Positions 1 to 63,874 of a DNA stretch of 63,874 nt are shown here, piece by piece (positions within the stretch are counted from its first letter, which is position 1; the number at the start of each line of letters is the position of its first letter). Source of the DNA: Paraspadella gotoi. Its lineage: Eukaryota; Animalia; Chaetognatha. The stretch lies in NCBI GenBank assembly GCA_051294375.1, contig CM119266.1:11943180-12007053 (forward strand). Direction: 5' to 3'. The notes beneath the pieces were generated by a model. That model was not told the origin of the DNA, did not search any database, and was given only the letters and a program-made list of their open reading frames with translations. The position numbers were made by a program, and so were the translations under genes.

Positions 1-426
1 CCACCGACAACTACGTAGATTGATTTGTTGGCCCTTGTGAAATGCTTACTCTTATTTCAATTTTAAAGTCACAACACATCACGCGACATCAATCCACTCC
101 ACTCCACTCCACGCCACTCTACGCCACTTCACGCCATTCCACGCCGATCCTCACAGAAAACTCTGACTTTTTCCCTTTTTGTTCTCCAGGTGTTTTGATC
201 GATTGTTCGTCTCAATTGAAAAATCAGGTCAGGATTTCTCTTTCAATTCAATATTTTTTCTTCCGTTGATTTATCGACGTACAACGATTCCCCTCTGGAG
301 AAAAAGGGAAAGATAAATCTAAATCTTGCGCTTTTAAATCTGAAAACAAATCTTCGACTTTTTTTCTTATTTTCATTTTCTTAAGGTGAGACCAGATGCA
401 GGGGAACGTTACCTCCCCTTTTTTCT

Positions 427-522
<96 letters not shown>

Positions 523-1018
523 ACACACCCCCTCTCTCTCCCTCTCTCTCTCTCCCATCTCTCTCTTTCAAAAACACCACCTTGGTCGGTCTGTGTTTTT
601 TATCTCGCCAAGGCCGAAGGAAAGAAGAGAAAAGGAGATAAAGAAAAAGAACGAGACAGAGAGAGAGTCATTTCTGCAAATATGATAAGAATGAGTTGAG
701 AATTTTATGTAAATGGGATCGGCGCTTGAAAATTATTCAACAAGGTGTTCTCTCCTCGCTGGTCGTTGACCAGAGGTCATATTAGGGGGGGACCTGGGGG
801 AGGGAGACGGCGGCGAATTGCAGTCATTGATCCTGTAACGTAATTTGTATAAAAGTTGAACTCTCACAACATGTAATGATTACTGAATTTCGATAATGAC
901 AAAATTTAATTTGCTTCTATAAAGGTCAATAACTTCAAGAATCCTCATTATTAAGCGGGAAAGGTAAAAAAGCAATAAAGTAGAATCGAAAGAAAATGTT
1001 AGAAGGTCAGTGACCCAA

Positions 1019-1118
<100 letters not shown>

Positions 1119-3097
1119 CGGCTCTACGGTTCGAAAGACGTCGACACGCCAGGTCGTAATGAAAGAGAAGTGTTGAAAGAGAGAGAGCGAGAGAATGTTT
1201 AGTGTTTACTCGCGGGATTAATCCGGTTTCAGAGAAAAAGTATTCTAAAGTCGCCAGGAAAGAGAATCTGGGTCGTAAGCTGCAGATTCCCGCTTGAAAA
1301 TATTGTTGAAACGAGGTCACGTAAATGGAAGCCGTGAAAGAGCGTGAAAGCACCTAGGGAAGCAGATGCAAGCTTGATAAAACGAGAGGAGCTTTTAAAC
1401 GCCTCTAGCTTGAAAATTTCCTAGAGCCGTTGACCTATGCAAGCTTGAATACATTTGGTCGCCCTTGAAAGCAATAGATAAGAGGACTTGACGATGCTTG
1501 CAAACTATGTACGTGGGGCCGTTACAAACGAATAAAAGAATGGTTAAGTAATAAGTAAGGAGCGGGTCCTCTTTGTGAAACCCCGAGATACGAAAAATTA
1601 AGCTAATTAATGGCATTGAATGGAGTGAAGGCTTTGCAGCCGTTTCCATCGCGACCTTGAAAGTTGTGGAGGAACAAAAACGACGGCGGCTCACAATTAT
1701 TGATTTGCTGGACTCGTCGATGGTGTAACAAAAAGTTCATTTCAGCTGAGCGCCATTTAGTGAGATTGTTCACGGAAACATATTTTTATATGTATGACAT
1801 TTTGTCAAATGAATTTTTTAATATGTTCAAAAAAGAGCTTAATTTAAGGCCGGTACAGATATTTAAAGGTAAAACCCCTAGTGAACCGGACATGGCGTGA
1901 AGACCTTGCTGAGAACCATGTTCGAAAAGAGAGAAAATCACACGAGAAGCTTAAAACTCTCAAAAAACTTGAAAGATAATTAAGTGGTCTCTTTCTCAAT
2001 ACCACAAGTACCTCTTCAACGGAATAATAATCGCAACGAATTTTTTTTTTTCTCTCTTCTTCAAGAGGTTCCCCTTATCGGGAGCCGCTATTGTAGAGGA
2101 ATCCTCAGAACAAAAGCCCAACGACGAACAGTCTTTCTGCAACAGCGAAAAATATCGATTTCTGTTGGTCCCTTTTGTGTCGCTGTGATTTATACATCAG
2201 TTTTCGACCTCGTCATCTTTTTTTCTTTTTTTTTTCGGCCACTTTTTTTCCTCTTGGTTCTCTTTCTTTATATTCTTCTTCTCTTTCTTCATCTCCTTCT
2301 TGGTCTTCTTCTTTCTTTCTCTTCTTCTCCTCCCTCCGTTCCTCCGTCTCTCCTCAAAGTCCCGATCCTCTCACATCGGCCGCACTCACAGTCTCACGGC
2401 TCTCTTGTGATCCAGCCCTGGACTCGCTCGGCCTTGATAATTAAAAGAAGAGGCAGAGAACTTCTCCATTTTTCTTGTTTCTCGCGAAAGACATTAGAGG
2501 CGCTTCGGTCCTTGAGACGCTTTTTGCGCGCGCGCGCCGCCGTGGTTCGTTACGTTGTTCTCAGAGCCGCCTTTGTCGTCGTTGTTGTCCATTTTGCCTG
2601 GGATTTTTCGTTCTTGCCTTTATCCGTGGTGAAAAAGGAATGAGGTTGATTTCCGTGAAACTAGTTCGTACCTTACTTTTTTCTCACTTGAATTCCTCTA
2701 AATATTTTTACCTACATACGTAGCGAACATATCGCAATGCCCGCTACACATACTTGCCTAATTTCACTAATCATCAACCTGGGATTCATCCGCACAGCCT
2801 TCGGTTTCACAATTCACATCCAACACGGAATAATCCTCCAATATCTCAATGTCAATCATTTTCCCAAAGTTAATCAACATATTTTCTCTATGAAAATCCT
2901 TTCATAAACGAGAGCGGTTTCCTGTACACATCTCCTCTGTCTTTCCTTTCTACTGTCTGGAGCCCAGAGAGAGATAAGAGAGATTTATGGAAAAGATGTT
3001 TTCCAGCTTTTTTCACTCTCGCTCAATCTTCTTCCTCACTTTCTCCCTTGATCTCTCTCTCTCACTCACTCACTCACTCACTCACTCACTCACTCAC

Positions 3098-3164
<67 letters not shown>

Positions 3165-3529
3165 CGTTTCAATATCTCTCAATCGGAGCTTTTTCACCAG
3201 CTTACTCTTTCTCGAAAAAAAAACTTTCCTTTTAAAGGAAACTTCTCTCCGGAACTTATGATGCATGACGAAAGAAATGACACAGAAGAGCAGAAAAAAA
3301 ACAGAAATAAAACTATTAGTTTTCTTTTCTATTTTTTTCCCTAAGGCTGAGGAAAAAATAAGATTCGAGGAAGAGGGGGGAAGAAGGAGTAGAAGAAAGA
3401 GGAGGAAGAGGAGCAAGAGGAGAACGGAGGAAGAGGAGCAACAGCGGGATGGAAAAATATCGTCCGGGAGAAAACAAAAAAAATGCGACTGAGCCGCAGA
3501 AGAGAGAGAGAGAAGAAAGAGAGAGGAGA

Positions 3530-3631
<102 letters not shown>

Positions 3632-4020
3632 GCCCAGCGAAGGATCAAACAAGAAAAAAGCATCCCTCCGGAATAAAGCTAATGCACCGGAACGAAAACA
3701 AAAGTGAGTTTCATCGATTCAACGTCACGTGACAAAAGCATCATTCGCTCGACCGAAAAGAAGTTGTTGTTGTTGTTATTGTTGTCGTGAGACAAAGTTC
3801 ACACGACTGGTGATTTTTTTAGACGAAAAACACGAGAACAAATTTCACCCATGACATTTTCTCTCGGGGATTTTTGTGCTACACGAAATTGTAAAAAAAA
3901 ACGAGAATCTAAAATCGATATTTTGACTGCGGTTTTTTTTTTCCTCTGAAAAGTCTATTCGGTTAAACCACATGAAAAGACTTATCTGCAACGTGATAAA
4001 TGATAGACTGAGAAGAGGGC

Positions 4021-4060
<40 letters not shown>

Positions 4061-4333
4061 TTAACGATATAAATAATCGCGAAAGAAATCAATGGCTCGC
4101 GTCGAATTTCGAGTTTGCGTCAATGAGACAAGGGATCTAATTAACCCCCTCCCTCTCGCCTCTCCCCTACCTACCCTCCCTCTCCCCTCAAAAAAAAATT
4201 AGTTAGGAAATATCGTCATCATCAATTTGCGTCTTTGAAGTTTGAAAAGAACAAATGGATTTTAACCTTGGATTGAATTCGGGTTATTGAGTCTCGAGGT
4301 TCGTATGGTGCAAAGATCTACTGCGCGTTTCCG

Positions 4334-4386
<53 letters not shown>

Positions 4387-6233
4387 GTTCCCGGTCGTTT
4401 CGAGATTCTCGATTGTACATTTCCCTCATTTCGGCGATTCCCATCGTCCTACGCCCTTGCTGCCTTTCCGATCCTTCGGTTATATTTCTCCCACTCTTTT
4501 TTTTTTTTCCCCTTTTCTCGCTATCGGCGATGTCGTCTTGCATTCCGTGTGGTTCTTGTTCTTGTCGTTGTCGTCCTTCAGCAACTCCAGCCTTCCTCGC
4601 GAGTTCGACGACCGACTTCATCCACTTTCACCTCGGATCAACTTCGAGTTCGTCCGATGACCTCCAAAGGCTCTCGCCGTCGCCATGGAGACGAAATCTC
4701 TCGCTGACCGGCGTCTGATCTCTTCTTTTTTATGGGGGGGGGAGTGCCGCGGGGAGGTGGGGGCGAGAAAGGGTCTCACGACTAAATCTCCCCCCAAATC
4801 CTTCACGTCTCCTCACATCCATCATTTGGGTCGACGCGTCCTTCAACGCATCATAGACGCTAACCGGGTCGTCGATCACGCGAAGATCAAATTAACAAGA
4901 TAATTTTATGACCAAAAAAAATGAACAAACTAAAAAAAAAAAAATTATCCAAACGAGTTTTCTAAAATGGATTTCGTCTCATGACCGCGTTTCGATTTTT
5001 TCCTGTCAATGTCCTCGATTTCCTTCCACCGGTTTATCGCTGGAGTTTTTTTTTTTTAACCGAAAGTTTCATTGCACTTAGAGTAATGGAGGAGACATTT
5101 TATAATTGTAAAAAAATTGTAGCTGATGGAATAATGCAGGCTCATTCAACTCATAGCATTGGTAACATTTTCACTTACACGTTGAGAGAATATTAAAAAT
5201 GGAGAACAAAAACCAAATACGATCTTTAATCATGTATCCTATCAGAGTACCTAAAAATTAAATATTATGTATATTCCATTTTAACTTTTATCATTCACAT
5301 CTTCGAAATATTAAACAAATCGAGAACCAAACCGGTAAAAACCGGCATCAGGCAGAGATATCCGCCTGACGAAACCTGTCCGGAATCCGGGCCTCCGGCT
5401 CGAAACTCCTCAACCCGGAACCGACTCCGGTGCCATCTTCGAAACTTGTTTCGCCACTTGACGCGTTGACGTCAATCAGCGCCATCGAACGAGATCTTTT
5501 TCGAAACTCGAAGAACGAGTCTCGACTCGAATTAAGTTACAACAATCTTTTTTTTTTTAAATCCGTTTTCGCCTTTTTTCTTTACTCACTCTTTTTTTTA
5601 TACTGGTTCTCTTTTTTAAACTGGCTCTTTTCAATCATTTCAAAAACGATTCATCATTAAATTGATTGTCGTCATCGTATGATAGATAATTTGTTCACCC
5701 TTTTTTTTACCGGCAGATTTGAGATGCGGATCGGGCGGCCGAATTTAAAAAAAGAACTCACGCCCGAAATCCAGATTAAATCATCGAGAAGTCGCTTAGG
5801 AGAAAATAAGCCCCACCAATAATAGATTAAAAAAAAAACAAAAAAAAACTTTAAAATACTAAAGATAAAACTTAATTAATATTATCCCCAAAAAAATTAT
5901 CCCACCGCGCTTCGCCGACACAAATTTTTATTTTTGGTTCAGAATCTCAACTCTTTCGCACCAACGAATCACAGAATCACAAACCCGCACGCGAAAACGA
6001 ACAAAAAGACATTGAAAGAGGAAAACTTACTCTTCGCCATGGGATGCTCAAATCCTGACTCGAATACTCACCCCAAAGTTTGGGATTGATATTTTGTTTT
6101 TTGGTTGTTTTTTTTCACTTTTTCCGTCGCCATCTTCCTTTTTTAAATTTCGAATCTCTAAAACGCCGCGAGCCGCGAGGCTTTGAATTTGCCAACCCTT
6201 GTCCCTCCCATTTGGCTTCCTTGACTCTTTCTG

Positions 6234-6353
<120 letters not shown>

Positions 6354-6365
6354 CCTCTCTCAAAA

Positions 6366-34930
<28,565 letters not shown>

Positions 34931-34938
34931 ACATTAGC

Positions 34939-35011
34939 GGAGCCGTGGTGTAGTGGTTATCACGTCTGCTTTACACGCAGAAGGTCCCCGGTTCGAGACC
35001 GGGCGGTTCCT
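34939..35011 (+). tRNA. tRNA-Val (TAC)
   Basis: Cloverleaf: acceptor GGAGCCG/CGGTTCC, anticodon arm TCTGC-TTTACAC-GCAGA, T arm CCCGG-TTCGAGA-CCGGG; T-runs downstream. Lies in an intron of the Ig gene. Confidence 0.95.
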
Positions 35012-35101
35012 GAACTTTCTTTTAAATTAAAGTTTTTTCCTCGTCTCTCTGATTTGATGCAGATTTTTTTATTATGACTTGTATTCGACCGCTTTACTAC
35101 A

Positions 35102-35173
35102 AGCAGCGTGGCGCAGTGGGAGCGTGCTGGGCCCATAACCCAGAGGTCGATGGATCGAAACCATCCGCTGCTA
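35102..35173 (+). tRNA. Initiator tRNA-Met (CAT)
   Basis: A1-T72 pair, CTGGG-CCCATAA-CCCAG anticodon arm, ATCGAAA T-loop typical of eukaryotic initiators; oligo-T terminator follows. Confidence 0.97.
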
Positions 35174-35879
35174 TTTTTTTTCATTGTTTTAACGAAACGG
35201 TCACCTTGCATTACTATCTTAAATAATTCTGGATCCCACACATTAAGGAATCTTAATAAATAAGACCAAAGAGGCAATAATAACACTTTTGATCCACCAC
35301 TTTTTACCCTCCCCCCTACCCTTGCCCCGCTTTTATCAAGGACCCCTCGACGTCCGCTACTCCTTACAAATCCGCTGCGACGAATCCGAATCCGTGGACC
35401 CCAACGCCAACAGCGTCTCCTGTCGCCTCTCGGCCAACCCGCCACCGCAGCCGCCCCTCCGCGGTCTTCGCTGGGAGGTGGATCGAGGGAACGGGTTCGA
35501 GCCGCTCGGGCTGGAGCCCCGCGTCGACGCCCTCGAGGATCCGTCGGAAGGCTTCGTCGTGAGGACGACGTTGGATGGCGCGGAAGGGCTGAGGGACCTC
35601 GTCTCGCTGAGGCTCAAGGCGGGGGAAATTTATGGTGAGGGGGTGAAGAATGTAGGGGCCATGGGGCAATGGAGCGATCCTTCGAAAATGGGCGATTTGG
35701 GATAATTTTTGTTCTTCCTTTTGTTCTTTTGTTTTACGACCCTTTTTGTCATAGTTCTTCCTTTTATTTTCTCTGTTTTTACTGTAAAGTCCTGTTTTCC
35801 TGCTAGCTTTCCTTTTATTCTTTGCTGGTTTTATAGCTTGTTATTTTTATTTACTTTTATATTTATTTTTTTCTCTTTT

Positions 35880-35920
<41 letters not shown>

Positions 35921-35921
35921 T

Positions 35922-35958
<37 letters not shown>

Positions 35959-37253
35959 TTCTCTTCCCAACCCATTCACTCACTCACTCCACTTCTCACA
36001 ATCCCCCTCACCCTTCCCCCCCCCAAACCCCATCCAAGGCGAACCCATCTTCCTCTCCCCCGGCCGCAAATCCCAGTCCCACTCTCTCTTCGTCGTCGTC
36101 GTCGTCAATATGCGCCGTCCTCATCGTCGTCGTCGTCGTCGTCTTTCTCGTCGTCGTCGTGATGTACCGGAAGGGGCGGATCTTCAAACCCGCGCAGAAC
36201 ATCGAGATCGAATTGGAAAAGACGAGAGACGAGAATCGACTCTTGACGCAAATGGAGGACAAGGAGACGCCGATGACGACGACGACGACGACGACGTCCG
36301 CGGAAGACGCCGGCGCCAACAACGAAGTTTAAAAAACTTTTAAAACTACAATTTTGGAGAGAAAAAAAACGAAAGCCTCCAACTTTAAAATGTTTATTGT
36401 GAGACTAAAACTCCAAGAGCTTGTAAATCCGTATACTCGATATATTTTTCAGCGTTTATATTGCAAGCTTATTGGCATGAAAGCGCAGGGCAGTTCCCGA
36501 TAGACCCGCCGCTGATCGAGGAAACTTAAATTCTAAAGAGATTCACAATTTTTACACTTTCTTATACCAACTCGTTATAACGCGTTTTTTTTTTTTATTT
36601 TATCCAAAAAAAATTGAGATTTTTATCTGGAATCTAGAAATGAATCGGGATCTTAACGGAAACTTTCAGGGTAAATCGCGTTGGCAAAGTGAAAGACACT
36701 AATAGTGCCTATAATCATTAAAAATACATTGATGACCCAAAGAACCAACTTGGACATTATAATTTTTTTCCCCTCACGTGTCATGTTGTACTTTTTCTTT
36801 TTCTTTGTTACGGGCTTGGGAAAACCCTTTTTCCGATTATATATGTGCCAAACGTTACGTTTTGTTTTATTGTTGAATTTTGATTTGTTTATATATGTAC
36901 CCAATCAAAGTGTTATTTCGTTGAGACTGTTCCGCTTTTCGAACGTTTACAATTTAATTGTTATCATGTTTTCTATCTTGAATGAGCGGATGTTTTTAGT
37001 TTGCGTTGAGTCGTTGACTTTGAAAATAAATCCAAGTTAATTGATAAAGTTTTTATTGGCATCAATTATCACGAATTGAAAGCTATAGACTTTATCAACA
37101 ATGCAGAGGCGCAGACAGTTCAGACAACATCCAAGCTCTATTATTCTAAAAATAGAAATTTGTGCGTCGTTAAAAACGAGAAAAAGGTTTAATTCAAAAG
37201 TAGAAAGAATATTAAAAAAAAATTAATCACGTGATCTCCAGTGTCAGAATTGG

Positions 37254-40200
37254 TCAAAAGAAAACCCAACGAAGGGCATTTCTCATCCGGGTTTTGACCT
37301 CCTTCCTCCACCCGCGCCTCGCCGCCACAAGAAACACGGACAAAAGCAGAAAGGAAAATTTGACGGCTTCAACGCTAAACATCCTGATCACGATGGCAGT
37401 CGTCGTCGTTGTTGTTGTTGCCGCCCCGCCGTCGCTCGAATTATATCCGCAGGATCCCGCCAACGCCTCCCCGGTCGCGACGTCGTCGATGACGATGAGC
37501 GCCGCGAGAAAAGGCAAATAAAGCGGCGCCAACGATAAGACGAGATATAAAGCGGCGCGGGAGGAGACTCGATCGTCGTCGTGGATTTCGTTGTCGTCGG
37601 CGTCGTCGTCGGCGTCGTCGTCGCCGCGTTCAAAGACGGACGTCGCCGTCGGATAATCGACGGGATTTTCCTCGTCGAGAAAAGATGATTCGACGTCTTT
37701 TCTCTCTGTAGTTGTTATGGTTGTTGTCGCCGCCCTCTCCGCCCCGTCAACTCCATCAGCGGCGATTTTTCTGTTTTCTATTTTTTCCTGGGCAACTTCA
37801 GCGCCGTTCCCACCGCCTTTTCCGCCCTCGCCTTCCCCGTCGCCGCTTCCGTCGGCGTTCTGAAGGAGCTTGCTCTGTGAAGTCGAGAGTTCGTTCGATT
37901 TACTCGAAAGCGAAGATTTTTTTCCCAAAAATCCGTTGATGGCGTTGGACGCCATTCGCGTCACGCTCTGGCGGCGCTGCTCCACATCCGGGGGTGTCGA
38001 GGAGTCTTTAGCGCTCATGTCCTCGTACTCTGAATCGCGCTGCTGATTTTCGACCGGCGATGAATCGTTTTCTATCGTCGCTGCCGTCGACGATTCTTGG
38101 TCGCGTTTTTGATCGTTTGTCACAGGTTTTTCACATTCATCTGTCGAAGGCGCCGTCTCCTGCTGCTGCGTAGGCGGCTCCGCCGGAAGCTTCTTCTGCG
38201 GCGCCGGCGGCGGCGAGATCGAAGGCGGCTGCGCCGTCGATTCGTCTTTACCCTCACCGTGTTTCAATCTTCCCCTGGCGCCTTTGGATCGCGCCGGGCG
38301 CGAAGACGCGCTGCGGAATCGAGACATTTTTCCAGATTTGCCGGATTTCTTGGGCGACGGCGCAGTCTTGGACGGATCGGCGTTCGGCGCGGGTTTCACG
38401 CACGATTCCGGCGCCGGTCGTGTCGAGGGCGCCTCCTCTGTCGCCGAGGAAATGCAGAAGCTCGAGAGCGGAACCGCGGATTCGGAGGTGGAGCGGCGAC
38501 TGAAGCCGGTGGAGGCGAGGGGGAGTTCCAAGTTGTTGTGACAATGATGGTCGAAGGCTAAAGAGGAATCAATCAATCAATCAATCCTTCACACATCCCA
38601 CAATTCAATCAATCAATCGCTCATCACCCTTCGGATTGGCGAGTTGCGCTTTCAACGCCTCGACGTCCACTTGGAACTTCTCGACGAAGCTTTCCTCCTT
38701 CTGGATTCCCCTTTTGAGGTCCAACTGTCCCGTCGTCTTGTGACGCCTCTTGAAGCTTTGAAGGAGACGGATCTTGTCGAGGGTGTGGCGAAGTTTGGTC
38801 TTGGTTACCGGACCGCTATAATTTTAAGGTCAATTAAAAATGAAACCTTCAACAAATGAGCAACGCATGATATGTACATTATACAAAATTAAATATAACC
38901 TCGAGTGCGATAGAAACGAGTCTTTTCTTTCTTCTTCTTCGCCTGGATCGGCCGAGGCGGTGGAGGGGATGGTAGATGCTGCTGCGGCGGCGGAGGCGGT
39001 GGTGGTGGTAGAGGCAGCTGATATCGCACGTGCCTCTCGGATAAAGTTGTTCGCCACAGTAAACAGACCAGGTGGCGAGGATGCTCTGTCATTAATGGAA
39101 TAAGCTGGTTTAATCAGTTCGATGTAATGAAGTTTTTGACTATATTAAATTGCATAAAGGTCATTCTGCTCCTTTCTTTGAAAATACGTTTTCTTAATCT
39201 TTTATTATGATTACTTTAAATAGTGAAGAATTAAAGTTATAGATAATATTATCTATACATAGTTTAAGATGTGAATTTATAGTTAAACCGCCAGCGCGTT
39301 ATCTTATTTTGACTTTCCTGTAATATGCAAATGAAAATTGAGGCCATACAAAGATCTGACACTCACTTAGATTTCGACCAAGATTCCCTTCTTCTGTCCG
39401 ACCCCTCGTTCCCGATTGGCGGCGCCACATTGGATCCTCTACGTGACACCGCGTCCGCTTCACTTCCGCGACGGGCAGATGACGCGGTGTCGCTCAGCCG
39501 ACGCGCCGACGCCGCACCGCCGTTCGAATATCGAGCGTCCGCCCGCTTTTGAGGCGTAGCGGCCTCGATCGGGGGCGTGGCGGCGTCGACGACCGTCACG
39601 GCAACGACGGCGCCACCGATGGCAGCAGCGGCAGCGCCTCCTGGCGACTTTTGGCGAAACAAAACAGTTACGACGACGACGACGATGAGAAGGACGAGGA
39701 CGATGGAGGCGGCGGCGACGTCGAAGGCTCGACGACGATCGCCGACGAAGGAAACTGAGTTTCTGTCGAAGCGAAGTTTGATGTACTTTATTGTAAAGTA
39801 ATGGAATGTAATGTAAAGTAATGTAATGTGGAAATTAAAGCGCTTCATATTCTAAATTTCTTCAATCTAAAAAAAACGAACGCCTCTATCCTTACCGACA
39901 TCTATAAACGAGGGCGCCATGTCCGACGATCCAAGCGAAAACGACGCCACCTACGACGCCGATGCCGACGTTGAGTCCTCGATAAACGTCGCTCATCCTC
40001 GGGGCACCCACCGCGCCCTCTTCCTCCGTCGACGCGAGACGCAGCGGCGTTCGTGAGTCCCGGGCGATCGAGTCTTGACGCCTGAGCGACGCCGGCGGCG
40101 CCGTCGCCGCCGATGGCGTCGTCGCCGTCGATCCCTGCGCCGGCGGCGAGCCGTATTGACGCCAGTCGCGGCCCGACGCGGCCAGCGGCGAGGAAAAGTG

Positions 40201-41251
40201 GCGCCGGAGAACGACGCCGGCGAGGAAACGCAGCAGCGCAGTTAACGTGGAATGGACGAACGCGAGACAAACGACGACGTCGACGCGAAATCGAAACAAA
40301 AGGGAAACGAGAGGAGAAGAATTGGAGAAGGAGGCGAAGATTTGGTAGAGGGAGAGGAGGAGGCAGAGGGAGGCTAGGGAGGTGAAGGGGGGGGGGTATG
40401 GGAAGATTAAAAACGATGCTCATTTGTCAATGAAACTTAGCGTTACGGTTAAAGTGCCTCGTTTTAATCTATTTAGAGCCTAATATTAATTTTATCATGA
40501 TATGATATAAAATAATATCATCTTCTACATATAACCTCAAAATTTATTTTTAAAAATTTAATATGTAAAAATTTTCATTATAAATGGATATTACGAAGCA
40601 GCGTGGCGCAGTGGAAGCGTGCTGGGCCCATAACCCAGAGGTCGATGGATCGAAACCATCCGCTGCTAGATCTCAAATCTTATTCTGAAGTCGGTAGTTT
40701 TTTAACGCTAAGGTTTTATTTATAAAGGACTAATCAAGAATTAGAGTGAAAATGTGGTATAAAAAGTTTTTTGCAATTTACGGTACATTTGCCAACATCG
40801 GACTGACGCTGCATCTCAGAGGACCCGCCAATGACAAGAAAAAAACCGACGAAGTCATCGTAAGACAACAACAAGAACAACAAGAACAACAAGAACAACA
40901 AGAACAACAAGAACAACAAGAACAACAAGAACAACAAGAACAACAAGAACAACAAGAACAACAAGAACAACAAGAACAACAAGAACAACAAGAAGAACAA
41001 GAAGAACAAGAAGAACAAGAAGAAGAAGAAGGCTCACCGGCGAACCATAGCAAAAACGGGGTCGACCTCCTTAATCTTTCAACGCCGATCGAAAAGGTAA
41101 GGAATCCTCCGGCGACGACAAAGGTAAGGCTCCCGAGGACAGCGTCGATGCCGGACACGGAATCCACGAGAGCGACCACGGCGGCGTCGAAGGCGCCGCT
41201 CGGAACCGCCGTTGTCGATGAGTTGAGGCTAAGCGTCGGGGCGGCGCACAT
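37254..41251 (-). CDS. Divergent rhodopsin-like (class A) GPCR with a very large ICL3; exons 41251-41038, ~40858-40782, ~40296-39896, 39762-39367, 39085-38900, 38815-38628, 38557-37254
   Basis: Seven hydrophobic segments with degenerate class A landmarks: RLRRSTPFLL after TM1, FADDFVGFFLV (TM2 Asp), KC before TM3, TLTALLRFLAGVV (DRY-like), AWIVG (TM4), LYLPFL (TM6), WRKEV helix-8-like. Introns 3-6 are canonical and phase-consistent; introns 1-2 lack an AG. Confidence 0.62.
40597..40668 (+). tRNA. Initiator tRNA-Met (CAT)
   Basis: Same hallmarks as 35102, with the canonical GGAA D-loop; antisense within intron 2 of the GPCR-like gene. Confidence 0.97.
40866..41030. repeat. 9-bp tandem repeat (CAACAAGAA)n grading into (GAA)n
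   Basis: Seen directly; fills the predicted intron 1 of the minus-strand GPCR-like gene (donor GTGAGC at 41037). Confidence 0.95.
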
Positions 41252-41400
41252 TTCCGTTTTCTATTCTGACTAAACGCGATAGTTTTTTAACATTCCAGGA
41301 TGACGGTGGAAATGGACATCCGTCTATTCTTCGTCTCTTATTCGCCGAAAGCGAGAGAGCAATGATGAACTATAAATGCGCTGCGAGCAAGTTGTCGTTG

Positions 41401-41445
<45 letters not shown>

Positions 41446-42073
41446 TTCTTTCTCTCTCTCAGTCTCGTTCGGGTGAGGCTTAGAAGGAAGGAGCGCGCAC
41501 TACCTGTCTGAAACGTAGTGGATAGCGTCGCTAGTCACGTGACCTGTAGGAAACTTAATTGAGTCTCTGACTTACTCGGCAGAGAAACTGTCAGAGGGCG
41601 CTGCTTCTCGGGTCAAGGAGCACCGGAAAGCCGAATTAATTAGCTTGACTCTTTAATCTTTTTAATGATTTTAGGAATAAAATATTCTAAAAATATGTCT
41701 GAACGCTTTTTTTTAAATATATTTTATTTAAACTGACTTTTTTCTCAACAGATTAGAATACATATTATGTAAGAGAATTAAAAACAATTTTTAGTGACTA
41801 AAATTTTACTAAAAAAAATAAATTTCATTCGCACTTAATTTGAATTCACGTTTCCCTTACCTCTGAAAATTAAGCCTCAGCTTAAAGGTTAAACCCAGCT
41901 GCTCTTCTGCAGCGAAAAGGGTGGGGCTTCCTCGAGATAAAAGTATTTTTCAATTTGAGAAATTCTTGATATTTTGACGGATAGAAACTTTTGCTTGTAG
42001 GCATAGAAATGTGTTTGAGAATTACTTCACTATCAGTCAATATATAACAATCTTACAGGGCCAGTAATTGCGG

Positions 42074-42146
42074 GGAGCCGTGGTGTAGTGGTTATCACGT
42101 CTGCTTTACACGCAGAAGGTCCCCGGTTCGAAACCGGGCGGTTCCT
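42074..42146 (+). tRNA. tRNA-Val (TAC)
   Basis: Identical to the 34939 copy apart from one T-loop base; followed directly by an oligo-T terminator. Confidence 0.95.
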
Positions 42147-42228
42147 TTTTTTTTGAAAAAAAAAATATCAATGGCTGCAAGGGAGGCCTTTATATTTTAT
42201 CTTGTTTTCCCTCGACTTCCACAGCTAG

Positions 42229-42300
42229 AGCAGCGTGGCGCAGTGGGAGCGTGCTGGGCCCATAACCCAGAGGTCGATGGATCGAAACCATCCGCTGCTA
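42229..42300 (+). tRNA. Initiator tRNA-Met (CAT)
   Basis: Identical to the 35102 copy; oligo-T terminator downstream. Confidence 0.97.
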
Positions 42301-43292
42301 CATTTTTTTTTCATTACTATTAGCTCAAGTATAAAGAAAATTCAGATTGCGAGATAATTTAAACGTATGAAATTAATATAACTAATATACTACGTATGTA
42401 ATTGTAACAATGACTGAAAATTTTTCAATTTATGGAATTCATTCAATAAACAACTGTAGTAAAGTTCTAAAATTTATTAGAGCATCATGTAACAGGAATA
42501 TGTAATTGTAAACATTACATCAGCCCTTACTTTGGTTAAAACCTATTAAGCGGTCTTTTCTCAAATCCTCAGCAAAGAAGAGAAAGCCTGTTCATTTGTT
42601 TCTGCCACAGAGAACCACTTTGACTCTAGACACAACGGCTCGAAAATTTAAAATCAGAATCACCCGACAACAAGGTTGATCACGATCAAAGGGTTTTCTT
42701 TCAATCACAATCGCAATAAAACCAACGTAAATTAAATATTATTTGCAGTAGGTAGAAATCTCTGATCTCAAAAGCAAATGTTTTTTTCAATTTACCTGTT
42801 TTTGTGGGTTAAAATTGTTCAATAACCATCTTTCTTTAACCACGTGATCAGTTGGAATTTTGTCGTCTCTTATTCAAGTTTTTTTTAATGTTTTTACCGA
42901 CGATAAAACTTTTTTTGAATGTTATTTCATATTTTGAAAGAGAAAACAAAGTTTGATTTTGTTTACAAACAACGAAGTTTATTGCTTTAAATGGACATGT
43001 TTCGACTCTTTTTCGAGTCTTCATCAGCGCAATGTGACTATATTTCATATTTATATTCATAGTTTAATTCCTATATTTTCCCTCTTTTTTTATTTTCTCC
43101 TCTCAACTCTTTTCTTTCTTTCTTTCATCTTTGCTCCTTTTCCTTTTCAAACGTTGAGACTCTAAGAGGCCACAATGGCCAGTTGGCAACATAAAGCCGA
43201 AAGAGACAATCTTCCTCTTCTCTCTTCGGTCAAATTTTCTTCCTTTTGTCCAAATCTAAAATTCCGAGGATCGATCTCTCCTGTCTCTCACG

Positions 43293-43310
43293 ATCACGTG
43301 ATATGAGTCA
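43293..43310. promoter_or_regulatory. Candidate E-box (ATCACGTGAT) plus AP-1 site (TGAGTCA) ~260 bp upstream of the pseudokinase-KEN-TFIIS gene
   Basis: Consensus matches and position only; function inferred. Confidence 0.35.
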
Positions 43311-43568
43311 CGGCCTCTCTGCCTCTCACCGTCGCATCTCAGTTCTATCTCATTCACGGGCTTCAATTCTTTGTTCACTCATTCGTGATTTTTGACTCTT
43401 CGTAAATATTTCAGCTTTCAATTAAACTACCTCAAAATACAACGACTTTTAATCTCAAAAACTTCAGAGCTCTAATTAATCTCAAAATCTCAAACATAAT
43501 ACAATACACAAATTCTCCAAGTCTCAAAATTACCTATTAATAACCTATTTTCGTAATCATAAACGAAC

Positions 43569-46500
43569 ATGTTGGTGGTCTCCTCCGATCCCCTGCCTTC
43601 CAAATCCCCCGCCAAGACCTTCATCGGCGAGCTCCACCTTCTTGGGACGGAGATCGACGTGGCCGTCCTTCGGCTTCGGGCAAAATCTCGTCCACGACTC
43701 AAACGTCTGATCGAGGGGGTCCGCCTGACGCTTCGAGGCCTGCAGCACGACAATGTCGTCAAGCCCCTGGTCGTGGAAGAAGATGAACAGCGACTCGAAG
43801 TCCGCGTGGCTACCCCGCTCGCGGTAGCGTCTTTGGAGGAGCTACTGGACCGGTTGGAAGGTTCGTGGAGCGAAGGGGAAGAAGACGACCCTTTAAAGGA
43901 GTTGGGTATCGAGTGGAACGAAGATGTAGCTAAGGATGTCGCCGTCCAGATACTTCACGGGTTGACACATCTCCATCGGAACTTCGCGGAGAAAGCTGAC
44001 GACAGAATCCGGTAAAGAAATTTCATTTTCTAAAATTTTCGTTGGAAACAAAAATACTATGTACCTGCGTAATTTGTTCGTTTCTGTATAATATTTTTAA
44101 AACTAAAATTTTTCTTAAAATTGAATATTTTCAACAAAATACTAGTTTCTTTATAATTTTAATTGCATGTTTTAATTTCATTTATTAGTTTCTTCTCCAA
44201 CGTCAAACCCTCCAACGTCCTCCTCTTCTCGAAAGGCGGTCGCGGGGGCGTCGACGTCAAGTTGAGCGATTTCCGGTGCCACGCGGTGCGAAAGAGCCGC
44301 TCCCTCGGCACCGACGCAGTCGACGAGCGCTTTCGAGTCGCTTCGGCGCCTGAGTGCAATTCTTGGACAAGCGAAGACTCGTTTGACCAGTGGAGCATCG
44401 CCGATGCAGAAGTTCACGCCGCAGGTTGGTCCAGAAATGTATAATTATCTCTGGATCATTTGAATTATCATAGCGCAATAGATAACTTTTAAATTTAACA
44501 CTCGCTTACTAACAACTTGTTTTTGTCAACCCTTTACATTCATAGTACATTAATTTTTAACAATCTACTTATTTCCCTCTTTTTTTCCCCGACAACAACA
44601 ACAACAAACCTCCAGGCTCTCTGCTCCTCCGTCTCTTCGCCACTCTCCCCACTTCTCTCCCCGCCGATCTCTCCTCCCTTCTCTCCTCGATGACCACGCC
44701 CATCCCCGCCGACCGCCCTGCCCTCCCCGCCGTCTCCGTCGACCCCGCTCTCTGGACGCCCGCCGTGAATGAAGCGGCGCTCGGGGACTTTTTCTCCGCC
44801 GTCGATTTTCGCCGCAAGGGTCTGAAGGAGCGACTCCGCGCGACGGCGGCGCCCTTCGAGGGTCTTTGGACCGACGAACGTTACGGCGTCGACGCCCGGC
44901 TGATGGAGGAACTGCGCAAGCGCCGCAAGGGCGGCTACGCCGCCGACGATCTGTTGGGACTGGTGGAGTTTGCTGTCGATCTCGGAAAGTTGGCGGCGCG
45001 ACCAACCAAGGCGTTTGCGCCGTTGATAGAGGCGGCGATGGGTGGAGCGACTGTGGCTGAATACTTGGCGAAGAGATTCCCCAAGATGGCGGCCGTGTGT
45101 TTGGAGGTAGGAGCGGAGATGCTGCAGCTAAAAGAATATTTGATGGAACCGATCGAACGGCGAAAGATTCCGAAGAGGGAGGCCGAGAAGGAAGAAGAGG
45201 ATGACGAAGACGACGAAGCAGCGTCAACCGATGTTGTCCAACAGCAGCCTCTCGCCGCAGCCGAACCAGCGGCGCCGATAATCGAATTCACCGGATTTCG
45301 ATCTGAAACAACGAGATGTCACTCGGACGAGGATCAAGATTCGCCTTCGCCGACAAAGTCTACCGATGACGAGGAAGACGTTCGTCCCACGACCAACGCC
45401 GCGGCGTCTTCGGCCACGTCGGCGTCGTCGGTTCCAACTTCCTCACCGGCCGACGCTGTGGATGAACTGGCGGCCATGATGATGGGCGGCGCCGGTTCCA
45501 TCTTCGGTTCCCCGGCGCCGAAATCATCGTCTGGACCTGCAATTGAGGCCACGTCGTCCTCAGCAGACTCTCTAGACGACCTCGTCGCTGGATTTGGCTC
45601 CCTCGGCGCCACTAGCGCCGCCACACCTAACGTCAATGGCAAGTCCTCTGTTGAGTTGGACATCTTGACGGACCTAATGTCCGGCGTTGATGTTGCCGGA
45701 TATCCCGGTGTCGAGGAATCCACGCCGCCTCTCGATCTCCAATCGTTGAGCGAAGCGTTGCCGACCATCGAAGCTTCGACGAAAGATTCGAAACAAAGAA
45801 TCGTGAAGTTGAAGGACGAGTTGGAGAGTTCCGAAATGGAGGTTGTCCGCGGGGCGTTGGAGGCGTTGAGCGAAGTGGAGATGACGCTGCATCTGCTGCA
45901 AGAGACGAAGATCGGGATGATCGTCAAGGAATTGAAAAAAAATAGTCAGGGTGAGAATGAAAATTTTAATATTATCGTTTTAGTAATATTTTATCTTAAG
46001 CCGTACTTAGTTAACTTTGATAAGTATTAAATTTTGTTTGAACCAATATTACCAATTTACCATTATCACTAACACATTGCTTTTACTTTTTCTTTTCTCA
46101 ATTTGATTTAATCTAAATTTCTTTTTTTTTATCTCATCTCATTTTTCTCTGCGCAGAGGATGACGTCAAGAGACTCAGTTCGATTCTCGTTTCTCAGTGG
46201 AAAACTCTTTTGCCTGACGTCAAAGGAAAAGAAAACCTCGTCAAAACTCCGCCCAAAAAGTAAGTAACCTTTTTGGACCTACTTCGGAGTAGAAGCGAAT
46301 GAGTTATAAGTACACGTACCTTAAATTTATTAGCTTGCATTTTGGAGATTAAATATACATATAACCCTCCACTAAAACAATGACAATAACAAGAACAACA
46401 ACAAATAAAACAATAAAACCGTCTAGTCTAGTGTCTGTTTTAGTTCGTCTTTTCCTCTTGTAAAGTGTTCCTCATGTAACATGAAATCCATAACCAATTG

Positions 46501-47022
46501 TTTATTAACCAATCACCAATCAAGGCGACCCGGTTACAAATTGGCTTCGGAGACTTCCACCTCTGACGATCTTCGCCTCAAGAGTCGGAAGATGATTCTC
46601 GACGCGGTGTTTGAGAGGACGGGAGAGACGCCCTCGACGAGAGTGGCCAAGAACATCGCGGCCAGAGTGGAAGAGGCCGTGTTTCAGGTGAGGGCAATCC
46701 TTTTATATATATTTTCTTTCGTTCTTTCGTAACCTAGCAACGATCATCCCTCCTCCACCTTTCCCAGGCCAACAAGGGCGACACCGGCCACAAGTACCGC
46801 GCCACCATCCGGTCCCGAGTCTTCAACCTGCGCGATCCGAAGAACCCTGAACTGGGCGATGACGTAGTGGGCGGGGCCATCCTCGCCGAAGAGTTCGCCG
46901 CTATGACGGCCGACGAAATGGCCTCCAAAGACATGAGGCGCTTGAGGGAAGATTTGTGGCAACAGGCCAATAGGGAGAGGGTTCTCAAGTCGCCCAGGCA
47001 GTTGTTTTTGACCAGGTGGTGA
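43569..47022 (+). CDS. 844-aa fusion: IRE1/RNase L-like pseudokinase + degenerate KEN domain + acidic/Ser linker + TFIIS N-terminal domain + TFIIS central domain; exons 43569-44011, 44189-44424, 44616-45950, 46157-46259, 46525-46687, 46768-47022
   Basis: Five GT-AG introns with matching phases; 2535 nt open to TGA. Kinase remnants VAVL, HDNVV, QILHGLTHLH, NVKPSNVLL, VKLSDF, APE. KEN-like DPALW...LWTD..VDARLMEEL..Y...EYLAKRFPKM. TFIIS-N LQETKIGMIVKELKK...LVSQWKTLL. TFIIS-M KYRATIRSRVFNLRDPKNPEL...MTADEMASKDM. Confidence 0.85.
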
Positions 47023-47292
47023 ACGAAGGGGAATCGATGTACTGGTGGGCTGTTTTTTTTTTTTAATATATTGTTTTAGTTTTGTTTTCATTTTCATTTT
47101 TCTTTTTTTCTCCAGTTTATAAACTTGTCAATTTTATTATTTGCAATTTTCTTATTGCACCTTTCGATTGTTGAAGCTCTGATTGTTGCTAGTCTAATCA
47201 ATCAAATATAATTTTAATCAAAATTTTCAGAATTCTGTTATTTAAATTAATATAAAAGTGGTGCACCTCAATTGAATTTAAGCTTCAAAATG

Positions 47293-50200
47293 CTAGTCTA
47301 AACAATTTCCGTTCTCTTTGGTGGACGGGAAAAGGACCGCGGATTGCACCAGACCAGGTTTCACCGGAAGATTGTGACCGCAGAACTGAATCTCCTGAAA
47401 CAGAAAGAGATGCCGTGACCCCTCTGCGGCGACGTTGATTTTGGTCGTTCAGTATTGTACTGACCTTTGCCACGTCCGTTTTGACGAAGACCGAATTGAT
47501 ATAAAGCTTTGGTTTTCTAAAAGCGGGCCAGGAACTTGGGTCCGTTATTTTCCTTGGAAGTTGATAGAAAACTTTAAATATTTTAGTGTCCCAGGGAAAT
47601 GATCAATCGTAGACAGAGAAGAAACGTTATACTGTGGCGAATCCTAAATTCACCTCCCGTTCCCCCTCTGATCAATGGGATTTGTTAAATAAGGTGGACT
47701 TGAGGCGGTGTGAATATACCGCCACACATCTGCTTTTCTCTACTACTTATTTAAGATTCTTGTACGTATAATAGCGATCACTCCCTAGAGATACATTTTA
47801 ATTAAAATTCAAATCCGCCACATTTTTACCATTTATACTCCCACCACAACTGGACGTTGGTCGGCGTCCCCGCCTTCACCGTCGACGTCTTCAAATATCT
47901 AAAGGGCCTGCCGGGCGTCAGCGTCTGCTCCGCCGCCGACAGCGTCATGTCGCCCGTGGAGGAGGCGTCCCCCACGACTTCCGCGTGGAGGAGTCCCTGT
48001 TGCGGAAGACCGAGTCCAGAGCTGAGGCCGACTTCAACAACGTAATTGTGGCGACACCTGTGTTATAACGTTAAAGATTATCAGATTCATCTTGAGACCA
48101 TCATTACTTTTATTCCCTTTTGATTGACTTCAATTACATGTCATTGAAAGAGAACAAAGTTACATTATCTATTGTGCGAAATCCATAGGAACAAATAATT
48201 AGTATAATAATAATAGAGAGCAGTATATAGTACAAGTTTAAAATCTTGCTTGTGTTACCCACCCAACTTTGCCCAACTGCCTATGCTGACCGAAGAGGTC
48301 GAATTGGCTTGCATTTTATTAAAACAGATATAGCAATTTGATTCAAGACTTAATCGCACAAAGTTCCTAATTTTTGGGTATTTAAAATAAATTTAAAATT
48401 AAAAATAAGAATCATAAAATTCTACTGCAATATGCAAATTTTTAAAAAAAGTGGACAGAATGAGATCATCTTATAATATTATTAACGAACCCACCTCGGC
48501 TTCTCAGCTCCAGTGGAGAGGTACATTTTGACGTTTTCCTCTCCCTCTTTGAGTTTATCTTTGAACCGATCGGCTTGGTGACCCATGGTAGCGCATTTGG
48601 ACCCGTCCTCGGCGCAGTTGAGGCAGAGGCCCAAGAGGAATGCGTCGTAGCTAGGGCATCTGCGCTTTGAGAGGAAAATCGACGAGACGAATTGGTGGTT
48701 ATCCAACAAGCCGACGCGAAAATGTTTTTTATGATTTTTTATATCGCAATATAATGATCGTTAAGACTAAGACATCCCAATCTTCGTATTTCTCACCTAT
48801 ACCCATAAAAGGGACAGGCGGAGTTGATAGATTCAGTGTAGAGATAAATGGATCGCATGTGAGAACACGCCACGACGTCAAAGACGCTCCCTCCTGTTCG
48901 TTATCATCATTCTTATCAATCTTATTATCATCGGTAAGGTAAGGTAAGTTCGAACCGCCGTTTATGATTCCGCCGTTGATGACCTTATCCACTAGCGACT
49001 TATCACATCCGGGTTGCTTCATCCCGTTGTTGGGATAAAAGTCGACGTGACCGACGGGATCGTTCATCCCTAAACCTGGAGAGTCGTGAAAACGAGGGCC
49101 AATGAGAAAAAGGTTTTAGGTTTCGTAGAACAAGATGGAATTGTTAAAATTCAATTCATAAAATCAAAAATAATTAGTTCATTTAAAAAAAATTTAAAAA
49201 TCCTGGAATTGTAAACAATTAAATAATAATTTATTATTGAATTGATAAATATCAAATAACCTTTATCCGGCGCCGTGATGGCGCCACCGATATCGTAAAA
49301 ACTCGCGGCGTCGGAGTGAATGACGTCGACGAAATCGGCGTCGGTTGGATCGAGCCTCACCTGAGCCCCGTAGCCCTGAAAGTAAGGCTCCGCGGGATCC
49401 AAACCTTTTTATTTGGTGGAAGTAAGTAAGGCTTCGTTGAAATTACATTCGTGGTCGATTTGGACTTTGATTTATTTCTCCGAATCTCACCCGTGATTCT
49501 GCCCAGATTTTTGATCCTTTCTCCCGCGTAGCCCGCGATGTGAGACCCCAGCGAATGGCCGAGGATGTGAAAGTCCTATTAGAGGGAAAACGGCATCACG
49601 TGACTTATAGAAAAATAAGTTGAAATAAAACTCGCGCTGATTGTAACTCCGTTGGCACGCGGTAGGAGAGATTTCATTCAATCAGGCGTGAATTTGGAAA
49701 TCAACGCCAAGAAAAGAAACTTCTTTCTCCCCTTTTTTTTTTTAATTTTACATGTTTTTTTCCATCTTGTTTTAAAAAAAGTTTCTAACTTTTGGCTCGG
49801 CGTTCGTCCATTCGCAAATTCGTTGGACGAGCAACGCGATTTCCGCTCCGATGAGACGCGTATTTGCCGACGCCTTGCGGAGAGGGAAGGAGTAGGGCCG
49901 TAGGGAATATATATATGGGGTTGAAAGTGCTAGGGCTGCGAAGCGTTAATTAGAAAATTATTTTTAAAAAAGTGTAAAAAAAGTTATAAAATATGAAATA
50001 AAATAGGAAAAATATTTATGTCAATTGACTTGAGCGTATGGAATCCTCGCGCCGATGTTCCAGTCCACGCGAATCACGTTGTAGTCGTCTTTGATGAGAA
50101 AAGCCTTCGCCATGTCGACCAACCATTTGTCGCCCCCGAAATCCATGAACCTGACAAGAAGTTTTATTAGTGTTTATATCAATTCAGATGTATAATATTG

Positions 50201-50638
50201 ACTTACGGTTCGTAAACCCAACGCATTGTCACAATGCCAATTTCAATGCACATTACGCCAATTACCCGTGCACAATGATCTTGGTTGGTCGCTGCGGGTC
50301 AAAGTGAGAATGAACTATGGAAAACTTTGAAGTGTACTGGAGAAGATCTTCAGAGGAAGGCGCAGAGTTTTCCCTGATAACAAATAGAAATAGTTTTTCG
50401 TGCGAAGCTTGTGACATTTTTTAAAAATATGATTTAATCTTTACCGAGTGTTGAGCAGAAAACGCGTCCTCAACTTCTCCGGAGACAATGGTAGAAACTG
50501 GACGGGCCGATCGACGAAATCGCCCGTGATGCCGAAGCAGCCCAGGTCGCCGAAGCATCTTTCCAATGTTCCGATCCACAGAGACTCCCCGCCGAAACAA
50601 AAGAGCAACGATATTAAAAAGACGGAAAAACCAACCAT
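47293..50638 (-). CDS. Pancreatic triacylglycerol lipase-related protein with C-terminal PLAT-like domain; exons 50638-50445, 50373-50266, 50150-50030, 49873-49790, 49575-49491, 49404-49261, 49075-48956, 48893-48797, 48659-48495, 48057-~47830, then two exons ending at 47293
   Basis: Signal peptide, [23 protein letters not shown], nucleophile [17 protein letters not shown] (catalytic Asp), [39 protein letters not shown] (catalytic His). One junction near 47830/47555 needs a 1-nt correction. Confidence 0.93.
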
Positions 50639-51068
50639 GATGATCACGATTGACTATTTAACTAAATTTCCAAAGCCGAGTGACTTTTGTCCCACGTTTG
50701 ATTTTGTGTGGTTCGTTTTTTGGCGTCAGAGAAAAAACGACTCGACTTTTTGATTCAGGGATCTTTCATGGGAAAGCATCATCTGCAAACTTTGTTATTA
50801 AGACTGGAAGTCTCCTGAAATCTAATTAACTGAGTATTAAGGCGGGCCAAAATTGAACACTTTTTATAACTTCTAATTCTCTCAAAAAATGATAAAAAAT
50901 AAAAATAAAAAATAAAATAAAAAATGAAAAAATGATATATTACTGATTACCGCTAAAAAACTAATATGCATTGTTACTTATACTAATAACTCTTTTCTTT
51001 TTTAGCGTCTAAACAGTTTAACATTTAATAATATCTATAAATTGTCTTATTTAAAAAAGTGATTGAGG

Positions 51069-51088
51069 TGACGTCACATTTCACGTGA
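51069..51088. promoter_or_regulatory. Candidate CRE (TGACGTCA) plus E-box (TCACGTGA) ~430 bp upstream of the lipase ATG
   Basis: Consensus matches and position only; function inferred. Confidence 0.35.
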
Positions 51089-51359
51089 TGTCACGCTTCT
51101 GATAACGCAACCACCATCGTTGATTGGTTGGTGAATGAAGTCGTTTCATTGCAGAAGAACGTCCAACGACGAGGACAACGAACCGTCATTTCTCATCTGT
51201 CAAAATTTGTAAAAATTGCAATGAGAATTTCTGGTGGAATACGAAATTTATTGGCTCACTTTTTTATCCGGCCGCTACATATTTCTATAGAGCGGCTCAG
51301 TTTTTGTTTATCTTTGACCCAACTGTTATTTCCTGTTCTTTTTATAGAACATATTAATC

Positions 51360-51520
51360 ACAAACAAAGCGACATCGTCACGACCGTTAACCAAAACAAA
51401 AAAAATATTACTCAATGACTAACAAACTAACAAACAAACTAAACAAACTAACAAACAAAGCGACATCGTCACGACCGTTAACCAAAAAAAAAAAAAAAAT
51501 ATTACTCGATGACTAACAAA
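51360..51520. repeat. Short tandem duplication (~70 bp unit, ~91 bp spacing)
   Basis: acaaacaaagcgacatcgtcacgaccgttaaccaaaa...tattactc.atgactaacaaa occurs at 51360 and 51451. Confidence 0.9.
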
Positions 51521-51687
51521 AATGTTAAGCCGGATATTTAAAGGGCCTTCACCCAATTTCTAATTAGGAAAATAAACAAGAGAATGTAAGCAAATAGAAG
51601 CTCAAAAATGTAAAACACGACAAATATGACAAGAGTGTCGAAAAAGATCGTCACGAAAAAATCTCTGAGGATTAAGAATTCTTGCAC

Positions 51688-51767
<80 letters not shown>

Positions 51768-53905
51768 CTTCCCCATTCGTACAAAACAAAACCTTCATAG
51801 ACCCGCAAACAAAAACAAATTCAAGTCGACATTCTTACATAACATTAAGCTCGAAATTGATCGAAACTAAAACGTATTATATTCTCTTCGTTGTGTTTGT
51901 TTTGGAGTCTTAAGCCAGAGTTCCTCCCCAGAATCGGCTTTAATCCTCTTTGAGCGTCTTTGACAGGACCTCCCTCTTAACGACAACAAATCGATACATA
52001 AAGAATCAGTCCAAACAAACAAATGAATATACGATATGATGTATTCTTAGATGTTGTTATGCAATATGGCAACGTTTTCATATTGCAGTATCATTGCGTT
52101 GCCATTTTGCTGGCAGTTTCTGATTAAGGAGAAGGAAAAAGATCACTAAAAATTACAAAAGCGGAAAGATGAAAATAAAAGCAAAAATGAAAGCAAGAAA
52201 GAAAGAAAGAAAGAAAGTGAGCAAGCAAGCAATCCAGCCATCAAGCCATCAAGCCATCAAAAAGTCAAGCAAGAAAGAAAGAATAAATAAATCAATCCAC
52301 AAAAAAAAACCCGATGCTTCTCCGCCGTGACCCAATCTTCAAAGTCTTCCAGCGAAACAAGGTCATCGACACAAGCGTAATGTTTACATCAAAACTCGTC
52401 TCGTCACCGACAGAGCGCGGGAAAATATTTGGTCGGCCTCGCGGGGGCGCCGGGTGGCCGGGCGCGGCGCTGCGACGCCGCGGATTCCCCGCCGCCCAAA
52501 CTCGGCGTGACGTCGGACGAGGACCGAGAATATTTCTTTAATTTTTTTTAACGTAAATTCGTTCTCGTTGGAAAATGGGTTTTTAAACGGATCACTAATT
52601 AATGAACGGGGATCGTTACGAGGGCCGCGTAATTTGTGAGAATGTGTAATTTGTCGAGTGACTTTGCTACGGTGGAAAATTGATAAATATTTATTGGTTA
52701 ACTGGTATAAAATTTTCATATATTAATAAAATCCATCTCACAAATTAGAATAACCGCAACTTTAAAAATACGTCTTTGCAGCAGACGGCTTTTCAATTTA
52801 AAACGCAAACTGTATATATATTTGTTTAAGACTAAGTTAATTCGTCTACAAACTCTAATCAAGACTCGAAGCGCCGCCCAAGTGGAACCGTGAGACATCG
52901 GCCTGAGAAATCGTGGTTGAGAATTAAGACAGCGGACTGGTACAATGTACAAGATAATTGTGATTAATACATAATTACATTACATCATATTACACAATAC
53001 ACATTTAACACGAATGACTTCTATGAATGATAGAATGGTTGAGTCTATGTTCAAATTGAATATCAAAGGATATATTTAGGCTGAAAAAACAATCATGGCT
53101 ATTATTTCTAAACTTATTACTTTAATTGCAGGGAAAGTTACAAACCTCACAAAAATATAAATGTCCATCATTCCTCAAAGCTTCAAAATAAAAACAAAAA
53201 AAACATCGCGTTATCTTGATATCCTTCCATCATTGGTGGTAACCAGCGCCCTCTGTAAACCCGCAAGTATTTCTTCTTCCAAGCTCCGAATGAGAGGGCG
53301 ATTAAAATTCCCAACGAGGAGAATCCAATCCAAAGAAGGCCCAGATTTCAAAAGAGAGGGTTTTTTTTTTTGGGGGGGGGGTGTTCGGTGAGATTTTTCG
53401 CGAAGCCTGGCTCGTATTCCGCTGCTTTTAACATTTTATCGTTTTCCCGCCATCGGAATATTATTGTTTGCCGGGTTTTATTCCGTGAAATCCTTTTCAA
53501 TGCGTCACAGTATCGCTATATTGTTTATTAGTAATCCGGATTGGCAGGAATTTTTCAAACTGTAGTTCAAGGTTATTCACTCATGCATCATACATTAATG
53601 ATTAGAGAGTTTATAATTTCAATCATACTTATTTTAAAAGGGAATTGCTAGAAAAACTTTTATTCTCCGCATCGCTGTATTCACTTAATCATCATTTTCT
53701 AAAGCTAAACGAAACTACGTATCTCAGAAGCTCAAGATTTCGACTTTTTATTTCTTCAGATGAGATGGACCCGCGAATCGATCCCAAATTTTCTTTGCTC
53801 TTCGCCCCCATTTTTACTCCTTTCTGCCACACGACCTTGGGGTTCAATCTTCAATTAGTGAGAAAACGGTCAAATTACCAGGAAAACGAACTTAAGATCG
53901 ATTTA

Positions 53906-53952
<47 letters not shown>

Positions 53953-54339
53953 CACCTGTCTCTTAAAGAAAGCCCCAGGTGAGCATTTCAGCGGCCGAGA
54001 TGAAAATATAAAGTCCTCTAAGAATCGACCGGGTTTTGATTCGATTATGCAGGTATATTCTCACCTTGACCTCATTCTTTACTTACCTCTCAAAATTCCC
54101 CCGCTCCCCCGAATCCCTATGCCTTGCCCCTCCGCGATTTTTTCTCACTGACTCACGATTGTGAAGCTCAAAGAGCAAAAAAAAAAAAAAGCTCCGGTTG
54201 AGTTTCTCTCTTCTTTTCATCTTCGAAACCCGAACGAGATTTGATTTGCCGAAAGATTTCTGCGAGAAAATGGATATGGGGCGAAAATGGGGTGAAAATG
54301 AAGGGATGAGGAGAGGGGAGGCGGCACGCACCTGGGTAG

Positions 54340-54945
54340 TAAGGCGTAGTGAAAGTTACATACGAAAATTCTAAAAGTCAATTATGAACAACATACCATC
54401 AGTGAACATTAATTTGTAAAAAAAATAATTTTATGTTTTTATTTTTGCAGTAGGCTATATTTATATATAGTACTATCCTTATAAAATCGAAAATTTCAAA
54501 ATAGGTTTTTCTTAATTTTGATTGCAGATTTGAATTCCTCGTCAAAAGTTGATTAAAGAAAATATAAATCATTTTTTAAAATTCTTTCATTAAGTGAGTT
54601 AAAAATTAAAAAAACTATATTTAATAATATAAAATTAATTTTCAGCTTAAAATATATCTTTTTTTAATTTTTGACCACTTAATGAAGGAATTTTTCAAAA
54701 AGAGTTATATTTCTTTTTGTCAACTTTTTATGACAAATCCGAATCTGCAAAAAAATCTTAGAAAAAACTGTTTTGAAATTTTAACATTTATTGGTTTAGT
54801 ACTAGTATAAATATGGCCTACTGCGTAAATTGTAAAATTTATTATAAATTTTTTTATTATATAAATGTTCATTAATATAATATTGTTCGTTCCTCACTTT
54901 TAGAATTTTAATTAAAGTAAAATTTAGAAATTTTACTACGCCTTA
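54340..54945. mobile_element. Non-autonomous hAT-type DNA transposon (MITE), 606 bp
   Basis: Perfect 11-bp TIR TAAGGCGTAGT...ACTACGCCTTA; 8-bp TSD CTGGGTAG at 54332-54339 and 54946-54953; long imperfect internal inverted repeats; no transposase ORF. Confidence 0.93.
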
Positions 54946-55251
54946 CTGGGTAGTTGTTGAGTCGGAGTGATGAAATGTGAATAAAAGTAAAGGACGAAGC
55001 CGATTGTTTCATTCATGGTAATCGGATCAATTATTTCATTTAAAAAAACTGGAAAATTTTGATATTGTAACCCTCAAATATTAGTATTTAAATTCTGTTC
55101 ATGCGTTTCTTTTTGGTACGTCCGTAAAAAAAAGTTCACAATCGCAAGAATGTCGTCCAAATTTATTAGTATCTTTTCGCAAGAATAAACAAAGACGCAT
55201 GCGAGCGTGGTGAATAAAATTTCAAACGAAAATTAACAAAAGGATCTTCTT

Positions 55252-56948
55252 TCAAATCTTACAGATGTAAGGCGACAAATATTTATCGTAATGAAACCAC
55301 TTTCCTCTGTAGTCATGTGACCCCCGAGGAAGATTGATCGCCCTCTTCCACCGTTTCGCTCGTTCCCCATTTCGAAGTTGAGAAATTCCATTACGCTCCG
55401 TCCAATCGCGCGGCGCAATGACCGTCGACGAAGGTTCCACCTTTGGGATAGATGGGGAGAGAAAGATTGACAGACGAATGGTAAAATATGATGAGACAAA
55501 TATTCTCGTAACTTTTATAAAACAGTAGCTATTTCCCATGTATATATATATTATTGAACTAGTAGTCTTCGAAAACGGTTTCTTGATCTGGATTTTCGTC
55601 ACCCATGTACTAAACTGTTTTTTTTTTTTGCCATACGCACAAATCAACTTTTGTCTTCATCACCTAATAACCAGCTGTCCTTCCTGTTGATGGCCCTCGT
55701 CATCTCGTCGAGAAAAACGTTCTCATCCTTATTTTCGATCTGGACCAACCAACCGCCGAGTTGTTTACAAATTTGAGTCGCGTTGTTTTTGTAACTCGGG
55801 ACGTTAACGAAGAGGTAACAGTGATCAGCGAATTCCCTGTCGAATAATAACTCAAATTACTACCACGTTATAGGTACAATTCTTAATTGAGTCGTTGTTA
55901 ATAAATTGGTACAACCATTATCCATTTATTCATTAAATAACTGATGTTGCCTCTGACTTTGACCAGGATGTTGTGGGCGAAGGCCTCAATCCCACTTGAA
56001 AGATTGAAACAATTATTACAATTATTAATTCCCCAGTGCAAATGGCTTTCTTAGTTTCAATGAAGAGGTACGTATAATGTTTTCATGAGCAGTTTTAATT
56101 CTAAAATATGATAGTTTAAACGTAAACATATAGACCTTACCTGGCCACGAACAAACTCCGATGCTGCCTCCATATTTTCTCGCATTTTCCTTCGACGTTA
56201 TTTTGTCTCGCCGTGACGTAAAAAGCGATGACGACGCCCACGAGCGCCGCGTTCAGGATGAGACTGATAACTGCGACGCCGCGCCACTGACATTCCGCTT
56301 CCGGTGAGGTCTTGGCTAACGCCTCTGGAACGTCAGTGAGTATCGTGCCTGGTCTGCTGGTCGGATCTGTAAGGGATATATCGGTGGTGTAACGGCTGTA
56401 TTTAAGGAGGATGAACAAAGGTTTCTGTGGATTTTGTTTCGCCGACAACAAAACTGGCACAAAAAATAACAACATCAACTTTGAAAGAAAAGAGAATGTC
56501 TGGTTTTTATGGTTCACTTACCAATGGTCGATGGGCGAAGGACGGAAGAAGAAAAGTCGGGTATCATGTTGCTCTGCAAAGACAATCAATTTAAGCGATT
56601 GCTCATTTGTTTACTTCACATTTAAATTTAATTGAGGGACAAAGTTAGACTGATTTCACGAACTTTTTCCGAAAATTCGCTTTGCCTTGGGAGAGGAGGA
56701 AAGTCTTTATTATCACTGTCGGCTTGCCATATCGATGAGTCGGATTGTCTCTCGGGTAGACCGACAGAATCGGTGTCATCGTCGGTAAGCTTGAGCGGTT
56801 CGAAATGAACGGCTGGTTGTTCCTTGGGCGGAGGTCCCTTTAAAGGGTTTTCCAACTTGTGCGATTTTGAGGGCGGACTGAGGCCCCATTCTTGGAAGAC
56901 CGATTGGTCGATGTCTTCCGTTCCCCGTTTTGGATTATACTTCGCCAT
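55252..56948 (-). CDS. Type II membrane C-type lectin-like domain protein; exons 56948-56664, 56573-56522, 56366-56141, 55994-~55915, 55836-55664, 55440-55252 (last exon frameshifted)
   Basis: Cytoplasmic N-terminus, TM VAVISLILNAALVGVVIAFYV, then CTLD EFADHCYLFV...ATQICKQLGGWLVQIENKDENVFL...SWLLG and terminal GKW...YICKI-stop. The exon 4/5 junction is not cleanly resolved. Confidence 0.75.
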
Positions 56949-57453
56949 TAAGGCGTAGTGAAGGTTACATACGAAAATTCTAAATTGTCAATTATGAACA
57001 ACATACCATCAGTAAACGTAATTGTGTAAAAAAAAATTAATTTTATGTTCTTCAATTTCGCAGTAGGCATTATATTATATATAGTACTATCCTTATAAAT
57101 CGAAAAAATTTCAAAATAGGCTTTTCTTAATTTTAATTGCAGATTTGAATTCCTCGTCAAAAGTTGATTAAAAAAAAATATAAATCATTTTTTAAATTTC
57201 TTTCATAAGTGGGGTTAAAATTCTCAAAAAATATCATTACAAAAAAACTATTTTGAAAATTTAACATTTATTGGATTAGTACTAATGTAAAATGGACGTC
57301 ACTGCGTACAATTAGTAAAATTATTTAGAAAGGTTTATAGGAAATACACAAAATGAAATTCGAGATATTAGGCGATTAATGTTGTTGATCCTCACCGACT
57401 CTTAAGAATTTTAATTAAAGTCTAATTGTAGAATTATTTGACTACGGTATTTA
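56949..57453. mobile_element. Second copy of the hAT-type MITE, 505 bp, internally deleted, degenerate right TIR
   Basis: Starts TAAGGCGTAGT and aligns with 54340 onward; ends ACTACGGTATTTA; 8-bp TSD TTCGCCAT at 56941-56948 and 57454-57461. Confidence 0.88.
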
Positions 57454-58375
57454 TTCGCCATCTCTTGTAAAAAAATAAAACAGAAACAGGTATTAAACCT
57501 TAAAAAAAAACAAAGAAAAAAAGTTGAAAATACTATTCTACCTAGTGTGGAAAATATAAACGAATCTGACAACAAGATGCGGGATTTTTTCTGAACAAAT
57601 ACGTGCCGATTCGATTAATTGACCTTTTACAACAAATTTTGTTTGCTTGTTTATTGTCACAACAATTCAAACACCCCCGATAAGTAGAAAGATCGTACTA
57701 CGATAGATTTTTGTTGACAGTATCATAAGCGTATATTTTTCATGTATAAACGGTCTTGCATAAATATTTAAGTAAAGTTTTTTTTTTTAATTTATCGAGA
57801 ATCTTCTTATACAGTGCTACAGTTTTACTATGGATCGATCAATCGATGGAGGCACGTGATACAAATTCTCCATGCAATGGGGTTAAAAATTTGGCGTCGT
57901 TGGCCAATACTTTTCTTTCAGGTCGTACTATATTGCTTGTTGAGTTTGTCAGTAAAATTTTCTTATCTTGCCTCACAAAATATAAAGCATATTTACATTT
58001 TCAATTAATATCTTTAAACGAATACTAAAAATTAAACATTTTTGCGTAAATTTTTTGCTTTTTCGAACTTTTTTCCGAATGAAATGAAAAAAAAAAGTGA
58101 AAAAAAGACGGTAACTTTCGGACGTCATTTGCCTCGTGCTTTTCGGCGGCCGCCCGTATTTGAAATCTTCTATCCTTTCGGTCTCTTTGGCTCCCGATAA
58201 ACAATAGGGGAATCCCGGGAACTAAACTTAGATAAATCGAATCGCGGAGACCCAGGAATTACCGAAAGACGCTAGAAATATCCGCTAGAGTGGAACCGTT
58301 AATAAAAAATTAGTAGGGTGGTTAGTTTGATTTTTTTTTCCTCAGTTTTTTATAGGTGTCAAAGGGCGAAATAAT

Positions 58376-61300
58376 ATGGCCGAGGAAGAGAAGGAAGTGA
58401 AGGAAGAGAAGACCTACACTCTGAAGGCGGAGTTCCCCAAGGAAGATCCTTCGTTTCTGACGGACGACGTCTTCGTTCCTGAAGGATTGGCGGAGATGAT
58501 GGACGTGAGGGGGGGGAGGGTTGGGAAAGGGGCGGTGGAGGGTTGGGGTGGTGGATACGAATTTAGAAAAAGGGACAATCACTAGGGCAAGGCTTGTTGT
58601 TTTGTTTCAATAGACATTAAGTCAAATTATTAATAATTGTCGACAATTTTCTTTTTCGTCTTTTGTTGTGTCAACGAGGAGGCGTAATTAAAATACCATT
58701 AATCAATATTATTTCACGATATGCTTCGCGGAGGAAAGCGTAAATTTGGTAGGAAGGACAGAGAAGACGTCGTTGGGAGGGCGTTTGTAGGTAAGACTTC
58801 CTTTTTGTTTATAACATGAATTAGGTTGACAAATAAACGAGATATGTTTAGTCGCCCAAACCTCTCGCGCAGAGCGGCGGCGGTGCGGACAGAACTTCGC
58901 TAACTTGCGCTCTTGATCTAACCTTGAAGGCGGCTTCCAGTGCCTCATCTTCTCTCTTTTCAACTACTATCACGGATTTACGCCATTCTTCACGACAGCG
59001 AGAAAATGATTTTGAGTTCACGAAAGAGAAGATATATTAGGTCATTTGTGTAAACTCGTTTATTGCTATTATATTATATATCTATACTGTATAATATTAA
59101 TTTTTGACATTACTTAGTGAATTATGATGGTCCCAGAATTGTTAGAGTGAAAGGGAAACATATTATTAGAGAGAGAGAGGAAGAGAGGGAGAAAAGAGAA
59201 GGAGAGAGAGAGAGGAGAGAGAGAGGAGAAGAGAGTATTTGTATTGTATGTTTATTAGAGAAGTCATTCGTAGACAGACCGACTGTTGGTTCTTCTTATT
59301 ATTGTCTTAGTGTCCCGAGGCGGTGAACGTATTGTGCCACAGTGAAGTAATTGCTAATTAACGGAAGGGATGGTGAGCGCGGAGGATACTTTTTTCAACT
59401 TTTGACTTGTACAATGAATATGAGCAACACCCCCTCCACCAACACTCCAGTCAGTGCAGATCCGATTTAACGAAGAAGGCGAAGAAGAGGAAGAAGACAC
59501 ATATTCTCTCTATCTTATCTCCTTTCGTCTCGGTGGAGAACGAGAATCGAGCGCGAAGAGAGCAACGTTAACAGGGAACCCGAACAAAACGGAGGAGAAC
59601 GACGAGCGACAAACCGTGGTAAAGTTGGTGTCAGGGTAAGGTATTTGTCCATGTTGTTTCTTGTCACGTCTTTTGTTTTGTTTTTTTTTTTTTTGTATGT
59701 TGAATTTAGCGCCGCTGCGCCATCTCGAGTTCCGCCTACGACCCGCGATTCTCCACCACGCGGACGACGAAGTTCCAAAAGACGCCGGCGCAGATGCAAA
59801 GGCTGACGGCCGAAGCCGCCGACATTTTGCCGCTCAAGCATCTCGAGGGTCCGACCTTGAAGGTGAAGGGGCTTGAAGGGAGATGGCGATAGAGAAAGCG
59901 ATCATACGTTCACGAATAGATCAATCAATCAACCCAGAATCAGTAAAATAAATAAATAAATGAACAAAAAATTAAAAATTAAAAATAAAAAAATAAAAAA
60001 AATAAAAAATAAAAAATTAAAAAAATAAAAAAATAAAAAATAAAAAATAAAAGAGATTAAAAAAAAAAATAAAAGAAAATAAAATATAAAAAAATAAAAA
60101 ATAAATTAAAAAAAAAAAATTAGAAAAAAAAAAAAATAAAAAAATAAATAATCGATCAAACAATCAATCAAACAATAATTTACCATCACTTTGCCGAATA
60201 ATATTGTTTAAGAAATTGTAAATACGTTGTCTATACAGCGACAACAAAGACGACGACGCCCGACGACTTAATCCCCCCCCCTTCCGCCCCCCGCCCCCCA
60301 GAAAGCGTTGGAGGCTTTGAAGCCGATCAACGTGAAGGGGGGGACCTTCATCTGTCGGGAGGGTGAGGAGGGCGAGGACTTCTACATCATCGAGTCCGGC
60401 ACCTTCAACATCTACAAGAAGAAAGGACCCGAGGACGAAACCGTCGGCGAGTTGATATCGACTTTGAACGGCTCGGGCTCTTTCGGCGAATTGGCGCTGA
60501 TGTGAGGAGAATATTTGGGATATTTTGATGTCGCTGTTGTCAACATGAGATATATACGACATCATACGTAAAGATTGTATAAGCTAAGCTGAACTATACT
60601 GGACGAGCCTAAACTAATCTAAAACTGGACCGAAACAAACCGCTGGGTTGATAAACGGTGACCGTGAAATTTAAAAGTGATCGTGATCGTTGGTGATTCG
60701 TCACTATACCGCAGCTATTCATGTCATCTGACGTTATTTTAATCTAATTTAATGTACATTATTCTAATTCAATTTTGGTTTTCGGATGCGTGGATTACTT
60801 TTTTCTTGTAACGACATACGTATCGTAATTTAATTATGCCCGTCAGTTTGAAAAAAAATATTTTTTATGAAGAATTTTAAAAAAAAGATAGGAATTCCGA
60901 TTTTCAGGTACCACTGGCCACGCCAGGCGACCGTGAAGGCCATGACGGACGGAAGTTTGTGGATGATGGATCACAAAGTCTACCAGTGAGTGGGCAGGTT
61001 TTTAGATCTCTTCGTCGATTCATTTATTTTATTAAATTGATTAACTTTATAAGCATAATTGACTCGACGGATTGTCTTATTGATCAAATTCATTATTTTA
61101 CTTGATCGCGTCCCGCAGACAAGTAGGCATGGACTCGGCCTTTCGACTTCGCCGTCAACTGGAGGAAAACATCAGCAAAGTGGATTTGATGAAGCAGCTG
61201 CAGTCGGGCGAGATCGCCGACCTTTGCGACGTCATCAACGTTAAAGAAGTCGGACCCAACGATATCATCATCAAAGAAGGTGGGGCCACGTGGAGATATA

Positions 61301-62898
61301 TATGTTTAATTCGTTAACAATAAATATTCGAAATAGTACGAACAGTACAGACAAAAGAAAGCAAAATTAAATTAATTTAAGTTGAACTAAGTATAAGTCG
61401 AGCGCCTTCATTAAATCTCTACCCCCGGGCTGGGCGGTTAGGCGATGGAACTCCCAAATTCTGTCCAATTAAATTTTTCTGAAATAAATAAAGGGAAAAA
61501 AGTGGTAATTCAATGTAAGGGAAATTTGACTTGACTCGAAAGGTATTCGTCCTAAAAGGGACTACATCCTTCACTAAGATGTCTTCTAGGTTTTATAAGA
61601 TGCAGCCAGAATGTTGAAGGAATGGGAAGGGAAAAATTGGAGGGGCAAAGGGGGGAAGAGGGAAAGGGGGAAGGCAAGGGGGGAGTTAAACAGGAGGGTT
61701 GGGCCTGGCCCATTCTGTAAGGAGAATTGGCGCCGGCGTCCTCGTTATCGTCTTCGTCGTCGTTTCGGCCGTGGACAATTATTCGTGTCATTAGAGTTTC
61801 CTCGAAATTAAAAATAAAGAGGAGAACGCTGATTTATGATCCCGAAAACCTCGGTGATTGTCTATCGCCTTCTCGTTTTTAAGTTTTAACAAATATTAAT
61901 TCGCTTCGCTTATTTTCTCTTAACGTGAAAACCTGAAACTAATCTTATGTTCTGACACTAGTTAACGTTTGAGAAACGTCAAGCTTAATTCGTGACATGG
62001 ATTACCTTCGTTGCTCACTTTTCGGAACGACAACGCCGCTTCGTTTGCCTTCCCCCCTACCCCTTTCCCCGCCAACCCTTATACATCGAACCCATTTTCC
62101 CTCCCCCCCCTTTTTCAAAAATCCTCCTTCTTCTCTCTTCTGCCATTCCCCATCTGCACTCAACTTCCCTACCCACCGCGCCGGATTTTCCACTCCCCGG
62201 CTCCGCTTGCATCGACCCGCACTTCTTGGCCGCCCCCGCCGGCCCATTACCCAGGCGACGAAGCGAGCTCCATGTTCTTCGTCCTCGAAGGCGAAGTCGT
62301 TGTCGTCGTCGGCGGAAAAAAGAGGTTAACCGCCTGAGCGCCGGCGGATATTTCGGAGAGATGGCGCTGATGACGAAGGAGAAACGGAGCGCCACCGTCA
62401 AAGCGGCCGGACACGTCGTCCTCGGTACGTGATTGATGGAAGGGGAGGGGCGTGGACGCGGTTTGGCGTGGGAGCGTTAGACTCGGGACGAGCTGTGAAC
62501 GTCGTCATTTGCATAATTGGCAATATTGAAAATTGAGTAAATTAACATTTTCGAAAAAGTGAAATTTGGGTTAATCGCGGTCATTTACTCGTGTCGATAA
62601 ACGACTAGTGGTCTTGTAAAGTTTTATCTTTCTAAATCCTTATTTGTTTATTAATATGCAATTTTTTTAGGTTCTTTTCGGATCCCGTATTTTCCTCTCG
62701 AAAACCCCTTTTCACTTTCAAAATCAATTTTTGCTTTCGATTCATCTGACTTCCGGTCTCCATTCCGACGGACGCGCCCACTTTATATATTTAATTTGTT
62801 GAATTTCCCCAGGCGAGTTGGGCGTGGACGCGTTCGAGCGTATCTTGGGTCCGTGCAAAGAGCTCATGCGACGCAAACAAGATACGTACAAGAAATAA
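58376..62898 (+). CDS. cAMP-dependent protein kinase regulatory subunit-like (two cNMP-binding domains); confident exons 59710-59862, 60302-60501, 60908-60985, 61119-61279, 62255-62424, 62813-62898; first exon 58376-58504 tentative
   Basis: Inhibitor-site-like RRCAIS, EGEEGEDFYIIESG, cassette A FGELALMYHWPRQATVKA, cassette B YFGEMALMTKEKRSATVKA, C-terminal AFERILGPC. One frameshift in the A-run at ~62316-62321; exons between 58504 and 59710 unresolved. Confidence 0.85.
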
Positions 62899-63669
62899 TG
62901 ATCGAATTTGGGCGTAAAGTGTTTCGAGTTTTTTTTGGGGGGAAAAAGATCGCCTTGCATTTTTTTGAAAAATGTAATACGGAAATGAATATAACAAGTT
63001 TTATTTAGTTTTTATTTTCTAGCAGCCCGTGATGCCAGTAAATCAGATATAGGGGATCAGGAAATTACAAAACTAAAAATTTCAAATTTTAAAACGATTT
63101 TCAAGGGGACGGGGGACGAGAGAAAGATTATTTTAGAAAGGAAATGAGAATTTTATTTTGCTCCCTGTAGTGTAGCTTAAAATTTAAACGAGTAACAAAA
63201 TAATGTTTTTTCAGGAAATTACTTTTTTTGTAAACTAAATTCCTGTTGGCTTAATTGACTATTAAGATTAATATAATTGATATAATTAATATAATTGACT
63301 AATAATAAGGTTAAAGCTGGGAAATTATAAATTAAAATTGCGTTATATCAATCGTCTTTGTTACGAACGCATTGACAACTTAAAACTTCGTAATTTAAAA
63401 AATCATAACTTTGAAAGGTGAACACGAAAGTGGCTTTAATTGTGCTTGGTATTTTTTTTATTTTGTATTTTTGTTTTTTTCGGTAGGTGGGGCACAGGTT
63501 CGTCCGATCGTATTAGTCATAACAAAGTCGAAACTTTACGACCCCAATTACTTCTGTGTATAAAATAGACATCCCTTTTCGCTTGGACAGGAATGCCTAA
63601 TTCTCTCTCTCACTCTCTCTCTGTTTCTGTCTCTCGAGAAAGAGACGTTTTCCCTCAGCTTGAAAATAG

Positions 63670-63740
<71 letters not shown>

Positions 63741-63874
63741 AATGTTCTCCTCTAGACTTTTTGAATTCTCCAAATTGCCCTGGGAGAAAAATTCAAACAT
63801 CCTCCGGGCGCTCAGGAGGGAATCATAAATGCCAATATGTTTGCGAGGCCGTTACTTCTTTTAAAAAAATGGGA

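What the first reader, a model, noticed from the sequence alone, without database searches (positions are those of the whole stretch)
43569..47022. IRE1/RNase L-like pseudokinase-KEN module fused to TFIIS domains I and II
Seen: one phase-consistent six-exon ORF of 844 aa. The KEN-like part, linker and start of TFIIS-N share a single 1.3 kb exon, so the fusion is not a splice-prediction artefact. Known: kinase+KEN is the effector unit of IRE1 (with luminal and TM domains) and RNase L (with ankyrin repeats); TFIIS-N is a docking hub for elongation factors and TFIIS-M binds RNA polymerase II. Neither ankyrins nor a TM segment are visible here. Inference: a soluble protein that brings an RNase L/IRE1-type stress or antiviral module to transcribing Pol II, or an integrated decoy. 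I do not know this architecture from any characterised protein.
Basis: partly seen in the sequence, partly recalled or inferred. Interest (0 to 1): 0.9.

Follow-up and report, generated by a model that had tools for sequence, protein, structure and literature searches.

The report
Dead IRE1 module fused to TFIIS
An unidentified animal and its relatives carry a spliced, conserved gene that joins a likely IRE1-derived, likely inactive kinase-RNase module to the first two domains of the transcription factor TFIIS; the protein lacks the TFIIS cleavage finger, so it is predicted to dock on RNA polymerase II as a regulator rather than cut RNA.

Summary
The fusion is real. One 2984-nt contig from an independent run skips all five predicted introns exactly, giving the 844-aa protein. 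Two full-length relatives (870 and 907 aa, 45-48% identical) have the same order: kinase-like, KEN-like, acidic linker, TFIIS domain I, TFIIS domain II, and a conserved 14-residue tail in place of the zinc ribbon. The N-terminal half likely descends from IRE1, not RNase L. IRE1 takes ranks 1-13 of 22 PDB hits and kinase+KEN clusters head the ESM Atlas list, but each score is weak and no fold test worked. The HRD aspartate is Asn, there is no glycine-rich loop, and the window's KEN-like domain has no histidine at all. The most conserved folded domain is TFIIS domain II (74 of 114 columns invariant). Most likely the protein occupies the TFIIS site on Pol II without stimulating cleavage, like PHF3/Bye1, with the dead IRE1 module as a scaffold or RNA binder (inferred, about 50%). 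No description of this architecture was found in the papers searched.

The parts
43291..47169 (+). Spliced transcript as assembled from run X9 (278-nt 5' leader, six exons, at least 147 nt of 3' UTR)
   Evidence: contig 26, 2984 nt, five GT..AG joints; the strand is inferred from the intron ends and the ORF
43569..44011 (+). Exon 1: kinase-like N-lobe to helix E; no glycine-rich loop; beta-3 Lys replaced by Leu35
   Evidence: (Pkinase E 0.07)
44189..44424 (+). Exon 2: catalytic loop FSNVKPSN (HRD Asp replaced by Asn152), DFR in place of DFG, poorly conserved activation segment, helix F
44616..44761 (+). Start of exon 3: end of the kinase C-lobe, aligning in the relatives to the IRE1 kinase/KEN junction
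44762..45172 (+). KEN-like domain (aa 276-412) without any histidine; two conserved basic stretches (44804-44827 and 44906-44935)
45173..45760 (+). Acidic Ser/Thr-rich linker with four short conserved motifs (45287-45331, 45455-45502, 45566-45598, 45731-45760), some resembling TND-interacting motifs (inferred)
   Evidence: motif description from PMC9987994
45794..46218 (+). TFIIS domain I (TND, PF08711), across exons 3 and 4
46556..46977 (+). TFIIS domain II (PF07500), across exons 5 and 6; most conserved folded domain
46978..47022 (+). Conserved C-terminal tail ending LFLTRW plus stop codon, in place of the domain III zinc ribbon
   Evidence: 16 of 18 columns invariant over aa 827-844; no CxxC in any of 3 full-length proteins

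Best explanation
The gene encodes one 844-residue protein that is predicted to be a nuclear, non-cleaving TFIIS relative: its TFIIS domain II would dock on RNA polymerase II, it lacks the domain III zinc ribbon, and its N-terminal half is a likely IRE1-derived kinase-KEN module that is likely inactive at both sites. Shown: the splicing, the domain order, conservation in three full-length proteins, and the loss of the zinc ribbon, the HRD aspartate and the Rx4-6H motif. Inferred steps: (1) domain II binds the Pol II jaw, as TFIIS, Bye1 and PHF3 do; (2) without domain III it cannot stimulate cleavage of backtracked RNA and so competes with true TFIIS, as shown for PHF3; (3) domain I and the acidic linker motifs exchange TND/TIM-type contacts with elongation factors, or with each other; (4) the pseudokinase-pseudoKEN module supplies the second anchor that domain II needs, as a scaffold that may dimerise and may bind nascent RNA through its conserved basic stretches without cutting it. 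One basic stretch could instead be a nuclear localisation signal.
For: Single spliced contig. Same architecture and same C-terminal tail in P0006 and P0012. Invariant columns across the three full-length proteins: TFIIS-II 74 of 114, tail 16 of 18, N-lobe 47 of 95, KEN-like 49 of 137 (27 of 44 around the basic stretch and following helix), TND 19 of 51, linker 39 of 186. P0006's TFIIS part is closer to TCEA1 (E 1e-23, two stretches) than to PHF3 (E 2e-10). The TIGR01385 match ends at position 243 of 300 in both relatives scanned. IRE1 ancestry: ranks 1-13 of 22, 16 of 18 hits, best hit outside the TFIIS family, Atlas top three. Dead sites: judged against the motif definitions in PMC4718504, PMC3710099 and PMC9472280 (passages). 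Precedent for competition with TFIIS, and for domain II needing a second anchor: PMC8526623 (passages).
Against: No binding, localisation or activity data exist for this protein; every functional step is by analogy. The IRE1 scores are individually non-significant or marginal (E 0.013-0.39; PF06479 E 0.064 in 1 of 14 members). The tool alignments to IRE1 stop before the catalytic helix. In the Atlas, plain kinase clusters score almost as high (0.96, 23 of 30 hits). The relatives keep the beta-3 Lys (5 of 7 exon-1 sequences), the catalytic-loop Lys and Asn and the DFG-position Asp, so nucleotide binding may persist. P0012 has one Rx5H (300-306) inside the KEN-like domain, although it lies in a gapped segment and is absent from the other two proteins. 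Bye1's TFIIS-like domain had no effect on Pol II activity in vitro (PMC10111866 passage), so competition is not the only possible outcome.
Confidence: 0.5

Rival explanations
1. The conserved C-terminal tail replaces domain III functionally: it follows the linker helix into the Pol II funnel and stimulates or gates elongation, so the protein is a positive or specialised elongation factor rather than a TFIIS competitor.
For: The tail begins where the TCEA1 match ends (chain residue 249 of 301), and 16 of 18 columns are invariant.
Against: The tail has no cysteines and no Asp-Glu pair. It is only about 14 residues beyond domain II, probably too short to reach the active site (inference).
Confidence: 0.17
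2. The TFIIS domains serve mainly as an interaction or nuclear-targeting handle, and the main job is to modulate true IRE1 or the unfolded protein response as a dead partner of its kinase-RNase module.
For: The N-lobe is well conserved (47 of 95 columns invariant), which suggests a retained protein interface. IRE1 RNase works as a dimer (PMC9472280 passages).
Against: Domain II is more conserved than any part of the IRE1-like half. There is no membrane anchor. The module is so diverged from IRE1 that profile searches barely detect it.
Confidence: 0.1
3. It is an active RNase with a remodelled catalytic site that cuts nascent RNA at Pol II under stress or infection.
For: A 44-residue stretch around the expected active site is well conserved (27 of 44 invariant), and includes basic residues and an invariant Tyr that may match IRE1 Y892 (register inferred). 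PMC3710099 notes that some HEPN families use alternative residues (passages).
Against: No His in the window's KEN-like domain and no shared Rx4-6H in the three proteins. His and Arg of that motif are essential in KEN domains (PMC3710099 passage).
Confidence: 0.08
4. It is an immune sensor with an integrated decoy: the TFIIS domains bait viral proteins that target Pol II.
For: Kinase-KEN modules with variable partner domains occur in several eukaryote lineages (PMC3710099 table passage).
Against: The supposed bait is the slowest-changing folded domain. The effector looks dead. There is a single copy in the window, with no tandem expansion.
Confidence: 0.07
5. The N-terminal half is a generic degenerate kinase followed by an unrelated helical domain, not an IRE1 derivative.
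For: The window's own pieces give no KEN or IRE1 hit. P0007 gives 0 PDB hits. Septins outrank IRE1 for profile A1.
Against: IRE1 outranks every other kinase in two colinear stretches. The P0001 match runs from the kinase C-lobe into the RNase domain. The three best Atlas clusters carry PF06479 for two different queries.
Confidence: 0.07
6. The fusion is an assembly or gene-prediction artefact joining two genes.
For: The transcript evidence is an assembled contig, not a single long read, and the run's RNA label is a guess.
Against: One open exon holds both halves. Unbroken DNA and spliced contigs agree. Two independent full-length relatives from other sources have the same fusion.
Confidence: 0.01

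Closest known systems
IRE1 (ERN1/Ire1p) cytosolic kinase-KEN module
   Same: Kinase-like domain followed directly by a KEN-like domain; best PDB match in the N-lobe and at the kinase/KEN junction; nearest Atlas clusters.
   Different: No luminal domain or TM segment; HRD Asp, DFG Gly, glycine-rich loop and APE absent; no Rx4-6H; fused to TFIIS domains.
RNase L
   Same: Soluble, with a pseudokinase plus KEN order (definition from PMC10400998 and PMC4718504 passages).
   Different: No ankyrin repeats; no RNase L chain among the PDB hits; RNase L keeps an active KEN site and is reported as a jawed-vertebrate lineage (PMC10400998 passages).
TFIIS / TCEA1-3
   Same: Domains I and II in the same order; closest solved relative is TCEA1 (E 1e-23).
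   Different: Domain III zinc ribbon and its acidic pair absent and replaced by a short conserved tail; about 600 extra N-terminal residues.
PHF3, DIDO, SPOCD1, PPS and Bye1 (TFIIS-like-domain proteins)
   Same: Carry domain II without a working domain III; PHF3 displaces TFIIS from Pol II (PMC8526623 passages). This is the best functional analogy.
   Different: They use PHD and SPOC domains and have no TFIIS domain I; this protein has no PHD or SPOC and is closer in sequence to TCEA1.
TCEANC/TCEANC2 and trypanosome TFIIS2-2
   Same: TFIIS paralogues built on domains I and II. TbTFIIS2-2 lacks domain III (PMC2610381 section 5). TCEANC1/2 are named as N-terminal and central domain proteins (PMC10111866 passage).
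   Different: None is described with a kinase or KEN module; the trypanosome TFIIS2-1 proteins carry an N-terminal PWWP domain instead.

Membership tests
IRE1 | Kinase domain directly followed by a KEN domain | tested here: met
   Met on weak but concordant sequence evidence from the relatives:
IRE1 | KEN fold at residues 276-412 | tested here: inconclusive
IRE1 | Luminal sensor domain and TM segment | tested here: not met
   In-frame stop 9 nt before the ATG within the transcribed leader; hydropathy maxima 1.18 and 0.96; relatives start at the same Met
IRE1 | Active kinase motifs (beta-3 Lys, HRD Asp, DFG) | tested here: not met
   HRD position reads FSN/FAN/FTN in 3 of 3 full-length proteins; DFG reads DFR/DYF/DFF; beta-3 Lys absent in the window and P0006, present in 5 of 7 exon-1 sequences
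KEN/HEPN RNases | Rx4-6H catalytic motif | tested here: not met
   No His in window residues 225-461; no Rx4-6H shared by the three proteins in the KEN-like domain; one unshared Rx5H in P0012
RNase L | N-terminal ankyrin repeats | tested here: not met
   No ankyrin family in Pfam scans of two full-length relatives and the window exons
TFIIS (TCEA) | Domain I (PF08711) | tested here: met
   25.5, 41.9 and 39 bits against a cut-off of 20.6
TFIIS (TCEA) | Domain II (PF07500) | tested here: met
   73.5, 104.8 and 99.4 bits against a cut-off of 29.2
TFIIS (TCEA) | Domain III four-Cys zinc ribbon with Asp-Glu pair | tested here: not met
   No CxxC in 3 of 3 proteins; transcript runs unspliced 147 nt past the stop; TIGR01385 121-124 bits against a cut-off of 237
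TFIIS (TCEA) | Binds Pol II and stimulates transcript cleavage | not testable with these tools
   Needs experiment
PHF3/DIDO/Bye1 (TLD-SPOC) | SPOC domain, usually with PHD | tested here: not met
   Neither family appears in Pfam scans at E up to 1

The most novel reading that the evidence does not exclude
An animal lineage has rebuilt the ER-stress enzyme IRE1 into a Pol II elongation factor. The dead kinase-KEN module still dimerises and reads RNA stem-loops, now on nascent transcripts, while TFIIS domain II and a new tail sit at the Pol II funnel, so RNA structure or nucleotide state decides whether backtracked polymerases are rescued by TFIIS.
Probability: 0.2. Interest if true: 0.9.

Novelty: new variant of a known kind. 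Interest (0 to 1): 0.72.

Why it matters
A 2025 review lists only five non-TFIIS proteins bearing TFIIS domain II: BYE1, PPS, DIDO, PHF3 and SPOCD1 (PMC12139180 section 7), all of them SPOC-domain proteins. This gene adds an independent design that keeps domain I, drops the cleavage finger and takes on a module from the unfolded-protein-response enzyme IRE1. It also appears to be a natural double-dead kinase-RNase kept under selection across species 45-60% identical. That offers a direct way to ask what an IRE1-type module does without catalysis, and whether TFIIS antagonism has evolved more than once.

Full report
Observation. The six-exon model holds. Exons 43569-44011, 44189-44424, 44616-45950, 46157-46259, 46525-46687 and 46768-47022 have GT..AG boundaries and give one 844-aa reading frame. 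Of 11 public runs listed, 9 hold half or more of the sampled words. I laid 4 of them. Run X9, from a different study and year than the likely source DNA, has one 2984-nt contig from 43291 to 47169 that skips exactly the five predicted introns and differs at two positions; DNA run X1 has one unbroken contig 43213-47460. The same X9 run also skips a 70-nt intron of the opposite-strand neighbour, so it behaves as RNA although its label is a guess. An assembled contig is not a single molecule, but the KEN-like part and most of TFIIS domain I also share one open exon. An in-frame TAA at 43560 lies inside the transcribed leader, so nothing is missing at the N-terminus. The transcript runs 147 nt past the stop without a splice, and a convergent transcript starts to be covered at 47282, so no zinc-ribbon exon follows.

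Setting. No genome is held. The host is inferred to be an animal from the intron-rich genes and a downstream minus-strand lipase (PF00151, E 2e-9) whose GHSLG motif and layout I recognise from recall as pancreatic-lipase type. I could not name the lineage. The gene has no second copy in the window.

Relatives. A full HMMER scan of 1.84 billion representatives gave 3 hits, one of them real (P0001, 41% identical); the other two were dropped as repeats. Word-based searches gave 0 hits, 1 hit (P0006, 907 aa) and 7 hits. The cluster look-up listed 15 members, none named, among them P0012 (870 aa). P0006 and P0012 have the same order of parts, the same start and the same final residues LFLTRW. Identities are 375 of 830 (45%) and 394 of 816 (48%) to the window protein and 514 of 860 (60%) to each other. 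Three more sequence types, P0008-P0010, cover only exon 1 and are 75-83% identical to P0006; their full architecture is not shown. P0008, P0010 and P0011 end at the codon where window exon 1 ends, P0013 ends just after the exon 2/3 junction, and P0007's homology starts at exon 3, so introns 1 and 2 are likely shared. All relatives come from JGI/IMG, ENA or Logan records, none from NCBI or UniRef. This suggests a poorly annotated animal group with at least six sequence types.

The TFIIS half. PF08711 and PF07500 pass their cut-offs in all three full-length proteins. The closest solved relative of P0006 is TCEA1 (E 1e-23, both domains), ahead of PHF3 (E 2e-10). The match ends at TCEA1 chain residue 249 of 301 and at TIGR01385 position 243 of 300. 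There is no CxxC in any of the three proteins. Domain II is the most conserved folded part (74 of 114 columns invariant), and the tail that replaces domain III has 16 of 18 invariant.

The N-terminal half. Pkinase scores E 7.6e-5 and 1e-5 in the relatives, below the curated cut-off. For IRE1 ancestry: a profile of P0012's N-terminal half plus the window exons ranks IRE1 chains 1-13 of 22 (E 0.013-0.039) in two colinear stretches, ahead of ULK1/2 at E 0.3 or more, with no RNase L chain. P0001 gives IRE1 in 16 of 18 hits, aligning from the kinase C-lobe through HPFFWS to KGGSVRD in the RNase domain. IRE1 is the best hit outside the TFIIS family for profile A2 (E 0.03). P0007 hits PF06479 at E 0.064. 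In the ESM Atlas the top three of 30 clusters carry PF06479 both for P0006 200-432 (0.89-0.91; on 18%, 88% and 13% of members) and for P0012 1-430 (0.96-0.97; 90-96% of members). Against: the window's own pieces give no KEN or IRE1 hit, PF06479 appears for only 1 of 14 members, P0007 has no PDB hit, plain kinases make up 23 of 30 Atlas hits at up to 0.96, and both fold models failed. I put IRE1 descent at about 90%.

Both active sites look dead. By the motif definitions in PMC4718504 (passages), the HRD position reads FSN, FAN and FTN, the DFG position DFR, DYF and DFF, and no glycine-rich loop is present. The beta-3 Lys is Leu in the window and Arg in P0006 but is kept in 5 of 7 exon-1 sequences. 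The catalytic-loop Lys and Asn and the DFG-position Asp are kept, so nucleotide binding is not excluded. KEN catalysis needs the Arg and His of Rx4-6H (PMC3710099 passages; R905, N906, H910 and Y892 in human IRE1, PMC9472280 passages). The window protein has no His between residues 225 and 461, a result that does not depend on alignment register. P0006 has one unshared His in this domain and P0012 one unshared Rx5H in a gapped segment. Yet residues 319-362 are 27 of 44 invariant and include a basic RKRRK/RKKRK/GKKRK stretch and an invariant Tyr. Something on this surface is under selection. RNA binding is the reading offered for motif-less HEPN domains in PMC3710099 (passages); a nuclear localisation signal is the alternative (consensus recalled).

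Linker. It is acidic and Ser/Thr-rich (37 Asp/Glu and 43 Ser/Thr in 186 residues) and poorly conserved overall (39 of 186), with four islands at 9 of 21, 6 of 16, 7 of 11 and 8 of 10 invariant columns. Two carry FxxF or helix-plus-GF patterns. TND-interacting motifs are described as a short helix, an acidic linker and an optional FxGF (PMC9987994 passages). The resemblance is by eye and was not tested.

Mechanism. Domain II is the main Pol II-binding region of TFIIS and binds the jaw (PMC12139180 section 7). PHF3 lacks domain III, displaces TFIIS from Pol II and blocks arrest rescue, and its TFIIS-like domain needs a second anchor to do so (PMC8526623 passages). The most economical reading is a non-cleaving TFIIS relative that occupies the same site, with the TND and linker motifs contacting elongation factors and the dead IRE1 module acting as scaffold, dimeriser or RNA binder (about 50%; every functional step inferred). 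Rivals: the tail acts in place of domain III (17%); a dead partner of true IRE1 (10%); a remodelled active RNase (8%); an integrated decoy (7%); non-IRE1 origin of the N-terminal half (7%); artefact (1%). The complex predictor was not available, so dimerisation is open.

Prior knowledge. A search for IRE1, RNase L, KEN domain and TFIIS together returned 0 papers. A search for TFIIS, pseudokinase, fusion protein, IRE1 and invertebrate returned 3 papers, none containing TFIIS. Searches returned nothing whose listing describes this fusion; most of those papers were seen only as listings. The 2025 TFIIS family review has 0 occurrences of IRE1 or fusion. The HEPN survey lists kinase, ankyrin, CCCH, UBI and BRCT partners for KEN and has 0 occurrences of TFIIS in its text and in its one readable supplement. 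PMC2610381 (abstract and section 5) gives precedents for TFIIS paralogues with a foreign N-terminal domain or without domain III. PMC10111866 (passages) names TCEANC1/2. PMC10400998 was seen as passages only; its figure of RNase-domain architectures and its supplement could not be read and might show this form. Subscription journals and InterPro were not searchable. One unchecked earlier scan note (e1-9597002) describes an IRE1-derived kinase fused to Kelch repeats in a sea squirt, which suggests such shuffling recurs in animals; I did not test it.

Verdict. A real, transcribed, conserved and apparently undescribed architecture. It is not a member of IRE1, RNase L or TFIIS by their defining features, and most likely works like PHF3/Bye1-type TFIIS-site occupants. 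New variant of a known kind; interest 0.72.

Noticed in passing
window 47282-50653 (minus strand): Multi-exon pancreatic-type lipase gene (PF00151, E 2e-9 at 48485-48760) converging on the fusion gene; the two X9 contigs end about 110 nt apart.
   Followed up: partly
window 15581-25347 and 25356-34933: Tandem duplication of about 9.6 kb at 91-93% identity containing a polo-box (PF00659) gene; the first copy looks frame-disrupted relative to the second in the ORF listing.
   Followed up: no
window 34939-35185, 40597-40668 and 42074-42315: Five tRNA genes: two Val(TAC)+Met(CAT) pairs in a 250-nt repeat at 80% identity, plus a single Met(CAT).
   Followed up: no
window about 42940-43035 and 47693-47726: Two short stretches flanking the gene with very high summed depth in all four runs laid and many loose ends; probably high-copy repeats. 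No Rfam match, and each occurs once in the window.
   Followed up: partly
window 54340-57446: Inverted repeat of about 550 nt (54365-54909) with a partial second copy near 56949-57446, possibly a non-autonomous DNA transposon.
   Followed up: no
window 40860-41030: Long tandem run encoding (QQE)n inside an open frame at 40734-41270; only low-complexity Pfam hits.
   Followed up: partly
window 61989-62429: Exon with a cyclic-nucleotide-binding domain (PF00027, E 1e-6).
   Followed up: no
window 43303: One upstream ATG in the 278-nt 5' leader of the fusion transcript.
   Followed up: no
P0001 and P0020: Both are listed with a JGI contig of 3128 nt and together cover the N-terminal half; probably one transcript broken by frameshifts in the assembly.
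   Followed up: no
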